Origin: Pseudobdellovibrionaceae bacterium | Lineage (GTDB): Bacteria; Bdellovibrionota; Bdellovibrionia; Bdellovibrionales; Bdellovibrionaceae | DNA: 64,000 nucleotides | Direction: 5' to 3' | Assembly: GCA_039810425.1 (NCBI GenBank) | Contig: JBDHWW010000005.1 | Coordinates: 1 to 64,000 of the forward strand | Notes under the pieces: generated by a model | What the model saw: only the letters and a program-made list of their open reading frames with translations | The model's database searches: none | Told to the model about the DNA's origin: nothing | Program-made: the position numbers and the translations under genes | Part shown: piece after piece, positions 1 through 64,000 of the stretch | Numbering within the stretch: the stretch's first letter is position 1 | Layout: each line of letters starts with the position of its first letter

Positions 1-167
1 TTCGTCGAGTAAGGACAGCTCCGCTGGTTGTTCAATGGATTAGTGCGTGCTTCGACCATAGTGACTTAGAGGGCAAGTTGGTGAATCCTATGTGAAAATA
101 TTTTTGATTAATTTTGGAAAAACAGAGAGACAGAGCGATCAAGGTGAAAATCAATTTACAGATTTAC

Positions 168-209
168 AAAAAAGAAACGCGTTACCTGAAATTTCTTCAG
201 GTAACGCGT
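168..209 (-). terminator. Intrinsic terminator downstream of tRNA-Leu
   Basis: Perfect 14-bp inverted repeat ACGCGTTACCTGAA (177-190) / TTCAGGTAACGCGT (196-209), followed on the minus strand by TTCTTTTTT. Confidence 0.7.
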
Positions 210-249
210 CGCAATTTTTTTGGCATTTTAGTTCGAATACTTGTCAGAA

Positions 250-332
250 TGGTGCCCCGCGAGGGACTTGAACCCCCACGCTTGCGCACCAGATCCTAAG
301 TCTGGCGTGTCTGCCAATTTCACCAGCGGGGC
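250..332 (-). tRNA. tRNA-Leu (anticodon TAG)
   Basis: Minus strand reads GCCCCGC-TGGTGAAATTGGCAGACACG-CCAGA-CTTAGGA-TCTGG-variable arm-GGGGGTTCAAGTCCCTC-GCGGGGC-ACCA; acceptor stem, T-loop and encoded CCA are all present. Confidence 0.97.
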
Positions 333-342
333 ATTGCGGGTA

Positions 343-729
343 TTACGTTTGAACGAGTTTCTTGTAGTCCGGAGCGCGCATTAGGTTTGCGAGCTCTTTT
401 TCCGTATCCATTTCGATGCGGATCAACCAGCCTTCGTTCATTGCATCGTCATTTAATACAGAAGGATCATCGTTAAGTCCAGCGTTGATTTCGATCACCG
501 TTCCAGAAACTGGAGAGTACAAATCACTCGCTGCTTTTACGGATTCAATAACGCCGAAAGTTTGACCCTGAGTTACTTTTTGGCCTTCTTCAGGAAGCTC
601 CACGTATACGATTTCGCCCAACTGTTCTTGTGCGAACTCAGTAATGCCAACAGTAACGATGTTCTCGTCGACTTGAGCCCACTCGTGTTCTTTTGTGTAG
701 TAAAGTTCTTCTGGGATATGAAATGTCAT
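343..729 (-). CDS. gcvH: Glycine cleavage system H protein
   Basis: YTKEHEW, GITEFAQEQLGEIVYVELP, lipoyl-lysine motif ESVKAASD. Confidence 0.97.
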   Translation of the reverse strand: MTFHIPEELYYTKEHEWAQVDENIVTVGITEFAQEQLGEIVYVELPEEGQKVTQGQTFGVIESVKAASDLYSPVSGTVIEINAGLNDDPSVLNDDAMNEGWLIRIEMDTEKELANLMRAPDYKKLVQT

Positions 730-745
730 GGGAGTCTCCTGCGCT

Positions 746-1849
746 CTAACTAGGTTTTGCGACGAAAGGAGTTTTGCATACTTTCGCCTTCACTTTACGG
801 CCGCGGATATCGACTGCAAATTCAGTCCCTTCAGCCGCAAATTCCGAAGAAATATATGCGATTCCGATAGGTTCGTCCAGGGTTGGTGAGTGAGTCCCAC
901 TAGTTACCTTTCCGATCTCTTTATTGTCAAAAGAAAACAGGGAGTAACCTTGGCGGGGAATACCCTTCTCGAGCATTTTAAAGCCAATAAGTTGCTTCTT
1001 AAGGCCTTCTTCCTTCACTTTAAGCATTGGCCCCTTGCCGATAAAATCTTTAGCCGTCGGTTTGATCGCCCATCCGAGCTTAGCCTCGTATGGATTCGTC
1101 GTGTCATCAATCTCATGCCCGTAAAGGGACATTTTGAACTCGGTTCTCAAAGTATCGCGAGCGCCAAGGCCGATGGGTTGAACCCCGAACTCCGCCCCCT
1201 GAGCCAAAAGGTCGTTCCAAAGAGTCGCCGCGCCCTTGGCCTCAATGAAAACTTCGCCCCCGCGCTCGCCGGTGTAACCGGTTGTCGCAAGGATGGCTTT
1301 GAAGCCTTGGAAATCAAAGCGGTGAACTTTAAAGGTCGCCATTTCACTCGCTTTGAAGCCAAGAACTTTATCCATCAACGCCAAAGCCTTTGGTCCCTGA
1401 ATGGCAATCTGCCCCCAGTAAGCGGATTCATTGGTGATGTCAGCACCCTTGTTGTTCTTTACCATCCAAGCAAAGTCTTTGTCGGCATTCGAGGCATTTA
1501 CGCAAACCAAGTAATCTTCATTTTTTTTCATGCAGTATACGATAACATCATCCACCAAGCCGCCCCGTTCATTCGGCAAAAGACTGTAGTGAGCTTCGTT
1601 GTCGTTCAATTTAGACACGTCGTTGGTTGTGAGCCATTGAAGAGTTTCAAGAGCGTTCGGGCCCTTGAAACGAATTTCGCCCATGTGAGAAACATCAAAC
1701 AGGCCGACATTGGCGCGAACGTTGTCATGCTCTTCGCGGAGGCCTTTGTACTGAACCGGCATCCACCAGCCGGCGAAATCCACCATGCGGGCGCCAAGCC
1801 TTACGTGCTCGTCGGCGAGCGGGGTTTTTTGCAGATTTGATGTGTCCAT
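746..1849 (-). CDS. gcvT: Glycine cleavage system T protein (aminomethyltransferase)
   Basis: KTPL..H..LGARMVDFAGW, GLFDVSHMGE, TGYTGERG, GLGARDTLR. Confidence 0.97.
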   Translation of the reverse strand: MDTSNLQKTPLADEHVRLGARMVDFAGWWMPVQYKGLREEHDNVRANVGLFDVSHMGEIRFKGPNALETLQWLTTNDVSKLNDNEAHYSLLPNERGGLVDDVIVYCMKKNEDYLVCVNASNADKDFAWMVKNNKGADITNESAYWGQIAIQGPKALALMDKVLGFKASEMATFKVHRFDFQGFKAILATTGYTGERGGEVFIEAKGAATLWNDLLAQGAEFGVQPIGLGARDTLRTEFKMSLYGHEIDDTTNPYEAKLGWAIKPTAKDFIGKGPMLKVKEEGLKKQLIGFKMLEKGIPRQGYSLFSFDNKEIGKVTSGTHSPTLDEPIGIAYISSEFAAEGTEFAVDIRGRKVKAKVCKTPFVAKPS

Positions 1850-1937
1850 GAAGGCCTCCAGAATTGCGATTTTGGCAATGTCGCCGGGCTCTTAGCCCTT
1901 GTCAACTGGAGGGGCTTTGCTGGATATTGTCAAAGCC

Positions 1938-2447
1938 ATGAAGCTCTCTAGTCGCCTGCAATTCATCTATGAAAACCTCATTCCGAACCTGCCGGTTTGG
2001 GATTTCTGCTGCGATCATGGCTACCTCGGCGTCGAGGCGCTGAAGTCAGGGAGATTCCCAAAAGTCCACTTTGTCGATCAGATTCCTCACATCGTTGGAA
2101 GTGTCGAGGCGGTTGTCGGCGAAAAGTTCTCTGAATTTCGTTCGCGTGCGTACTTTTTCGCCGGTAAAGGCGAAGACCTCTCAGAGGTGGTGAGTGGAAA
2201 TGTTGTGATCGCAGGGGTCGGGGCTTTTGCAATTTTCAAAATTCTGCGCGCACTTTTAGAGCGTGGACTCCTTCAGGCAGAGCGATTGATTCTGTGCCCA
2301 CAAAGAGATGAAGAAAAATTTGTGACGATGTTAGGGGAGCTCGGCGAAAAATTCACCGCCCGCTTTTCCTTTTCTGGAGCGACGTTGCTCGAAGAGCGTT
2401 CTCGATCACGTGTTGTTTATGTATTTGTCCGCAAGTCAGTAGATTAA
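1938..2447 (+). CDS. trmK: TrmK-like tRNA (adenine-N1) methyltransferase
   Basis: MKLSSRL, WDFCCDHGYLG and VIAGVG resemble TrmK motifs (DIGSDHAYL, IAGMG); shorter than typical TrmK; start set at ATG 1938. Confidence 0.65.
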   Translation: MKLSSRLQFIYENLIPNLPVWDFCCDHGYLGVEALKSGRFPKVHFVDQIPHIVGSVEAVVGEKFSEFRSRAYFFAGKGEDLSEVVSGNVVIAGVGAFAIFKILRALLERGLLQAERLILCPQRDEEKFVTMLGELGEKFTARFSFSGATLLEERSRSRVVYVFVRKSVD

Positions 2448-2591
2448 AAATAAATAAACAAATAAATTTTAATTGCGGACGATGTGTGGACGCAAGCACC
2501 TGAGTAAAAACAGTTTTGCACTTGCTTTCGTATTCACGTTATTTTACGCATTATGTCTCTGCGGTAAATTTCAAGTTGAACAGTGTGGTAT

Positions 2592-3362
2592 ATGGACCAG
2601 TTAAACTCTATTAGTGCTAGTGATTTTAGGACCTTCCTAGAACAAGAGCTTGCTCGTAGGAGCTCCGCTAATGCCAATTATTCCCTTCGTGCTTTCGCAC
2701 GTGATTTGGGAGTGGACTCATCTTTTTTATCTAAACTTTTGAGTGGTAAGCGCTCGATGACCGCACGGACCATTATGTCGTTGGCTCCACGTTTGAGTCT
2801 TTCAGAAGTTGATATACAAGCCTATGTTCAAAAATCTAATGGCCGCAGACGCCGCTATTCCGTAGGCGCACAAGATGTTCAATTCTTCCAAGAGCTCGAA
2901 GATCACAAGTACTTGCAGAGCCTCGAATGGTATCACTTGGCGATTCTTGAATTGATCGGCATAAAAGGGTTTCAAGCCAATGCGACTTGGATTTCTGAGC
3001 GTTTGCCGATCACGCCAGATCAGGCGCAACAAGCTCTCGATGCTTTGTTGAGCCATGGTGTTTTGTCTCAACGCGAGGATGGTCTTTGGAAAAATGAAAT
3101 CAACAATCACACCATGTCTGGAGTCAAAGTTCCACGCGCCCAGCAGGCGAAGAAACAAATTTACGAGCAGGCTTTGGCGATCATTCCTCAGGGCATTGGC
3201 AATCACACCACAATGACGGTGGCGGTTTCTGAAAGCCGCTACCAAGAAGCGGTTGAGCGCATTACTCGCTTCCGTCGCGAGCTCAGCCACTTCTTGAGCG
3301 AACCAGAAGAAAAAGAAAAAGTTTATCAGCTCCTGATTTCTTTGTTTCCGGTAACTAAGTAG
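2592..3362 (+). CDS. HTH protein of TIGR02147/DUF4423 type
   Basis: N-terminal YSLRAFARDLG..SFLSKLLSGKR helix-turn-helix, WYHLAILEL, C-terminal VYQLLISLFPVT; paralogue at 59185. Confidence 0.8.
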   Translation: MDQLNSISASDFRTFLEQELARRSSANANYSLRAFARDLGVDSSFLSKLLSGKRSMTARTIMSLAPRLSLSEVDIQAYVQKSNGRRRRYSVGAQDVQFFQELEDHKYLQSLEWYHLAILELIGIKGFQANATWISERLPITPDQAQQALDALLSHGVLSQREDGLWKNEINNHTMSGVKVPRAQQAKKQIYEQALAIIPQGIGNHTTMTVAVSESRYQEAVERITRFRRELSHFLSEPEEKEKVYQLLISLFPVTK

Positions 3363-3364
3363 TT

Positions 3365-4378
3365 TTACTCTTCAAGAGTTCGGACCGGGCTCTTCAGTCT
3401 TAATTCATTGGATACTTTTTGAATATCGTCGGGGATTTCGACAAGAACTCCTCGGGGAACGTCCTGTTTGAGCCCTGCTTTGTGCATCCATGCGAGGAAC
3501 TCACGCTCCGGCCCACGGCAGAGCATTTGCCGGTCTTTGCCCTTTTCCTCGAGGTGATCACCGACCACGCGGGCGACATTCGTTGCCAGGCTCGTTGCGG
3601 GCTTTTGCTTGCGTGCAAGCAAGTAGCTGGTCGTGAGTGTGCGGTTCTTCATTGGCAGATGCTGTTCAAGTTTTTCAAGCCACGCTGGCATCGCAAAGAA
3701 AATCCGGTCATGGCACCAATCTGTTTTGGACTGAGTTAGGAGCGGGCAGGCGTCGTGATGAGTGCACGGGGCATAGACGCTGTAACCCGCTTGAATCAGT
3801 TTCCCGCGAAGTGCCTGGAGTTTCCGGCCATCTTCTTGGGTGGAAGGCTCGAGAATCATAAGCGCTTCAAGCTTCGTCGCCCACGCCGGTAAATCACTGA
3901 GTTCCGTGAGCGAGTATGAGAACACCGCCATCGTCTTTGCCGGAGCCGTAACATTCGGAGCCCCATACGTCCAAACGGCATTCGGCACGAAGTGGAACTT
4001 CGCGCAGATGTCTTGGGCTTTCTCGATCATCGTAAACTTTTGAAACTGTTCGGTGAGTGCAAGGCTGGCAGTTCCGGGGCCCGAGCCGAAATCGACAACC
4101 TCTTCCAGTCCCGTAAAGAACCTGCGGGCTGTCGCTTCTTTCACCACCGCTTGCACACGAGCTTGATTCAGCGGCAGGAAGTAACACAAATACGCAATTT
4201 GCGCCCAGGTCTCATTCCAGGGCGTGCTGCCTTCGGGATTGGCGATGAAGAAGTCCGACAGGCGCTTCACCGCCTCAGCAAGTTTTTTGGAATCATTGAG
4301 TGTCAGATGAAAGTGTGCCCTTAGCGCAGCTTCGATTTTTTGTTCAAGCTCGTGCGGTACTGAGAAGCTGCGAACCAT
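3365..4378 (-). CDS. Rsm22-family SAM-dependent methyltransferase
   Basis: AYLCYFLP, VDFGSGPGT, APCTHHDACP, WCHD. Confidence 0.8.
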   Translation of the reverse strand: MVRSFSVPHELEQKIEAALRAHFHLTLNDSKKLAEAVKRLSDFFIANPEGSTPWNETWAQIAYLCYFLPLNQARVQAVVKEATARRFFTGLEEVVDFGSGPGTASLALTEQFQKFTMIEKAQDICAKFHFVPNAVWTYGAPNVTAPAKTMAVFSYSLTELSDLPAWATKLEALMILEPSTQEDGRKLQALRGKLIQAGYSVYAPCTHHDACPLLTQSKTDWCHDRIFFAMPAWLEKLEQHLPMKNRTLTTSYLLARKQKPATSLATNVARVVGDHLEEKGKDRQMLCRGPEREFLAWMHKAGLKQDVPRGVLVEIPDDIQKVSNELRLKSPVRTLEE

Positions 4379-5379
4379 TACGGAAGTTCTTTCAGAACTT
4401 GCTCAGGGGTGATTTTCTCCATGCAAGGATAGCTCGTGCATTCTTTGCCAAGGCATTCCTGAGCCGCAGGACAGTGGACGTTGGGGGTAAAGAGGTGAAC
4501 GCCGCCTTGACCGCGGGCACCCCAGCGGGTGACCGTCTGCACGCGAACCGGCGAGTAGAAACCATACACCCGCGTACCGAGGCTTGCCGCCATATGTATC
4601 ACCCCCGTACTCGGGGCAAAAACAGAGTTTGCTTGCTCAAGCACGTATAGCAATTGCTTGGAACTCAGTTTGTTCTGAAGACAGATCACTTGGGCATCGT
4701 GCTTGTAGTGTTCGCGAATATCCTTGATGAAAGGTTCATCCGCAGGGGTTCCCGTCAGCACCACCGTGTAACGATCAATGAGTTTCGAAATCAATTCAAT
4801 GTAGTACTTTGTCGGCCAGTTAAGTGCTGAGCCCGCCATTCCTGGATGCACCACCATGTACTTTTTTGGTTGCAGGCCGTATTGGCTCAGCACTTCCGGT
4901 TGCGGCTCTGCCTTTAAATGGAGAATCGGGGCTTCTGAGTCAAGAATCTTTCCTGGCTCGATTTGTTTAACCAGGTCGAGATTGTAGTTAGCTTCGTGTT
5001 TGACCGCTTGGCTGCGTTTTTGGCGAAGACCTCTATTGAGGAAAATAAAACTATGCCATTTCGAAAGCACGCCGATACGTTGAGCGACTTTGTTTTTCCA
5101 CAAAACAAAATTCACCCACCAGGGAGATTGAAAACTCACAGCTATATCGGGTTTGAATTGTTTGATGAAAACATCAAGCTGCGCGCACGCTTCTTTGGGA
5201 TGGCCTTTGTCCAATTCAATATAACGGCGTTTTGGATCGGCATGTTCTGGAACAAATGAAAGGCCCTTGGCGATCACCCAAGTGATATCCCAGTTTTTCA
5301 GTTCAGGAACTTGATCCACCGGCATGGTGCAGATCAGGTCGCCAATTTTGTCGAGACGTATAAAAACGGCCTTTTTCAT
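4378..5379 (-). CDS. Glycosyltransferase family 9 (LPS heptosyltransferase-like)
   Basis: IRLDKIGDL, VHPG...NWP, STGVIHMAASLG. Confidence 0.88.
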   Translation of the reverse strand: MKKAVFIRLDKIGDLICTMPVDQVPELKNWDITWVIAKGLSFVPEHADPKRRYIELDKGHPKEACAQLDVFIKQFKPDIAVSFQSPWWVNFVLWKNKVAQRIGVLSKWHSFIFLNRGLRQKRSQAVKHEANYNLDLVKQIEPGKILDSEAPILHLKAEPQPEVLSQYGLQPKKYMVVHPGMAGSALNWPTKYYIELISKLIDRYTVVLTGTPADEPFIKDIREHYKHDAQVICLQNKLSSKQLLYVLEQANSVFAPSTGVIHMAASLGTRVYGFYSPVRVQTVTRWGARGQGGVHLFTPNVHCPAAQECLGKECTSYPCMEKITPEQVLKELP

Positions 5380-5467
5380 GGAGAAAGCAGAATAACATGA
5401 TCATAATTCCCCTATGAAGAAAAATATCGTGAATCTGACGGGGGAGTGAGTGCCCGTATATCGTAAA

Positions 5468-6160
5468 CTAATGGGAGTGCGGACCGTCTGATTCGGGATT
5501 CAATTCAACAGCCACGCGAATACTGCCGATGTCGCCCTGAGTGTAGGCATTAAACGGATTGTTTGAAAGGTCTTCTTGATCAAGCCGTTTCACCCATACC
5601 ACATACCCGTTTGGCAACGGCCATTGAATGAAATCGCGGCTTTCTTCCATTGGCGCGCCAAGAGCGGGAAAAGTCTCTTGCACCATCTGAATGGCCTGTT
5701 CCATAGCTTCGGGACTGGGGCGGAATTCAAACGACATATGTTGAGCGAAGTACTGGTGATTTTCATCAGCAAAGTACTGCGCATGGAAATAACGCGTACC
5801 CGGAGGCGGCGACTTCGTACGCACGATAATCATTTCGCCGGTGTCGGGGTTTTTGTCCGTTACTTGAAAGGGCTCTTGTTGATCTTGTTTGAGTGTCGCC
5901 ATGAGCTCGTCGAGTTTTTGCTCATTCATGGTGTAATTCAAAAGCATCCGGGTCATTTGCTTTAGTGAAGTTTTAGCTTTCTGCGATTCTTCGACGGTCA
6001 GCGGCTTGCTGGGACGGCTGGGGTCTTCTTTGTGGCTGACTTGGGGCACTGGGGTGGTTGGCGTCCCTTCAGCGACGGGTTTTGCCAAGTGGAAGAAGTA
6101 AACTCCTAACACCAGCAAGACCGCGATGCTGACCGTTAAAACAAGCGCGCTCTTTTTCAT
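5468..6160 (-). CDS. Hypothetical membrane-anchored/exported protein
   Basis: 230-aa ORF with an N-terminal hydrophobic helix and Pro-rich linker; starts 6 bp after the M23 gene stop. Confidence 0.75.
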   Translation of the reverse strand: MKKSALVLTVSIAVLLVLGVYFFHLAKPVAEGTPTTPVPQVSHKEDPSRPSKPLTVEESQKAKTSLKQMTRMLLNYTMNEQKLDELMATLKQDQQEPFQVTDKNPDTGEMIIVRTKSPPPGTRYFHAQYFADENHQYFAQHMSFEFRPSPEAMEQAIQMVQETFPALGAPMEESRDFIQWPLPNGYVVWVKRLDQEDLSNNPFNAYTQGDIGSIRVAVELNPESDGPHSH

Positions 6161-6166
6161 AGGGTC

Positions 6167-7864
6167 CTAGTAGGACTTTCCATACTGGGCCTTTTCCCAC
6201 TTTCTTATGTAATTAGTAGGGTCTATCACATCGGGACGGCGATCATACGGTGGCACACGGTAACGGGTGAGGGGGCCACGGGACGTGCCTTTATACAATT
6301 CAAAGTGCAGCATTGGCGTGCAGCAGCCGGAATTCACTTTGCTGATCAGTCCCACGGTTTGACCGGCCACCACGTTTTGACCTTTTAAAGCGCCTTTCGG
6401 AACGCTTCCTAAAACCTCACCGTAACGGGCGATAAACTGAGGATGCTTCACTTCGATCGCGAAGACGCCTTGATAAAAGTAGTAGTGTCCGCGGATCACG
6501 CGGCCTGAAGCAACGGCAACAGCGGCTTCACCTTTTTTACGATATAGGTCGACACCGGCATGCAAGCGGCGGCCGCCCGCCCTGCCTGCGCGGAACCGAG
6601 TTTGTCCTTCCGCATAGGAAATTGAAGGCCTTAGGGCTGTAGGAAATTTGCAGCAATCTGTTTTTGAAACGGTCGCGTCCAAGGGAATCATGCTGTAATC
6701 GATGCCGTCATCTTCAGCCGGATGCTCTTTTTTGTAAGGCTCACAAGCTTGCGTCGTTTGCACAACGGAGCGTGGAACCCAGCCGGATGGCAGGTCTTTG
6801 CGATTAGGGAACTGCACTTCCAAGTAGGCACTCTTTTGTTTTTCGTCCCAAGTCTGATTTGGAATAATGACTTCAAACTGATCTGCATGGCCAATCAGCT
6901 TAATGTCTTTATTGAAGACTGGGATGACCTTCACGGTTGTGCAAACCAGATAACCAAGGCCGGGTTTGTCAGTGCCCTCGGGGGAAGCCACAGGGCTTTG
7001 GCCCTCGTCCTCTTCGCCAACAACAGGTTTTTCAGAATCATCCGGGGTTGTGATATCGCCGCTACCGCCCGGGCCGGCGTTGTTCGTCGGTGGAGGCGCC
7101 ACAGCTGCCGGAGGTGGTGGAGGGGCTGGGGACGTTGGCGGCGCTGGAATTTCACCGACCGGTTCTTGATTGGCCTCATCCGGAGTCATAACTTTCAAGT
7201 CTTCAAGAACTTTTGTGTCAGTACCGCTCACACCCACCTGGGCGATGGGATCAATGCCTTTCGAATCATAGACGTCAAAGACGATGTACTGGGTTGGCTT
7301 TGCTGTATCACCACAAGAGAACGTGACATAGGCGTCGCGGATCATCGCTGTTTGCCAGTAGCTTTGTTTTAACTCGAAAGGCCCCGGAGTCGCCAGCACG
7401 GGGCTGTTTATAACCTCGAGAACGAAGTGACTGATCTCTTGGAGAGTCTCTGTTGGCAACGTGCCTTTGTCGCCGCGTTTAGAAAGATTTCGAGTGCCGT
7501 CTTTGTTAACGGAATTTCTTGGGACACTGATGACTTGGACAGTCGCAGGCGTCGCGTCCGCAGGAATACTTTGCGCGAACAGGACAGAGCGATCTAAGAG
7601 ATTTGATGGTATCAGTCCGCCAAAGAAACCAAGACCTTTGAGCTTGGTTGCAGCATTAAGACTCGCTCCCGGCTTTTGCGCAATATAGAGAGAAACTTTT
7701 TCCTCGTTTTTTACCTGACAACTAGGATCGAGTGCGACCAAACCCTTGGCATCACTCCATGTATAGCGAACCAGTGTATCTGCTGTAACAACGGGAGGAA
7801 CTAGCAGGGCAACGGCCAATGTAGCTATCGAAATTTTCAGTATTTTCATTACGTGAACCCCCAT
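6167..7864 (-). CDS. Secreted M23-family metallopeptidase with long N-terminal region and Pro-rich linker
   Basis: Signal peptide; C-terminal HAGVD...YGE...MLHFEL...IDP M23 motifs; alternative start at 7849. Confidence 0.85.
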   Translation of the reverse strand: MGVHVMKILKISIATLAVALLVPPVVTADTLVRYTWSDAKGLVALDPSCQVKNEEKVSLYIAQKPGASLNAATKLKGLGFFGGLIPSNLLDRSVLFAQSIPADATPATVQVISVPRNSVNKDGTRNLSKRGDKGTLPTETLQEISHFVLEVINSPVLATPGPFELKQSYWQTAMIRDAYVTFSCGDTAKPTQYIVFDVYDSKGIDPIAQVGVSGTDTKVLEDLKVMTPDEANQEPVGEIPAPPTSPAPPPPPAAVAPPPTNNAGPGGSGDITTPDDSEKPVVGEEDEGQSPVASPEGTDKPGLGYLVCTTVKVIPVFNKDIKLIGHADQFEVIIPNQTWDEKQKSAYLEVQFPNRKDLPSGWVPRSVVQTTQACEPYKKEHPAEDDGIDYSMIPLDATVSKTDCCKFPTALRPSISYAEGQTRFRAGRAGGRRLHAGVDLYRKKGEAAVAVASGRVIRGHYYFYQGVFAIEVKHPQFIARYGEVLGSVPKGALKGQNVVAGQTVGLISKVNSGCCTPMLHFELYKGTSRGPLTRYRVPPYDRRPDVIDPTNYIRKWEKAQYGKSY

Positions 7865-8040
7865 TTACGCGCCCCCATAAAAGCCATTCCGGTGAAGAGA
7901 ATCAATAGGCTTTTAGCTGGTCAGTCAAATTTATAAGTAAGTGACAATTGAGGGCTCGATCTCAGCAAAAAACCGTGTAAAAAACACCATGTAATTTACT
8001 AGTATTTCCCGTGGAACTGATTGTTCTTGTTCGATAAATC

Positions 8041-8070
8041 AAAAAAGCGCCCCTGGGGCCAGAGACGCCT
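8041..8070 (-). terminator. gcvP intrinsic terminator
   Basis: Minus strand AGGCGTCTCTGG-CC-CCAGGGGCGC-TTTTTT, about 25 bp after the gcvP stop. Confidence 0.7.
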
Positions 8071-8093
8071 TTCGTTCAAGTCAGTGATGAGAT

Positions 8094-10988
8094 CTACTTA
8101 TAAGTGTCAACGCTGGGGCAAGAGCAAACCAGATTGCGGTCGCCATAAACGTTATCGACACGGCCGACAGCCGGCCAGATCTTGTTTTGGCGGATCCAAG
8201 CTAACGGATAAGCGGCCTGTTCGCGGGAGTAGGAATGATTCCATTCCGTCTTTAGCAAGCTCTCGGCCGTGTGTGGAGAGTTCACGAGTGGATTGTCTTT
8301 CAAATCCACTTTTTTGCTCTCAACCGCTTTGATTTCATTTCGAATAGAGATCATCGCTTCAATGAAACGATCGAGTTCAGCTTTCGGCTCGCTCTCAGTT
8401 GGTTCCACCATGAGTGTGCCAATCACCGGCCAAGACATCGTTGGAGCATGGAAACCGTAGTCCATCAGACGTTTGGCAACGTCCGCCACGTCAATACCAC
8501 TGGTTTTCTTGATTTCACGCAAATCCAAAATACATTCGTGAGCGACGAGGCCCTCTTTACCTTTGTATACGATCGGGTAGTGCGCTTCGAGTTTCTTCGC
8601 GATGTAGTTGGCGTTTAAAATCGCAACGAGCGTTGCTTTCTTCAAGCCTTCCGCTCCCATCATCGTGATGTACGACCAGGAAATTGGTAAAATGCTCGCG
8701 CTACCCCAAGGAGCGGAGGTTGTCGCGCTGATGCCTGTTTTGGGGCCGGCTTCAGCCTGCAAACTATGTGTCGGTAAGTATTTTTTCAAGTGCTCCGCCA
8801 CACCGATAGGACCGATACCCGGGCCGCCGCCTCCGTGTGGAATCGCAAAGGTCTTATGCAAGTTCATGTGCGAAACGTCTGCACCGAACTCCGCAGGACG
8901 GCAAAGGCCGACGAGCGCATTCATATTCGCGCCGTCCATGTATACCTGACCGCCGTTGTCGTGGATGATCTGACAGATTTCTTTAATGCTTTCTTCGAAC
9001 ACACCGTGCGTTGATGGATACGTGATCATCAACGCCGCAAGATCTTTTTTGTGTTCTTGGGCTTTGGCTTTCAAGTCGTCAACTTCCACATTGCCTTGGT
9101 TGTCACAGTTTACAACCACCACTTTCATGCCTGCCATCACTGCGGATGCGGGGTTGGTTCCGTGGGCAGAGCTCGGAATCAGGCACACGTTTCTGTGAGA
9201 TTCACCTTTGTCGATGAAGTATTTACGAATGACAAGAAGGCCCGCGTACTCTCCCGAAGCGCCGGAGTTCGGCTGCAAGCTCACGCCGGCGAAGCCCGTG
9301 ATGTCACAAAGCTTCGCTTCAAGGTCACGGATCATTTCAATATAACCCTGAATTTGCGAGGTTGGCGCAAACGGATGCATTTTATTGATCTCCGGCCAGG
9401 AAACCGGCACAAGCTCCGTCGTTGCATTGAGCTTCATGGTGCAAGACCCTAGCGGAATCATGGAGTGAGTGAGGGTCATATCCTTGTTCTGAAGCATGTG
9501 AATGTAACGGGTGATTTCGGGTTCAGAACGGTGAGTGTTAAACACTGGATGAGTCAGATATGCGCTTGCCCGAATGAACTGGGTTGGCCAGTTGTAAGAC
9601 AGACTCGCATCGAGATCTGTCGCCGTGAATGCGGCTTTCGTGCCGAGGTTAAACGCCGTGAAGATGTCATTCACAGTCTCGAGGTTGCAAGTTTCATCCA
9701 GCGACAAGCCAAGAGTGTTGCCGCCCAAGGTGCGGAAATTCATGTTGAGGGCTTCCGCCGCTTTCATGATGTCCGCTGCTTTTGGTGTGTTCACGGTGAT
9801 GGTATCGAAGTACGTTGTTGCCGGTGCCGTGAAGCCGAGCTTTTTCAAACCTTCCGCAGTAACCGCAGTCAAGCGGTTCACGCGTTGAGCGATTTTCTTT
9901 AAGCCCTCAGGGCCGTGGTAAACCGCGTACATGCTTGCCATATTGGCGAGGAGGACTTGTGCCGTACAGATATTCGAAGTCGCTTTTTCGCGTCGTATGT
10001 GCTGCTCGCGGGTTTGCAAAGCCAAGCGCAAAGCTGACTTGCCGTGAGTGTCGACGGAAACGCCGACGATACGGCCTGGCATAATGCGCTTATAAACGTC
10101 TTTCGTGGCCAGGAATGCGGCGTGTGGGCCACCGAAACCAAGTGGCACGCCGAAACGTTGCGAGTTCCCCACACAGATATCCGCACCCCATTCCCCTGGA
10201 GGAGTCAGAAGTGTCAGTGACAACAGGTCTACGGACGCCACCACCATAGTGTGGGCGTTGTGATACTTGTCCGTCATCTCTTTGTAGTCTTCGATCACGC
10301 CTTCCGTGTCAGGATACTGAACAAAAGCCGCAAAGACTGGAGTTTTGAAATCAAATGTCTTTGGGTCCTGAATGATCATATTGAATCCCAAAGGCTCCGC
10401 GCGGGTTTTCAAAACCTCGATGACATGCGGATGCATCTTCGGAGAAACCACAAATGCATTCACGTTGTCATGTTTGTGTGAAGCGTGAGCCATTGCCATC
10501 GCTTCAGCCGCCGCAGAACCTTCATCCAACAGCGAGCTATTAGAAATTTCCATACCTGTGAGGTCGATAATCATCGTTTGGAAATTCAACAATGCCTCGA
10601 GACGGCCTTGGGCGATCTCGGCCTGGTAAGGGGTGTAGGCTGTGTACCATACCGGATTCTCGAGAATATTTCTTTGAATCACGCTTGGAGTGATGGTGTC
10701 GTAGAAACCCATGCCCAGCAGTGATCTGCGCACTTTGTTTTTCGATATTGTTTTTTTGAGGTTCGCAAGAAGCTCGTACTCAGAGACACCGTTGCCGACG
10801 ACAGGATAGTTTTTAGAAGTGCGAATCTTTTGCGGAACAACCTGGTTTGCCATCTCTTCGAGAGAAGAAAAGCCGAGCTCTTTCAGCATGGATTGGATAT
10901 CTTCATCACGGGGACCGATGTGACGGCCCATGAATTCTTTTTGAGGAGAGTTGTTGGAATAGTTCAATGAGAAGGTGTTTGATTTCAT
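8094..10988 (-). CDS. gcvP: Glycine dehydrogenase (decarboxylating), P protein
   Basis: [40 protein letters not shown] lysine in [18 protein letters not shown]; start set at ATG 10988. Confidence 0.97.
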
Positions 10989-11199
10989 GCCACGTTCCTT
11001 GGAAATTTGGGCCACAAGTTATCACACTCCCGGGAGGGGATAAAGTCTTGGGGTTCGGGAGCGCTTTGTCATGTTGGTTTTTCGGGCACCCGATCGAGGT
11101 TTTGGGCTCGCGCGGCACTGAAAGCGGTGCTTTGGGGAATAAAAAAGGCCCCTTTTCCGGGAGCGAGCCAGGATGGTGGACTCGAACGGAGGCGGAAAC

Positions 11200-11237
11200 A
11201 AAGAAAAACCCACACCTCGGTAAAAGGTGTGGGTCAT
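11200..11237 (-). terminator. Intrinsic terminator; copy 1 of a dispersed 38-bp element
   Basis: ACCCACACCT-loop-AGGTGTGGGT stem with a minus-strand TTTTCTTT tail; 35/38 identical to 62915-62952. Confidence 0.8.
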
Positions 11238-11285
11238 AGTTAGAGTATTGAGCTCAGGCTTTTTACTGTTTTTTGATTTTGAAAA

Positions 11286-11642
11286 CTAAGCGCGTTTCTT
11301 TGAAACGGTCTTTTTAGCCGCCGTCGTTTTTCTCTTTGCCGCTGTTGCGGTTTTTTTAACCGCCGTCTTAGCCGGCTTGGCAGTTTTCTTGGCGGTCTTT
11401 ACTTGAAGAGATTTTGCCTTCGCACGCAATTCTTTTTCAATTTTTGTTTTTTGTGAGAGCAATTGCTTTTTGTAAGACATGATATTTTTCTCGACATCGC
11501 CTGCGGATTTTTTGAATCTGTTGAGAGTCTTGTTCATCTCGTCGTTCAACTTATTTTGCAATACGTGGACTTCGTGAATCATCGCTTGTACGCGTGCATT
11601 TTTAGAGAGTTCATTAACAAGTTGTTGGATTTTGCCTTCCAT
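11286..11642 (-). CDS. Small basic protein: coiled coil plus Lys/Ala/Thr-rich histone-H1-like tail
   Basis: AGGAG RBS; C-terminal KTAKKTAKPAKTAVKKTATAAKRK repeats. Confidence 0.75.
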   Translation of the reverse strand: MEGKIQQLVNELSKNARVQAMIHEVHVLQNKLNDEMNKTLNRFKKSAGDVEKNIMSYKKQLLSQKTKIEKELRAKAKSLQVKTAKKTAKPAKTAVKKTATAAKRKTTAAKKTVSKKRA

Positions 11643-11751
11643 TTTTCCGCTCCTTAAAAAAAGCTAATCAGTAAGCTAACTCGTTTATAACCCTGCAGGG
11701 GCCAAATGAAAAGCCCCCTGCAATAATTTTACGAAAGGGTCATTTCGCGGC

Positions 11752-13077
11752 TTAGAGCGTGAAACTGAAGTCTTTGATCAGCATTCCTGGAAGATTCTTG
11801 CCGCCTAGTTCACGTTGTATATAAGTCGCAGTGGTCGGATTGACTCTTTGGAAATCAGTCACTTCCTGCAAGCCGTCGCCCAAAATATCGAAAAGACTGA
11901 CATCAAAGCGCATATCTTCGATTGGGGCGACCACTTCACCGTTTTCAACCCATAAACAGGCATAGCGAGTCATGCCGGTGATGCGGGCATTTTGCAAATC
12001 GCTCCAGTTTAAGTAGTGCAAGTTCGACAAATACAAGCCCGTGTCCAGGCGTTTCAGGATTTCATTTTCCTTTAAGGTGCCGGGGGCAATTTCTATCGCG
12101 CGGGGGACTTCCCCCTCGTTGGCGTGGTTATTCGCTAATCCATATTCTTTGGCGCTGCGGGAATTCACGAGCAAATGCTCGAGTTGGCCTTCTTTGATGA
12201 GAGTCATTTTCTCGGGCGCGAGTTCGCCTAACCGGTTGAATCTGGGAGTCAGGCCCAAATGGAAATTTTCCGACATCGAAAATTTAGAGGAAAACTTGCG
12301 CTCACCGTCTTTGAGCTTTTTCAATGCACAAGTTCCTGTTTTGTAGGCCCGCGCGCTGAGCCCGCCCCATTCAAACATCGTGGTCAGTTCCGACACCGCC
12401 GCCGGTGCGAGGTATACGCGGTACTTACCCGGTTCGAGCCTTTTACGCGGGCGGTTCATCACGGCAAGTTGCATCGAGGACTGACGGAGGCTGTTTTCAA
12501 AATCCGCCTGCTTCCATTGAAAACCGGCATAGACCGTTTTCACGGCACGCTCGCCATCATAGAGGGAATAATCCATGAAGAAACTCTCGTTGCCGAACCA
12601 GTGGTTCTGTCCTTTGGAGTTACGATTTCCCATTTCAATGAGGCCGCCGGCGTAGAGTCCGGCCAGGTCGTGTTCACGCGCGGGTTTTGAAATGGCTTCT
12701 ATCAGTGCGGCGCCTTGAAGAAGCTTTCCCTCAAAGTGCGCCTCACTGGTTCCATTATTCACAAACGGGACCAGAAAGGGATCTTGTGGCAGGTTCGGCG
12801 CTTCGGAACGCGCTTCTAAGAGCAGCTTTTTTGCTTCAACCAGGTCCCACTCTTTATCGATCTGCGCACAGAAGGATTTGCTCAGGCGGCGGCCGTTCTT
12901 ATCAAACACCAGGCTGATTTCTTTTTGGCCGACGGAAGTGTTTTGCCGGACCTTGCTCTGATTCCAACGCACGTAATCCGTGTCTTCCCCGCGGAAGTCG
13001 ACGGTGAGGGCCTCATCTGGGTGGAGTTCATTGAAAAGCGCTTCGGCAACGTGGTTAAAAACTTCGCGTTGACTCAT
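11752..13077 (-). CDS. TldE/PmbA-family protein
   Basis: PGKYRVYLAPAA, YLSNLHYLN, TGMTRYACLWVENG; stop/start overlap with the TldD gene. Confidence 0.85.
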   Translation of the reverse strand: MSQREVFNHVAEALFNELHPDEALTVDFRGEDTDYVRWNQSKVRQNTSVGQKEISLVFDKNGRRLSKSFCAQIDKEWDLVEAKKLLLEARSEAPNLPQDPFLVPFVNNGTSEAHFEGKLLQGAALIEAISKPAREHDLAGLYAGGLIEMGNRNSKGQNHWFGNESFFMDYSLYDGERAVKTVYAGFQWKQADFENSLRQSSMQLAVMNRPRKRLEPGKYRVYLAPAAVSELTTMFEWGGLSARAYKTGTCALKKLKDGERKFSSKFSMSENFHLGLTPRFNRLGELAPEKMTLIKEGQLEHLLVNSRSAKEYGLANNHANEGEVPRAIEIAPGTLKENEILKRLDTGLYLSNLHYLNWSDLQNARITGMTRYACLWVENGEVVAPIEDMRFDVSLFDILGDGLQEVTDFQRVNPTTATYIQRELGGKNLPGMLIKDFSFTL

Positions 13078-14516
13078 TACACACCTCCGAAAACTTCAAT
13101 GTTTGAGAACAGGCAGTAGGGCGAAGAGTGTGCCACGCGGATAATCTGGCTCGGTTCGCCTTTGCCACAGTAAGGACTGCCGTGGTTTTCATAAGTTTGG
13201 GCATTGCCGACAGCTTTCAAACTATTCCAGAACTGCAGAGTTCGGCCGCGGTAATTTGGATTTTTCACCGTTTGAGTTATTTCACCGTTTTCGATCAACT
13301 GGCCGTATTCGCAGCCGAACTGGAACTTGTTGCGGTAGTCATCGATGGACCAGGATTTGTTGGTCTTCATCACGATGCCGTGTTGGACCGACTTAATCAT
13401 GTCATCGAGAGTCGCCGTGCCTGGTTCGACGTTGATGTTTGCCATGCGGTCAATCGGAGCGCGATTCCAGCTCGAAGCTCGTTGGTTTGCGACTCCCGGA
13501 AGACCGAGACGCTTTTGCGACTCAAGTCCGCCAAGACCGCGGAGGAGTTTGCCGTTTTTAATCAAGTACTCGCGGGTGGCAGGGGTGCCGACATCATCAA
13601 AGGCATAGGATGCGAACTGACCTTGCTCGCTCGGATCAAACACGACATTCAGAAGGTGCGAGCCATACTGAAGATGCCCGAAGTTTTCAGGTTTAATGAA
13701 GCTCCAGCCGGCGAAATTTCTTTCATCACCCAGAATACGATCAAGCTCCAGCGGGTGGCCGATGGACTCGTGGATCTGTAGCTGCATCTGATCAGGTGCA
13801 ATCAATAAATCCATCGTGCCGGTCGGGCAGTTCGGAGCGGCAAGCAGCTCCAAGGCCTCTTCGCCATTCACGCGGCAAAGATCCAAGAGTTGTGGATCGC
13901 GTAGAACTTCAGCACCCGCTTGGAGGGAGTTCCCCATGTTGCGGGTTTGCGTGTCTTGACCGTCTTGAGCAGTGGCGCGGAACAGTGTTGTGACAAGATC
14001 AAAGTTCTGGCTCCACTCTGCGCCGGAGGAAGACAGGTACTGAATTTCGGTTTCTGTCAGCATGGCATAGGCTTCGCGGGACACGATTTTGTCAGAAACC
14101 TTTAGGGCTTTCGAGGCCTTCAGCAAGATGTCGACCGTTTCAGCGGTTCCAAGGGTGCTTAGGCGGTGAAGATACGGGCTCTGGAAGTTGCCGCGAGATG
14201 AAGGGCGCTGATCAAGATTGAACTCAGCGGCCTTCGCACGGGAAGCTTGAGTTGAAAGCTCACGGGCTTTGTTGAAGGCGTGCCTCATTCCTTCGGGGGT
14301 CAGGCTGCTCGTGGCCGCATAGCCCAAGTGGCCATCGACCATCACTTCAATCATCACGCCTTGATCTCGTTTTGAAGAGTGGGCCTCGGGATGTTCGTTG
14401 CGGATCATGTGCTGGTTTGTTTTCTCGGAGTAGAATCTCAGGCCTACCCAATCGACCTGATTTTTAAAATCCGCGAGGGACTTTGTGAAGGTGGCGGAGA
14501 TTGTGGAATGGGTCAT
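13077..14516 (-). CDS. tldD: TldD-family metalloprotease
   Basis: IHESIGHPLELDRILG zinc motif, PIDRMAN, CGKGEP; start set at ATG 14516. Confidence 0.88.
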   Translation of the reverse strand: MTHSTISATFTKSLADFKNQVDWVGLRFYSEKTNQHMIRNEHPEAHSSKRDQGVMIEVMVDGHLGYAATSSLTPEGMRHAFNKARELSTQASRAKAAEFNLDQRPSSRGNFQSPYLHRLSTLGTAETVDILLKASKALKVSDKIVSREAYAMLTETEIQYLSSSGAEWSQNFDLVTTLFRATAQDGQDTQTRNMGNSLQAGAEVLRDPQLLDLCRVNGEEALELLAAPNCPTGTMDLLIAPDQMQLQIHESIGHPLELDRILGDERNFAGWSFIKPENFGHLQYGSHLLNVVFDPSEQGQFASYAFDDVGTPATREYLIKNGKLLRGLGGLESQKRLGLPGVANQRASSWNRAPIDRMANINVEPGTATLDDMIKSVQHGIVMKTNKSWSIDDYRNKFQFGCEYGQLIENGEITQTVKNPNYRGRTLQFWNSLKAVGNAQTYENHGSPYCGKGEPSQIIRVAHSSPYCLFSNIEVFGGV

Positions 14517-14665
14517 TTTGGCTCCTATTCGAGCTGGCAAACAGTTTGCAATTGTTACAAGCGAGACGAAGGTTCAAAGTTACGGTGTCAGGACGTCCCT
14601 AGCCTCGGTTCTGGACGTTCGGACTCTAGATGTCAACAACATGAAATGGCAAAATAAGAGGCGTT

Positions 14666-15052
14666 ATGAAACAACTCATCGGAATCACCCTTATCCTCCT
14701 CAGCGTGAACTTGTGGACCACTCTAGCGTCGGCGTCGCAAGCCTGCAAATATGTTTCCGAAGGCGCTGTCCAGCAATCTTGGAAGAAAATCAGAATTCAG
14801 AGCCTGAGCGGTGCAATGGTCGCCGGCGCTGATAATTTTTCCGAAGCCATTTCCATGGGGCAAAACCTGGTGGACTCGCAAATTTGCTCTCCGAGGGTTC
14901 AGGACTGTCGCATGGCAAGTGAAGGCATCGTGGGCGGTGTATGGATGAAGCACCGTTTGCAGATGGACGGGGACATGGTTTTCGGAGCTGATGACATGGC
15001 GACGGCGTTGGGCCAGCTCTCCATGCTTCGCCGCATGGGTTTCTGCCAGTAG
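14666..15052 (+). CDS. Hypothetical secreted Cys-containing protein
   Basis: GAGG RBS, signal peptide ending ASA, four Cys; stop overlaps the epmA start. Confidence 0.7.
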   Translation: MKQLIGITLILLSVNLWTTLASASQACKYVSEGAVQQSWKKIRIQSLSGAMVAGADNFSEAISMGQNLVDSQICSPRVQDCRMASEGIVGGVWMKHRLQMDGDMVFGADDMATALGQLSMLRRMGFCQ

Positions 15053-16290
15053 TGACTCGAGCGGAGTTCTTAGCCCAGAAATGGAATCGTTACCCTCTTC
15101 TTCCGAAGGGGGTTTCTTTTATCGGCCGTATTCATGAAATTCACCCTTACGATCAGGAATGGAAAGTCACCCTCCTGCGCGAGGGGAAGGCTCACCATCG
15201 TATTTTTCCTGGTTTGGTGCTATTGGAGTCTCAGGCGGTCGAGGCGGTTCGGTTGCTGATTGTCGGTGATTTGGTGGCGATCTCGGATAGCGGGGTCGTG
15301 ACGTTGCTCGCTCCCCATATTCAGAAATTACCGGCAAGGGTTTTGCGTTTAGAGTCTCTGCGTCTGTGGCAAGATTACGTATACTGGATGCGCGAATATT
15401 TCCGGGAGCAGGAGTTTGTCGAGGTACGCACGCCGTCCTTAGTGCCGTGTCCGGGGACGGAGCCGTCGCTTGATGTTTTCAGCACGGAGTTTGTGAATGG
15501 ATCTCGCCGTCAGAAATTGTACTTACCGACGAGCCCGGAGCTGCACTTGAAAAAAACCTTGGCGTTGGGCGCCGAGAAGATTTTTGAAATAAAGAATGTT
15601 TTTAGAAACGGCGAGGTCACGGATCACCACCAGCCGGAGTTCACGATGATCGAGTGGTATCGTGCCTATGACGGCATGCCAGCGATTCAGCGGGATGTGG
15701 CGGAATTGGTGCATTACTTGGTTCGTAAGATGCCGGCGCTGAAGGCCCCGTCGGGCTTTGACACGGTTCAGATTCCTCAGTTGTTTTACCAGCACTGCGG
15801 TGACGAGCTGTGCCCGGATACGACACTGGAGCAAATGAAGGCTGTGGCGGCAAAGGCGGGAGTGGACGTGTCGTCAGCAAAGACGATCGACGACTACTTC
15901 TTCCTGATCTTCATGGAGAAAATTGAAACGCAGTTTAACCCGGATCGTTTGATCTTCGTAGAAAAATATCCGCCATATCAAGCGGCTTTAGCGCGCCTGA
16001 CAGCGGACGGCTGGGGCGATCGTTTCGAAGTGTACTGGCAGGGATTAGAAATCGCCAATGCCTTCCACGAGCTCAACGACCCAGCCGTGCAAAAGCAACG
16101 ATTTGCCGAAGACCTGGCTAAGAAGCGCGCCATGGGCAAAGAGGAAATTTCGTTGGATGCCGAGTTCATGCAGTGCCTCGAAGCCGGAATGCCGCCATCA
16201 GCCGGCATCGCCTTGGGAGTCGAGCGCCTATTCATGGCGCTCACAGGCATCACCAATATTTCTGACACGCGTTTGTTCCCGATGAAATGA
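15052..16290 (+). CDS. epmA: EF-P lysine ligase EpmA/GenX with N-terminal extension
   Basis: EVRTPSL, YLPTSPELHLK, FRNGE..HQPEFTMIEWY, RFEVY..GLEIANAFHELND, GMPPSAGIALGVERL. Confidence 0.88.
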   Translation: MTRAEFLAQKWNRYPLLPKGVSFIGRIHEIHPYDQEWKVTLLREGKAHHRIFPGLVLLESQAVEAVRLLIVGDLVAISDSGVVTLLAPHIQKLPARVLRLESLRLWQDYVYWMREYFREQEFVEVRTPSLVPCPGTEPSLDVFSTEFVNGSRRQKLYLPTSPELHLKKTLALGAEKIFEIKNVFRNGEVTDHHQPEFTMIEWYRAYDGMPAIQRDVAELVHYLVRKMPALKAPSGFDTVQIPQLFYQHCGDELCPDTTLEQMKAVAAKAGVDVSSAKTIDDYFFLIFMEKIETQFNPDRLIFVEKYPPYQAALARLTADGWGDRFEVYWQGLEIANAFHELNDPAVQKQRFAEDLAKKRAMGKEEISLDAEFMQCLEAGMPPSAGIALGVERLFMALTGITNISDTRLFPMK

Positions 16291-16471
16291 TGAACAAGAA
16301 CCTTTGGCTTTTATCAGAACCCTGACTTCACTTCTTGTTTCTCTATTATCAAAGCTTAAAGGGAGGTCCCTCAAAGACCTTTTCGATCTTCGCCCTTTTA
16401 CTAAGATTTTTTCTTGGGGGAAGCAGTTTAGGGCCGCTCTCTCCCCAGGAGTTCATACCAAACCCGACGTG

Positions 16472-16837
16472 CTACTCTCGTAAATCGGCGACCATTTTTT
16501 CGGCGCCGGAGAGGCGGTACCAGACCCGCTCGGAGAAGATGAATAGCAGAATCATGAAAGGCAGTAAGAAAAATGCGCCGAAAACTCCGAACAAGATCCA
16601 CAGACGCACTTCGAGGTCTTGGGGGATCAGGAAGATGCCCACGACGATGGAGCCGGTGAAGCCCACCACCATCAACTGCAAAAAGACGAATAATAATACG
16701 GAGCCCGCGAGAGATTTACGGAGTACTTGCAGGGCGCGCAAGTAAGCTAAGACTCCTTTTTTTCGAATGCTACGCGCGGCCTTCTTGTATAAGAAAGAGC
16801 GCACGAACATGAAAAAAAAGTCTTTTAAGAAATTCAT
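16472..16837 (-). CDS. Hypothetical two-TM membrane protein
   Basis: 121 aa with two hydrophobic segments; follows the DUF883-like gene. Confidence 0.7.
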   Translation of the reverse strand: MNFLKDFFFMFVRSFLYKKAARSIRKKGVLAYLRALQVLRKSLAGSVLLFVFLQLMVVGFTGSIVVGIFLIPQDLEVRLWILFGVFGAFFLLPFMILLFIFSERVWYRLSGAEKMVADLRE

Positions 16838-16847
16838 TCTTATTTGC

Positions 16848-17141
16848 CTATTTGCGGTTGCTGCCGAAAATCCAGCCTAAGACAAACGCCACGAAGCCCA
16901 CCACGCCCAAAGCAACCCATGGGTTTGTCTTTACTTGCTCTTCGATTTGGCCCTTTGTGGCCTTTACTTCATTTTCTGCGCGGGTCTTCACGTCTTCCAA
17001 AAGAGGGCGTAAGGCCTCGAGAGCCTTTTGGATTTCTTTATAGTCCTTCTCCAGGTGATCACGGAGATCTTGGGCCTTCGAGTGCCCAGCAGATTCGAGA
17101 TTTGAAATAGCTTCCGACAGTGATCCGGGATTTTTGCTCAT
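16848..17141 (-). CDS. DUF883/ElaB/YqjD-like tail-anchored protein
   Basis: Helical body ending VKTNPWVALGVVGFVAFVLGWIF; AAGGAG RBS before ATG 17141. Confidence 0.8.
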   Translation of the reverse strand: MSKNPGSLSEAISNLESAGHSKAQDLRDHLEKDYKEIQKALEALRPLLEDVKTRAENEVKATKGQIEEQVKTNPWVALGVVGFVAFVLGWIFGSNRK

Positions 17142-17191
17142 TGGGGGCTCCTTAGTTCGGCCTGCATACGAGCGGGCCAACTCAAGCCTGC

Positions 17192-17218
17192 TTATCGGCA
17201 GGCGAACTTACCTGTTTA
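17192..17218 (-). promoter_or_regulatory. Sigma-28 (FliA) promoter
   Basis: Exact TAAA-N15-GCCGATAA on the minus strand, 50 bp upstream of the DUF883-like gene. Confidence 0.8.
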
Positions 17219-17346
17219 GATCGGCATTTTTTGCAGACTTATGAAGCAGTAAAAAACTCCCAACTTACCTAAAGGTCTGGCTTATTTCACCCTAACAGGA
17301 TAAAAATCCAGGTCTAATTTCGAACTTTTTAGGCCCCTCCGGCCAG

Positions 17347-18549
17347 GTGACATCCGTGAAAATCAATCGCCATCTTCTCAGCGAACTTATGACCTCTCTC
17401 GAAGAAGTGTTCTTCGATGGCAAATATGCGGACAAGGTCATTGAGTCTTGCTTTAAACACAACAAAGACTGGTCGGCCGGAGAGCGAAAATTCTATGCTG
17501 AAACTATCTATGGCGTCCTTCGCTGGGAGCGCTTGCTGGTGTTTATTGCCGGCGATGAAAGCCTTGCGCGCGTGATCGGGGCGCAGTGGTTGCGCAGTGG
17601 TCATGATCTGCCGCATTGGGAAGAGTTCGAAGGGCTCAGCTACGATTTCGTGAAAAGCCAAGAGAAGAAAGCCACTGGCAGGTTTGCCATCAAGCAATCC
17701 ATTCCGGATTGGATGGACGAGCTCGGCCGCAAAGAACTCGGTACGGAGACGTGGGAGAAAACCGTCATCGCGATGAATCAGCCGGCAGATCTTTACCTCC
17801 GTGTAAATGCTCTCAAAGCCACGCCTGATGAGGTCATCGCGGCATTGGCATCCAGTGAAATCGTCGCAGAGAAAGTCTCAGACGAACCTTCTTGCACCCT
17901 TAAGGTGAAAGACCGCAAAGAGCTTTTCAAAACAGACGCTTTCCGCAACGGCTTCTTCGAGATTCAAGATGCGGGTTCGCAGATGATCGTGCCACTACTG
18001 GACGTGCAACCCGGACATCGCGTGATCGATGCTTGTGCCGGTTCGGGCGGCAAGAGCCTCCACATCGCGGCTTACATGCAGAACAAAGGTCGCCTTATTT
18101 CCATGGATATCAAAGAGTGGAAGCTGCATGAACTCAAACTCCGTGCCCGTCGCGCCGGAGCAACGAACGTTGAAACACGCGTGATTGAGTCTTCAAAGAC
18201 GATCAAGCGGCTGAAAGAACAAGCTGATCGTGTGCTCCTCGATGTACCGTGTACGGGCCTCGGCGTTCTTCGTCGTAATCCCGATGCAAAATGGCGTCTG
18301 CACGCAGAAGACATCGCGGAGATCCAAAAAGAGCAATACCAAATCCTGACGAGTTATTCCGCCATGACGAAAAAGGGTGGACTCATGGTTTATTCGACGT
18401 GCAGTATTCTGCCGTCAGAAAATGAAAACCAGATCGGGAAGTTTCTGAAGGAAAAAAACGGAGACTGGCGTCTTCTAAAAGAACTCCATCTCCGTCCAGA
18501 TGTCGAGGGCTTCGATGGTTTTTACGCGGCCCTCTTAAAACGCAATTAA
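17347..18549 (+). CDS. RsmB/NOL1/NOP2-family RNA m5C methyltransferase
   Basis: FEIQDAGSQ, IDACAGSGGKS, LLDVPCTGLG, VYSTCS, DGFYAA. Confidence 0.9.
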   Translation: MTSVKINRHLLSELMTSLEEVFFDGKYADKVIESCFKHNKDWSAGERKFYAETIYGVLRWERLLVFIAGDESLARVIGAQWLRSGHDLPHWEEFEGLSYDFVKSQEKKATGRFAIKQSIPDWMDELGRKELGTETWEKTVIAMNQPADLYLRVNALKATPDEVIAALASSEIVAEKVSDEPSCTLKVKDRKELFKTDAFRNGFFEIQDAGSQMIVPLLDVQPGHRVIDACAGSGGKSLHIAAYMQNKGRLISMDIKEWKLHELKLRARRAGATNVETRVIESSKTIKRLKEQADRVLLDVPCTGLGVLRRNPDAKWRLHAEDIAEIQKEQYQILTSYSAMTKKGGLMVYSTCSILPSENENQIGKFLKEKNGDWRLLKELHLRPDVEGFDGFYAALLKRN

Positions 18550-18640
18550 TATTTGTCCGGGCGGAAAGGTTTCGCAGGGGCCTTGATACCGACCCAGCAT
18601 TGAACCGATACTGTGTCGAAACGCTCCTGAGGGAAAATAC

Positions 18641-18934
18641 TTAGGCCTTCTTTTTTGGGCCTTTGTTGATGTCTTCTTTGAGTTCTTTGCCAACTTTGAA
18701 GAAAGGTAGTTTCTTTTCTTCAACATTGATCACTTCACCCGTGCGCGGATTACGACCTTTATAAGCATCGTACTGACGGTTCACGAAGGAACCAAAACCG
18801 CGAATTTCAATACGATCATCGCGCATCAGAGCTTCGACCATGGAGTCAAAAATAGTATTTACGACAGTCTCTGCTTTAACGCGAGTGATGCCTGCTTTTT
18901 CAGCAATAAGATTGATTAAATCCGCTTTTGTCAT
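18641..18934 (-). CDS. ihfB: HU/IHF-family protein, IHF beta-like
   Basis: MTKADLI, RIEIRGFGSF, GRNPRTGE, PFFKVGKELKE; start set at ATG 18934. Confidence 0.8.
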   Translation of the reverse strand: MTKADLINLIAEKAGITRVKAETVVNTIFDSMVEALMRDDRIEIRGFGSFVNRQYDAYKGRNPRTGEVINVEEKKLPFFKVGKELKEDINKGPKKKA

Positions 18935-19011
18935 GGACTCAATTATACAGATCAAAGGGGTTCTGACCAGTGAAAAACCCTTATGGCCCAACGCGCGAAG
19001 ACCTGATTTAG

Positions 19012-20262
19012 TTAGTACAAACCAGTATTTAAGAGGATCTTTCGATAGGCATCGAGAATGGAACGGATCATTTTCTGGGTATCAAAGAGATCAATGACCT
19101 TTTGACGGGCTTTATCGCCAATTTCTTCAGTAGGCATGGTGCCAGAGAAGATTTCAATTAATAAACTCGCGAGGGACTCAATATCGGCTGGGCGGAGAAG
19201 GAATCCGTCCACTCCGTCCTCAACCACGTTGGCAATCGGACTGACTTCGGAGCCGATAATGACCTTTTTTTGAGCCATGGCCTCTATGAGACTGGCTTCA
19301 AAACCAGTGGAGCGGGAGCTCATGTCGACATAAACGTCGGCCATCAAAATGAACTCGATCAGGTCCCGGGAACTCAGGGCCCCTGGCAGGATCACGCGGT
19401 TTCCCAGCGCCAAGGTCAGCATTTCGAATTCGACCTGTTTGAAGTAGGGTCCATTGCCGACAATAATCAGATAAGCATTCGGTTTTTTGACCGCGACTTT
19501 TTCAAACGAACGAAGCAGATTTTGCAGCTCGCGGATCTCGGTCATGTCTGAAATCGTCACAACCACATGGGCATTCGAGGACAGGTTCCATTTTTTACGG
19601 TACTCGACGGATTCCTCCTTCGGCGTAAGGTCTCCGAGTTCCATACCGTAAGGCACAGTATAGATATGAAAATCCGGGTAAAGATAGTAGCGCTCCAGGA
19701 TGATCCGTTGCTGGGGGTTGTTCACGAAAACACCGTCAGCGGTTTTCAGAAGTTTGCGGTCTGTCCCGAAGTAAGTCGTCAGGAACTTATAGGTCACAGC
19801 CACCGCTGTCGTAATCAAGCTGCCGAGAGTTTCCTGGCTCATACCTAAAATAGAAAACAGCTGGGACATTTGTGTCGCCTCGGCATCGTACGCAACGGCG
19901 ACCTTAAACTCCTCTTTCCTGCGGGCAATACGGCGGCCGGAGTTGTCGAGGCTGTGGAGCACGTGAAATGGCTCGTTCTTATGCAGTTCAATGAATTTCT
20001 GTAAGGCCGCCTCTTCGAATTTGAGATTTCTTAAGTTACTGCCGCTTTCTTGCAAATAGAACGTGCGAACACCATCGCGATTAATTTCGGCTTTTCCAAT
20101 CGGGCTCTTGGTGGAGATCACCGTGACCTTGTGGCCTTGCTTCGCCAACCCGCGGGCGATGGGCCAAAGAAAGCCGGCATCCGTCGAGCGGCTGAGAATC
20201 TGAAAGCGATTGCTTACCAAACAGATGTTCAAAGATTCCGGAAGGGTGTTCTTTTTCTTCAC
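19012..20262 (-). CDS. Glycosyltransferase family 4
   Basis: LAKQGHKVTVI, IVGNGP, SLIEAMA, VEDGVDGFL. Confidence 0.88.
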   Translation of the reverse strand: MKKKNTLPESLNICLVSNRFQILSRSTDAGFLWPIARGLAKQGHKVTVISTKSPIGKAEINRDGVRTFYLQESGSNLRNLKFEEAALQKFIELHKNEPFHVLHSLDNSGRRIARRKEEFKVAVAYDAEATQMSQLFSILGMSQETLGSLITTAVAVTYKFLTTYFGTDRKLLKTADGVFVNNPQQRIILERYYLYPDFHIYTVPYGMELGDLTPKEESVEYRKKWNLSSNAHVVVTISDMTEIRELQNLLRSFEKVAVKKPNAYLIIVGNGPYFKQVEFEMLTLALGNRVILPGALSSRDLIEFILMADVYVDMSSRSTGFEASLIEAMAQKKVIIGSEVSPIANVVEDGVDGFLLRPADIESLASLLIEIFSGTMPTEEIGDKARQKVIDLFDTQKMIRSILDAYRKILLNTGLY

Positions 20263-20266
20263 TCAG

Positions 20267-21400
20267 TTATTTTAACTGACTCAAAGCTCGGGTGTAAAGG
20301 CGATTGAGTTCGTTCAGTGGCGTATCCGTCAAATGACGGTCCTCACTCAATTTGGCCTTTAGACTTTCTGGCGGGCGAAAGTTTTCTTTGGTCAGGAACG
20401 TGCCGAATTCGCGATCCAGGGACTCGTGATTGAGAATCCAGCAATTGATATTTTTCTGCCATAGATGGGCGTGAACACTGGCCTGTTTTGAGTCCAGTGC
20501 CAAAGGCGTGTTGCATTGAATAGCCTTGAAGTAAAACTGCGAGATTGCCTGAGGGCTTAGCTTAATTCCAGCTAAGATCAGGCATTGTGTGTTCTGCAAA
20601 AGCTCGTGCTCCAGTGGATGAGGCAAGGCCCCCGAGAACATCCAGCGATCCGCGAGACCCAGGGACTCCATCCATGTTTCAAATTGCTTGCGGCTCCGGA
20701 CAGGCCAGTCTTGATTCGAGCCCCAGAGGACGACGAAGTGAGTTTCGGCAATGCGGGCCAAGCGGCGAAAAAACACGTCCGTCGCAGAAAAGTTTTTTTC
20801 GAAGCACGGAATGACGAAGTAAGGCTCGTCTTTCAGTTGCTGAGACAGGCTTTCGTCGATAATGATTTTAGATTCAGGCTCTTCGTAATAAGGCTGCTCC
20901 AGCAACGTGCTTTCATAAAGATCCAAGGCCGGAGGCAAGATCCCACGCCCTTGTTTTTTTGAGCGCACACTCATTCCGCGCAGCCTCGCAAGCGAATCCA
21001 CGGACGGGCAAGTGACAATATCGCTCTCTTGAAGAAGCAAACGAGTCGGGCTGCCGGCCCGAAGCCGTCGTTCAAAGTGCAAAAGTGACGTCGTCAAAAC
21101 TATCAAAGGATGTGATTTCGCATAACTCGCCAAAACCGCATGCGCTGAAGTGAGGCCGCCCTGATCCAGAATGATGTGTAAGACTTGAGGCTCGTAGGAG
21201 AAAATCACCGGCAAGATACGAAGCGCTTCCAGAAATGACCATTTTTTGAAGTAGGCCATGAAGCGAATGCCATTGGTGTTTGCGGCTTCTTCGCCCTGGC
21301 TGGTGAGAAAGGTCACTTCATGCTGCTGGGCCTTTAGTGACAGGGCCAGCGGCCAAGAAGTGGAGTTTACTTTCTCGGTGACTAAAATTATTTTCGCCAT
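20267..21400 (-). CDS. Hypothetical protein, possibly a degenerate GT-B glycosyltransferase
   Basis: LALSLKAQQHEVTFLT and SDIVTCPS resemble GT4 N-terminal motifs; no clear C-terminal E-x7-E. Confidence 0.6.
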   Translation of the reverse strand: MAKIILVTEKVNSTSWPLALSLKAQQHEVTFLTSQGEEAANTNGIRFMAYFKKWSFLEALRILPVIFSYEPQVLHIILDQGGLTSAHAVLASYAKSHPLIVLTTSLLHFERRLRAGSPTRLLLQESDIVTCPSVDSLARLRGMSVRSKKQGRGILPPALDLYESTLLEQPYYEEPESKIIIDESLSQQLKDEPYFVIPCFEKNFSATDVFFRRLARIAETHFVVLWGSNQDWPVRSRKQFETWMESLGLADRWMFSGALPHPLEHELLQNTQCLILAGIKLSPQAISQFYFKAIQCNTPLALDSKQASVHAHLWQKNINCWILNHESLDREFGTFLTKENFRPPESLKAKLSEDRHLTDTPLNELNRLYTRALSQLK

Positions 21401-21840
21401 TCCAGGCCCAGTGCTTTATAGATTCGATCTAAAATTTTGCGGTTGGCTTCAGGGATATTGCGGTGTTTAAGCTCTTCCGGGTGGATCCACTCCAGCATCA
21501 TATGATGTTGTGCTTTGGGTTGCCCTTTCCAGAAGAGGATTTCGTAAAAAAGAATCAAAATGCCGACATCGCCATACGAGTGTGTACACGCCAGTTTGAG
21601 ATCGCCGACTTCCGCGTCAATACCGAGCTCTTCTTGAAGCTCGCGTACAAGGGCCTGCTCTGGTGTTTCACCCGGCTCGATTTTGCCACCGGGGAATTCC
21701 CATTGGCCCGGCAAAGAGTTGTTCTCGGGTCGTTGGCCAACCAGGATCTTGCCGTCTTTCTTCAGAAAGCCGGCAACCACAGGGATCCAATGGCCCTTGC
21801 GGCTCTTTACTTTGCGTGTTTTTTCATCACCCTCTGCCAT
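21388..21840 (-). CDS. mutT: MutT-like Nudix hydrolase
   Basis: WEFPGGKIEPGETPEQALVRELQEELG Nudix box. Confidence 0.88.
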   Translation of the reverse strand: MAEGDEKTRKVKSRKGHWIPVVAGFLKKDGKILVGQRPENNSLPGQWEFPGGKIEPGETPEQALVRELQEELGIDAEVGDLKLACTHSYGDVGILILFYEILFWKGQPKAQHHMMLEWIHPEELKHRNIPEANRKILDRIYKALGLEWRK

Positions 21841-21845
21841 TCCTC

Positions 21846-22829
21846 TTACCTACCAGAATATTTTGCTGCCACATCGCGGAAAAAACCAGGTCCCTCAAAA
21901 ATGAGGGCAGAGTAAATTTCAACAAGATCTGCGCCCATTTGCAACCTTTCAAAGACATCTTCTGGAGTCATGACCCCTCCAGCGCTAATAATAAGCTTTC
22001 CAGGGCGATGCTTCCCAAGAATTTGTAAGCTTTTTTGCAGAATTTGGCAGGCAAGGGGCTTTAAAGGGGCTCCTGAAAGGCCGCCCTCAGAGGGGAAATG
22101 GAGGCCTTGGGGCCGGGACAATGTGGTATTCGTCAGTACAAAACCATCGATGCCGAGGTCAATAGCGACGTTCAACGCTTCAGAGAGGCTTTCATCATTG
22201 AGGTCCGGGCTGAGCTTTAAAAGAATCGGTTTCGTTGGAGCCGAGTGCGAAGCCTCAACCAGGGGTTGCAAAAGCTTTGTGAGCGCTTCTTTGTTTTGCA
22301 AATCACGAAGGCCTTTGGTGTTCGGACTGCTGATGTTCACGACAAAGCCATCGGCCTGCGGTTTGAAGTATTGAATCAGATAGAGATAGTCTTTGCTGGC
22401 CTCTTCATTCGCAGTATCGCGGTTTTTGCCGATGTTCACAAAGACCGGAGTTTTTTTCTCTTCGTAGTCACGGAGGTTATAGAAAACTTCTTTGGCGCCA
22501 AAGCTCGGAAAGCCCATTTTATTCCAGACAGCTTGGTGCCCTAGCTCGCGATCCATGATCTTTCCGGGGTTGGCCGACTGAGGCCGCGGAGTCACCGTGC
22601 CGACTTCGACGAAGCCCGCTCCAAGCGTCCACCAGTCATCGAGGCTTTCGGCATTCTTATCGACGCCACCCGCGAGACCCAGAGGATTCTTAAAGTGAAG
22701 ACCATTCCAGGTGAGGGATTTCCATTCAGGAGTGGGAGCAGAATTGAAGAGGGAGAAGATCTTTAAACCAAAAGGGCCCAGATCATGGGCCCATTGTGGT
22801 GGTAGTAATAACCAAGGCTTTTTAATCAT
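21846..22829 (-). CDS. pyrD: Dihydroorotate dehydrogenase (quinone)
   Basis: NPLGLAGGVDKNA, EVGTVTP, NISSPNTKGLRDLQ, KLSPDL, GGLSGAPL; start set at ATG 22829. Confidence 0.95.
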   Translation of the reverse strand: MIKKPWLLLPPQWAHDLGPFGLKIFSLFNSAPTPEWKSLTWNGLHFKNPLGLAGGVDKNAESLDDWWTLGAGFVEVGTVTPRPQSANPGKIMDRELGHQAVWNKMGFPSFGAKEVFYNLRDYEEKKTPVFVNIGKNRDTANEEASKDYLYLIQYFKPQADGFVVNISSPNTKGLRDLQNKEALTKLLQPLVEASHSAPTKPILLKLSPDLNDESLSEALNVAIDLGIDGFVLTNTTLSRPQGLHFPSEGGLSGAPLKPLACQILQKSLQILGKHRPGKLIISAGGVMTPEDVFERLQMGADLVEIYSALIFEGPGFFRDVAAKYSGR

Positions 22830-22839
22830 GCCCCACAGT

Positions 22840-24117
22840 TTAGCGTGGGTAAAGACCTCTGAGCAACATAGCTTTTTCAAGACGTTGTACAGAAACGGCC
22901 ATCGCCGCAGAACGCATATCTACGTTCTTTTCTTGGTGGAACTTGAAGCCCACGTCAAAGGCGCGGTGAATGATTGTTTTCAAGCGGTTGTTCACCTCTT
23001 CTTCGTCCCAGAACAAAGACATGATGTCCTGAACCCATTCGAAGTAAGAAACGATCACGCCGCCCCCGTTGGCGATAACATCCGGAGCGATGAAACAGCC
23101 TTTTTTGTGAAGAACTTTTGTCGCATTCACAGAAATAGGACCGTTCGCGCCCTCAACGATGATTTTTGCCTTTACGTTTTCAACGTTGTGCATGTCGATC
23201 TGGCCTTCAAGAGCACAAGGGAACAAAGCATCTACTTTCAAAGTGAGAAGCTCTTCGTTTGTCAAAGCTTGGGCCTTTGGGTAGCCCTTTAAAACTTTAT
23301 TTGTTTTGATGAACTCAAGAATTTCAGGAATGTTCAAGCCATCGCCGTTGAAGATCGCGCCGCTGACATCACTGATAGCAACGATTTTAGCGCCACGCTG
23401 GTGGGAAAACAAAGCGGCGAAAGAACCTACGTTGCCGAAACCTTGGATCGCGATGGTAGAGCCAGCCATTTTCAGGCCGACTTTTTCGAAAGCTTTTTCA
23501 GCAGTGTAAACCACTCCCAAGCCTGTCGCATGGTTACGGCCGAGTGAACCGCCGATCTCCACGGGTTTACCAGTGACAACGCCGGGTTGTGCATAGCCGC
23601 CTTGCTCTTGCGAATAAGTGTCCATGAACCATGCCATTGTTTGTGGATCAGTGCCCACGTCAGGGGCTGGAATGTCTTTTGTCGGGCCGACAAACGCTGA
23701 AATCTCAGAAGCATAACGGCGAGTGAGATTTTGTTTTTCGGTGCGGGATAAAGTGTTTGGATCCACGCAAACGCCACCCTTAGCGCCGCCGAGAGGCAGA
23801 CCCAGAACAGAGTTTTTGAAAGTCATCAAAGAGGCAAGACCCACAACTTCCGGAAGGTCTACGTTTTGATGGTAACGAATGCCTCCCTTGTAAGGGCCAA
23901 GAGTCGCATTGTACTGAACGCGGAAACCCGTGAAAACTTTCACGGAGTAGTCGTCCATGCGAACCGGGATACTAACAGTCACGCAACGGCGTGGTTTTTT
24001 TAAACGTTCTAAAACATTCGGGTCACAGTTAATAAGTTTCGCGGCTTCTTCGACAGTTTGAAGTGCGTTCTTGAACAAAGGACCATCTAAATGAGCTTCT
24101 GATTTGTGAAATTCCAT
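22840..24117 (-). CDS. gdhA: Glu/Leu/Phe/Val dehydrogenase (glutamate dehydrogenase)
   Basis: GPYKGGIRY, GGAKGG, DIPAPDVGT, QGFGNVG, EGANGP, VSYFEWVQ; start set at ATG 24117. Confidence 0.92.
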   Translation of the reverse strand: MEFHKSEAHLDGPLFKNALQTVEEAAKLINCDPNVLERLKKPRRCVTVSIPVRMDDYSVKVFTGFRVQYNATLGPYKGGIRYHQNVDLPEVVGLASLMTFKNSVLGLPLGGAKGGVCVDPNTLSRTEKQNLTRRYASEISAFVGPTKDIPAPDVGTDPQTMAWFMDTYSQEQGGYAQPGVVTGKPVEIGGSLGRNHATGLGVVYTAEKAFEKVGLKMAGSTIAIQGFGNVGSFAALFSHQRGAKIVAISDVSGAIFNGDGLNIPEILEFIKTNKVLKGYPKAQALTNEELLTLKVDALFPCALEGQIDMHNVENVKAKIIVEGANGPISVNATKVLHKKGCFIAPDVIANGGGVIVSYFEWVQDIMSLFWDEEEVNNRLKTIIHRAFDVGFKFHQEKNVDMRSAAMAVSVQRLEKAMLLRGLYPR

Positions 24118-24248
24118 TCTGCATAACTCCTTAAAATCACACGGAGTCATCCTAATGGTGTAAAAACTCAGAGTCCATCGGTAAAACGGTTTGACTCAGT
24201 GGTTCTAGAGGGTTCTATGCAAAGGTCGGGACGCCTAAACCCAGGGCG

Positions 24249-25094
24249 TTAGGCGTTTCTCTCTTGCCAAAGTTGAACGTGTTTTTGGAAGAAGGGTGAG
24301 TTTTGAGCCAGTGCCTGCATGTACTCCAAAGTGTCTTCTTGTGCCTCCGGCGGAAGTTTGAAAAACGGTTGGATATGCTCATCAGGAACATAACGGAAAG
24401 TGAAGTTGATTCTGCGGGTTTCAAACTCTGTGACATTGAGTTTGAACACATCATTGCTTTTCTTTTCCACTCGTTGGACGCGGTGGAATAACTGTTTCTT
24501 AAATTTGTCGCCACCGAAAATCTGTAAGGAACTGTCCTCGAGCCATTGTTGTAAAACGACGTTGCTCTGAGACTGGGTTCCATGACTTTTCACGAATTGG
24601 AACAGAGCTTTTTCGCCAAATGAAACTGAGGCAACGGGGCCTGGCTCGAAGTCTTTGTGCTCACCCACGCGGGCGCAATCAATGTATTTTCCATCGTTGA
24701 TTTGATCGCCGTAAAAATTAATCAAGCAGGTGTTGAGGTGCCAGCCCCGCGGAACGTCTTTGGGGTCAAACTCAAGTTTTACCATGGCTTCAATGTTGTG
24801 GACGAGATTGGCGAGAACCGGCGGATAGGGTTCAGCTGAAACGCAACGGTGGTACAAACCCTTTGGTGGATGGTAATAGTTCAGGCAGGCAAATTGCCAG
24901 TTCCCCAGCCAGTATACCGGACGCAGCAAACGGCGTTGCTGTTGATCTCCAGGGGGCGGGTTGTGTTTGGAATAGCGCATTTCCCAGAGAGGGTGCAAAG
25001 TTGCCAAATAAGCCAAAATTTCTAAACGTTCGGCTTTCGAAATATAGCCCGGCTTATAGATCAGGTTTTGGAATTGGCTCATAGTTTCGCGCAT
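24249..25094 (-). CDS. AlkB-like 2OG-Fe(II) dioxygenase
   Basis: CLINFY, HKD (HxD), ASVSFG, FHRV, RINFTFR. Confidence 0.82.
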   Translation of the reverse strand: MRETMSQFQNLIYKPGYISKAERLEILAYLATLHPLWEMRYSKHNPPPGDQQQRRLLRPVYWLGNWQFACLNYYHPPKGLYHRCVSAEPYPPVLANLVHNIEAMVKLEFDPKDVPRGWHLNTCLINFYGDQINDGKYIDCARVGEHKDFEPGPVASVSFGEKALFQFVKSHGTQSQSNVVLQQWLEDSSLQIFGGDKFKKQLFHRVQRVEKKSNDVFKLNVTEFETRRINFTFRYVPDEHIQPFFKLPPEAQEDTLEYMQALAQNSPFFQKHVQLWQERNA

Positions 25095-25185
25095 GAACCT
25101 CTTTTAACACATTGCCGTAGTAAAAAGTATGGCCTACCTTTAAGAAAGTGGTTACAAACTGAAATTTCTACAAGGGAGCCCGTTC

Positions 25186-26199
25186 GTGAATATCGGAACA
25201 GAACAGCGCCAGGATCTTATTCAAACTCTCAATGCTTTTAAGGGCAAAAAAGTCCTTATCATCGGAGATGTCGGCTTGGATGAGTACGTGATGGGCGACG
25301 TTCGCCGCATTAGCCCCGAGGCTCCGGTTCCCGTTTTGGCAGTGACTGAAGAAGACAAGCGTTTGGGTTTGGCGGCCAATGTTGCGCAAAACGTTGCAAG
25401 CCTTGGCGGGATTCCAATGATGGTCGGCGTGGTCGGCCGTGACGTGGGCGCGGCAACATTGCAGGAGATCTGTCGCAAAGCTCATGTTTCTTGGGACTAT
25501 ATGGTTCACTCTGAGCGCCGTCCAACCACTCGCAAAATGCGTATCATGACGGGACCTCACCATATCGTGCGCGTGGACTATGAGATGGTGAAGTACCTTT
25601 CGCCTGAAACCGAAGCAAAAGTCGTCCACAGAATCAATGAAGTGATCGGGGAAGCCGATGTTGTGGTCCTGCAAGATTACAATAAGGGCGTTGTTTCACA
25701 GCAACTTGTGAGGCAGGTTGCCGAAATTTGCAAAAAACACGGGAAGAAACTTTTGGTCGACCCCACTCGCGCGAATCCTGCTGAGTTCTATTATGGCGTG
25801 GACCTTGTGAAACCCAATTATGAAGAGTCCTTAGCGCTTTCGGGCCTTAAATTCGACGACCTTCGCGAGAATCCCAATAAGATCCTTGAAGTGGGCCGGG
25901 CGATTCAAAAGAAAACCGCGGCCACGGAAGTGGTTTTGACCCGCGGTAAAGAGGGCATGACGATCTTCTCGGGCGATAAAGTGGATCAGGTACCAACTTT
26001 TGCCCGAAAAGTCTTCGATGTCACGGGGGCTGGTGACACTGTGATCGCGGCGATCGCATTGGGGGTGGCTGCCAAATTGCCACTGGTGAAGTCTTGCACC
26101 ATCGCAAATTTCGCCGCGGGTGTGGTTGTCGGGAAGGTCGGCTGCGTTCCGTGTGAACTTCCCGAGCTCAAAGAGTATATTCAGACAGTTCATTCTTAA
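25186..26199 (+). CDS. rfaE1: D-glycero-beta-D-manno-heptose-7-phosphate kinase (stand-alone RfaE domain I)
   Basis: IGDVGLDEY, RISPEAPVPV, QDYNKG, VFDVTGAGDTV. Confidence 0.92.
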   Translation: MNIGTEQRQDLIQTLNAFKGKKVLIIGDVGLDEYVMGDVRRISPEAPVPVLAVTEEDKRLGLAANVAQNVASLGGIPMMVGVVGRDVGAATLQEICRKAHVSWDYMVHSERRPTTRKMRIMTGPHHIVRVDYEMVKYLSPETEAKVVHRINEVIGEADVVVLQDYNKGVVSQQLVRQVAEICKKHGKKLLVDPTRANPAEFYYGVDLVKPNYEESLALSGLKFDDLRENPNKILEVGRAIQKKTAATEVVLTRGKEGMTIFSGDKVDQVPTFARKVFDVTGAGDTVIAAIALGVAAKLPLVKSCTIANFAAGVVVGKVGCVPCELPELKEYIQTVHS

Positions 26200-26250
26200 A
26201 AAATTAACCTGTCCCTTAATTCCACGCGTCTTCGCTCGTAGGAGGATCGC

Positions 26251-26586
26251 GTGGATTTAGAACGTTTGCAGTATCGCGGCTTCAAACCTCGCCAAGAGGT
26301 CACTGATCAAGCCGAAAAGGTCTCACAAAAAATATTGGATGAATCGCCGGTGGCGGGGAGCGCCCGGATCGTCATTGCCGACGAGGGCGAACAGTTTCAT
26401 GTCTCGGTGGTCGGGGCCACTTTCGATAAAAAACTTTTCAGCTCGGAATCCGCTTTTCGTAAGCAGCACATTCGTGGCTGGCCGCGGGAGTGGCAGCTCG
26501 GCGCGCTTGCGCAGGTCCTTGGGGATTTTGTCAGGCAGCTCAGAAATACCTTCCGTGATAACGACAATCAAAACAACGACACCTAG
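26251..26586 (+). CDS. Hypothetical protein, possibly HPF/RaiA-like fold
   Basis: AGGAGG RBS and GTG start; strand-helix-3 strands-helix pattern. Confidence 0.6.
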   Translation: MDLERLQYRGFKPRQEVTDQAEKVSQKILDESPVAGSARIVIADEGEQFHVSVVGATFDKKLFSSESAFRKQHIRGWPREWQLGALAQVLGDFVRQLRNTFRDNDNQNNDT

Positions 26587-26802
26587 CAGTTTTTATAACA
26601 ATAGTAATTTCAATATATTAAAGTAGCATTGAGGAGCCTCTAGACCCCCTGTTTATCTGTGAAAAAAAGGCAGACAGGGGGTTTTCCGCGTCCAAATGCT
26701 GGCCTTTATCCATAACTTGCTGTAAGTTCTTGCCTCTTTGAAAAAACGACTTCAAACAAACCTTTTGAAAATGCTGTCGCAAGCAAGAAGGACCACCCAG
26801 TT

Positions 26803-27975
26803 ATGTTCAATGCCTACGAAAACGACTCGTCCGCCTCTGAGCCCAAGTTTCTTGAAACAACCACTCCCAAGGGCAAAGTAAACTTTTACTCTATGACGTT
26901 GGAAGACCTAAAGGGCTTCTTAAAAGGCCTCGGAAAAGAGCAGTTCCGCGCGCAGCAAATCTTTAAATGGGTCTATGAGCAGCGAGTGACGGACGTTGAG
27001 CAGATGAGCAATCTCTCAAAAGCCTTCCGTTCCGAATTGCCGGATATTTTAAGCTTCGACTTGCCACCGGTTTTGAAACATCTCAAATCGGTCGATGGCA
27101 CTCAGAAATTTCTCTTCGACATGAAAGAGGGCAATAGCGTTGAAGCGGTGTTGATCCCTTCCGATGACCGTTTGACTCTTTGTATTTCTTCCGAAGTGGG
27201 CTGCAACATGGCTTGCCGGTTCTGTTTCACGGGCAAGCAAAAACTCAAGCGCCGTTTGACGACAGAAGAAATCGTTGGCCAGTTCATGCAAGTTCATGAC
27301 CGTTTGGCGGAAGGCCAGCGTATTTCTAATATCGTGTTCATGGGGATGGGTGAGCCTCTTGACAATCCAGAGGCCGTTTTCAAGTCGATCGAAGTGTTGA
27401 CGAATCCTTGGGGCATGATGCTTTCACGCCGCAAAATCACGGTTTCGACTTCGGGCCTGGTTCCGCAAATTAAGTTGGTTTCAGACGCCCGCGTGCGGTT
27501 GGCGGTCAGCCTGAACGGTTCTAATGACGAGATCCGTTCTCGCGTGATGCCGATCAATAAGAAGTACAATATCAAAGAACTCCTCGATGCTTGCCGCGAG
27601 TACTGCAAGATCACGAAAGACAAAATTACTTTCGAGTACGTTTTGTTGAAAGGCGTGACAGACCAAATGGAGCATGCGAAGGAACTCGTGAAACTTTTGA
27701 AAGACGTTCCAAGCAAAATCAATATTATTCCGTTCAACGAACATCCGGGTTCAGGCTTTGAGCGTCCCGACGACGAGCAAATCCAGAAGTTCCACACGGA
27801 ATTGATCCGCCTGGGCGCGCATGTATTATTACGCAGAACGATGGGCCGCGATATCTACGCGGCCTGCGGGCAGTTGACGACCGTTAAAGACAGACCAGAA
27901 ACAATGGATATTTCTAACTCAAAAATTGGTGGCACAAATGAGCGACATTTTAGTGGTGGGCAGCCTAGCCTATGA
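26803..27975 (+). CDS. rlmN: Dual-specificity RNA methyltransferase RlmN
   Basis: CNMACRFC radical-SAM motif, VFMGMGEP, DIYAACGQL. Confidence 0.96.
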   Translation: MFNAYENDSSASEPKFLETTTPKGKVNFYSMTLEDLKGFLKGLGKEQFRAQQIFKWVYEQRVTDVEQMSNLSKAFRSELPDILSFDLPPVLKHLKSVDGTQKFLFDMKEGNSVEAVLIPSDDRLTLCISSEVGCNMACRFCFTGKQKLKRRLTTEEIVGQFMQVHDRLAEGQRISNIVFMGMGEPLDNPEAVFKSIEVLTNPWGMMLSRRKITVSTSGLVPQIKLVSDARVRLAVSLNGSNDEIRSRVMPINKKYNIKELLDACREYCKITKDKITFEYVLLKGVTDQMEHAKELVKLLKDVPSKINIIPFNEHPGSGFERPDDEQIQKFHTELIRLGAHVLLRRTMGRDIYAACGQLTTVKDRPETMDISNSKIGGTNERHFSGGQPSL

Positions 27976-28846
27976 TAGCATCGAAACCCCTTCGGGACGC
28001 GTGGCCCGCGCCCTGGGTGGTTCGGCGAATTACTTCTCTCTGGCGGCGAGCCTCTACGCGAAAGTGCGTGTTGTCGGTGTTGTCGGTGAAGACTACGAAG
28101 AAGCGGATTACAAGCTTTTGCAAGACCGTGGCGTGGATCTCGAAGGACTTGAAAAAGTTCCTGGCAAGACATTCCACTGGGAAGGTAAATACGAAGGCGA
28201 CATGAACGAAGCCAAGACGCTGAGAACTGAACTCAACGTGTTTGAGCACTTCAACCCAAAATTGCCTGAGAACTATAAGAACTCGAGCTTCGTATTCTTG
28301 GCCAACATCGTTCCGGCTTTGCAGCTGGAAGTTTTGAACCAAGTGAAAAACCCGCAATTCGTGGGCATGGACACAATGAATCTTTGGATCGATATCGCGA
28401 ATGCGGATCTTTTGAAGGTGCTCGCGAAAGTAGACGTGGTCTTGATCAACGAAAAAGAAGCGGAAATGCTGACGGGCGCGGGCAATGCGATTGAAGCCGC
28501 CCCGAAAATCGTGGACCTCGGCCCGAAAGCGGTGGTGATCAAGCGTGGTGAGTACGGTTTCATCATGTTCTCGAAAGAAGAAGGCTACTTTGTGTTGCCG
28601 GCTTTTCCTCTCCCGAAAGTCATTGACCCCACAGGTGCGGGCGATACTTTTGCCGGTGGTTTTTTCGGCTACTTGGCAAGCCGTCCAGGCAAGCCCACCG
28701 TGAAAGACATGAAACAAGCTTGCATCAACGGAAGCATCCTGGCGAGCCACACGATCCAAGACTTCAGCGTGAAAGCCCTGGCGGGGACAACATTAGCCGA
28801 TATCGAAAAACGTTTGGCGGAATATAGAAAAGTTATTTCGATCTAG
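27938..28846 (+). CDS. PfkB-family carbohydrate/nucleoside kinase
   Basis: VVGSLAYD, LGGSA, DPTGAGDTFAGG; ATG 27938 overlaps the end of rlmN by 38 bp. Confidence 0.9.
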   Translation: MSDILVVGSLAYDSIETPSGRVARALGGSANYFSLAASLYAKVRVVGVVGEDYEEADYKLLQDRGVDLEGLEKVPGKTFHWEGKYEGDMNEAKTLRTELNVFEHFNPKLPENYKNSSFVFLANIVPALQLEVLNQVKNPQFVGMDTMNLWIDIANADLLKVLAKVDVVLINEKEAEMLTGAGNAIEAAPKIVDLGPKAVVIKRGEYGFIMFSKEEGYFVLPAFPLPKVIDPTGAGDTFAGGFFGYLASRPGKPTVKDMKQACINGSILASHTIQDFSVKALAGTTLADIEKRLAEYRKVISI

Positions 28847-29012
28847 ATCTAACTGATGAAGTTTCACTCAAAATCCGTGATATCGACAAAGTGCGGGAAT
28901 AGGGGCCTCTTTACAGGACTCTGGAGGGTATGAGTTTTGCTCCTCAAAGAGGGGTCACGAAGCTCTTCGCGTGTATCACTTTGGGACAAACTTTGGGACA
29001 AGGAGACTTGTT

Positions 29013-29708
29013 ATGAAGCCAGTGCTGTATGCCCTCACAATCCTCCTTTTGGCTGGCGTCACTTACGCTGACGATAGCATTGATGCACAAATGGACGCGG
29101 AGCAAGCCATTGCCGATGTTGACGGTGCGCGCGCGGACGCTGAAGAAGCAAAAAAGCATGCCGCTGAAGATAAAAAACGCCACGCCAAACTTCAAGAAGA
29201 GTACCGCCAGAAACTCAAAGAGGCCAATGCGGCCAGCGCCGAAGCGTCGCGCGAAGCTGAAAAAAACCGTCGAGAGGCGGAAAAGATCAATGGCGAAAGC
29301 GCAAAGCTGGAAAAACAAATCAAGGCGCTTGAAGCGCAAAAAGCGCAGTCCGAGAAAAAGATCGAACTTACTAAGCAGAAAACAGCCAAGCTCTATCAAA
29401 AGCGTGATGAAATAAACGCCCGAAAACAAGTTAAGCAACAAGAAGTCGAACGCGTCCACGATGAAATCAAAGCCCAGGATAAAAACATCGAGCAAGCCAA
29501 TGTGGAAGTCAGGGAGGCTGAAACTGACGCCCGAGATGTCGAGCATCGTTTGGCGCAGGCCCAACGTGAACTCAAGACGGCCAAGGTGCGCTCAAAGGCT
29601 AAAGTGAAGGCGGCCCAAATGCGCGCCGCCAAGGCCCGCAAACGCGCTGACAAAGCCAACCTGGCCCGCAAGAAGACGGAAAAAATTCTCGGCGCTGTTC
29701 AGCGCTAG
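29013..29708 (+). CDS. Exported coiled-coil protein with a basic C-terminus
   Basis: AGGAG RBS, signal peptide ending TYA, heptad-rich A/E/K/Q body. Confidence 0.78.
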   Translation: MKPVLYALTILLLAGVTYADDSIDAQMDAEQAIADVDGARADAEEAKKHAAEDKKRHAKLQEEYRQKLKEANAASAEASREAEKNRREAEKINGESAKLEKQIKALEAQKAQSEKKIELTKQKTAKLYQKRDEINARKQVKQQEVERVHDEIKAQDKNIEQANVEVREAETDARDVEHRLAQAQRELKTAKVRSKAKVKAAQMRAAKARKRADKANLARKKTEKILGAVQR

Positions 29709-30097
29709 CGCTTTGTTTTTGGGCGGCGCCCTTCGAGTTCGTTCACGCGTTTTTGCAAATGGAAAATTTCTTGTTGCATATCACGCATCTGATTTTTGAG
29801 TTCTTCACTTGGATCCACGGAGCTGACTTGTCTCATCGGTACGATGCGGTCTTCTTCTTCGTCTTTTTCATCATCGAAGGCGGCGGGCGAAATTTCGGTC
29901 ACGGGTTTCGTAATCGTTTGATGGGATATTTTGTGCGGCTCTTGAATGCCGCCGAAGGCACGGCTGATTTTTCGAAAGTCGGGTGGGAACCCACCCGTCA
30001 CGATCGAAAGGAAAGCAATGAACATGATACCGCTCACGAAGAGACTCTTAACAACTGTTGCAAAGATTTTTGCGAGGGTTTCCACCAGACGGCCCAT
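29705..30097 (-). CDS. Hypothetical single-TM protein with C-terminal coiled coil
   Basis: Hydrophobic segment, GGFPP, C-terminal heptads; sigma-28-like -10 box just upstream. Confidence 0.65.
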   Translation of the reverse strand: MGRLVETLAKIFATVVKSLFVSGIMFIAFLSIVTGGFPPDFRKISRAFGGIQEPHKISHQTITKPVTEISPAAFDDEKDEEEDRIVPMRQVSSVDPSEELKNQMRDMQQEIFHLQKRVNELEGRRPKTKR

Positions 30098-30106
30098 TGT
30101 TTATAT

Positions 30107-30133
30107 TTATCGGCATCCCTCGACTTAAGATGA
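30107..30133 (-). promoter_or_regulatory. Possible sigma-28 promoter
   Basis: Perfect GCCGATAA -10 box with weak -35 (TCAT) at 15-bp spacing. Confidence 0.5.
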
Positions 30134-30226
30134 GGGCTCGTGTGGGAATTTAAGGAATTTTCATTCTGAGATAGCTACTTGTAGCGCAGTCACATGTTAG
30201 CGCTCTTGGTCGCTTGCTTCTGCGCG

Positions 30227-30243
30227 TGTCTCACCCTGAGAAA
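30227..30243. promoter_or_regulatory. Palindromic site TGTCTCA-N3-TGAGA(A)A
   Basis: Ends about 40 bp upstream of the sigma-54 GG; related copies at 53283-53299 and 37088-37102. Confidence 0.5.
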
Positions 30244-30281
30244 TTTCGCTCTGTAACTCTGCGATCCGTGGTCGAGTCGGG

Positions 30282-30297
30282 TGGCACGCGGCCTGCA
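30282..30297 (+). promoter_or_regulatory. Sigma-54 (-24/-12) promoter
   Basis: TGGCACGCGGCCTGCA, correct GG-N10-GC spacing. Confidence 0.7.
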
Positions 30298-30307
30298 ATA
30301 GGTATTA

Positions 30308-30379
30308 AGTAACAAACGAACTTCCCCCCAAGTTCACCCCCAAAACCCAGGCTTCCCCCCAAGTCTGGGTTTTTCTTTT
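30308..30379 (+). ncRNA. Candidate small RNA with two C6-loop hairpins ending in an intrinsic terminator
   Basis: GAACTT-CCCCCC-AAGTTC, linker ACCCCCAAA, ACCCAGGCTT-CCCCCC-AAGTCTGGGT-TTTTCTTTT directly after a sigma-54 motif; no ORF. Confidence 0.65.
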
Positions 30380-30487
30380 GTCCCTGTCTTACTCTGGGAA
30401 TGTCCTAGACTAAAGCCTGAATTTCAATTCGTGCCCGGGGGAATACATAAAGAAAGCTCCTCTATTTTCCGATAGTTATCTTAAGTC

Positions 30488-31726
30488 ATGGCTAAGAAAA
30501 AAACGAAGAAACAGACACCTAAAGATGATTTGATCGAATCGCTCATGAACGATGTTCAAGAGATCAGCGATCAACCCACGCAGCACGGAAAACGTGCCGT
30601 GGATTCTTTATTTCTGGATGATGAAAGTGGCGTTGATCAAGGCAATGACGAATTCCTCGTCGGTTTCGGCGGAGAAGAAAACCGTGTTGAAGAGCAAAAC
30701 TCTCACGTTGCTGGCCTCTGGCAACAAATGAATGAACCCGGTGTTGATGCTCCGGAAAATCTTGAAGAAGTCCCTGACGTCGAAGAGTTCCGCGAAAAGT
30801 CCTTTGGTTCCGCAATGGAGCCACCAATTGTAGCCGCGGAAGAGAAATCCATTGTAGCCACCACTGAAGAGAAATCCAATCCTGAGGGCTATGATGACAA
30901 AACAGTGAATATCCAAGAGGTTGAGAGCTCAAAAGGCGGTTTTGACTCTTTGGATGAAGAACCTTCCAAGAGCCATAGCGCGGATTCTGAAAGAACGGTG
31001 GCGGTGGAAGGCTTTGCCAATCGCCAACCGAAAGCTCCAGCGAGCGTGGCGCCGAAAATCAGTTTTGGTTCATTGCGTGACCCACGTCAGGCCGCCGGTG
31101 GCCCGCCAGACGGAAGTATTTTTGCGTCAGGTGATGCGACATTGGCTCAGGCCGAAAGTTTGAAACTGGCGCAGCAACGCATTCTTGATCTTGAAAAAGA
31201 AGTGGAAAAGTACCGGCTCGAAAATGAAGAGCTGGCGTCGGCCGGTGATATCATTCGTAATCGGTCCGAAGAATTAACCGCGAGAATTTTCACACTAGAA
31301 AAAGAAAAGCAAGAAGTTTCAGACTCGTTACAAAACGAGCTGACGATCATCAAAGGGACTCTACAGTACAAAGAGACGGAAGTCGGAAAAGCCCGACTAA
31401 AGATTGAAGAGCTTGAGCTTCGCCTTAAATCTGATTTCAAGAAAATTCGTGTTCGTGAAAGAGAATTAGAAAATCGTCTAGAGCTTGTCAAAGCGGAAAA
31501 GACAGCGCTGCTGAGGGCTAAGGATGAGAATATTCTCGAGCTGAAGAGAAAGATTGATCATCTTCAAGGCGAAATGGATAATTATAGAAGTAAAGTTCTC
31601 GAGCTCAACAAGACAATTGATGCGAATCAAGAGCAATTCAAGCGCACGGTGCGTGCGTTGCGTTTGGCTTTGAGCAACTTAGAGGTTAAAGAGGAGAACA
31701 TCGTTCCTTTGAAGAAAGCTGATTAG
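30488..31726 (+). CDS. Hypothetical protein: acidic disordered N-half, long coiled-coil C-half
   Basis: 412-aa ORF; heptad repeats from about residue 220; 2 bp from the next gene. Confidence 0.8.
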   Translation: MAKKKTKKQTPKDDLIESLMNDVQEISDQPTQHGKRAVDSLFLDDESGVDQGNDEFLVGFGGEENRVEEQNSHVAGLWQQMNEPGVDAPENLEEVPDVEEFREKSFGSAMEPPIVAAEEKSIVATTEEKSNPEGYDDKTVNIQEVESSKGGFDSLDEEPSKSHSADSERTVAVEGFANRQPKAPASVAPKISFGSLRDPRQAAGGPPDGSIFASGDATLAQAESLKLAQQRILDLEKEVEKYRLENEELASAGDIIRNRSEELTARIFTLEKEKQEVSDSLQNELTIIKGTLQYKETEVGKARLKIEELELRLKSDFKKIRVRERELENRLELVKAEKTALLRAKDENILELKRKIDHLQGEMDNYRSKVLELNKTIDANQEQFKRTVRALRLALSNLEVKEENIVPLKKAD

Positions 31727-31728
31727 AC

Positions 31729-32844
31729 ATGGAGCAAGTCACCTCAGTTGAAACCGCCCAAGCTGTTAAAAAGATTAAAGTCGTTATTAGTGATTTGCAT
31801 CTTGGCAAGGGCCGCGTTTTAGAAAACGGCGGCATTAACTCTTTCGAAGAATTTTACTTTTCAGAAAAACTTGTTGAGTTCATTCATTATTACTCTTCAG
31901 GCATCTACCGTGATTACGAAGTCGAGTTGATCATCAACGGTGACTTCCTCAATTGCTTGCAGGTGGACTATCGCGGCCACTTCTTGACGGTCATAACTGA
32001 GAATGTCGCTCTTGAGGTCATTAAGTCCATCATTAAGGGCCACATGAAGGTTTTTAAAGCGATGGCGGAGTTTGCCGCCAAACCCGGTAATTCTGTGACA
32101 TATATCGTTGGCAACCATGATCAAGCGATGCTTTGGCCGGCGTGCCGTGCATACTTGAATCAAGTTGTCGGCACGCCGATTCGCTATAAGAACATCGTTT
32201 ACTTCTTTGACGGCGTTCATATTGAGCATGGTCATATGCATGAAGCAGCGAACCGCATGGATCCAAAAAAGTTTTTCCTGAAGAAAGATTTGCCGGAGCC
32301 GATTTTGAATCTGCCATTTGGTTCCCACTTCTTTGTGGAACTTGTTCTTAAGGTGAAACACAAATATCCGCATGTGGATAAGATTCGTCCGTTCTCGAAA
32401 ATGATTAAGTGGGCGATGTTTAACGAAACCCGCATGCTTGTGAATTCGTTTATCTCGTTAATCGTTTATTTTGGGAAGACGTTGGTGGTGAAAGATCCGC
32501 GCCGGCATTGGCCATTTAAACGTATTTTACAAGTCATCCTTGAGAGCGCGATCTTTCCTGATTTGAGTGAAGCTGCCCGCCGCGTGTTGGGGGACGAGCG
32601 CGTTCATACCGTGATCTTTGGCCACACCCATGTTTACCAATATCGTCAATGGTCCACGGATAAAGAATATTTTAACACCGGGACTTGGACCGAGCTGACC
32701 TCGCTGGATATCGTTTCTTTAGGTAAGATCACAAAGCTCACATATGTGTTAATTGAATATCCCGAAGATGGCGGAAGACCGCGGGGCCGTTTGAAGGAGT
32801 GGCGTGGTTATCACCGTATCGAGGAAGACGTCGCGGTTTCATAG
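31729..32844 (+). CDS. Calcineurin-like metallophosphoesterase
   Basis: ISDLHLG, NGDF, VGNHD, EHGH, FGHTH, NTGTW. Confidence 0.9.
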   Translation: MEQVTSVETAQAVKKIKVVISDLHLGKGRVLENGGINSFEEFYFSEKLVEFIHYYSSGIYRDYEVELIINGDFLNCLQVDYRGHFLTVITENVALEVIKSIIKGHMKVFKAMAEFAAKPGNSVTYIVGNHDQAMLWPACRAYLNQVVGTPIRYKNIVYFFDGVHIEHGHMHEAANRMDPKKFFLKKDLPEPILNLPFGSHFFVELVLKVKHKYPHVDKIRPFSKMIKWAMFNETRMLVNSFISLIVYFGKTLVVKDPRRHWPFKRILQVILESAIFPDLSEAARRVLGDERVHTVIFGHTHVYQYRQWSTDKEYFNTGTWTELTSLDIVSLGKITKLTYVLIEYPEDGGRPRGRLKEWRGYHRIEEDVAVS

Positions 32845-32981
32845 GGCGTTCGAGAACAGGACCAGCGTTTAGCCCGGCGTCATAAACCTCAACCAGACCC
32901 TAAGCGAAAGGCTAGCAAAAAAAATCTTGAGGAGACCAAGATTGTCTTCAAAGTCCGAGGCGATCTATACTGAGTGCTGTT

Positions 32982-33914
32982 ATGATGAATCACGATGATG
33001 ACTCAAGAGATGTATCAGAGAAGACGAGCGTAGTGAGCTCGGACACCTTCAAGGGCCGTATTCAAGCTGCGGACGGGGCGCCTCCCGTTGTCGTGGTGTT
33101 GATTGGTCCTCCGGGATACGTGGGAAAACAGTACCCGATTTCTTCGAATGATATCGTGATCGGCCGGTCTGTCGAGACGCAGGTGTATATCGACGACAAG
33201 AGCTTGAGCCGATCGCACGCGAAGTTCGCCATCGTTAGTGGCGAAGTTTCTATTATTGATTTGGGCTCCACGAATAAAACCATCGTGAATGGCCAGGCGT
33301 TGCCGCCACTGGCTCCCTGCAAATTGAAGAACAATGATCAGATTAAAACGGGCAATGTCGTTTTCAAATTTCTCGAAACTGGAAATATCGAAGCCCTGAC
33401 CAATCAAACGATGTACGAAAAAGCCAATCGTGATGCCTTGACCGGTGCTTATAGTAAAGGCTCGCTCCTTGAAAAAGGCCCCGAGGCCGTGAAGCGCTCG
33501 GAGCTTCTCAATGAAGCGATGAGCATTATCGTTTTTGATATTGATCACTTCAAAAAGATCAACGACGGTCATGGTCACCCTGCCGGTGACTTCGTGCTGA
33601 AAGAGCTGTCTGGTATTGTGACCTCGAAGTTGATTCGTTCCAACGATTACTTCGCCCGTTATGGGGGAGAAGAGTTTGTTTTGATTTTGTCAGGCGGTAC
33701 GGCGAAAATGGCGAACGAAATCGCTGAACGTATTCGGCAGACCATCGAGACTCACGCGTTTGTGCATGAAGGCAAAGTCATTCCGGTGACGATTTCATTG
33801 GGGGTCGTGACAAAAAGCACAAGCGATGTGGAATGGCCTGAACTCTTTGATCGTGCCGACAAAGCTATGTATGCTTCGAAACAGGGTGGACGAAACCGCG
33901 TGACGATCGCGTAG
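32982..33914 (+). CDS. dgcB: FHA-domain diguanylate cyclase (DgcB-like)
   Basis: FHA (IGRS, SRSHA, DLGSTNKT) plus GGDEF domain (DIDHFKKIND, RYGGEEF); N-terminal tail EKTSVV. Confidence 0.85.
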   Translation: MMNHDDDSRDVSEKTSVVSSDTFKGRIQAADGAPPVVVVLIGPPGYVGKQYPISSNDIVIGRSVETQVYIDDKSLSRSHAKFAIVSGEVSIIDLGSTNKTIVNGQALPPLAPCKLKNNDQIKTGNVVFKFLETGNIEALTNQTMYEKANRDALTGAYSKGSLLEKGPEAVKRSELLNEAMSIIVFDIDHFKKINDGHGHPAGDFVLKELSGIVTSKLIRSNDYFARYGGEEFVLILSGGTAKMANEIAERIRQTIETHAFVHEGKVIPVTISLGVVTKSTSDVEWPELFDRADKAMYASKQGGRNRVTIA

Positions 33915-34001
33915 TAAAGAGTCTTGCTCGATTTTTATATTTGATTAAACCCACTCCAACAAATTATATTTGATCTAGTTGTTTTTGATCTTGGAAGTGG
34001 G

Positions 34002-35458
34002 ATGACATCGGATACTAGTTTGACGCCGGCTGAGCGGCTTATTTTGCTCAGAAAAAAATTAGGGCTTTCGCAGCGAGAGATGGCAAAGGAGTTCAAAGTT
34101 TCTAACGGAGCCATAGCGCTTTGGGAACAAGGCGGACGGCCGGTGCCCGGCTCTGTGCTTAAGCTGTTGGACCTCTATGAAGGATCTCCGCAGGATCTGC
34201 CCGAAGACCTTCGGGCGATATTTTCTAAAAATCTGGTGGTTATTGAAGAGGAAAGGGAACTACTCAATTCCCTTCAACACTATTTATCCGACCACCTGTC
34301 TTTGAACTACATTAAAGGAAAAATTCTAACTCAGTTCGTCCGGCAGTTGATTTTCTTTTTTCGCGAATCCAAGGGACTCACGATGAAGTTGATGCAAGTT
34401 GCCAGTTATATCGAGACCGGTTTGCCGCATGAGGCTCGTAAGGCTTTGGCAAAGTTTCCGCAAAGCTCCAAGCCGAGCCCGTACAAAACTGTGAAAAGAA
34501 TTATAAGTGAAGACCTTGGGCAGAGCCCGGAAGCACTTTTTTCCGAGTGGAGCAAGGACCCCTTGGCGGTCACCAGCTTAGGGCAAGTTCATAAGGCTCG
34601 TCTTAAGAGTGGCAGACTGGTCGCTGTCAAAGTACAGCACGATGATATTCAAAAAATTTTAGACAAGCAGTTTAAGAGCATCGATTTAATGGCGCGGCTG
34701 TTAACCATGTTTAAGCAATCCGACCATCCGGTCCTTGAGGATATCAAAGAGAAAATTCATCGCGAGTGTGACTATCAGGCAGAGGCCCGGCAGCAACTGA
34801 GGTTTAAAAAATTCTTTGAGGGCGATCCTCAAATCGTGATTCCAGATGTGATTTTGGAAATGAGTTCAAAACGCGTTCTGGTGACGGAGTTTATTGAGGG
34901 GCTTTCGTATCAGGAGTTTATCGAGCAAGGAACTCGTGAACAGAAAAATGCCGCCGGTCTGGCGATTCACCGGTTGTTGGCCCGGTCCGCAGTGCAAACC
35001 GGACTTATTCATGCAGATCCTCATCCGGCGAATTTTATTTTCTTTGACGGAAAAGTGGCGGTATTGGATTTTGGCCGCGTGGTCGAATATACGGGCGAGC
35101 GTTTTGAAATGGAGAGACGCTTTGTGCACGCGCTGCTGACCGAGAATTATTCTCTTGCTCAGACGATGATTATTAAAATGGATGGCATTCAAGATCCTGA
35201 AACTTTCAATTTTGGCGAGCTCTGGAACTTTCTGGAGCGTCAGCAAACCCACTATACCCGCAACGAAAACTTTAAGTTTTCTAGAGAGCACTTGATTCGC
35301 CTGGCGGCGAATGCGCGCCGATTTAGCGGGCGCCGGCATTTGAAAATCGATAAGTGGTTTTTTGGGCATTTTTTACTAGCAATAGTGGCTTTAGCCTTTT
35401 GGCAGATTTAGAGACTGACGCTAATTGGCGCGCTGAAATGTTGTCATTTTTAGCATAA
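34002..35458 (+). pseudogene. XRE-HTH / ABC1(UbiB) kinase fusion, copy 1, frameshifted near the 3' end
   Basis: LRKKLGLSQREMAKEF..AIALWEQG HTH; TSLGQVHKA, VAVKVQ, HADPHPAN, LDFG; ORF stops at 35411 but the paralogue-like C-terminus continues in another frame to TAA 35458. Confidence 0.75.
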
Positions 35459-35602
35459 CAAAGCTGTCCGCGCTTACGGTGAAAGCATTTTTGAATAGCT
35501 ACGGCGGAAAATCCTTGCGGGCAGCAGGATTCCCACGCTTCGGCAGTTATTCAATTTGTGGAAGGGGCTGAGTCTCTGCTAGTCTAAATTCACGGAAAAA
35601 AT

Positions 35603-37099
35603 ATGGCACAATCGCAACGGCTAGTAAGTCTCAGAAATTGTTTAGGTCTATCACAAAGAGAAATGGCAGAGGAGTTCGGTGTTTCCGCTGCCGCGATCGC
35701 GCTGTGGGAGAACCGAAGACGGCCGATTCCGGGCCCCGTACTGAAACTGATGGAGCTGTATGAGCATGATGGTGGTGCCGCAGGAGTCTATCGTGGTACT
35801 GCGGAGGCCGAGGTTGAGGAACACTGCGCGGGATTTCAAAACCCGGTTTGGAAGGAAAAAGAGGCTGAAATCCTGGCCAGGTTGTGTGAGTCCGTCGAGG
35901 ATGTCCGCGGTAGTAACAGTATTAAAAGCCGACTATATACTACGGCGCTGTCGCAGTTCTTGAATTTTTTTAAACACGCTCAAGGTGTGACGATGAAAGT
36001 GGCTCACCTTGCAAGCTTCATCGAACTAGGGTTGCCCGGCGAACTTCGTAAAGCCTTTGCCGATATGGCTGAGCATGCGGAGCCTTTGCCGCCGGAAACT
36101 ATCGCGGGAGTCATTAGGAAAGATTTTGGCCGTGAACCGGAAGAGCTGTTTCTTAAGTGGGACAAAGACCCGTTGGCGAGAACCAGCTTGGGCCAAGTGC
36201 ACCGAGCTCAGTTGGTGGATGGCACCGAAGTCGTTGTCAAACTGCAGAATCCGGATATTCGTAAAATACTTGAAAACCAGTTCCGGAAAATTGAAGGGCT
36301 TCACCGTATCTCTTTGTTTTTTGAGAGTGGGGATGAACTGTTGCTTGAAGATATTAAGCGACAAGTTCTGCTTGAGATTGATTACCGGCGCGAAGCATAC
36401 AATCAACGTCGTTTTCAAAATATATTTGTGAATGACAAACAGGTCATAGTACCCAGGGTGCATCTCGAATATTCAAGTGATCGCGTTTTAACTTCAGACT
36501 ATATTGCCGGCCGCTCTTTCGACGATTTTAAACGTCAATCATCTCAGAAAGAACGCGATGAGGCCGCACAAACAATTCATCGATTTATTGCCAAATCCCT
36601 TATGGGACCCGGCTGGTTTTATGCTGACCCTCACCCACGAAACTTTAAATTTCTTGACGACAAAGTAGTATTTTTAGATTTCGGCCGGATTGTTGAATAC
36701 GACGTCGAGTTCCTACAGTTAAATCGTATCTTTTTTAAGGCCTTATTAAATGAGGACTACACCCTGGCGAAGTCATTAATGATCAAAATGGGTTCTGTTG
36801 AAGATCCCGAAAAGTTCAATTTCGAAGTTTTTTGGAGCTTTCTGAGCTTGCAACAAGTTCACTACATGACCAATCGTAAATTCAAATGCACCCCGGACCA
36901 TATGCGCCGCCTGGCTTTGGAAGCCCGCCGCTTTGGTGGGCGCAAGGGATTGAAGGTGGATAAGTGGTTTTTTTGGGCGTTCGTTTATCAGAATTCCGTC
37001 TTTAGCATTTGTGCCGATCTTCAAGCCGAGAGCAACTGGCGCTCAGATGTTTTTGCCATACTCGACGAGTGTGAAGCAGAGACTTTAGTCTTAAAATAA
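35603..37099 (+). CDS. XRE-HTH / ABC1(UbiB) kinase fusion, copy 2 (intact)
   Basis: LRNCLGLSQREMAEEF..AIALWEN; TSLGQVHRA, VVVKLQ, EIDY..EA, YADPHPRN, LDFG. Confidence 0.88.
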   Translation: MAQSQRLVSLRNCLGLSQREMAEEFGVSAAAIALWENRRRPIPGPVLKLMELYEHDGGAAGVYRGTAEAEVEEHCAGFQNPVWKEKEAEILARLCESVEDVRGSNSIKSRLYTTALSQFLNFFKHAQGVTMKVAHLASFIELGLPGELRKAFADMAEHAEPLPPETIAGVIRKDFGREPEELFLKWDKDPLARTSLGQVHRAQLVDGTEVVVKLQNPDIRKILENQFRKIEGLHRISLFFESGDELLLEDIKRQVLLEIDYRREAYNQRRFQNIFVNDKQVIVPRVHLEYSSDRVLTSDYIAGRSFDDFKRQSSQKERDEAAQTIHRFIAKSLMGPGWFYADPHPRNFKFLDDKVVFLDFGRIVEYDVEFLQLNRIFFKALLNEDYTLAKSLMIKMGSVEDPEKFNFEVFWSFLSLQQVHYMTNRKFKCTPDHMRRLALEARRFGGRKGLKVDKWFFWAFVYQNSVFSICADLQAESNWRSDVFAILDECEAETLVLK

Positions 37100-37258
37100 G
37101 ACCCGATCTTTTGGATAAGCGACTTAGTTTCGGGGCTTGTCTCGTATTAGGACTTGCCAGTCCCAACTTTTAAAGATGTATATAGCATTCTTCAGGCGTT
37201 GAAAGATGAAGGTTTTATCAAAGTCTCCTATTGCTCTGATCTGGGATCATATTCCCCG

Positions 37259-37286
37259 AGGCTCAGCGTAATGCTGAGCCTTTTTT
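37259..37286 (+). terminator. Intrinsic terminator
   Basis: AGGCTCAGC-GTAAT-GCTGAGCCT-TTTTT. Confidence 0.7.
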
Positions 37287-37335
37287 CTTGCCGCTAAAGT
37301 CTTGGGCCGGATATCTTAAAAAATCCGGAGGTCTT

Positions 37336-37605
37336 ATGAAGCCATCGTTATTGTTGATCGCTCTTCTTTTTTCGGTGAGTACTTTCGCGCAGCAGGGAAA
37401 TGATCAGCGCACCGTTAGTGAGTGTGCGACGGACCTTAAAATTAAGCTCTGGTGGGATAGTACCAAGAAAAAAGAGGCCGAAAAGTTCTGCGCAGAGTAT
37501 TCCCAAACTACAATCGATTGCGCCATCAATAATATGAAAGCCAAGCACTTGACCTATACTCAATTCGAAAGTGCGGTCAAAGATTGCCACCGGACGCGCA
37601 AATAG
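37336..37605 (+). CDS. Small secreted four-Cys helical protein
   Basis: GGAGG RBS, signal peptide ending TFA, 89 aa. Confidence 0.75.
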   Translation: MKPSLLLIALLFSVSTFAQQGNDQRTVSECATDLKIKLWWDSTKKKEAEKFCAEYSQTTIDCAINNMKAKHLTYTQFESAVKDCHRTRK

Positions 37606-37662
37606 TCTGGTTAAAAATAAAACTATTTTCTTTTGCAATCTCCATCACTCATAATGCACCCC

Positions 37663-39175
37663 ATGACCAATTCATGGCCACTTACATCCAGCAGAGCGTT
37701 TAGTTTTACTACGGGAATTTTTGGGGTTTTCCCAGCGGGAAATGGCCAAAGAGTTTCAAGTTTCACCGGGTGCCATTGCGCTTTGGGAAACCGGCTCACG
37801 GGTTATTCCAGGCCCGGTGTTGAAGTTGATGGAGGTTTATGAAAAAGCCCTGCCGACGACGACAAGAAAGAATTCCTCACTCAAAACTGACGGTTTGTTG
37901 GTTGAGTTCAGGGAAGTTTTCAATGCAAAAGGCAACGATGAAGTGCAAGGGGCGTTGGAGCTTATCAAGAACGGTTTAGATAATTTTCTGGATGATTCCT
38001 ATGCCATGAATAGTTTGCGTGGCCGTCTGAAGTTGATTTTAGTAAAGAGACTTTTGAAGTCTTTAAAAAACTCCAAAGGTCTTTCAACGAAAATCGCCCA
38101 ACTGGCGAGCTTTATGGAAATAGGCCTTTCCCCGGAAGTCCGTCGCGCTTTAGGAACCCTACAGTCTCGCAGCCTGCCAAGTAAGTTCAACGAGATTCAA
38201 AGCTTTTTGGAAGAGGAATATGGCAAGCCATTAAAAATGGTATTCTCGCATTTTCAAGAAAAGCCCATTGCGGTGACGAGCTTAGGGCAGGTTCATTATG
38301 CGAAATTGCCTGGAGGCCAGGAAGTGGCCGTTAAAGTCCAACATCCCCGGATTCACAGTATATTGCAGAAACAGTTTCGCAATATGGAACTCTTGAAAAC
38401 CTTGGGAGCTTTTTTAGGAAAGAACGACTACGGGATTATCGAAGAGCTGCGGCGGGCGTTGTTTCAGGAGTGTGATTATCAGCTAGAGGCTTTGAATCAA
38501 GAGAAGTTCCGAAATATTTGGTCTGAGGACCCGAGGATTATTGTTCCTTTTGTATACCGGGATTTAGTCCGAGACCGTGTCATGGTGACAGAGTTCATTC
38601 GGGGTGAAAGTTTTCACAGCTTTTGCGTCCGCGCCAGCCAAAGCCAACGAAACGAGGCGGCCGAAACGCTTTTGGACTGTTTAACCAAAGCGTCCTTTGG
38701 CTACGGCCAAATGTATACAGATCAACATCCGGATAATTTTTTATTCCGTGATGGGAGAGTCGTGATATTGGATTTTGGCCGGGTGGTTGAATATCCCGTG
38801 GACCGTTTGAAAGTCGAGTGTCGGTTCTACCTGCACATGATGAATCAAGAATATGAAAAGTGCCGGGTCCTTGCGGAGACTCTTTTCGCCAAGGACGCAA
38901 ACGATTTTGATTTCGATGCATTTTGGAATTTTCTGCAAAAATCCCATCAGCATTTAATAATCAATGAAAAGTTTAAGTTCTCGCGCCAATATGTGCAGTC
39001 TATCAGCCGGGAAGGGCGGATCTTCTCGAAAAAATACCAGCTCAAGATGACCAAAGAAGCGTTTTGGGCCTATGTTTTCGGTGCGAGCTCTTGGGGGATT
39101 TTGGCAGACCTTGATTCGGACATTAATTGCCGTCAGATTGCTTTAAAGAATGTCTATCTCGGCACTCAGCTTTAA
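37663..39175 (+). pseudogene. XRE-HTH / ABC1(UbiB) kinase fusion, copy 3, apparent +1 frameshift near the 5' end
   Basis: ATG 37663 gives MTNSWPLT; after one extra base (about 37687) the other frame reads PAERLVLLREFLGFSQREMAKEF, collinear with copy 1; TSLGQVH, VAVKVQ, YTDQHPDN, LDFG; long ORF 37721-39175. Confidence 0.7.
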
Positions 39176-39425
39176 TAATTTAAAGCAGGTCCCAAATTAT
39201 AGGGGCCCGCTTTTGAAATTCGATAATTGAGCGATTTTAAAAGTGAAATTTTCGAGCGCTTACACTGTGAGCGAACCTGGAATTGCCTCCCTGTATCATT
39301 GCACAAATTCGAGGCAAACTAGTCTGGTTTGATACAAGTTTTTTTATTTTTCATCGCGGTTTCGTCAAGCCCTCTTACCCTAATGTGAGTGTTTCACACG
39401 TTATTACACGTTGCTGGGGGTATTT

Positions 39426-39827
39426 TTGTATAAGCGGGTTTGTCTGTTGATCTGCCTCGTGATGGGGCTAGGGAGTTTCTTCGCGGTCTCAAATAGTAAG
39501 GCGACGCCCGAGAAGAATGCGAATGTAGCAGTTCCTGGGAAAGCGCCACAAACGACAAAGAATCAGTCGAGGCAGCAGTATCAGCTGATGATGCAAATGC
39601 AACAACAGCAGTATGCGAAAGCTCAATTAATCAGCAAATACGAAGAGCGCCAAAAAATTCAGGACGCTCTAGACTCGGTCTATCAGCGGGTTGAGCAGGC
39701 TAAGACCTTGCATCAAAGCAGCCGTTCAAAAGATGCGGCTCAAGCCGAGCGTATGCTGAAAAAACGGCAAAGCGCGCTGGCTGAGGAAATAAAACGTCTC
39801 GAGTCCCACCTAAAAAATAAATTCTGA
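39426..39827 (+). CDS. Exported Gln-rich coiled-coil protein
   Basis: GGGGG RBS and TTG 39426; hydrophobic N-terminus; helical body. Confidence 0.65.
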   Translation: MYKRVCLLICLVMGLGSFFAVSNSKATPEKNANVAVPGKAPQTTKNQSRQQYQLMMQMQQQQYAKAQLISKYEERQKIQDALDSVYQRVEQAKTLHQSSRSKDAAQAERMLKKRQSALAEEIKRLESHLKNKF

Positions 39828-39871
39828 TCAAGTAAATCAATCGGAAATAATCACGTAACAAGGAGATTTGA

Positions 39872-41827
39872 ATGGGAAATACATGGAAGAGCCTAATTTT
39901 AGGCGCATTATTAACAAGTATGACCGCTTGTAGTGGCGGCAGCTCAGTTAGCGACGGTGCTTCTAACAGTACTGATTTGGTGATCTCGGGTAAGGTTGGG
40001 GCTATGGGAACGATGAGTGTTTCCAACAACGCCTCTGAAGGTGTCGGCAAGTTTGGTACCTACGACAATGTTAAGCTGTACGTTACAGTTTACAATGACC
40101 CACCACAAATCACGGTGGCTAACTTAGGGAGCGACGGCTCTTTCTCTGTCACGCTTCCAAACGCCAGCGGCACTGTCATCGGTGCGCAATTTAAGAACAC
40201 GCTGACCAACGTGGTAAAGCATGTGTACTTCCAAGATTCTAGCAAAAAGGACATGAATTCTTCTGACATGCTAATGGAATCTTATCCACTGAAAGGAAGT
40301 GTTAACTTCGGTACTTTGGATTTGTCCGGAGCAAAACCAGTTATTGACGTTGTTGCTGTCATCCCGGCTGAAAATCGCGCGGATGCTGGTGGCGATGTTG
40401 TTGGTTATGACTTTAGTGGTTCCTTCAAAATGGCTAGCTATAGCATTCCTCAAGCACTCAAAGACCAAGGCTTCATTACAGCTGAAGTGGACAACGGTGG
40501 TAACCATCAATCTTGTGGCGATGAGCCCTGTCTGCCTGTAGACATGCCAATCACTTTGGTGAAGTACTCAGGTAAAGAGTTCACTAAGGGCGCGGGTTGT
40601 ACCGAAAGCGACTGTAAAGCAGATGGTACGGAAGGAACTGTCGGCACGGCAAATAAGTACGGTCTTTCTATCTGGGAAGGTCCGGCATCAGGCGCAGGGA
40701 GCGGTCTTCAAGATTGCGGTTACAATTCAGGCTTCACGGCGGACTCAGCTCGCTTCGGTGCTGGTATTCACATTGCTTCTGCCGCAATCGGTTCTCAAGC
40801 GATGAGTTTGGCTAATTTCACATTCGGTACGCTGGGCGGGACTGAGCCATGGATGAAGACGACCGCGGAGGCTCAATATGATGTCTATGATTGCGCACCA
40901 AAAGCGCACGTGGTCAGCGGGACGACTTATAATCTGCATGTATGTAAAGCTTTGGTGTGGGCGGATAACGGCAACACGCTCGATAAGACCATTTACTATG
41001 CAAATGAACAAAGTGCGGACAACGGTTGCCTGGAAGACGGTACTAACAAGCCTGTGATGGTTTCTGACTGGAGTATTAATCCCGAGAATCCGAGTTGCTG
41101 GAGTGGTACGGAGGTTTTCCCTGGCTTTAAGCGCACCAGCTGTCACTATGTGAACCAAGATCCAGATGGCAGTGGTCCTGTGGCGGCAACATCATTCACT
41201 TGTAAAAGTGGACAAGGAACTTTTGCAGACGCAGCTTTGACGACAGCAGCAGTTCCTGGCATTAACTATTTCACAGATCCGACGACTCGTACAGGTTCAC
41301 CGGCTAAGCTTTTAACTAAAGGCGGTCTTTGCAGCAGTCTTCCGACTGGAACGGATGCTGAGAAGCTCGCTTCCTACCAGTGTTTTGCTCAAAGTTATGA
41401 TCGTAACGACGGCGGTGGCTGTATGCGTGAGTATCGCTTCAACTGGGGGGCTAAAACTTCAGCTGATTTTGTGATGACAGACGGTCGTCCTCGTCCAAGT
41501 TCGAACTTTTTGACAGACATCGTGACTTATTCAGCAGATGGAAACACGTTCTTTGTTAACAACAACGAAAAGGAAACAGTGGGTATTTCTTCCGGCCAAA
41601 ATGGCGGAATGGAATTCTGCGAAATCGAGAGCTCTACGAAACTTGTAGGTAAGAAAATGAGTGATGGCCAGCAATTGGTCACCTTGGTTCAATCTGGAGT
41701 TTTGCTGAGCTCTGACAAGACTGCTTGTGTGGCCGCAGTGAACGGTGCCGATACATGGGAAAATGGCAATCTTTCATACCGTGTAGGCGAAGGCAAAAAA
41801 TTCATGTTCATTTTGAACAAACAATAA
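39872..41827 (+). CDS. Large Cys/Gly/Ser/Thr-rich lipoprotein of unknown function
   Basis: AAGGAG RBS; lipobox MTAC followed by an SGGSS linker; 16 further Cys. Confidence 0.85.
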   Translation: MGNTWKSLILGALLTSMTACSGGSSVSDGASNSTDLVISGKVGAMGTMSVSNNASEGVGKFGTYDNVKLYVTVYNDPPQITVANLGSDGSFSVTLPNASGTVIGAQFKNTLTNVVKHVYFQDSSKKDMNSSDMLMESYPLKGSVNFGTLDLSGAKPVIDVVAVIPAENRADAGGDVVGYDFSGSFKMASYSIPQALKDQGFITAEVDNGGNHQSCGDEPCLPVDMPITLVKYSGKEFTKGAGCTESDCKADGTEGTVGTANKYGLSIWEGPASGAGSGLQDCGYNSGFTADSARFGAGIHIASAAIGSQAMSLANFTFGTLGGTEPWMKTTAEAQYDVYDCAPKAHVVSGTTYNLHVCKALVWADNGNTLDKTIYYANEQSADNGCLEDGTNKPVMVSDWSINPENPSCWSGTEVFPGFKRTSCHYVNQDPDGSGPVAATSFTCKSGQGTFADAALTTAAVPGINYFTDPTTRTGSPAKLLTKGGLCSSLPTGTDAEKLASYQCFAQSYDRNDGGGCMREYRFNWGAKTSADFVMTDGRPRPSSNFLTDIVTYSADGNTFFVNNNEKETVGISSGQNGGMEFCEIESSTKLVGKKMSDGQQLVTLVQSGVLLSSDKTACVAAVNGADTWENGNLSYRVGEGKKFMFILNKQ

Positions 41828-41861
41828 CTCTGACCCTGTTAATGGGTATTGCGGTTCATTG

Positions 41862-41891
41862 GCCCGGGGAGTTCTCTCCTCGGGCTTTTTA
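41862..41891 (+). terminator. Intrinsic terminator
   Basis: GCCCGGGGAG-TTCT-CTCCTCGGGC-TTTTT. Confidence 0.75.
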
Positions 41892-42150
41892 TTTCCCCTA
41901 AACCTCTCCGACACCAGTGAAAAAAAGGCTCTAGGGCCCACTACTTTTTGCACCATGCAGACGAGTCCAAAGTCCTGCTTTATTATTCATTTTATGAAAC
42001 ATATTATGCGTGCTAGCGCAGATTACCCGCGTGAAGTATGCGTTTCTGTTCGACAATCATTATGCATAAGGAATGCTTATGAGTGACCCAAGAAATCATT
42101 AAAAGATAAATAATTTCAAATATTTAGAGTCATTGTGGCTCTGAGGCCGT

Positions 42151-42166
42151 CGGCACTGCTCTTGCA
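42151..42166 (+). promoter_or_regulatory. Sigma-54 promoter upstream of the ECF sigma gene
   Basis: CGGCACTGCTCTTGCA (GG-N10-GC); AT-rich IHF-like tract TTTCAAATATTTA about 25-40 bp upstream. Confidence 0.6.
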
Positions 42167-42238
42167 CAATTACTTAGCAAGGGGTCACAAGGGGGCAAGC
42201 TCCCATTAACCGAAACTCCTAGAAGGTGAGTCTACTAT

Positions 42239-42856
42239 ATGTTGCGAGATCTTATGAAAACAGATCTTGAGCTCGTAGAAGAAGTGAAAGCTGGAAACAG
42301 AAGATCTTTTTCTGAACTTGTAAAGCGACATCAGAAAGGACTTCTGAGGATGAGTCTGAGATTCGTAAAGGATCTCGATACAGCGGAAGACGTAGTGCAG
42401 GAAAGCTTCATCAAGGCATTTGAAAAGCTTCACAGCTTTGAAGGTCGGGCGAGTTTTAAAAGCTGGCTCTTCCAAATCGCGGTGAACAATGCACGAAACA
42501 GAATCCGCGACTCTCGTAAAAACATGATGGACATCGAGAATGTCCAGCTTGCTGTCGGTGCTGAAGCCGAAAGTGGCATGGTTCACGGAGCTGTGGCGGG
42601 TATGCTGCAGGAAGAAGTGGACAAACTCCCCGACAGGCAAAGAACAGCCCTCGTGTTGCGTGTGTACGAGGATCTCAGTTTCAAGGAGATTGCGGAGATC
42701 ATGGGTTGCCCCTATGACACTGCGAAAGCGAACTATCGTCATGCTCTGATGAAACTTCGCGAAGTATTTGATGAACAACAAGACTTGAAGTCCTGGACGG
42801 AGGAGGTCGGGGGCTTCTTGGTCGAAACCAACCAATATGCGGAGGCCGAAGGATGA
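42239..42856 (+). CDS. ECF RNA polymerase sigma factor
   Basis: AEDVVQESFIKA, SFKSWLFQIAVN, LPDRQR, LSFKEIAEIMG. Confidence 0.93.
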   Translation: MLRDLMKTDLELVEEVKAGNRRSFSELVKRHQKGLLRMSLRFVKDLDTAEDVVQESFIKAFEKLHSFEGRASFKSWLFQIAVNNARNRIRDSRKNMMDIENVQLAVGAEAESGMVHGAVAGMLQEEVDKLPDRQRTALVLRVYEDLSFKEIAEIMGCPYDTAKANYRHALMKLREVFDEQQDLKSWTEEVGGFLVETNQYAEAEG

Positions 42857-43065
42857 ACAGAAAGCAACTACTGGGTGGAGTGCTTGAAGAAGTACAACTC
42901 CCAAACAACCAAGCCTATTTCGATCGTTTACATGACAAAATCATGGCCAAAATCGAGGACATTGAAATGGAGGCCCCCGCACGCCCAGCGATGCGAAGCT
43001 TCGAGAAATCGAAAGAATTTCTTCGGGATCACTGGCGAGGGTGGCTTTATTCTCGCGAAACCTAG
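42853..43065 (+). CDS. Small protein coupled to the ECF sigma gene (anti-sigma-like)
   Basis: ATGA overlap; P...YFDRLHDKIMAKI resembles N-termini of genes that follow ECF sigmas. Confidence 0.6.
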   Translation: MNRKQLLGGVLEEVQLPNNQAYFDRLHDKIMAKIEDIEMEAPARPAMRSFEKSKEFLRDHWRGWLYSRET

Positions 43066-43112
43066 TCGTGAGCACAACCGGACTGCTGCTGCCTAAATTC
43101 TAGTTGAAACTG

Positions 43113-43143
43113 AAAAAGCCCGTCCTTGGAGAACGGGCTTTTT
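43113..43143. terminator. Bidirectional terminator
   Basis: AAAAAGCCCGT-N9-ACGGGCTTTTT between convergent genes. Confidence 0.8.
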
Positions 43144-43156
43144 GCTTTTTAATATA

Positions 43157-44200
43157 TTATTCAATCTTTTTCTTGAGAGCTTCGACAGGATCTTTTTCTT
43201 TTTCGAGACTCTTGCATTCTTCGACGAATTTCTTGAAGTCGCCACCGACTTTGTCATAGAGCTTTTCGAAATCCCCAAGATCTTGCATGTAAGTGCGATA
43301 CACAAGCAAGCGGGCATTGTTGAGCTTAATATCCTGGAACTTTTTGTATGTGTCCGCCTTTAGTTGTGGCAAAAGTTCATTTTTGAAATCCTCTTGCAAC
43401 TGCTTGAACTGCGCTTGGCGTTTATCCTCGATCTGTTGGTCTTTCGGCAGATTTTCATACCATGCCTGCAGGGCCTTCAACTTCACGGAAAGCCACGCCG
43501 AAAACAACTTATCATCGCCATTTTCATTTTTTACGGCCGCCAGAGTCGGTGAGTCCGGCCCTTCCAGCTTCAGGTAAAACATCTCAGCGCCCTTGTTGCC
43601 GAGAAAAACGGCCATGCGTTCATTAAAGTCCGCTTCGTGCTTAATATACAAAGTAGCGTGCACGGTTTCGTGGATAATCGTGTTTACAAGATCATAATCT
43701 TTATACTGTAGCATGGATGACAACAAAGGATCTTTAAACCATCCGAGGGTGGAGTAAGCGGAAACCCCGCGCATGTAGGTGTCGAGGTTTTCCTCCTTCA
43801 AGCTTGCTTGTTCTTTTTTGGCGTCTTCTTCGTTAAAGAAACCTTTGTAAGGCATTGATCCCACAATCGGGTAGTGCCACTTGTAGGCCTCTAACTTCCA
43901 TTTTGGCGCGGCACTGACCACATAGGTGACGTAAGGGCGATCGAGTAAAACGAACTTCGTGTAATTCTTTGTCGGCTTCAACGCGAGTTCGGTCTCGGCA
44001 AACTCACGCGCCTTCTGGGCCAGTTGGATTTTACGCTTCTGTTCTGTCGTAAGCTTTGGGTCCTTCAGGGCTTCGTCCAGCGAAACCTGGGAGCTCATCA
44101 TTGAAAATTGATTGTAAGCGGATTTAACAATGTAGTTGATTTGGCAAGAAGACAGGAGAACGGCACTCAACACAGCGGCTGCGGCCCTTAGAACATCCAT
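43157..44200 (-). CDS. Putative aminopeptidase lipoprotein (DUF2265-like)
   Basis: Lipobox LSSC, PYKGFF, AYSTLGWFKDP, IIHETVH, FNE, LNNARL. Confidence 0.85.
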   Translation of the reverse strand: MDVLRAAAAVLSAVLLSSCQINYIVKSAYNQFSMMSSQVSLDEALKDPKLTTEQKRKIQLAQKAREFAETELALKPTKNYTKFVLLDRPYVTYVVSAAPKWKLEAYKWHYPIVGSMPYKGFFNEEDAKKEQASLKEENLDTYMRGVSAYSTLGWFKDPLLSSMLQYKDYDLVNTIIHETVHATLYIKHEADFNERMAVFLGNKGAEMFYLKLEGPDSPTLAAVKNENGDDKLFSAWLSVKLKALQAWYENLPKDQQIEDKRQAQFKQLQEDFKNELLPQLKADTYKKFQDIKLNNARLLVYRTYMQDLGDFEKLYDKVGGDFKKFVEECKSLEKEKDPVEALKKKIE

Positions 44201-44760
44201 GTGATACCCGCAGAGACCGCGTCGTCATTGGTCTTAGCGCCGCCACCAATCGGCGTTTGCCAAATGCTGTAGCTGGCTTTCAAGCCAAAGGTGTCCGTCA
44301 GCGCAATCTTGAGTCCTAAGCCGTAACTTGGCGCCACGGCAACATCGGGCTCAAGCACCTGGGTTGGGAAGGTGCCGTCTTTGATTTCTTGGCGACGTGA
44401 AATCTGCGCGACCCCGCCCTTAATAAAAGGCTGGAACAGAGCTTTCTTATCAGCAAAGACCACGATGAGGTCCGCCCCGGCAATCTGAGTTTTTTGAAAA
44501 ATCGTGCGGGGAGTATCCGCTGCTGAAGCCTGCTGATTCTGAATTCCCGTGGCCTCCGTGTAACTCAATTCAAGCGCGAGTTTTTCTGCGAAATAGAAAG
44601 ACACGGACGCGGTTGTCGTTTCAGAGTCGTAGTTGTTGTTGGCATCGAAATTGGTTTTCTTGCGACCATAGGTAAGACCGATTTCCGTAAACATTGCGTG
44701 TGCGCCCACCGGCAGCAAAAACAACATTAGAATTGGCAGTAATCGCAGGATCTTTTTCAT
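44188..44760 (-). CDS. Outer-membrane beta-barrel protein (OmpA/OmpW-like size)
   Basis: Signal peptide ending AHA, alternating amphipathic strands, terminal Phe. Confidence 0.8.
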   Translation of the reverse strand: MKKILRLLPILMLFLLPVGAHAMFTEIGLTYGRKKTNFDANNNYDSETTTASVSFYFAEKLALELSYTEATGIQNQQASAADTPRTIFQKTQIAGADLIVVFADKKALFQPFIKGGVAQISRRQEIKDGTFPTQVLEPDVAVAPSYGLGLKIALTDTFGLKASYSIWQTPIGGGAKTNDDAVSAGITWMF

Positions 44761-44825
44761 GCTCTCAGGATAACAAAAATCAGAATGAAAAAAGAGCGTA
44801 TTCGCCTCTGGACTGGAGCTAGGTC

Positions 44826-45716
44826 TTACTCGGTTTGGACGACAGCCGAGGGCCTGAAGCTGACATTGAAGCTATACTTGAGATGAATAAAATGATCGTC
44901 CTCGACCATTTCCTGAGGGGGATTGGGAAACATGCCGGCCTCTTTGAAGGCCAAAACGGCGGCTTGGTCAAAACGCGGAATGCCGGATTCTTTCAAAATG
45001 TGCGCCGAGTGGTAGCGGCCATCTTTTGTAAGCCAAATATCAACCGCCGTGATCCAGTTGCGGCGGCCGACAACGCTCAAGACGTAATTGCGGTCCAAGG
45101 TATCGACAACGGCACGAACGCGGCTTTCCCATCGGAAGCGAACAAGCTCTTCGATGCGTGCATAGAAAGAATAATACGTATAGCGATCGGTATTGAGTGC
45201 CGTGAAGCTACCGATCGAAACATCTTGCGGCAGGGCCTCGCCCACCGTGGAAGGAGCTTCTTGCGCGCTTTGCGCATACTCCTTCAGGTTTTTAGCAATG
45301 TCGATTCCCTCAGGATCGTAGTCCTTCGGCTGCTCTTTGCGCGGATCCTTTTGTTGCTTGAGCTTCTTGTCTTTGGACTCTGAAGAATTCTTCTGGCCGG
45401 CGGCGCGGTTTTGAGTCATGCCACTCGCCGCCGCTTGCATCTCTTTGCGGACGCGCTGTTTATCTGCGGAAAGAAAACGCGCAAGATCCGTGTCGTCTTC
45501 TTTCAGCTCCTTTTTCGGAGCTAAGGCTTGGCGAACGATCTGGCGGTCATTTTTCTTTTCAGCTTTCTGTTGCGCGGTGGTTTTGGGCGTTTCGACCAAT
45601 TCGATCGTGGTAATATCAATCGGTTTTGGCTCAAAATAAGGCGCCCCCTTATCCAAGACAAGGGCCAAGAGGGAATGGACGATCAAGCTGAGGATCAAAG
45701 CGCGCAAAATGCTCAT
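44826..45716 (-). CDS. TonB/TolA-family energy transducer
   Basis: TM helix with SLIVH (SxxxH), C-terminal ESG...FDQAAVLAF...FPNPP. Confidence 0.82.
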   Translation of the reverse strand: MSILRALILSLIVHSLLALVLDKGAPYFEPKPIDITTIELVETPKTTAQQKAEKKNDRQIVRQALAPKKELKEDDTDLARFLSADKQRVRKEMQAAASGMTQNRAAGQKNSSESKDKKLKQQKDPRKEQPKDYDPEGIDIAKNLKEYAQSAQEAPSTVGEALPQDVSIGSFTALNTDRYTYYSFYARIEELVRFRWESRVRAVVDTLDRNYVLSVVGRRNWITAVDIWLTKDGRYHSAHILKESGIPRFDQAAVLAFKEAGMFPNPPQEMVEDDHFIHLKYSFNVSFRPSAVVQTE

Positions 45717-45764
45717 CTTGTCTCACTATAGAACGATCCTGGACTAAAATCCAAGTCTGACGGC

Positions 45765-45791
45765 TAAAGTTGAAACGATTTCTGCCGAAAA
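45765..45791 (+). promoter_or_regulatory. Sigma-28 (FliA) promoter
   Basis: TAAA-N15-GCCGAAAA, 24 bp upstream of ATG 45816. Confidence 0.7.
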
Positions 45792-45815
45792 GTGATTGTT
45801 GCTATCGGGGGTAAA

Positions 45816-46322
45816 ATGGCAAAGGTCATTGATATCACAAGTCGTGTAAAGTCTCAGAACTCTTCGGAAAAACTGAAACAACCCGCCGCTCCTGTATTGG
45901 ATATGACGGTGGCGCGTGAAGAAATGCTCAACAAGGATCGTCGTGAAGTCAAAAGAACGATCCTGACCGAGTTTGTCGGCGCTTATGTGGTCCTGCCTGA
46001 GAAGGGTCTCATGAAAGTGACTCTGTATGATATCTCAGAAAATGGAATCGCTTTTGATCTCGGGCTTCAGGAGGGCATGTTTCTCGAAGGCGAAGAGATC
46101 GCTTTCCGCGTTTACCTGAATCATACGACATACTTTCCGTTCACGGTTTCTGTGCTGAACTCCCGCCGCCTGGATGACGAAGCCGTGATCCGTCACGGGG
46201 CTCAGTTTGTAAAAGGCACGGTGAACGATGTTGCGCTTCATCATTTTGTTAAGTTCATCGAGAATGTGAGCGCAGGTCTTCGCAAAGACGATGGTGATAT
46301 CCTCGTTTCAAATATCTCGTAA
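45816..46322 (+). CDS. PilZ-domain protein
   Basis: RREVKR (RxxxR) and DISENG (DxSxxG), then a beta-barrel ending HGAQF. Confidence 0.8.
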   Translation: MAKVIDITSRVKSQNSSEKLKQPAAPVLDMTVAREEMLNKDRREVKRTILTEFVGAYVVLPEKGLMKVTLYDISENGIAFDLGLQEGMFLEGEEIAFRVYLNHTTYFPFTVSVLNSRRLDDEAVIRHGAQFVKGTVNDVALHHFVKFIENVSAGLRKDDGDILVSNIS

Positions 46323-46446
46323 ATTTTCCGGTTTTGTTTTAACCGATAATCTTGAAACCTTTTCGTGGACATTGGCCAGGCCTTATTGTCGAATAGACTT
46401 AAGGCCTGATTCATTTTCGAAGCAAGCCATCCACGGAGGGTAAAAG

Positions 46447-47766
46447 TTGAGTAAATCCAAACGCAGAAAAATTGTCGTTGATACCAATGTCATTCTTTTC
46501 GATGCTCAGGCCATTCTTCGCTTCGGCGAAGCAGATGTCCACATTCCTATTTCCGTCATTGAAGAAGTTGATAAGTTCAAACGCGATCAAGGTGAAAACG
46601 GTCGTAACGCCCGCCAGTTTAGCCGCTTCGTGGATGTCCTCAGGGCAAAAGGTTCTTTGGCTCAAGGGGTTCAGCTCGACAACAGCGAAACGGTCGTTTA
46701 CATCAGCACGGACTTGATGCTCGGTGGGATGCCCCCGGAGTTTGATCAGGCCAAAGCGGATAACAGAATTTTGAACACGGCCCTTGCTTTGCAAAAACAA
46801 CATCCCCGCACGAAAGTGGAATTGATCACGAAAGACATCAATCTGCGTATCAAGGCGGACGTCTATGGCATTTTCGCCAAAGACTATGAGCCAACCGATG
46901 TTTCCCAAGAGGACATGTACGAAGGCTATCTCGAACTCGAGATTTCTCCGGAGCGCATCGATGCTTTCTACAAAGATAAAAAGTATGTTCCAGACGGGGT
47001 GAAGCTTTATGCGAATCAATACGTGATCATGAAAGACGCATCGAACCCGAATCACTCGGCGATCGGCCGTTACTCGCAAGCGGACCAGGCGATCATTCCT
47101 TTGATCAATCCGTCTGATAGCATTTGGGGCGTTCACGCACGCAACGTCGAGCAGGCGTTTGCTCTCGATAGTTTGCTGAATGATGACATTCTGTTTGTTT
47201 CACTGGTGGGTAAGGCGGGAACAGGGAAGACCCTGATGGCGTTAGCCGCGGGTTTGTTTAAAACCCTGGATGAAGGCCGTTTTCAAAGGCTTCTGGTGTC
47301 GCGCCCGATCTTTCCGATGGGTAAAGACATTGGTTACTTGCCGGGGGACATTGAACAGAAACTCAACCCTTGGATGCAGCCGATTTTTGATAACGTCGAA
47401 TTTTTGATGGGAGCGGATAAAAAGGCTTCTGGCCGGGCGCAAGAGCTGATCAATCAAGGTATGCTGAACATCGAACCGTTGACATACATTCGTGGCCGAA
47501 GTATTCCTAAACAATATTTAATTGTGGATGAGGCGCAAAACTTAACTCCGCACGAGATCAAAACCATCGTGACCCGTGCGGGACGTGGAACCAAAGTGAT
47601 TCTGACTGGAGACGTTTACCAGATCGACAATCCGTACGTTGACTCGGCGAATAGCGGCCTGACTTACGCAGTAGAGCGTTTCAAAGGCCACCCCATTGCC
47701 GGACACGTGACCCTCACTAAAGGTGAGCGTTCCGAGCTTGCAGAGCTGGCGGCAAATATTCTGTAA
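46447..47766 (+). CDS. PIN-PhoH (PhoH2/YlaK-like) protein
   Basis: VVDTNV PIN start, GKAGTGKT, IRGRS, DEAQN, GERSELA. Confidence 0.92.
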   Translation: MSKSKRRKIVVDTNVILFDAQAILRFGEADVHIPISVIEEVDKFKRDQGENGRNARQFSRFVDVLRAKGSLAQGVQLDNSETVVYISTDLMLGGMPPEFDQAKADNRILNTALALQKQHPRTKVELITKDINLRIKADVYGIFAKDYEPTDVSQEDMYEGYLELEISPERIDAFYKDKKYVPDGVKLYANQYVIMKDASNPNHSAIGRYSQADQAIIPLINPSDSIWGVHARNVEQAFALDSLLNDDILFVSLVGKAGTGKTLMALAAGLFKTLDEGRFQRLLVSRPIFPMGKDIGYLPGDIEQKLNPWMQPIFDNVEFLMGADKKASGRAQELINQGMLNIEPLTYIRGRSIPKQYLIVDEAQNLTPHEIKTIVTRAGRGTKVILTGDVYQIDNPYVDSANSGLTYAVERFKGHPIAGHVTLTKGERSELAELAANIL

Positions 47767-47891
47767 TTGAGAGCAATAGCATCAAGAAAAGTCAAAAATG
47801 TGTTCTTTTTGCAACAGGCAAAGACTTGCCTGTTGCATCTTCTTAGCTTTCTATAAGAGCCTGTCAAAAAAATGAGAAAGGCTCGTTCAGC

Positions 47892-48311
47892 ATGGTTACC
47901 AATAATAACAACGGTAGAGATAAAGAAGTTGGATTTAAGGCGAATGTGGAAGTGAAAGTGACCGACCAAATGGTTCGTCAGTTTGCTGAAATGTCTGGCG
48001 ACTTCAATCCTATTCATCTCGATGACAACTATGCAAAGACCACGCGATTTGGTCGCCGTATCGCCCATGGCATGATCGTGGGGGCATTGATCTCTCGCGC
48101 CTTGAACGAAAAAATTGGACAGGGTGGAGTTTATCTCGGACAAAACTTAAAATTTGTGAATCCTGTTTTCATTGATGACGTAGTAAACATAGAATTGACT
48201 ATCACCGGTCTTCGCAAGGAAAAGGGAATTGCGACTGTCGATACCACTGCGAAAAAGCAAACTGGTGAGACGGTGGTTAAAGGCGAAGCCATCATTATGA
48301 TGTCTCAATAA
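47892..48311 (+). CDS. MaoC-family (R)-hydratase/dehydratase
   Basis: FAEMSGDFNPIHLD, RIAHGM, FVNPVFIDD. Confidence 0.92.
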   Translation: MVTNNNNGRDKEVGFKANVEVKVTDQMVRQFAEMSGDFNPIHLDDNYAKTTRFGRRIAHGMIVGALISRALNEKIGQGGVYLGQNLKFVNPVFIDDVVNIELTITGLRKEKGIATVDTTAKKQTGETVVKGEAIIMMSQ

Positions 48312-48394
48312 AAACTCAAGTATTTGTGCTTTCGATTAAATAATCAAAATTAAGTTTGCACGATGAACTTTGGTTCATATATATTTTTTTGAAC

Positions 48395-49066
48395 ATGAGT
48401 TTACCGACGCTACTTTTGATAGACGACGATCGCGAGTTTCTCAAGGCGCAAACTGCTGCTTTTGGCTCGGGCTATGATGTGGTGTCTGTCGACGGCGTAA
48501 ACTCTGCCCTGCAAATTCTCAAGATAAAAGAATTCGATTGTGTGCTGGTTGATTACTTTTTGAGTGATGGCAACGGGCACGATGTTGCAAGTTGGATTGC
48601 GGGCAACATGCCTTGGTGCCCTGTCATTCTGGTCAGCGCGCGCCTCGATAAAAAAATTGCTGTCGATTCGTTTTCCCATCGAGTTTTTGATGTTCTTGAA
48701 AAACCTTATTCTCTTGAAACCGTGTTGGTTAAAGTGCACGCGGCCTTGCTTGAGGCCAAGGAAAAGAAAGAAGTTATCACTCGTAAGTCGAGCCATACTT
48801 GGTCCCTGGACCGCGAAAGAAGAGCCTTCCGCTGCGGTTCTGAAGTGATCATGTTGACTTCGACTGAAGTTAAAATTTTAGATGTCCTCATTCTGGCCAC
48901 AAACCAAGTCGTGTCTCGCGACAAACTGGTGCGGGCTATTTGGGGCTCCATGAACGTCGCCGATAATACTCTGGATACTCATCTGACAAATCTCCGCAAG
49001 AAAGCTCCCTTTTTTAAGACCATGATCAAAGGCATTCGTGGTGTTGGCTATATTTTCGAGCCATAG
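48395..49066 (+). CDS. OmpR-family response regulator
   Basis: LIDDD, VLVDY, EKPY receiver domain; LTSTE...LDTHLTNLRKK...IRGVGY winged helix; ATG 48395. Confidence 0.88.
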   Translation: MSLPTLLLIDDDREFLKAQTAAFGSGYDVVSVDGVNSALQILKIKEFDCVLVDYFLSDGNGHDVASWIAGNMPWCPVILVSARLDKKIAVDSFSHRVFDVLEKPYSLETVLVKVHAALLEAKEKKEVITRKSSHTWSLDRERRAFRCGSEVIMLTSTEVKILDVLILATNQVVSRDKLVRAIWGSMNVADNTLDTHLTNLRKKAPFFKTMIKGIRGVGYIFEP

Positions 49067-49074
49067 GAGCAGCT

Positions 49075-50274
49075 TTGGAAAAATATAAAAAAGCCAGTAT
49101 TGTGGGTCTTTGCCTTTATTTTGTTATTTCCACTCTTATCACATTTCAAGAGTACCCTGCCGTGCTCGAGGGGCGGGAGCTTTATCTCGGCACGAAGATC
49201 ATTTTGCAAATCTGGTTGTTGGGTATTTGTATTTGGTACCCGATGAATCCATATGGTCTCGGGCCGAATATCATGGTGGGCATTCATGTCATCGTTTCAA
49301 ACATCCATGGGCAGTTCTTCTCGCCGTGGTATGTGTTTTCATATGTTGAAATGATTCTGGCATATTCATTTCTGTTTCCGGTGCCGCGAAAGCCCTTTAA
49401 CATTTTGTTGGTTGTGGGAACCGCGGCGTTCTTGGTTATTTCAATCTATCGTTATGATGAAGTCCATCGGTGGATGTACGAATCCCAGCCGATGGACCTG
49501 GTGACCACAACTGTTTCCGCAGCCATAGTTGCGTGGGTGTGCCATAACTTTTTCACCGCGGACCGGACCTATCGTGAAGAGCTCGTTCGTAAATTCGGTA
49601 TTATCGGTGTGCAGGCAGCAACGATCGTCCACGACATTAAAAGTATGCTCTCGGCGCCGCGTCTCTATACGGACCTTTTAAAGCAAAAAATCCCGCAGAG
49701 CGATCCGGAGCTCAGCTCCTTGGTGGATAGTCTTGAAAAGCAACTTATGAATATCAATCGGGCAGTGACGGGGCTTAACCAAGTGGTGGCGTTACAGGAT
49801 CAAAAGAAAGAAGAGTTCTCTATCCGTGATGTTGTCATCGAAGTCGGAGAAACGCTGAGCTTGCAGTCGCGCAATATAGAGCTGCAAACACGCGACGATC
49901 TCCGCATGATCACCGAGAAGGCTTTGGTAAAATCCATTTTGTTCAACATTATGATGAACTCCATCCACGCCTTCCGCCGGAATAAAATCTCGCATCCATT
50001 GATTCGCGTGGTCTGTGATGGCGATGCCTTTGTGATCTCCGATAATGCCGGCGGCTTCCCGGAAGAAATTTTGCGATCGATTGCAGACTATCGTTTTGAT
50101 GCCTTTGATGGGACCGGTATGGGGCTCTTCCTGGTGTGGAATGGAGTGCAGACCCTCGGCGGCCGTGTCTACTTTGCTAATGGGATTGATGGCGCTCAAA
50201 TTCGGATTTCCGTGCCGCTAAGGACCCAAGCGCAGGGTCGCAAAACCCTTGGTTATTTTCTGCGGCCCTCTTAG
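49075..50274 (+). CDS. Membrane sensor histidine kinase
   Basis: About 5 TM helices; H-box IVHDIKSML, N-box NIMMNSIHA, DNAGG, GTGMGL. Confidence 0.88.
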   Translation: MEKYKKASIVGLCLYFVISTLITFQEYPAVLEGRELYLGTKIILQIWLLGICIWYPMNPYGLGPNIMVGIHVIVSNIHGQFFSPWYVFSYVEMILAYSFLFPVPRKPFNILLVVGTAAFLVISIYRYDEVHRWMYESQPMDLVTTTVSAAIVAWVCHNFFTADRTYREELVRKFGIIGVQAATIVHDIKSMLSAPRLYTDLLKQKIPQSDPELSSLVDSLEKQLMNINRAVTGLNQVVALQDQKKEEFSIRDVVIEVGETLSLQSRNIELQTRDDLRMITEKALVKSILFNIMMNSIHAFRRNKISHPLIRVVCDGDAFVISDNAGGFPEEILRSIADYRFDAFDGTGMGLFLVWNGVQTLGGRVYFANGIDGAQIRISVPLRTQAQGRKTLGYFLRPS

Positions 50275-50566
50275 GGCGACGGGTTGGGTTGCTTCGGTTC
50301 TAATCGGTCGATGGTGGGTATTTGACCCCTTTAAATGTTGATAGCAAGAGTCTTGTTCTCGGTAAAACGCTTACACGCCCAGTTGACGGGCACGGCGAGG
50401 ACCATCCGTCTGTGAGAATGGGGTCTTTTGGCCATCGTAGCCAGCTCTTATCAACATTTAGCGGGACTAGTTTTTGAAATTCAGCCAATGACGCAAAAGC
50501 AAAAAGCGCTTTTGATTGCCTTCATCAAAGGCCCGACTAAAGTTGAGTGCTAGGGGGGGATTACCT

Positions 50567-51904
50567 ATGAAACTAGCAACTATGGGGCTTTTGGGGGCTT
50601 TGGCGTTTGCCACAGTTCAAGCTTCCGCAGCCGATATGCCTTATGCAGACAAAGATTTTGCCTGCATCACTCAACAACAAGCGAAGAAATATGCAAGCGA
50701 CTTTCAAGTCGACGTGGATTCCTTTGGCGGCCTGGAGCTTTGCAATAGCAACGTGGATTCCAAGAAGTTGTTCAATGATTTGCAAATCATTGAACAAGGT
50801 CAGTTCGCGGCCGGGACTTCGAATTTATTGATCAAAGGTTACGTTCCAGCGGATCAGTACTACGGTTGGATGAAATCACAAACGCGCGGTATGAATCGTG
50901 GTAATGACGTGCCTTATGCAACAGCCTACAACCGCTGGGGTTATTTCACGATGCAGGATGGTTGGGCGAAATTGTCCGCTTTAGGCCGCGTAGGAACCGT
51001 GATTCACGAAGCACGTCACACCGCGGGCTATCGTCACTATCCTTGCAACCAAGGTCCTTATATGGGGGCAAACCTTGATGGCTGCGATCAGAATTATGCG
51101 CAAGCGGGTTCCCATGCAATTGAAATGGAGTATTACGCACGCGTGAGCGTTGCTGGTCAGAACTTCCATCCCGTCTATAAAGCGATGGCGCGGTTGATGG
51201 CGATGGGCCGCACAAACTTCGTGTTCAACCAGTCTCCAATTAAAAAGCGCGAAGCGGTGATGGCTCTTGAAGACAGCCAAGGTCCGGTGCTTTTCGACGG
51301 GACTAATAAATTTCAACGTGAAGGCACTGACTTTGTTGGCCGGTTGAAACGCACTTCTTTCGGTGCGGCGATCTTCAATGGCGTGCAAGCAGTGGCTCTG
51401 GACTTGTATGAGCTGAACGGTTCTCATCCAAGCATCAACGATGACTACTCTTACTTCAAACTTTTGGGCATGAGTCAAATGGGTTCGCTCAAAGACTTCG
51501 AAGAGTATGACCGTAATCAAAAACGTTACGTGGCTGTCGTGACGGGTTCTAATCAGTTGGCAACTTATAACTTCCCCCGTGGTGCATGGAACAGTCCAAG
51601 CCAGTTGCAAATCATGGTTGATAGAACCGCGACGACTTTGCCAACAGGCGAGCAGGGGTATTTCCTGATTAGCAATGGTGATGTTTACTCCGTGAATGGT
51701 GACAATCAGCAAGTGACGTCCGTTGGTAAAAAATGGGACGCACAAGTTCAGAGTGTTGTCTTGCTTGGGGGAAAGGCCTTGATTCTTAAAAATGACGGCG
51801 TGATCTATCAAAGAAATGCTGACGGCTCAGAATCCGTTTTTGATGGTGGTAAGTACACGCAAATGGTGAATGTGCCTCTTTACGACGCCTTTGAGGTGAA
51901 GTAG
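50567..51904 (+). CDS. Secreted HExxH zinc-metalloprotease-like protein with C-terminal beta-rich domain
   Basis: G7 RBS, signal peptide ending ASA, VIHEARH...H, AIEMEY. Confidence 0.72.
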   Translation: MKLATMGLLGALAFATVQASAADMPYADKDFACITQQQAKKYASDFQVDVDSFGGLELCNSNVDSKKLFNDLQIIEQGQFAAGTSNLLIKGYVPADQYYGWMKSQTRGMNRGNDVPYATAYNRWGYFTMQDGWAKLSALGRVGTVIHEARHTAGYRHYPCNQGPYMGANLDGCDQNYAQAGSHAIEMEYYARVSVAGQNFHPVYKAMARLMAMGRTNFVFNQSPIKKREAVMALEDSQGPVLFDGTNKFQREGTDFVGRLKRTSFGAAIFNGVQAVALDLYELNGSHPSINDDYSYFKLLGMSQMGSLKDFEEYDRNQKRYVAVVTGSNQLATYNFPRGAWNSPSQLQIMVDRTATTLPTGEQGYFLISNGDVYSVNGDNQQVTSVGKKWDAQVQSVVLLGGKALILKNDGVIYQRNADGSESVFDGGKYTQMVNVPLYDAFEVK

Positions 51905-52563
51905 TGAAGAAGCTTCAAGCAGTATTGATTGTAGGATTGTTGATTGCGGTGGGCACTGTCTGGCGCAACCTGCAAGAGATTGAAACGAGCAGCCCTTTGC
52001 TGAACGCGACGAACTCTGCCTCTTCTTCTGCTCCTGGGGCTCTTTCCGCAAGCATAAATCCAACAGCGGTGAAAGCAGCTGATAATTTCGCAGCCCAAGT
52101 TCAAGAGGAAGCGGCTGCGATGTCTCAAATGAACGATCATCCGGAAGAAGTGCAGAAGCGTTTAAAGGCCTTGGCCGACAAGATGAAGGAATCCGACGTT
52201 TCAAGGCTTCAGCAAAATGCTTTGAATCCAAACTTGAATGGCGATCAGAGATTCTTGTCCGTTTACATTTTGGGGGAAAGCACTTTGGCAAAAGCGCAAG
52301 AAAGTCTTGAAGCCATTGCGACAGCATCGATTCCTGAAACACACGAAGGCCGCTTGACCACACAAGAGGAAATTATTCGTGGTCAAGCTGTCGAGTCGAT
52401 CCGTCAAGTGGATACACTTAAGCGTGTGTTGGCTCATTCAGACAACACGTTTATCAATGATCGTGCGCAAAGAAATTTGCTCTATTTGGAGGGCAAGGCG
52501 TCCTCTCCGGAGCAACAAGATCAGGAAGCGCTTACGCGGCTTCTCAAAAAGAATTCTCGCTAG
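51904..52563 (+). CDS. Membrane-anchored helical (HEAT-like) protein
   Basis: Start overlaps the upstream stop; N-terminal TM, Ser/Ala linker, helical repeats. Confidence 0.72.
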   Translation: MKKLQAVLIVGLLIAVGTVWRNLQEIETSSPLLNATNSASSSAPGALSASINPTAVKAADNFAAQVQEEAAAMSQMNDHPEEVQKRLKALADKMKESDVSRLQQNALNPNLNGDQRFLSVYILGESTLAKAQESLEAIATASIPETHEGRLTTQEEIIRGQAVESIRQVDTLKRVLAHSDNTFINDRAQRNLLYLEGKASSPEQQDQEALTRLLKKNSR

Positions 52564-52574
52564 AATCTCCAATA

Positions 52575-53174
52575 TCACGAAACGCTTGAGAAACTGAGAT
52601 TTTTTGTAATCTGTGGGTAGTGACCTTCAAGCCACAAAGAAAGTTGCGACATATAAGGATCGTCAACGTATTCACTGGCAAGCAACATTGAATGACCAAA
52701 CTCTTCAGCGGCGATTGGGTCTAGGCTGCGATCAACAAGATCCGCGACTCTTTCAATAGTATAGAAATCCTCTTGAACACCCCAGGAAAGCCGAGAGTGG
52801 TTGGCAAAGAAATCTTCGCCGACTTTTTTATCGATACTGTTGATATCGGTAACAATGTCCACCAAGCTTTGCATTTCACCCTCAGTTTTTGGGGTTTGGC
52901 CGTAGAAGGCATAAAGTCTCTGCACTGGTAGATCGCGGTGAGAGTAATTAAACCGCGGCAGTTGAGACCGGGATGCGATGGTTTTTGAAAAATCATGCAA
53001 GGCCAAGAAGTTCGCCAAGATCCCACGGTGTAGGCCGGGGAACTGGTGTTGGGCGAGGGTTAGGCCTAGCTTAATAACGCGTTCTCGGTGCAGTTCTATA
53101 TGGTGCTGAAATTCTAAAAATGTTCTCACGGCTGGTTTTGCTCCTACAACAGTACTGACTTTCAAATAAAGCAA
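52575..53174 (-). CDS. Hypothetical HD-domain-like protein
   Basis: H..RV..LG...LALHDFSK...VADLVDR; start uncertain. Confidence 0.55.
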   Translation of the reverse strand: MLYLKVSTVVGAKPAVRTFLEFQHHIELHRERVIKLGLTLAQHQFPGLHRGILANFLALHDFSKTIASRSQLPRFNYSHRDLPVQRLYAFYGQTPKTEGEMQSLVDIVTDINSIDKKVGEDFFANHSRLSWGVQEDFYTIERVADLVDRSLDPIAAEEFGHSMLLASEYVDDPYMSQLSLWLEGHYPQITKNLSFSSVS

Positions 53175-53282
53175 AAGGTCGGCCGCGATGCCTTCCCACG
53201 GACTGCCTCTGTATTTGAGCTGGCATGCCAGATCTGACGAAATTGGTTCCCGGGGGTGTTAACGGCGCCTATTTTAGGCCCC

Positions 53283-53299
53283 TGTCTAAGATTGAGACA
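53283..53299. promoter_or_regulatory. Palindromic site TGTCTAA-GAT-TGAGACA
   Basis: Near-perfect inverted repeat ending about 41 bp upstream of a sigma-54 GG. Confidence 0.55.
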
Positions 53300-53338
53300 G
53301 CGACCATCGACCGTGGAAAGCTAAAAACGATTTGGTTG

Positions 53339-53354
53339 TGGCACCTTCCGTGCA
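53339..53354 (+). promoter_or_regulatory. Sigma-54 promoter
   Basis: TGGCACCTTCCGTGCA (GG-N10-GC), 45 bp upstream of ATG 53399. Confidence 0.6.
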
Positions 53355-53398
53355 TCCATTGATGCCTGACTCATTTTGCGGTCAAAGGAGTTCTATCT

Positions 53399-55669
53399 AT
53401 GAAGGGTTCCCAATTTGTAGTACGTGGTAGTCGCCTGGGTATGGCCATGCTTATGTCGTTGAGTTTACAGATCAAGCCGGCCATTGCCGCAACTTCTTCG
53501 GATCCGAGCGATGCCGGGATTATTCCTATTGAAACATCAAACGTTAACAAAAGTTTGATTGATGAGCTTTTCGGCCCTGAAGATTCTTCAGGCAATAACA
53601 ACAATAATCAGAATCGCAATAACAATCAGAACCGGAATAACAACAACAATCAGAATCGCAATAACAATCAGAACCGAAACAACAACAACAACAACAATCA
53701 AAACCGAAACAACAACAACAATAATAATAACAATAACAATAGGAATCGTAACGATAATAGGGACAGTTTTCAGATTGTTTCTAAATCTAAAATCAGCGAC
53801 GATTTCCAGTGTAATTTGTTCGAGAGTGTTCCTTATAATGATATCTTGAGCGCTGTGAATGCTTTGAACTCGGCGGTCAGTTCACCTGCTTGTGCGGGCA
53901 GTTCTAACGTGGATACCCAAGGTATTGTTAATAATAATAAAGCGGTTGCCGATGCGGTGAAAGATCTCCGCGGTTATGTTGAGAACCCGGAAACAATCCA
54001 GCCTGAAACGGCGGCGGATATCGCAAACCGCGTTGATATCGCGATTCGTGCGACGAACTCCATCGCGAACTCATTTGCGCAAACGGATTTACTCAAAAAG
54101 TCATGCCGCGAGAGCATGAGTGCCGGTCAGATCGCGACTTCTATTAATGATGTCATCAACGGTTTGACTCCTTACGCTTTGATGGCGGCAACTCTTATGA
54201 CGGGTGGTGCGGCCGCTGTTCCATTTATTGTGGGTGGCAGCGTAATCACCGGCGCTATCAGCAGCATGACTAAGATCATCGAAGAAGACTCTGTGAAGAT
54301 CTATCAGGCGGATGTGCGTCGTGCGATCGTTGAGAATACGTGTCAATTCATTCGTTTGGATCAGAAATATAAGTTCTTAATTAAGTCACGTCAGGAGCAG
54401 ATATCTAAGATCACGACCGATTTGACTGCTTCACAAAGACTCTTTAGTGCAAAGCTTGGGAGCCTCTCCGGCGGATCGAATGACTTGGTAAACCGTAAGA
54501 ATGCGATTGATGCGACAGCGACCGAAATTAACTCAGTTCTTTCAGCGGCCCGTAGCCAGCTTGAGATGACCAAGCAGTTTGTGACGAGCACAACGGATCC
54601 ATTGAAGATCTGCTCTATGGGTGTTCAGTTGGCGTTGATGACGAAGGATAAAAATTCTTACGTGGCACAGTACATGTCGAGCTTAGATCAGGCAATGTTG
54701 GCTTACGGCTCTTCAAGCGTCCCACAAGCTCAAGCTTTGAAAACAAGCTCGATGATGGCGAAGAAGAGCCTTGAGCAAGTGGCGGCGAACCAATTCTCGG
54801 GTAAAGTGAATTTCAATACATGTGCACAAACTTCGAAGTCATTCCTTGAGACGATCGAGCAGTCGGGCACAACAGCGCAGCAACTCGTGAAACTCGCTCA
54901 AGACGGCGTGGAGAAGTCTTTGGCGTCAAACAAAGAATACGGTCTGTATAAAGCTCGTTTATCTTCTTTGAATCAAAAGCAATTCCAAGCGGACCGTGTC
55001 ACGAAGTCTTTGGATAAGCTCCAAGCCTATGCGAACGTGATCACTCAGTCGGAAATCGACTCTGAGGTGGGCAAAGTTCGCCGTGGTCTTTTCCAAGGTT
55101 CTTCATCTCCGGTGTTACAGTGGTTTGGGTATGTGAACGGCTTGCACAGAGCGGAAGTAAATCGCTTCAGCGATGGTTTGAAGTCCCTCCAGAATCGCGC
55201 CTTTAAGATGACGAAGTCTGGCCAGACGACTCCAACAATCGCTCCGGGCCCATATCAAACGAACGCGTCTCAATACAAAGTAGATACCGAGGTTGCGAGA
55301 AACTTGGTCAACTTTAATTTGAAGACCTTGCCCCTCGGCACGAGAGAACACGACAACGTTTGCCGCGAGCTTTCGGATGTTTGGAATCACTGGACGGCCG
55401 CGATCGATCATTTGGCGGCGTCAGACGCCTTCTGCAATATGATCGAGCCCTATGTTTACGACAACCGCTCTGAAGATGCGCCACTTGTAAAAATGTGCCG
55501 TGGCTATTCGAAGGAGGCTGTCGCTGTCGTGGCTTACAACAAAGACATCCCTTCAACAATCGCGTCGATTAAAAACGACTTGGTGAAGAACTATACCCGC
55601 GACTGGGCTCTGAGAGTCAAACAACGCTTGACCGAATTGACATGCATCGATTTGGCAGAAGAAGAATAA
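53399..55669 (+). CDS. Large exported helical Cys-containing protein with an Asn-rich insert
   Basis: AAGGAG RBS, signal-like N-terminus, poly-Asn tract, hydrophobic Gly/Ala segment LMAATLMTGGAAAVPFIVGGSVI. Confidence 0.82.
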   Translation: MKGSQFVVRGSRLGMAMLMSLSLQIKPAIAATSSDPSDAGIIPIETSNVNKSLIDELFGPEDSSGNNNNNQNRNNNQNRNNNNNQNRNNNQNRNNNNNNNQNRNNNNNNNNNNNRNRNDNRDSFQIVSKSKISDDFQCNLFESVPYNDILSAVNALNSAVSSPACAGSSNVDTQGIVNNNKAVADAVKDLRGYVENPETIQPETAADIANRVDIAIRATNSIANSFAQTDLLKKSCRESMSAGQIATSINDVINGLTPYALMAATLMTGGAAAVPFIVGGSVITGAISSMTKIIEEDSVKIYQADVRRAIVENTCQFIRLDQKYKFLIKSRQEQISKITTDLTASQRLFSAKLGSLSGGSNDLVNRKNAIDATATEINSVLSAARSQLEMTKQFVTSTTDPLKICSMGVQLALMTKDKNSYVAQYMSSLDQAMLAYGSSSVPQAQALKTSSMMAKKSLEQVAANQFSGKVNFNTCAQTSKSFLETIEQSGTTAQQLVKLAQDGVEKSLASNKEYGLYKARLSSLNQKQFQADRVTKSLDKLQAYANVITQSEIDSEVGKVRRGLFQGSSSPVLQWFGYVNGLHRAEVNRFSDGLKSLQNRAFKMTKSGQTTPTIAPGPYQTNASQYKVDTEVARNLVNFNLKTLPLGTREHDNVCRELSDVWNHWTAAIDHLAASDAFCNMIEPYVYDNRSEDAPLVKMCRGYSKEAVAVVAYNKDIPSTIASIKNDLVKNYTRDWALRVKQRLTELTCIDLAEEE
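53594..53761 (+). repeat. In-frame AAC/AAT low-complexity repeat (NnQNR units)
   Basis: Two near-identical 42-bp units (53597-53638, 53639-53680) plus AAC/AAT runs. Confidence 0.9.
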
Positions 55670-55745
55670 ACGCTGGCCCCTTCAAATGTTGATAAGGAAG
55701 AGCTGGTCCCGCCAGCCTTCCAGCCAGTTTTTATCTCTTAAACTG

Positions 55746-57188
55746 CTAAGCGTGGGCGTTTTTGCCCGCACTTGTCAGTGGCTTTTGGATGATGTGGATC
55801 GCATGGCCTAGAGTCGCTTCCGCAGCTTCCATCATCGTTTCGCCCAACGTAGGGTGAGGATGGATCGACAAAGCGAGGTCTTCAAGGCGTGCGCCCATTT
55901 CAATTGCCAAAACTGCTTCAGAGATCAAGTTTGAAGCTTCAGGTCCCACGATGTGAACGCCCAATAAAACATTTGTTTTGGCATCGGCTATCATTTTTAC
56001 GAAACCTTCTGTTTCCATCATGCTGACCGCACGGCCGTTAGCACCGAATGGAAACTTCGCGACTTTCAAATCTGTGAAACCTTTTGCTTTCGCTTCAGCC
56101 TCAGTCATGCCGGCGGCGGCGATTTCTGGATCTGTGAATACAACCGCGGGAACTGTCTTCGCGTCGTAAACGCGATTGTAGCCCTTAATAACTTCCGCTA
56201 CCAAGATACCTTCATAGGAAGCTTTGTGCGCCAACATCGGTTGACCCGCGATATCGCCGATCGCAAAGATATTTGGCACATACGTGCGGCGTTGAGCATC
56301 CACCTTAACAAAACCTCGCTCGTCAACCGCAATACCAGCGGCTTTCAAGTTCGCCTGGTCTCCATTAGGACGGCGGCCGACAGTCACAAGAATTTTATCA
56401 GCTTTCAGATTTTCTTCTTTGCCGTTGACCTCAACAGTCACTTCGTAGCCGTCTTTTACTTTTTTCTGCCCCTTTGCTTTTGCGCCGTACATGAGCTTCA
56501 CGCCGGATCTATCCAGCTTACGAGTTACAATTTGTGCGCAGTCCGGATCAACAACGCCCGCAAGAAGTGAGCTTTGTGCCTCAACCACGGTCACTTCGCA
56601 ACCAAGCTTTCTTAAGTATGAAGAAATCTCGAGGCCGATGTAGCCACCACCAATCGTCACAACACGCTTAGGAATTTCGTCCCATGCGAGTGCGCCGGTG
56701 GATGAAACAATGTCCTTCTCGTCGAATTTGAAACCAGGAATTTCAATCGGGCGAGAGCCTGTCGCAACGATGAAATATTTAGCTTGAACGGCCTCTGTGC
56801 CTGAAGAAGATTTTACAGTGATTTCTTTGGAAGACTTGAATTCCGCATCACCGCGAAGAACAGTCACCGTGTTGCCTTTTAAAAGCTGATTCACCCCACC
56901 AGACATTTTATCGCAAACAGATTGTTTCCATTTTACGAGTTGTTTCATGTCTACGTCGATGCCGCCTTTGATATTAAGACCCATATCTTTGAAGTTGTGC
57001 TGGGCCTTGTGAAGTAAATGTGTCGCTGTGATCATCGCCTTAGAGGGGATGCAACCAACGTTTAAGCAAACACCACCGATGAACTCGCGCTCAACAACCG
57101 CAGTTTTGAAACCCAATTGGGCTGCGCGAATGGCGGCGACATAACCACCGGGACCAGAGCCAATAACTACTACGTCAAAATTTTGCAT
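55746..57188 (-). CDS. lpdA: Dihydrolipoamide dehydrogenase (E3)
   Basis: GSGPGGY, GGVCLNVGCIPSK, IGGGYIGLE, HPHPTLGE. Confidence 0.96.
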   Translation of the reverse strand: MQNFDVVVIGSGPGGYVAAIRAAQLGFKTAVVEREFIGGVCLNVGCIPSKAMITATHLLHKAQHNFKDMGLNIKGGIDVDMKQLVKWKQSVCDKMSGGVNQLLKGNTVTVLRGDAEFKSSKEITVKSSSGTEAVQAKYFIVATGSRPIEIPGFKFDEKDIVSSTGALAWDEIPKRVVTIGGGYIGLEISSYLRKLGCEVTVVEAQSSLLAGVVDPDCAQIVTRKLDRSGVKLMYGAKAKGQKKVKDGYEVTVEVNGKEENLKADKILVTVGRRPNGDQANLKAAGIAVDERGFVKVDAQRRTYVPNIFAIGDIAGQPMLAHKASYEGILVAEVIKGYNRVYDAKTVPAVVFTDPEIAAAGMTEAEAKAKGFTDLKVAKFPFGANGRAVSMMETEGFVKMIADAKTNVLLGVHIVGPEASNLISEAVLAIEMGARLEDLALSIHPHPTLGETMMEAAEATLGHAIHIIQKPLTSAGKNAHA

Positions 57189-57198
57189 CTGTGATCTC

Positions 57199-58839
57199 CT
57201 ACACCATGTCCATCATCAGACGGCCAGGGTTTTGAATGCGCTCAAGGAATGACTTCATGAAACGGGCTGCAACCGCGCCGTCGATCAGACGATGGTCACA
57301 AGTGACTGTGTAGTTCATTACTTTGATCGCCGCAAGCTGGCCATTTTTGATAACTGGTTTTTCGTCGATTTTATACATGCCCAAGATCGCCACTTCCGGA
57401 TGGTTGATCACCGGAGTTGCGTAAGTACCCCCCACAGAACCGATGTTTGTGATGGTGATGCCCGCACCCTTCATCTCATCCAGCTTCAACTTGCCATCGC
57501 GGGCGCGTTTAGAAAGATCCAAAATCTCTTTTGAAAGCTCAACGATGGTCTTTTGGTCGGCGTTCTTGATCACGGGAACAACCAAACCTTGCGGAGTATC
57601 AGCGGCGAAGCCAATGTTGAAGTATTTTTTGTAAACGATTTCCGAAGCAGCATCGTCAATCGACGCATTAAACATTGGAAATTCGCGGATTGTCGCGATC
57701 AATGCTTTCATGACGATTGGCAAGTACGTGATCTTCGTGCCGTTCTTTTCCGCGTAGTCTTTCAGAGACTCCCGGAAGGCAACGAGTTCAGTCACGTTTG
57801 CTTCATCCATCAAGGTAAAATGCGGAATGATTTGCTTAGAACGTTGCAAATTCTCGGCGATCTTACGGCGGATACCGATAAGAGGAATACGCTCTTCAAC
57901 GCCTGGTCCTCCTTGGTAAGCTGGACGGGGAATTGTCACGCCCGGAACTTGGGCTGGCATTGCCGCACCAGCGCGAGTGGCGCCGGCTCCCATAGAGCCG
58001 CCACCTTTGGCGCCTAACACGTCTTCACGGGTGACACGGCCGGCGAGGCCTGTACCACTCATGCCATTGATATCAACGCCCATTTCGCGGGCCAAACGAC
58101 GAGTCGCGGGAGTCGCCAAAACCTTAGAGTCCGCAACTGGTGGGTAAATTGGAGAGCCGTTAGAAGCCTGCGCCGCACCGAAGTTCAAGTGCGCTGCCGC
58201 TGGAATAGACGTCGTTACGGCGGCGGATTTGGTGGCCGCCGCTGGCTGAGTTGCAGGAGACGGAGCCGCTGCTTTAGGGGTTGCGCCCGCGCCACCTTCG
58301 AGAATCAACATGACACTGTCGACTTTAACGACGTCACCAGATTTGAATTTCAACTCTTTGACCGTGCCAGCGAGGGGCGTTGGCACTTCAACAGTGGCTT
58401 TATCTGTCATGACCTCAGCAACAGGTTGATCTGCTTTCACAACGTCACCTGGTTTTACCAGCCATTTTACGAGCTCACCTTCAGTGACGCCCTCGCCCAA
58501 TTCGGGAAGTTTTATAGGAGTCGCAGCGCCGCCGCCAGACGCTGAAGCCGCTGTCGTTGCAGAAGGGGTCGGTTTGCTTGCCGCTGGTTTCGCAGTTGCG
58601 CCCGCACTATCCAGAGTGATCATGATAGAGTCCACTTTCACGACCTGGCCTGGTTTAAATTTCAATTCTTTGACTATGCCCGCAACTGGAGTCGGAACTT
58701 CGACAGTCGCTTTGTCAGTCATAACCTCAGCGATCGGCTGATCGGCCTTTACGCTGTCACCTGGTTGAACCAACCATTTAACCAATTCACCTTCAGTAAC
58801 GCCTTCGCCTAATTCTGGAAGTTTTACATCCGTTGCCAT
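57199..58839 (-). CDS. pdhC: 2-oxoacid dehydrogenase E2 acyltransferase with two lipoyl domains
   Basis: Two EVMTDKAT lipoyl domains, ATPATRRLARE binding domain, DHRLIDG; PDH versus branched-chain specificity not resolved. Confidence 0.8.
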   Translation of the reverse strand: MATDVKLPELGEGVTEGELVKWLVQPGDSVKADQPIAEVMTDKATVEVPTPVAGIVKELKFKPGQVVKVDSIMITLDSAGATAKPAASKPTPSATTAASASGGGAATPIKLPELGEGVTEGELVKWLVKPGDVVKADQPVAEVMTDKATVEVPTPLAGTVKELKFKSGDVVKVDSVMLILEGGAGATPKAAAPSPATQPAAATKSAAVTTSIPAAAHLNFGAAQASNGSPIYPPVADSKVLATPATRRLAREMGVDINGMSGTGLAGRVTREDVLGAKGGGSMGAGATRAGAAMPAQVPGVTIPRPAYQGGPGVEERIPLIGIRRKIAENLQRSKQIIPHFTLMDEANVTELVAFRESLKDYAEKNGTKITYLPIVMKALIATIREFPMFNASIDDAASEIVYKKYFNIGFAADTPQGLVVPVIKNADQKTIVELSKEILDLSKRARDGKLKLDEMKGAGITITNIGSVGGTYATPVINHPEVAILGMYKIDEKPVIKNGQLAAIKVMNYTVTCDHRLIDGAVAARFMKSFLERIQNPGRLMMDMV

Positions 58840-58961
58840 GCTGAGATTGCTCCCTTCGAAATTAAAAAATTCATAGTGATTTAAACCCTATGGTTCTATG
58901 CTCAGGGATCGCCAATTGCATCGCTTTATGCCGCGGGTCATAGAGCGAAAGCTCGTGCCAC

Positions 58962-59007
58962 AAAAGAAAAGAGCCGTAGAGGGACGCTTGTAACCACCTA
59001 CGGCTCT
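58962..59007 (-). terminator. Terminator-like hairpin upstream of the E2 gene
   Basis: AGAGCCGTAG (58970-58979) / CTACGGCTCT (58998-59007); minus-strand TTTTCTTTT tail. Confidence 0.6.
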
Positions 59008-59097
59008 ATTTCCCGCGACTTTCGCCGCTTATTTATGCGCTAAATCAGATGACATACCGAAAGTATTTGAAACCCCCGCGGCTGTCTAGGCCTTCAG

Positions 59098-59144
59098 CGG
59101 GACAATATGTACCGATTATAGAGGTCGGGACAAATCGTTCCGAT
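59098..59144. promoter_or_regulatory. Tandem palindromic operator-like sites CGGGAC-N5-GTWCCG(AT)
   Basis: CGGGACAATATGTACCGAT (59098-59116) and CGGGACAAATCGTTCCGAT (59126-59144). Confidence 0.55.
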
Positions 59145-59184
59145 GCGCTTGCATTTGGCGGCGGGAACGGGATATACAGACATC

Positions 59185-59958
59185 ATGGAAGTCACGATTA
59201 AGAATTTACTCTTGCAAGAACTTACAAGAAGACAGACTCGCAACTCTTCTTACTCTCTCCGCGCCTTCGCCCGTGATCTCAGTATCGGCGCGACGACTCT
59301 GTCTGATGTTCTTGCCGACAAGAGGAGCCTTTCCAAGACGAATCTTGGGAAAGTCATGGAAAAGTTACTGGTATCACCAGTGGAAAAAGAAAAACTTTGG
59401 AGCGACTATAAAGACAATGTGAATCGCCCTCGGGAATTGGACGACAAGACCGTTCTTGAAGAAGATGTGTTCCGACTGATCGCGGACTGGCACTATGTTG
59501 CGGTCTTGAATCTCGCGAATATCAAAAATAATCAAGCGCGTCCCGAGTGGATTGCGAAGCGCCTGGGGATTAAAGCCGAGGAAGCTGAAGACGCCCTCGA
59601 ACGCCTGCAGCGCTTAAAACTTGTGAGGAAAGTTCATGGCCGTCTGGTGCAAACGGGACGCGACTTGGCCACGACGACAGATATTCCTTCTGCGGCGATT
59701 CGCAAACATCATAGTCAAAACCTGCGTTTAGCGGAAGACGCGCTTCATAACGTCCCGGTTGAATTTCGTGAGTTTGGCTCGGTAACGGTCGCCGCAAACC
59801 TTGAAAAATTGTCAGCGGTAAAACAGATCTTATTAAAAACTCGTAAAAAAATTAACGATCTGCTAGAAACTGGGGAGCCTTCTGAAGTCTATACGCTCTC
59901 ATTTCAGTTGTTCCCTCTTACAAAACTTCAGAGCACGACGGAGGAAGAAAATGGTTAA
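59185..59958 (+). CDS. HTH protein of TIGR02147/DUF4423 type
   Basis: YSLRAFARDL, DWHYVAVLNL, AIRKHH, VYTLSFQLFPLT; ATG 59185. Confidence 0.85.
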   Translation: MEVTIKNLLLQELTRRQTRNSSYSLRAFARDLSIGATTLSDVLADKRSLSKTNLGKVMEKLLVSPVEKEKLWSDYKDNVNRPRELDDKTVLEEDVFRLIADWHYVAVLNLANIKNNQARPEWIAKRLGIKAEEAEDALERLQRLKLVRKVHGRLVQTGRDLATTTDIPSAAIRKHHSQNLRLAEDALHNVPVEFREFGSVTVAANLEKLSAVKQILLKTRKKINDLLETGEPSEVYTLSFQLFPLTKLQSTTEEENG

Positions 59959-60973
59959 ATCTAATTTGAGAAAATTGAATCAGCTGGCCCAGGGTTGTTT
60001 GTTCGGTGTCTTGGTCTCATTGGCGAGCATGCCTTCATTTGCCGGCACTTTCGTGAATAACGGCGGCGGTCTTGCAGAGAAGAATATTCTCTACGCATAC
60101 GAAAAGTTAGATGCCTATCTTCAGCTTTGTTTGAGCTCGAATGCTTGCAAGTTGACGCCAGAGCAGGGCAGCTTGTTGTTGCAAATCTATCGTGCTCTTC
60201 CGCAAGAGCGCACGGCAAAACAATTGTCATTCTCTTCTGAAAAGCAAAATCCTGGTTTCTTCATGATCGACGGCAACGTACGTGTGGCTAAAACCGGTAA
60301 TGATGTCGGCAGCCCGGTCTATATTAATAGCGATTTGCTTTACACGAAAGAAGGTGACGGTGATAGTTGGGATCCCGTCAGCATTCCAGAAGCTGTGGCG
60401 ATCTTGGTCCACGAACTGGGGCATCACCAGGGAAAACATACCCATGAAGAGCTTGATTTGCTCGGTGTGCGAGTTTCTTTGTTGTTACAACAGAAGTTCA
60501 TTTCAACCCCGTTGATCCCTTGGGCTCCAAATGAGGTCTCTGCAAGTGTTTTGAATACGAACTTATTCAAAGGCTTCCCGCAGGTTCTTTTGAATGTGGG
60601 CGACGAAGTTCTGGATGTCAGCAGCATCTATGCTCGCGCAGTGCACTGCGAAGTTTTCACGTTGCCGATTCCAATTTTGCCGATCCCTGATTTGGAGCTG
60701 ATCACGAAAACTCCACTCGGCTCATTGTTTCATAATCTTCACTGGGAAAAGATCAAAGACAAGGGAAGCTACTTAACAGTCCAAATCACAGGCAATGTCT
60801 CAAACAATTGCCAATACCGGAATAATATCGGCATTCGTAACAACAACTTCCAGCTGAAGATCTCTTTCCGTATTAATAAGGTCGGCGATAAATGGGTGAC
60901 GGATAGGGATTCCATCACCATGGATCAGTTTAAAGACCCTTGGTGGAAATTGATCAAGTTGCCGGGCTCTTAG
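59951..60973 (+). CDS. Secreted HExxH protein
   Basis: Signal peptide ending SFA, NNGGG, LVHELGHH; 8-bp overlap with the upstream gene. Confidence 0.75.
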   Translation: MVKSNLRKLNQLAQGCLFGVLVSLASMPSFAGTFVNNGGGLAEKNILYAYEKLDAYLQLCLSSNACKLTPEQGSLLLQIYRALPQERTAKQLSFSSEKQNPGFFMIDGNVRVAKTGNDVGSPVYINSDLLYTKEGDGDSWDPVSIPEAVAILVHELGHHQGKHTHEELDLLGVRVSLLLQQKFISTPLIPWAPNEVSASVLNTNLFKGFPQVLLNVGDEVLDVSSIYARAVHCEVFTLPIPILPIPDLELITKTPLGSLFHNLHWEKIKDKGSYLTVQITGNVSNNCQYRNNIGIRNNNFQLKISFRINKVGDKWVTDRDSITMDQFKDPWWKLIKLPGS

Positions 60974-61053
60974 TCTGAACATCTAACAACATTTAAAGGG
61001 GCCAGTTTTGAACGCCTAAATTGATCAAAGAATCGGTATGAGACCTCTATTCG

Positions 61054-61980
61054 TCAGAGGTCTTCTTTTCTGAGCCAGCCCTTGCGGTAAATCCATGCAA
61101 GGATCGCCACGGCGATAGCGAGCATAATCCCCAAAGTCACAAAATAACCATGTTCGTGCTTTAGCTCCGGCATGTTTTCGAAATTCATGCCATAAATGCC
61201 TGCAATGAAGTTTAAAGGCAGGAAAAAGATCGATACCACAGTCAAGATGCGCATAATCTCGTTTGTTTTGAAGGACGCTTCGTTGGTCTTCTGAGACATC
61301 AAAGACAAGTGCAAACTTAAGAGGCCCGTGATTTCTTCATAGATGTTGTCCGTATAGAAAATCATGCGGTCGAGTGGTTCGCGAATTTCACTGACGTCAT
61401 CAATCGGAAACTCCGTGCGGAGTTTTAGCTTAATAAGCAGGTCCAATGTGAACTTGAAGACTTTGCGATAAGTAGAGGCTTGGCGTTTTATCTTGTAACC
61501 TTCGCGCAGAATATTGCGGCGGCGAAGAGCGAAGACGCGGCCTTCGATGATTTCTGTTTTACCTTCAAGCGCCTCAATCGGCTTATCGAAACTGAGGATC
61601 ACGCCGCTAATCATGTTGTGCAGGAAGTTGGTCTTGGTGAGATTTTCAAAATTGCATTTGTCCCGGCGGTCCGTGATGGTTTCGATCGGGCCGCGGTGAA
61701 TTGTCATGATGTAGTTTTCGCCCACGGCAAAAACGAGCTTGGTGGTCAGGGCTTGCATTGTAAAGGCGGACTCTTTGGCGTGACTATCGTGGTTGCGCAA
61801 AATAAAGAATGCGGTTCCATCAAAGAACTCAGCACGCGGCAAATGCTCAGGATCGAGGCTGTTGGCCAAAGGATGCAGCGGCAAACTGAACTCGCTGGCC
61901 AGGTTTACGAAATCTTGTTGGCTCGGGCCTTCGATATCAATCCACTGAAAGCCTTGCCATTGGTGCTCAAATCGTTTCAT
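61054..61980 (-). CDS. corA: CorA-family Mg2+/Co2+ transporter
   Basis: WIDI, TNEIMRILT, YGMNF..MPEL, two C-terminal TMs. Confidence 0.92.
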   Translation of the reverse strand: MKRFEHQWQGFQWIDIEGPSQQDFVNLASEFSLPLHPLANSLDPEHLPRAEFFDGTAFFILRNHDSHAKESAFTMQALTTKLVFAVGENYIMTIHRGPIETITDRRDKCNFENLTKTNFLHNMISGVILSFDKPIEALEGKTEIIEGRVFALRRRNILREGYKIKRQASTYRKVFKFTLDLLIKLKLRTEFPIDDVSEIREPLDRMIFYTDNIYEEITGLLSLHLSLMSQKTNEASFKTNEIMRILTVVSIFFLPLNFIAGIYGMNFENMPELKHEHGYFVTLGIMLAIAVAILAWIYRKGWLRKEDL

Positions 61981-62051
61981 GCGTCCTCGCTGGTTAAAAG
62001 CTTGCTCCGCCCCAGGGCTTATGTCAATTTAGGGCTTTCTTAGGAGAGAGA

Positions 62052-62786
62052 ATGAAATACAGCCGCCCCTTAGATGAAGGTATTTTTTTAAAGCGTTATA
62101 AACGTTTTTTTGCGGATATCGAGTGGAAGGGGGAACTGCTGACGGCGCATGTGCCGAATACTGGCAGTATGAAAAGCGTGAATAATCCCGGCGCACTTTG
62201 CCTATTTTCTCATAGTGACAATCCGGAAAGAAAATTGAAACAGACATTGGAAATGATCAAAGCTCCGAGTGGTTCCTGGGTCGGAGTAAATACAGCGACG
62301 CCGAACACCGTCGTACGCGAAACTCTTTTAGGCCTGGTGGGGCAAAACAGTGGAAAGCTGCCGGGAAACTGGCAGCACTGGGCGGGCTTCGATGAAGTAA
62401 AGCCTGAGTACAAAATCTCGGTGGAGACCCGCTTGGACTTTGCCCTTTCTAAAAAGAACTCAGATAAAAAACATTTTATTGAAGTGAAGAACGTGACGTT
62501 AGCCGAAGGAAGGATCGCCATGTTTCCAGATGCTGAAACCACGCGTGGCCAGAAGCATTTGCAAGAGCTGATGGATTTAATGGACCAGGGCCATACGACC
62601 GAGCTCCTTTTTACAATTCAGCGTAGTGATTGCAATGAGTTTTCTCCGGCGGACGATATCGATCCAGAGTATGGAAGGCTACTTCGGCAAGCGGCAGGGA
62701 AGGGGCTCAGGATTTCTCCGTTCGTCGTGGATCTGAGCCTCACGGAAGCGGTGTTGAGCGATAAGGTTCTCCCGGTAAAGATCTAG
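62052..62786 (+). CDS. sfsA: SfsA DNA-binding/nuclease-fold protein
   Basis: KRYKRFFAD, HVPNTGSM, IEVKNVT, FPDAETTRGQKHL. Confidence 0.93.
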   Translation: MKYSRPLDEGIFLKRYKRFFADIEWKGELLTAHVPNTGSMKSVNNPGALCLFSHSDNPERKLKQTLEMIKAPSGSWVGVNTATPNTVVRETLLGLVGQNSGKLPGNWQHWAGFDEVKPEYKISVETRLDFALSKKNSDKKHFIEVKNVTLAEGRIAMFPDAETTRGQKHLQELMDLMDQGHTTELLFTIQRSDCNEFSPADDIDPEYGRLLRQAAGKGLRISPFVVDLSLTEAVLSDKVLPVKI

Positions 62787-62914
62787 AACTGATCCCTTAC
62801 GCTGTTGATGAGGTCAGGAGTCTTAGGCATTAGAATGTATTTACAAAGTCCACGTGCCCTGGTTCCCTATTGGATTGCCTACCCGCGAACTTTGCCCCGG
62901 ATAGAAAAGGACAA

Positions 62915-62952
62915 AAAGAAAAACCCACATCTCGATAAAAGATGTGGGTCAT
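62915..62952 (-). terminator. Intrinsic terminator; copy 2 of a dispersed 38-bp element
   Basis: ACCCACATCT-loop-AGATGTGGGT with a minus-strand TTTTCTTT tail; 35/38 identical to 11200-11237. Confidence 0.8.
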
Positions 62953-62998
62953 TAAGACCCTGAACCGGGCCCTTGTTTCCGCTTCCGTTAAGGAAAGG

Positions 62999-63796
62999 TT
63001 ACTGTTTTTTGGTTTCGTCAGTTTTGCCCAAGTGACGATCGATGATCGTTTTGAACTCTGGGTATGGGTAAGCGCCCCGAAGAGAAACACCGTTGATCAA
63101 GAAGCCTGGCGTGCCAGAGAAGTTGAATTTCTTAGCTTCTTCCATATCGGCATTGATACGAGTCATGAGGCTTGGATCTTTCAAGTCCTTATCCAATTTC
63201 TTCATGTCCGCGCCGACTTTTTTAGCAGTGTTCTTCAAGAACTCTTCACCTTTAGCGCGAAGTTCCCCTTGGTTTTCGAAAACTGCGTCATGGAACTTTT
63301 CTGCTTTAGCGGCATCTTGTCTTGCGACAGCTTCGAAATATTTAGCAGCGGGCATGGCTTGAGGATGGAAGTCCAAAGGCAAGTGCTTGAATATAACGCG
63401 AACGTCGTTTGGATATTCGCTGCGAACTTGCTTAATAGTTTGGAAACCTTTTGAGCAGTATGGGCACTCGAAATCAGAGTACTCAACGATGGTGACTTTC
63501 GCGTCTTTGTTGCCAAAGATAACGCGGCTGTCATCAATAGCCGGCTTCAAAGGACTTGCGAACTCTTCGTCACGCTTTTTAGTTTCTTCAGCGACGGCCT
63601 TGTCTTGAGATTTTTTCTGAGCTTCTTGAGCGGCCTTATTCACCACCTCGATGAATTGGTCCGGGTATTTTTCGATCGCAACGAAAACGATGCTTGGATC
63701 TTTTTCGACAGCGTCCTTAATTTGTTTTGCGGATGGGGCGCAGTTAGTGAGTGCGAAAGCCATCGCAGAAAGCGCGATCAATGCTAATTTGTTCAA
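62999..63796 (-). CDS. DsbA/Com1-like thioredoxin-fold lipoprotein
   Basis: GGAGG RBS, lipobox LTNC, EYSDFECPYC, cis-Pro GTPG. Confidence 0.9.
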   Translation of the reverse strand: MNKLALIALSAMAFALTNCAPSAKQIKDAVEKDPSIVFVAIEKYPDQFIEVVNKAAQEAQKKSQDKAVAEETKKRDEEFASPLKPAIDDSRVIFGNKDAKVTIVEYSDFECPYCSKGFQTIKQVRSEYPNDVRVIFKHLPLDFHPQAMPAAKYFEAVARQDAAKAEKFHDAVFENQGELRAKGEEFLKNTAKKVGADMKKLDKDLKDPSLMTRINADMEEAKKFNFSGTPGFLINGVSLRGAYPYPEFKTIIDRHLGKTDETKKQ

Positions 63797-64000
63797 AGGA
63801 ATCCTCCACGATTAATTGAAATTACGTAAATTGTTATCTTCGTTAAAGCATTCTGATTCTTACATAAACTCAAGAGGCTCTGAATCAAAAAACGCAATTT
63901 TTGAGATACTGCGTTAGGATAAAGGAAGGACTAAGGTCCAGGTCCGGAAGAGAGTTTCTTTCTTTTCACCCCTGACGAGTCTGCTTACACTAGAAGCATG

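Follow-up and report, generated by a model that had tools for sequence, protein, structure and literature searches.

The design closest to that of the RNA described here is found in LhrC1-5 of Listeria monocytogenes, in which a C-rich motif occurs three times, that is in loop A, in a single-stranded stretch and in the terminator loop (PMC4132741). According to this study, the Shine-Dalgarno region of lapB can be bound by each of the three sites, the RNAs are multicopy and G-poor, and Hfq is dispensable (PMC4132741). Induction of LhrC occurs through LisRK. Precedents for the transcriptional control come from other lineages. The small RNA Pxr of Myxococcus xanthus, whose lineage is devoid of hfq, possesses a predicted sigma-54 promoter together with an upstream enhancer region; it has three stem-loops and is located directly after the NtrC-like activator gene pxrR (PMC5684412). 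In Vibrio, the abstract of the relevant study states that sigma-54 and the activator LuxO drive several sibling small RNAs, Qrr1-5 (10.1101/2021.07.01.450815). In the literature on Bdellovibrio small RNA, sigma-54 and RpoN, including the available part of PMC3627812, no published description of the 72-nt RNA studied here or of its 54-nt sister was found; this part of the article reports eight attack-phase RNAs in one strain, with FliA promoters for three of them, and leaves sigma-54 unmentioned.

The locus lies in a stretch of 64,000 nt from a member of the Pseudobdellovibrionaceae, referred to as the window, in which the segment 30282-30379 very probably represents a genuine gene, standing on its own, for a regulatory RNA of ~72 bases of Bdellovibrio-type predators, expressed via sigma-54. 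As in LhrC, C-tracts (here C6, C5 and C6) are present at the same three positions, and Hfq was not found in the genome. The two nevertheless differ in that the tracts are C5-7 as compared to CUCCC, that the hosts belong to different phyla, that a sigma-54 promoter takes the place of induction through LisRK, and that action on targets has been demonstrated for LhrC, whereas it is proposed by inference for the RNA here. Thus, the three redundant C-rich sites that characterize LhrC-type RNAs are present, but sequence homology to lhrC is absent, as judged by the missing Rfam match and the lack of any detected sequence relation; the LhrC layout has been reached independently here, and the RNA is an analogue rather than a member.

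The search of Rfam 15 yielded no family reaching its gathering threshold for the RNA, the only passing match being a tRNA located at another place in the window. When the region 30100-30500 was scanned permissively at E <= 10, two families only were returned, both far below threshold, namely the rnk leader (RF01772, 15.2 bits as compared to a gathering threshold of 55) and ErsA/Pseudomon-1 (RF01719, 13.9 bits as compared to 50). This agrees with the initial annotation, in which the RNA had not been recognised as a described family. ErsA is similar in that a terminator is combined with two hairpins whose loops are C-rich, but is driven by an alternative (envelope-stress) sigma factor, unlike the RNA here with its sigma-54-type promoter. 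The Qrr RNAs are Hfq-dependent and carry a different conserved seed, and they do not match the RNA in Rfam. Pxr is likewise preceded by a sigma-54 promoter and operates in an Hfq-free setting (PMC5684412), but differs in its three stem-loops and in its position next to pxrR, as no sigma-54 activator adjoins the RNA at any of 34 loci; here, too, an Rfam match is missing at E <= 10. In sum, the RNA parallels LhrC in its design and Pxr and Qrr in its control without belonging to any of them, and represents a new family of a known kind.

Anatomy of the RNA gene and its sigma-54-type promoter

Sigma-54 promoters follow the consensus TGGCAC-N5-TTGCW, with GG at -24, GC at -12 and ten bases in between. 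Across the promoter listed in Table 1 the plus strand reads TGGCACgcggcCTGCA, with GG at 30283-84, GC at 30295-96 and a spacer of 10, which confirms the -24/-12 motif that had been assigned to these positions at the outset. The pattern is not rare by itself: TGGYAYN5YTGCW matches twice in the window as compared to 0.51 expected matches, and two or more matches were obtained in 15 of 100 shuffles. Therefore, the weight rests on the position of the element and on its conservation in relatives, where the consensus over 30 members reads TGG(C/T)NY-N5-TTGCAATA, followed by an A/T-rich stretch. The other match in the window (40762-40777, plus strand) is located inside an ORF (39872-41827) and is probably due to chance. 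A promoter scan detected no sigma-70-like site directly upstream of the RNA, the closest one being ~200 nt off. The genome encodes RpoN (one Sigma54_DBD match, 219 bits) and yields 11 strong Sigma54_activat matches, corresponding to ~11 full activators.

Table 1. Features of the RNA locus and its flanking genes (positions in the window)
Feature	Position	Strand	Basis
Gene, 130 aa, without Pfam family	29705-30097	-	
Upstream blocks (~30192-30214, ~30236-30257); candidate enhancer for a sigma-54 activator	30192-30257	+	alignment of G000, G005 and G001a
Sigma-54-type promoter, -24 GG / -12 GC (TGGCACGCGGCCTGCA)	30282-30297	+	sequence, conservation in relatives
Predicted small RNA, ~72 nt	30308-30379	+	fold, covariance model, pair counts
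Hairpin 1: 6-bp stem, CCCCCC loop 30324-30329 (C-tract 1)	30318-30335	+	sequence, fold
Linker ACCCCCAAAA, C-tract 2 at 30337-30341	30336-30345	+	sequence, fold
Intrinsic terminator: arms 30344-30354 and 30361-30371, tail TTTTTCTTTT	30344-30379	+	fold, terminator scan
Gene, 412 aa, without Pfam family	30488-31726	+	

Two blocks upstream of the promoter are common to the two closest relatives, and this alignment makes them candidates for an enhancer to which a sigma-54 activator may bind. The distal block has no other occurrence genome-wide, and none of the genome's other sigma-54-like sites has either block upstream of it. TTCTCA/TGAGAA repeats were also considered as an activator site and were rejected as too frequent to be of use.

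Transcription would be started by sigma-54 RNA polymerase and an activator near 30308, a start that was placed 12 nt past the -12 C, and would end near 30379 at the strong hairpin and its U-tail, into which the 3' end was set. Hairpin 1 begins ~20 nt beyond the promoter and is formed by the arms GAACTT (30318-30323) and AAGTTC (30330-30335). The 5' part of the linker including its C-tract is unpaired in the predicted fold, and its final A residues belong to the terminator stem. The terminator hairpin reads AACCCAGGCTT-CCCCCC-AAGTCTGGGTT, with the loop (30355-30360) representing C-tract 3, and is followed by the tail, which extends to 30379; the terminator scan recorded a 13-pair stem plus a T-run. 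Folding of an 81-nt stretch gave -22.4 kcal/mol (z = -5.33), a stability that was equalled by none of 200 shuffles. The 13-mer CTTCCCCCCAAGT is present twice in the window (30321-30333 and 30352-30364), a match that occurred in 0 of 100 shuffles. On the plus strand, no ATG, GTG or TTG was seen within the 72 nt, and the overlapping ORFs are short and restricted to the minus strand. Indeed, hairpin 1, the single-stranded linker and the C6-loop terminator with its U-tail, as well as the exact 13-mer duplication and the ORF-free stretch of ~72 nt, had all been claimed in the initial annotation and were recovered from sequence and fold.

The gene occupies the gap between the 130-aa and the 412-aa gene (Table 1). 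No RNA sequencing run containing the stretch was found. Four wastewater runs, probably consisting of DNA and available as contigs, provided five short contigs on 29700-31800 and none over the RNA, which is uninformative on expression. The genome is 99.88% complete; it encodes CsrA and contains no match to the Pfam model of Hfq. Elsewhere in the window (34002-39175, plus strand), three successive paralogues encode a helix-turn-helix fused to an ABC1 atypical-kinase domain.

Distribution of the family and conservation of its structure

BLAST detected the stretch in three more genomes, one of them carrying two copies at separate places, and a narrow pattern matched in 8 of 182 family genomes with 0 matches in the reversed control. 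Regular expressions for a broader family proved too noisy to be used over the whole collection. The covariance models start past the promoter and thus exclude it. Model R2 matched 59 of 151 Bdellovibrionaceae genomes at E <= 0.01, and its 26 top matches (>=48 bits) all display GG-N10-GC at a fitting distance. Matches below 48 bits are mixed, comprising short promoter-keeping members (G194, G009, G094) and promoter-less look-alikes. Among the inspected matches, i.e. those returned as loci or fetched, which include a minority of the weak ones, the promoter-bearing form was verified in at least 19 of the 151 family genomes, including 10/10 of one genus. Distribution is patchy, as the RNA was not found in four of the six other genomes of the window's own genus. 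The design extends to other families: the order-level search provided a match in 50 of 151 genomes (E <= 0.001); among the loci read, canonical promoters are present in G275, G206, G214 and G274, and G215 has AG where GG is expected. Two of the genomes (G207 and G242, loci L071 and L072; one genus, two species) carry TGGCAY-N3-TTGCA, which is two bases short of sigma-54 spacing. At the level of the phylum, 15 of 151 genomes gave a match (E <= 1e-4), and in G336, which is placed outside the order, a canonical promoter stands before a hairpin bearing several C-tracts and a C-loop terminator.

Two to three copies per genome are present in G001, G090, G187, G188, G179 and others. The two copies in G090 are 1.6 kb apart, and those in G274 are identical and separated by ~530 nt. 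Four equal-score model matches with a spacing of ~420 nt were observed in a further genome (G222:C1:1674523-1675846), possibly reflecting a tandem array.

For analysis of the structure, 30 members selected for promoter and model fit were aligned. Standard pairs occupy 99.8% of the cells in this alignment, which was fitted to the model, a procedure that favours the structure. Compensatory, that is two-sided, changes were observed in 13 of the 15 pairs (hairpin 1, 5/6; terminator, 8/9 modelled pairs), and the observed pairing measures were reached in none of 500 shuffles, with slid controls pairing at 19-60%. Since 13/15 pairs covary, the stems vary freely. The elements kept throughout the family are C5-7 in loop 1, the linker CCCC(C)YWAAA and C5-7 in the terminator loop; three short members are devoid of hairpin 1 and present C-tract 1 as a single strand. 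Thus, the RNA structure is under selection and the C-tracts are its constant part, which agrees with what the initial annotation had asked of relatives, namely covariation and conservation of the C-loops, all three tracts being kept in the 30 members. The possibility that a C-loop is a generic feature of terminators was ruled out, as a loop with C5 or more occurs in only 8 of 2384 terminator-like hairpins of the genome.

The linker-plus-terminator module also occurs in promoter-less look-alikes, which are apparently located just 3' of coding sequences, as judged by eye. One of them is found in the own genome (C22:24104-24175, minus strand), where ACCCCCTAAAA precedes a hairpin whose loop reads UCCCCC and a sigma-54 promoter is lacking; similar copies are present in many genomes of the neighbouring genus. 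Such copies could represent RNAs that derive from 3' UTRs and share the seeds, or could hint at another role, e.g. protein binding. That is, existence of the module at gene 3' ends without a promoter means that its role may not be seed pairing.

A shorter sigma-54 C-rich RNA of ~54 nt is encoded in the same genome (C43:163-240, plus strand; promoter TGGCACcgccaTTGCT); in the neighbouring genus, 41 of the 44 genomes carry a single copy of it. This sister RNA contains a single-stranded C7 tract and a terminator loop with C3 and C8 runs. It resembles the 72-nt RNA in promoter type, in the exposed 5' C-tract and in the C-rich terminator loop, but differs by the absence of hairpin 1 and by its upstream region, which is why it probably responds to another activator. 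Two of the short members without hairpin 1 (G009, G094) bridge the 72-nt and 54-nt forms in the alignment.

Related designs were noticed at other places. On contig C7 (~79,970-80,290), a minus-strand gene comprises a sigma-54 promoter (TGGCACgcgagTTGCT) driving an ORF of ~70 aa with a signal-peptide-like start, and two C-rich-loop hairpins are located 3' of this ORF. In Salinisphaera and one Endozoicomonas record (loci L094, L095, L108, L110, L115 and L119), another small-RNA family exhibits UUCCCCCCAAG in one loop and UUCCCCC in that of the terminator, and occurs as tandem pairs in two genomes. Its promoter, GGAACT ... TCTGA, is presumably of the envelope-stress sigma type, and the C-loop design was apparently acquired independently.

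Proposed action on G-run mRNAs and alternative readings

As to function, we lean, with little better than even confidence, to the reading that the RNA would be a sigma-54-dependent, Hfq-independent, trans-acting regulator whose three C-tracts cover Shine-Dalgarno sites consisting of G-runs. In this scheme, the near-identical C-runs of loop 1, linker and terminator loop would serve as redundant seed sites, which would pair with runs of at least five G residues, chiefly GGGGG-type Shine-Dalgarno sequences, thereby blocking ribosome binding on a set of mRNAs; pairing would proceed without Hfq. It is the combination of an LhrC-like anatomy, a genome without detected Hfq and G-run sites that leads us to read the RNA as a chaperone-independent repressor of G-run mRNAs. 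With respect to the trans-acting anti-Shine-Dalgarno RNA proposed in the initial annotation, this means that the discrete, conserved and neighbour-independent RNA gene with its own promoter and terminator is borne out, but that the anti-Shine-Dalgarno action is an interpretation of anatomy and analogy. A G5 run can presumably be used as ribosome-binding site through one G-U pair with the usual CCUCC. The C-tracts would match a run of this kind without a mismatch, unlike GGAGG; the poorer pairing of C6 with the usual GGAGG is a point against this reading.

A run of G5 or longer precedes the start codon by 2-14 nt in 89 of the 3225 crude gene calls. N-termini resembling signal peptides are enriched among these genes (43/89 as compared to 856/3136 of the others; odds ratio 2.5, Fisher p = 3.5e-5), an enrichment that relies on a crude heuristic as well as on the crude gene calls. 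Among the products of genes with G6 or longer runs are two trypsin-like proteases, both secreted, an alpha/beta hydrolase and a number of exported proteins not assigned to a family, and three genes with G5-6 sites stand behind sigma-54-like promoters. None of the 11 activator genes, nor rpoN, has a G5 run in its start region. A home-made hybridisation-plus-accessibility scan of 3225 crude start regions, which is no substitute for IntaRNA/CopraRNA, revealed no outstanding target; the most favourable net energy, ~-10 kcal/mol, belongs to a site located far 5' of the start codon. Conservation of the G-run was followed for two genes in five genomes. The G6 run of a trypsin-like protease gene corresponds to GAGGGG in the RNA-bearing G005 and G001 and to G5 in one relative without detected RNA; the site is thus not specifically retained in RNA-bearing genomes and provides no sign of co-evolution for the protease gene. 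For the second gene, a G5-6 run is retained in three genomes that carry the RNA, and the non-bearers are unalignable at its start.

Alternatively, the RNA could act as a decoy that titrates a protein recognizing C-rich loops, with the repeated motif providing multiple binding sites, a reading to which we assign a rather low probability. There is precedent for this principle in CsrB/RsmZ, whose GGA loops are multiple binding sites for CsrA. Display of one motif three times in exposed positions, the variation of C-tract number from 2 to ~5 among relatives (e.g. G283, G204, G336), as would be found for a multi-site sponge, and the multicopy state in several genomes are all consistent with a decoy. 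However, the motif recognized by CsrA is GGA, and although CsrA is present, no GGA was seen in loops or linker, and we know of no C-tract-binding global regulator in the Bdellovibrio-type lineage. Moreover, the threefold C-rich layout of LhrC works through base-pairing (PMC4132741).

It is likewise improbable, albeit conceivable, that the RNA base-pairs at G-rich sites other than ribosome-binding sites, e.g. in coding regions, in 5' UTR structures or in another RNA. Effects would then consist in changed mRNA stability, in activation of translation through opening of a structure, or in sponging of a G-rich RNA. Of the 502 G6 or longer runs on both strands of the genome, only 20 fall in the 40 nt that precede a called start, and the top sites in the crude scan are located 50-80 nt upstream of starts, which fits this reading. 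Yet these 20 runs are about twice the expectation of ~9 for the 40 nt before starts, and LhrC, RsaE and RNAIII act on Shine-Dalgarno regions, as stated in PMC4132741.

The genomic neighbourhood bears on a last reading. A survey of the nearest sizeable ORF on each side at 34 loci (63 ORFs) revealed mutually unrelated Pfam families. Sigma-54 activators are absent from these flanking ORFs, one of which encodes a protein that has a receiver domain but no sigma-54 AAA+ domain, and also from the window genes scanned. Neighbours thus vary and the downstream genes are often convergent, which argues that the RNA is not a leader; with its own promoter and terminator conserved independently of the neighbours, it has the properties of a trans-acting small RNA gene. 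A cis-acting leader or attenuator of 30488-31726 in place of a separate RNA is therefore most improbable: although both here and in the nearest relative G005 a gene in the same orientation begins 109 nt past the U-tail, this 412-aa gene is shared with G005 only, and the 13-pair terminator is followed by a U-run with no alternative antiterminator evident.

A much bolder scenario can also be formulated, which we regard as speculative and unlikely. Hfq-less Bdellovibrio-type predators may use a 'G-run ribosome-binding-site code', in which Shine-Dalgarno sequences of the GGGGG rather than the GGAGG type would mark a subset of genes enriched for exported proteins such as secreted trypsin-like proteases and lipoproteins, and in which two paralogous sigma-54 C-tract RNA families, the 72-nt and the 54-nt form, would silence all of these genes at once in response to signals sensed by dedicated activators. 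If true, the G-run code could time when the predatory secretome is released. Bdellovibrio and related bacteria have been little explored with respect to post-transcriptional control, and a conserved, sometimes multicopy RNA that appears tied through sigma-54 to a signal-sensing activator provides a defined entry point, consisting of one promoter, one 72-nt RNA and three mutable sites. The RNA is also an independent example of the LhrC-style three-site C-rich design, from a Gram-negative lineage without detected Hfq, and thereby lends support to the idea that strong G-C kissing contacts can stand in for a chaperone.

Follow-up and report, generated by a model that had tools for sequence, protein, structure and literature searches.

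A helix-turn-helix–UbiB-type kinase fusion in Bdellovibrionota as a predicted one-component regulator of exported lipoproteins

Three genes that fuse an XRE helix-turn-helix (HTH) to an ABC1/UbiB domain, and a matching palindrome before adjoining surface-lipoprotein genes, together suggest an undescribed form of gene regulation in which the enigmatic UbiB/COQ8-type enzyme family would serve as the sensor. The genes span positions 34002-39175 of a 64,000-nucleotide stretch (the window) of contig JBDHWW010000005.1 from a Pseudobdellovibrionaceae bacterium. They combine an HTH with an intact ABC1 active site, and a palindrome of the family, present at some loci and not at every one, precedes genes for exported Cys-rich (lipo)proteins. 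In our reading, to which we give a probability of about 0.65 as a whole, the fusion acts as a soluble, one-component transcription factor: it governs exported Cys-rich lipoproteins and is itself switched by its ABC1 domain.

The fusion genes and the features between them are as follows.

34002..35411, + strand: XRE-ABC1 fusion copy 1, a 469-aa ORF, its frame shifted by one base in the T6 run 35358-35363
35603..37099, + strand: XRE-ABC1 fusion copy 2, intact, 498 aa
37258..37282, + strand: terminator-like hairpin 3′ of copy 2, from a consensus scan alone
37336..37605, + strand: 89-aa ORF with a signal-peptide-like start and four Cys, without a family match
37604..37612, + strand: AGTCTGGTT element 5′ of copy 3
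37663..39175, + strand: XRE-ABC1 fusion copy 3; ATG 37663 is one base out of frame, and the frame is open from 37670

An earlier note on this DNA described a tandem triad of co-oriented paralogues of about 485-505 aa, with near-identical HTHs and diverged but complete kinase domains. The shared orientation and the XRE-HTH plus full ABC1 architecture hold for all three copies; copy 2 is the sole intact fusion gene of the window, and the 89-aa exported ORF and the hairpin interrupt the series. Identity among the copies is 65-73% in the HTH and 39-47% in the kinase domain. The latter is complete: Pfam ABC1 (PF03109) scores 172-181 bits (cut-off, 22.9), and the catalytic Lys, Glu, Asp, Asn, and DFG are present in every copy. 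The UbiB KxGQ motif reads KLMQ, KVAH (copy 2), and KIAQ. Pfam HTH_3 scores 30.9, 25.5, and 22.1 bits for copies 1, 2, and 3 (cut-off, 23), copy 3 falling marginally below.

The frameshift in copy 1 substitutes the conserved C-terminal helices, whose frame continues to 35458. In copy 3, homology begins at 37673, and the ATG that matches orthologues is 37663; the in-frame starts are ATT 37670 or TTG 37721, the latter excluding HTH helix 1. Copies 1 and 3 share 64% and 72% identity, respectively, with intact orthologues in genome G001, where the AGTCTGGTT element, a possible promoter part, also lies 5′ of the copy 3 orthologue. Assembly error was ruled out as the origin of the frameshifts because at both places the window is identical, base for base, to contigs from two other studies (X2 over 35270-35419 at depth 3.6, X9 over 37549-37728 at depth 3.1). 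Codon positions in both copies remain conserved in the manner expected after long selection (0.70/0.81/0.36 for copy 1, 0.79/0.86/0.43 for copy 3), and the damage to both is probably recent.

The range of the architecture, a point raised in the earlier note, is 17 of 384 genomes of the order, with a patchy distribution, and 63 of the 64 fused kinase domains group together as a single clade in a tree. The catalytic D and N are conserved in all 64 fused sequences, the VxVK Lys and DFG Asp in 63, and the KxxQ Lys and Gln in 63 and 62; the full catalytic set of the clade is evidently under purifying selection. The KxGQ Gly is kept in 26/64 fused versus 81/84 unfused sequences, and the alanine-rich loop of fused proteins reads AVTS or ARTS in place of AAAS, relaxations that suggest a changed role of the fused clade. 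No transmembrane-like stretch was found in the 48 full-length fused proteins (19-residue hydropathy > 1.9). UbiB proper, acting in quinone biosynthesis, was rejected as an identity for the fusion on the same 0/48 count of membrane-anchor-like stretches and on scores below the NCBIfam equivalog cut-offs (TIGR01982, 139 and 156 of 488 bits; NF003404, 91 and 96 of 667). A search for the HTH across the phylum of G435, covering 401 genomes but scoring only about 16 candidates in each, gave no match at 1e-15. A contig search with the full alignment and a kinase-based pattern returned chiefly unfused relatives. A prior description of an XRE-HTH + ABC1 fusion was not found in the literature searched, although paper supplements could list the architecture; the available portions of Kannan 2007 (PMC1821047) and Galperin 2005 (PMC1183210) do not mention an HTH fusion of UbiB.

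A structure model of copy 2 (overall pLDDT, 84) agrees with the domain assignments of the earlier note: the N-terminal domain is modelled as a short helical HTH (helices 3-14, 18-25, 29-36, and 44-56; pLDDT, 83-95), and the C-terminal part is COQ8-like. The HTH (3-56) is followed by a low-confidence linker (58-83), a helical accessory region, and the kinase-like domain. The best 12 rows of a Foldseek search with the model were COQ8A, MSMEG_1954, and Rv3197, with E 1e-19 and TM 0.61-0.65 of the query to the COQ8A/ADCK3-type fold. Homodimer prediction for copy 2 returned a score of 0.00, which was weighed neither for nor against any reading.

The operator model was trained solely on 17 upstream regions of stand-alone HTH relatives, 12 of which hold two sites 36-57 bp apart. 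It describes a predicted operator, a 15-bp palindrome with the consensus GCTTACAATGTAAGC and the core ACA-N-TGT; all five held-out stand-alone HTH genes have a site scoring at least 11.4 immediately upstream. The window contains the following sites and neighboring features.

35472..35486, no strand: weak operator-like site GCTTACGGTGAAAGC 5′ of copy 2, short of significance (score 7.8, p about 0.085)
39258..39272, no strand: predicted operator GCTTACACTGTGAGC; score 14.4, 6/7 pairs palindromic, intergenic
39321..39329, + strand: AGTCTGGTT element about 50 nt 3′ of the operator, with equal spacing in loci L096 and L133
39411..39827, + strand: 138-aa ORF that opens the predicted target unit; hydrophobic N-terminus, 34% identity to its G001 counterpart
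39872..41827, + strand: predicted lipoprotein of 651 aa, Cys-rich (17 Cys) and largely beta, with an N-terminal beta-sandwich; predicted target
41861..41886, + strand: terminator-like hairpin ending the target unit, from a consensus scan alone

The site at 39258 is the highest scoring between 30 and 43 kb of the window and lies 5′ of the exported-protein/lipoprotein unit; the fusion probably binds DNA there. A site of at least 14 occurs within 2.5 kb at 7/18 discovery and 4/11 held-out fused loci, against 1.8% of 2466 G000 genes; the genomes compared are related, so binomial p-values overstate such differences. At a threshold of 11.5, a site lies upstream of the neighboring exported gene in 8/15 cases, compared with 2.2% of 2931 G000 upstream regions and 5/176 G000 lipoprotein upstream regions, and none of 13 unfused ABC1 loci reaches this score in its 1.3-kb flanks. 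For the window lipoprotein, 34 homologues were compared: the operator precedes 3/3 that adjoin a fused gene, 0/27 in genomes without a detected fusion, and 0/4 distant paralogues. The guess of a shared operator in the earlier note is supported by a palindrome whose occurrence follows the fusion.

Our prediction, made beforehand, that most held-out loci would have an intergenic site of at least 11.5 failed (3/11 strictly, 4 with L176), and L097, L181, L183, and L184 have no convincing operator site. Four distant exact sites (L161, L162, L164, and L165) also precede exported-protein genes, and two of the proteins encoded there are related to targets adjoining fused genes elsewhere; among the distant exact sites inspected in fusion genomes, 4/12 were clear and several were intragenic. 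A metagenome scan by operator alone gave 0/80 loci with an HTH or kinase, and we estimate that chance matches dominate it. At one locus outside the group, a weak site lies between a P450 gene and a dehydrogenase gene.

The neighboring unit as a target did not figure in the earlier note. A lipoprotein gene lies at most two genes away at 13/16 fused loci, versus 20% of G000 genes and 1/17 stand-alone loci, by lipoprotein calls that rest on our own pattern rule. The targets at fused loci are unrelated exported proteins with no enzyme family in common. The window lipoprotein matched no Pfam or NCBIfam family and nothing in Foldseek below 1e-3, and its Atlas matches were uninformative; the best VIA-align result (Z, 7.0) covers residues ~31-168 only, a common beta-sandwich. 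A sigma-70 scan found no promoter at the target and 3 sites versus 9.8 expected.

The one-component regulator, a reading already present in the earlier note, is supported by a palindrome that tracks the fusion. Two HTHs would bind the 15-bp palindrome and control genes for exported Cys-rich (lipo)proteins and, in some genomes, their control would probably extend to the regulator's own gene and to one or two lipoprotein genes farther away; repression is more likely than activation. ATPase activation by phenols and cardiolipin is reported in the available part of one study (10.1101/149823), and nucleotide-linked opening of the accessory domain is described in the available part of another (PMC8696161). 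By analogy with MABP-1/MSMEG_1954 and COQ8, the signal may be a hydrophobic small molecule or membrane lipid, plus ATP/ADP, and would move the N-terminal accessory helices tied to the HTH and so switch DNA binding. In the window strain, the 39411-41827 unit is likely under the control of copy 2 as the working regulator. The earlier note had paired the shared operator with different inputs for the copies; the operator is supported, and the frameshifts in two copies make three different inputs doubtful in this strain. As a broader idea, with slightly less than an even chance of being right, a UbiB/COQ8-type ATPase could be the sensor of a new class of one-component regulators: binding of a lipid or small molecule plus nucleotide turnover would toggle an XRE domain drawn from mobile defence-operon controllers and so set which surface lipoproteins these predators display, perhaps in answer to molecules from prey or competitors.

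An alternative that we consider unlikely is a bifunctional enzyme-repressor, in which the HTH binds the operator and the ABC1 domain mainly has a catalytic or sequestering job that is linked to the exported proteins and does not switch DNA binding, for instance by using ATP to handle or phosphorylate a lipid, phenol, or antibiotic-like molecule. It fits the purifying selection on the full catalytic set, the ~25 low-confidence residues between HTH and enzyme in the model, and the closest solved relative by sequence, MABP-1, an erythromycin-binding ATPase (PMC6208485). However, the KxGQ Gly and alanine-rich loop are relaxed, G000 retains three further, unfused ABC1 genes, and the targets are unrelated exported proteins without a common enzyme family. 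The palindrome might instead serve another factor, or the window locus might be decaying and its site a relic, which is quite improbable. Similar palindromes are bound by unrelated proteins, as the available part of a study of CopAso reports (PMC11610964), two of three copies are frameshifted, and the lipoprotein family (78/384 genomes) is far broader than the regulator; yet wherever no fusion was detected in the genome, the site is missing before the lipoprotein homologue (27/27), copy 2 is intact, and copies 1 and 3 keep their codon-position conservation.

Hardly any weight falls on a self-repressing kinase toxin or anti-phage protein, in effect HipBA in one chain, which the earlier note had also offered. 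Stand-alone relatives of the fusion HTH head defence operons (Menshen NsnABC, IetA, and type IIG RM), and the patchy distribution and weak PD-T4-6 matches (E 5e-6 or worse) also speak for it. But Pfam gave no HipA_C match at E 0.01, the domain being ABC1, and PADLOC gave weak generic kinase matches only. The KxxQ Lys and Gln are retained in 63 and 62 of 64, and in COQ8 this KxxQ motif is associated with activity as an ATPase rather than as a protein kinase, according to the available part of 10.1101/149823. Fused genes lie among housekeeping and exported-protein genes, none of 53 neighbors scanned in Pfam resembling a defence gene, and in the window, as at several further loci, it is the lipoprotein unit and not the fusion that follows the operator.

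The ligands of UbiB/COQ8/ABC1K proteins and the purpose of their ATPase are a long-standing open question, as the available part of 10.1101/149823 states, and one that bears on human coenzyme Q biology and plastid signalling. With its predicted operator, the natural fusion lends itself to a reporter assay in which ligands, nucleotide state, and motif mutants could be screened by gene expression; if the reading is true, the operator would for the first time let ligand binding by a UbiB-family domain be read out as transcription. The analysis also supplies a predicted regulator, operator, and regulon for uncharacterised Bdellovibrionota surface lipoproteins, and what may be a single recruitment of a controller domain from defence operons into a host regulator.

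By sequence profile, the best solved relatives are the mycobacterial ABC1-family ATPases MABP-1 (Rv3197; E 2e-76) and MSMEG_1954 (5e-72), which are likewise soluble, with a helical accessory region, a kinase-like domain, and equal catalytic residues. They have no HTH and act in macrolide tolerance, not transcription; the fused kinases form their own clade, scoring 104 and 161 of 800 bits, far from the cut-off, against the MABP-1 family NF050082. COQ8A/ADCK3, Coq8, and E. coli UbiB share the fold, the KxxQ Lys and Gln, and the catalytic residues with the fusion, but are membrane-anchored quinone-synthesis factors without a DNA-binding domain or the relaxed Gly and loop. XRE-cupin regulators such as PsdR also join an N-terminal XRE HTH to a C-terminal ligand-binding domain and use a palindromic operator near their targets; the input domain of the fusion is instead a 380-residue kinase-like ATPase, for which we found no counterpart in the literature searched. 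HipBA toxin-antitoxin systems likewise pair an XRE HTH with a kinase-like fold at a single locus, whereas the fusion is a single chain with ABC1 rather than a HipA kinase and has its operator mainly before other genes. Controller-type small XRE proteins (C proteins) belong to defence operons, and the stand-alone HTH relatives resemble them in preceding Menshen, IetA, and type IIG RM genes with tandem palindromes upstream; the fused form, in contrast, usually has a single site and is predicted to regulate exported proteins.

A domain search identified an XRE helix-turn-helix (HTH) and an ABC1 domain in each of the three ORFs described earlier as co-oriented XRE/ABC1 paralogues; all three stand, with copy 2 alone intact and copies 1 and 3 frameshifted.

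34002-35411, co-oriented with the other copies: XRE-ABC1 fusion ORF, copy 1 (ORF and domain matches)
35603-37099, co-oriented with the other copies: XRE-ABC1 fusion ORF, copy 2 (intact)
Between copies 2 and 3: 89-aa exported ORF (predicted)
37721-39175, co-oriented with the other copies: XRE-ABC1 fusion ORF, copy 3 (ORF and domain matches)

The copies share 65-73% identity in their HTHs and 39-47% in their kinase domains. The conserved C-terminal helices of copy 1 pass into a different frame after its T6 run (35358-35363), and the orthologue-matching ATG of copy 3 (37663) is out of frame by one base. Contigs from two other studies (depth 3-4) span both places without difference, so the frameshifts belong to the organism's DNA; codon-position identity to orthologues in genome G001 points to prolonged selection, which makes the damage recent. 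In G001, copies 1 and 3 have intact orthologues, arranged divergently beside the lipoprotein gene that also neighbours the window copies; a third fused gene lies elsewhere in that genome. The paralogues are thus old, and their tandem arrangement is not preserved. The stretch immediately before copy 1 (30488-33914) encodes a coiled-coil protein, a metallophosphoesterase, and an FHA-GGDEF diguanylate cyclase, a set that did not turn up next to the G001 orthologues or at the other loci compared. Immediately after the lipoprotein unit come an ECF sigma factor gene and, downstream of it, a small ORF (42239-43065), a neighbourhood not conserved at the G001 orthologue.

Copy 2 was used as a query, and 120 best matches were listed; the best 34 of those were aligned, and all except the partial P0019 begin with the HTH. 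Two matches carry the source name Bdellovibrio AarF/UbiB. One automatically named ESM Atlas cluster has 60 members (ABC1, 100%; HTH_3, 70%; Bdellovibrionota commonest). HTH profile searches found fused genes in 16/401 genomes of the phylum and 17/384 of the order. A tree was built from 64 fused and 84 unfused kinase domains (148 in all), the unfused being every second or third match. In it, 63 of the 64 fused domains form one clade (support, 0.977) with one member in which no HTH was detected; the remaining fused protein, a degenerate one, falls outside. By sequence, the fusion is real and represents a small family of single origin. Sister-group ABC1 domains from Bdellovibrionota have long, differing N-terminal extensions (829 aa at L101:6705-9194 and 537 aa at L084:1142-2755), and other ABC1 fusions may exist. 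The same HTH is joined to ~150-170 non-ABC1 residues in P0218 and L187:4179-4817. High HTH-profile scores were also given by many proteins carrying 4-34 XRE-like repeats in tandem (P0121-P0173), which are unrelated to the fusion.

The HTH subfamily also includes lone proteins of 70-90 aa, found in mobile or defence surroundings (Menshen NsnABC, IetA, type IIG restriction-modification, ParA, recombinases, and TolC efflux). A palindromic motif search of 17 upstream regions of such genes, with no fused loci, yielded GCTTACAATGTAAGC, with paired sites 36-57 bp apart in 12/17; a site lies just upstream of 5/5 held-out stand-alone genes. Small XRE controllers with tandem ACA-W-TGT palindromes (L098, L146-L160, and L188-L192) lead defence or mobile-element operons (Menshen, IetA, type IIG RM, and TolC efflux) and also lie beside HipA, reverse transcriptase, and ParA. 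The outer arms of these palindromes seem to change along with residues of the recognition helix, making a recognition code possible; this subfamily is apparently undescribed.

At fused loci, the operator model places a site upstream of the fused gene itself in only 4/21 (p < 0.05). Intergenic DNA before the neighbouring exported gene is marked in the window (39258) and at L096, L132, L133, L134, L135, L138, L139, and L143, and more weakly at L144, for exported genes in upstream, downstream, and divergent positions alike. Scores of ≥14 within 2.5 kb occur at 7/18 discovery and 4/11 held-out fused loci versus 1.8% of 2466 genes of genome G000 taken as controls, and scores of ≥11.5 at 11/18 and 6/11 versus 12.9%; kinship of the loci inflates the p-values of this association. 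Our advance prediction of a strong intergenic site at a majority of held-out loci failed (3/11 strictly, or 4/11 counting L176, where the ORF overlapping the predicted site looks spurious). Four further, weaker held-out sites (8-11) are at the expected place; three held-out loci have no site, and in one of these the recognition helix is divergent. Unfused ABC1 loci have a site in 0/13. In a subgroup (L140-L142 and L137) whose recognition helix reads VAHTAV/ISSWE, a variant palindrome (TTCCACAATGTGGAC type), scored low by the general model, precedes a divergent small lipoprotein gene.

Of 16 fused loci (~12 independent groups), 13 have a predicted lipoprotein no more than two genes away, adjacent in 9, versus 20% and 11% of G000 genes and 1/17 stand-alone loci; by the same rule, held-out fused loci gave 5/11. 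The predicted targets are rich in Cys, fall into several families that are distant or unrelated, and match no named family in Pfam/NCBIfam. The 651-aa window target has a poor fold prediction (pLDDT, 61), beta-rich with an N-terminal beta-sandwich; surface binding or adhesion is a guess. At one locus outside the group (L001:5728-9524), the fused gene is downstream of a cytochrome P450 gene, and a weak palindromic site separates the latter from a divergent short-chain dehydrogenase gene, which would fit a small hydrophobic inducer.

The exact pattern, composed after the fused loci had been seen, has just 2-15 matches per genome yet adjoins a fused gene in 8/10 fusion genomes; each of five fusion-free genomes has 1-5. 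Among 12 distant exact matches inspected in fusion genomes, 4 precede genes for exported proteins, and several others are inside genes. Of those 4, the site at L164 is a 25-bp perfect palindrome ahead of a lipoprotein gene, and those at L162 and L165 precede relatives of targets adjoining fused genes elsewhere. In G000, the match GCTCGCGCTGTAAGC (C4:22119; L171:3620) falls in the intergenic DNA that separates an NADH dehydrogenase-like operon from the gene of an exported subtilisin-like protease and is a possible distant site. A metagenome scan by operator alone found a fused gene at 0/80 loci. The window lipoprotein family is present in 78/384 genomes; among 34 homologues examined, the operator precedes 3/3 adjoining a fused gene, 0/27 in genomes without a detected fusion, and 0/4 distant paralogues. 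Judged by these counts, the site tracks the regulator rather than the lipoprotein, in keeping with the operator that the earlier note had proposed the copies to share.

Comparison demonstrates the architecture, intact active site, one origin, and operator-target association, and the fusion shows the features expected of a sequence-specific transcription factor acting on adjacent genes for exported proteins. Paired HTHs would bind the palindrome, and the bound fusion would repress the target, because sites overlap the start region at L136, L139, L185, and L186. Activation could apply in the window and at L096 and L133, where the site is 49-50 nt ahead of a second shared element. This element, AGTCTGGTT-like and with an A/T run after it, lies upstream of copy 3 (37604-37612), upstream of the target unit (39321-39329), and at L096 and L133; it has 20 copies in G000 and is possibly a promoter element. 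Catalytic residues are retained in 63-64/64 fused sequences; in KxGQ, Lys and Gln are kept and Gly is relaxed, as is the alanine-rich loop. A bifunctional enzyme-repressor, to which an intact active site would be suited, is unlikely, though the best placed of the alternatives. A relic or foreign site is improbable, and a kinase toxin marginally more so. For the transcription factor reading, ligand and nucleotide would switch DNA binding via accessory helices. One-component XRE regulators are a known kind. Full-text searches of the main text of openly accessible papers gave us no description of an XRE-ABC1 fusion or its operator; the ABC1/UbiB input domain, palindromic operator, and regulon appear undescribed so far.

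The copy 2 structure model is confident (pLDDT, 84) and resembles COQ8A, MSMEG_1954, and Rv3197/MABP-1 in a structure search, MABP-1 being the best solved relative by sequence. Domain match, COQ8-like fold, and retained catalytic residues confirm the full ABC1/UbiB kinase-like domain first read from the sequence. The fused proteins scored do not reach the UbiB and MABP-1 equivalog cut-offs, and 48/48 checked have no membrane helix. MABP-1 is an ATPase whose dimer is swapped via N-terminal helices, with erythromycin between subunits (PMC6208485). The accessory domain of MSMEG_1954 is open in the ADP-bound form and closed in the empty one (PMC8696161). Alkylphenols and cardiolipin raise the ATPase activity of COQ8/UbiB, which shows no protein-kinase activity (10.1101/149823). 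The modelled fusion has the fold common to MABP-1, MSMEG_1954, and COQ8, and its HTH sits just ahead of the moving accessory region.
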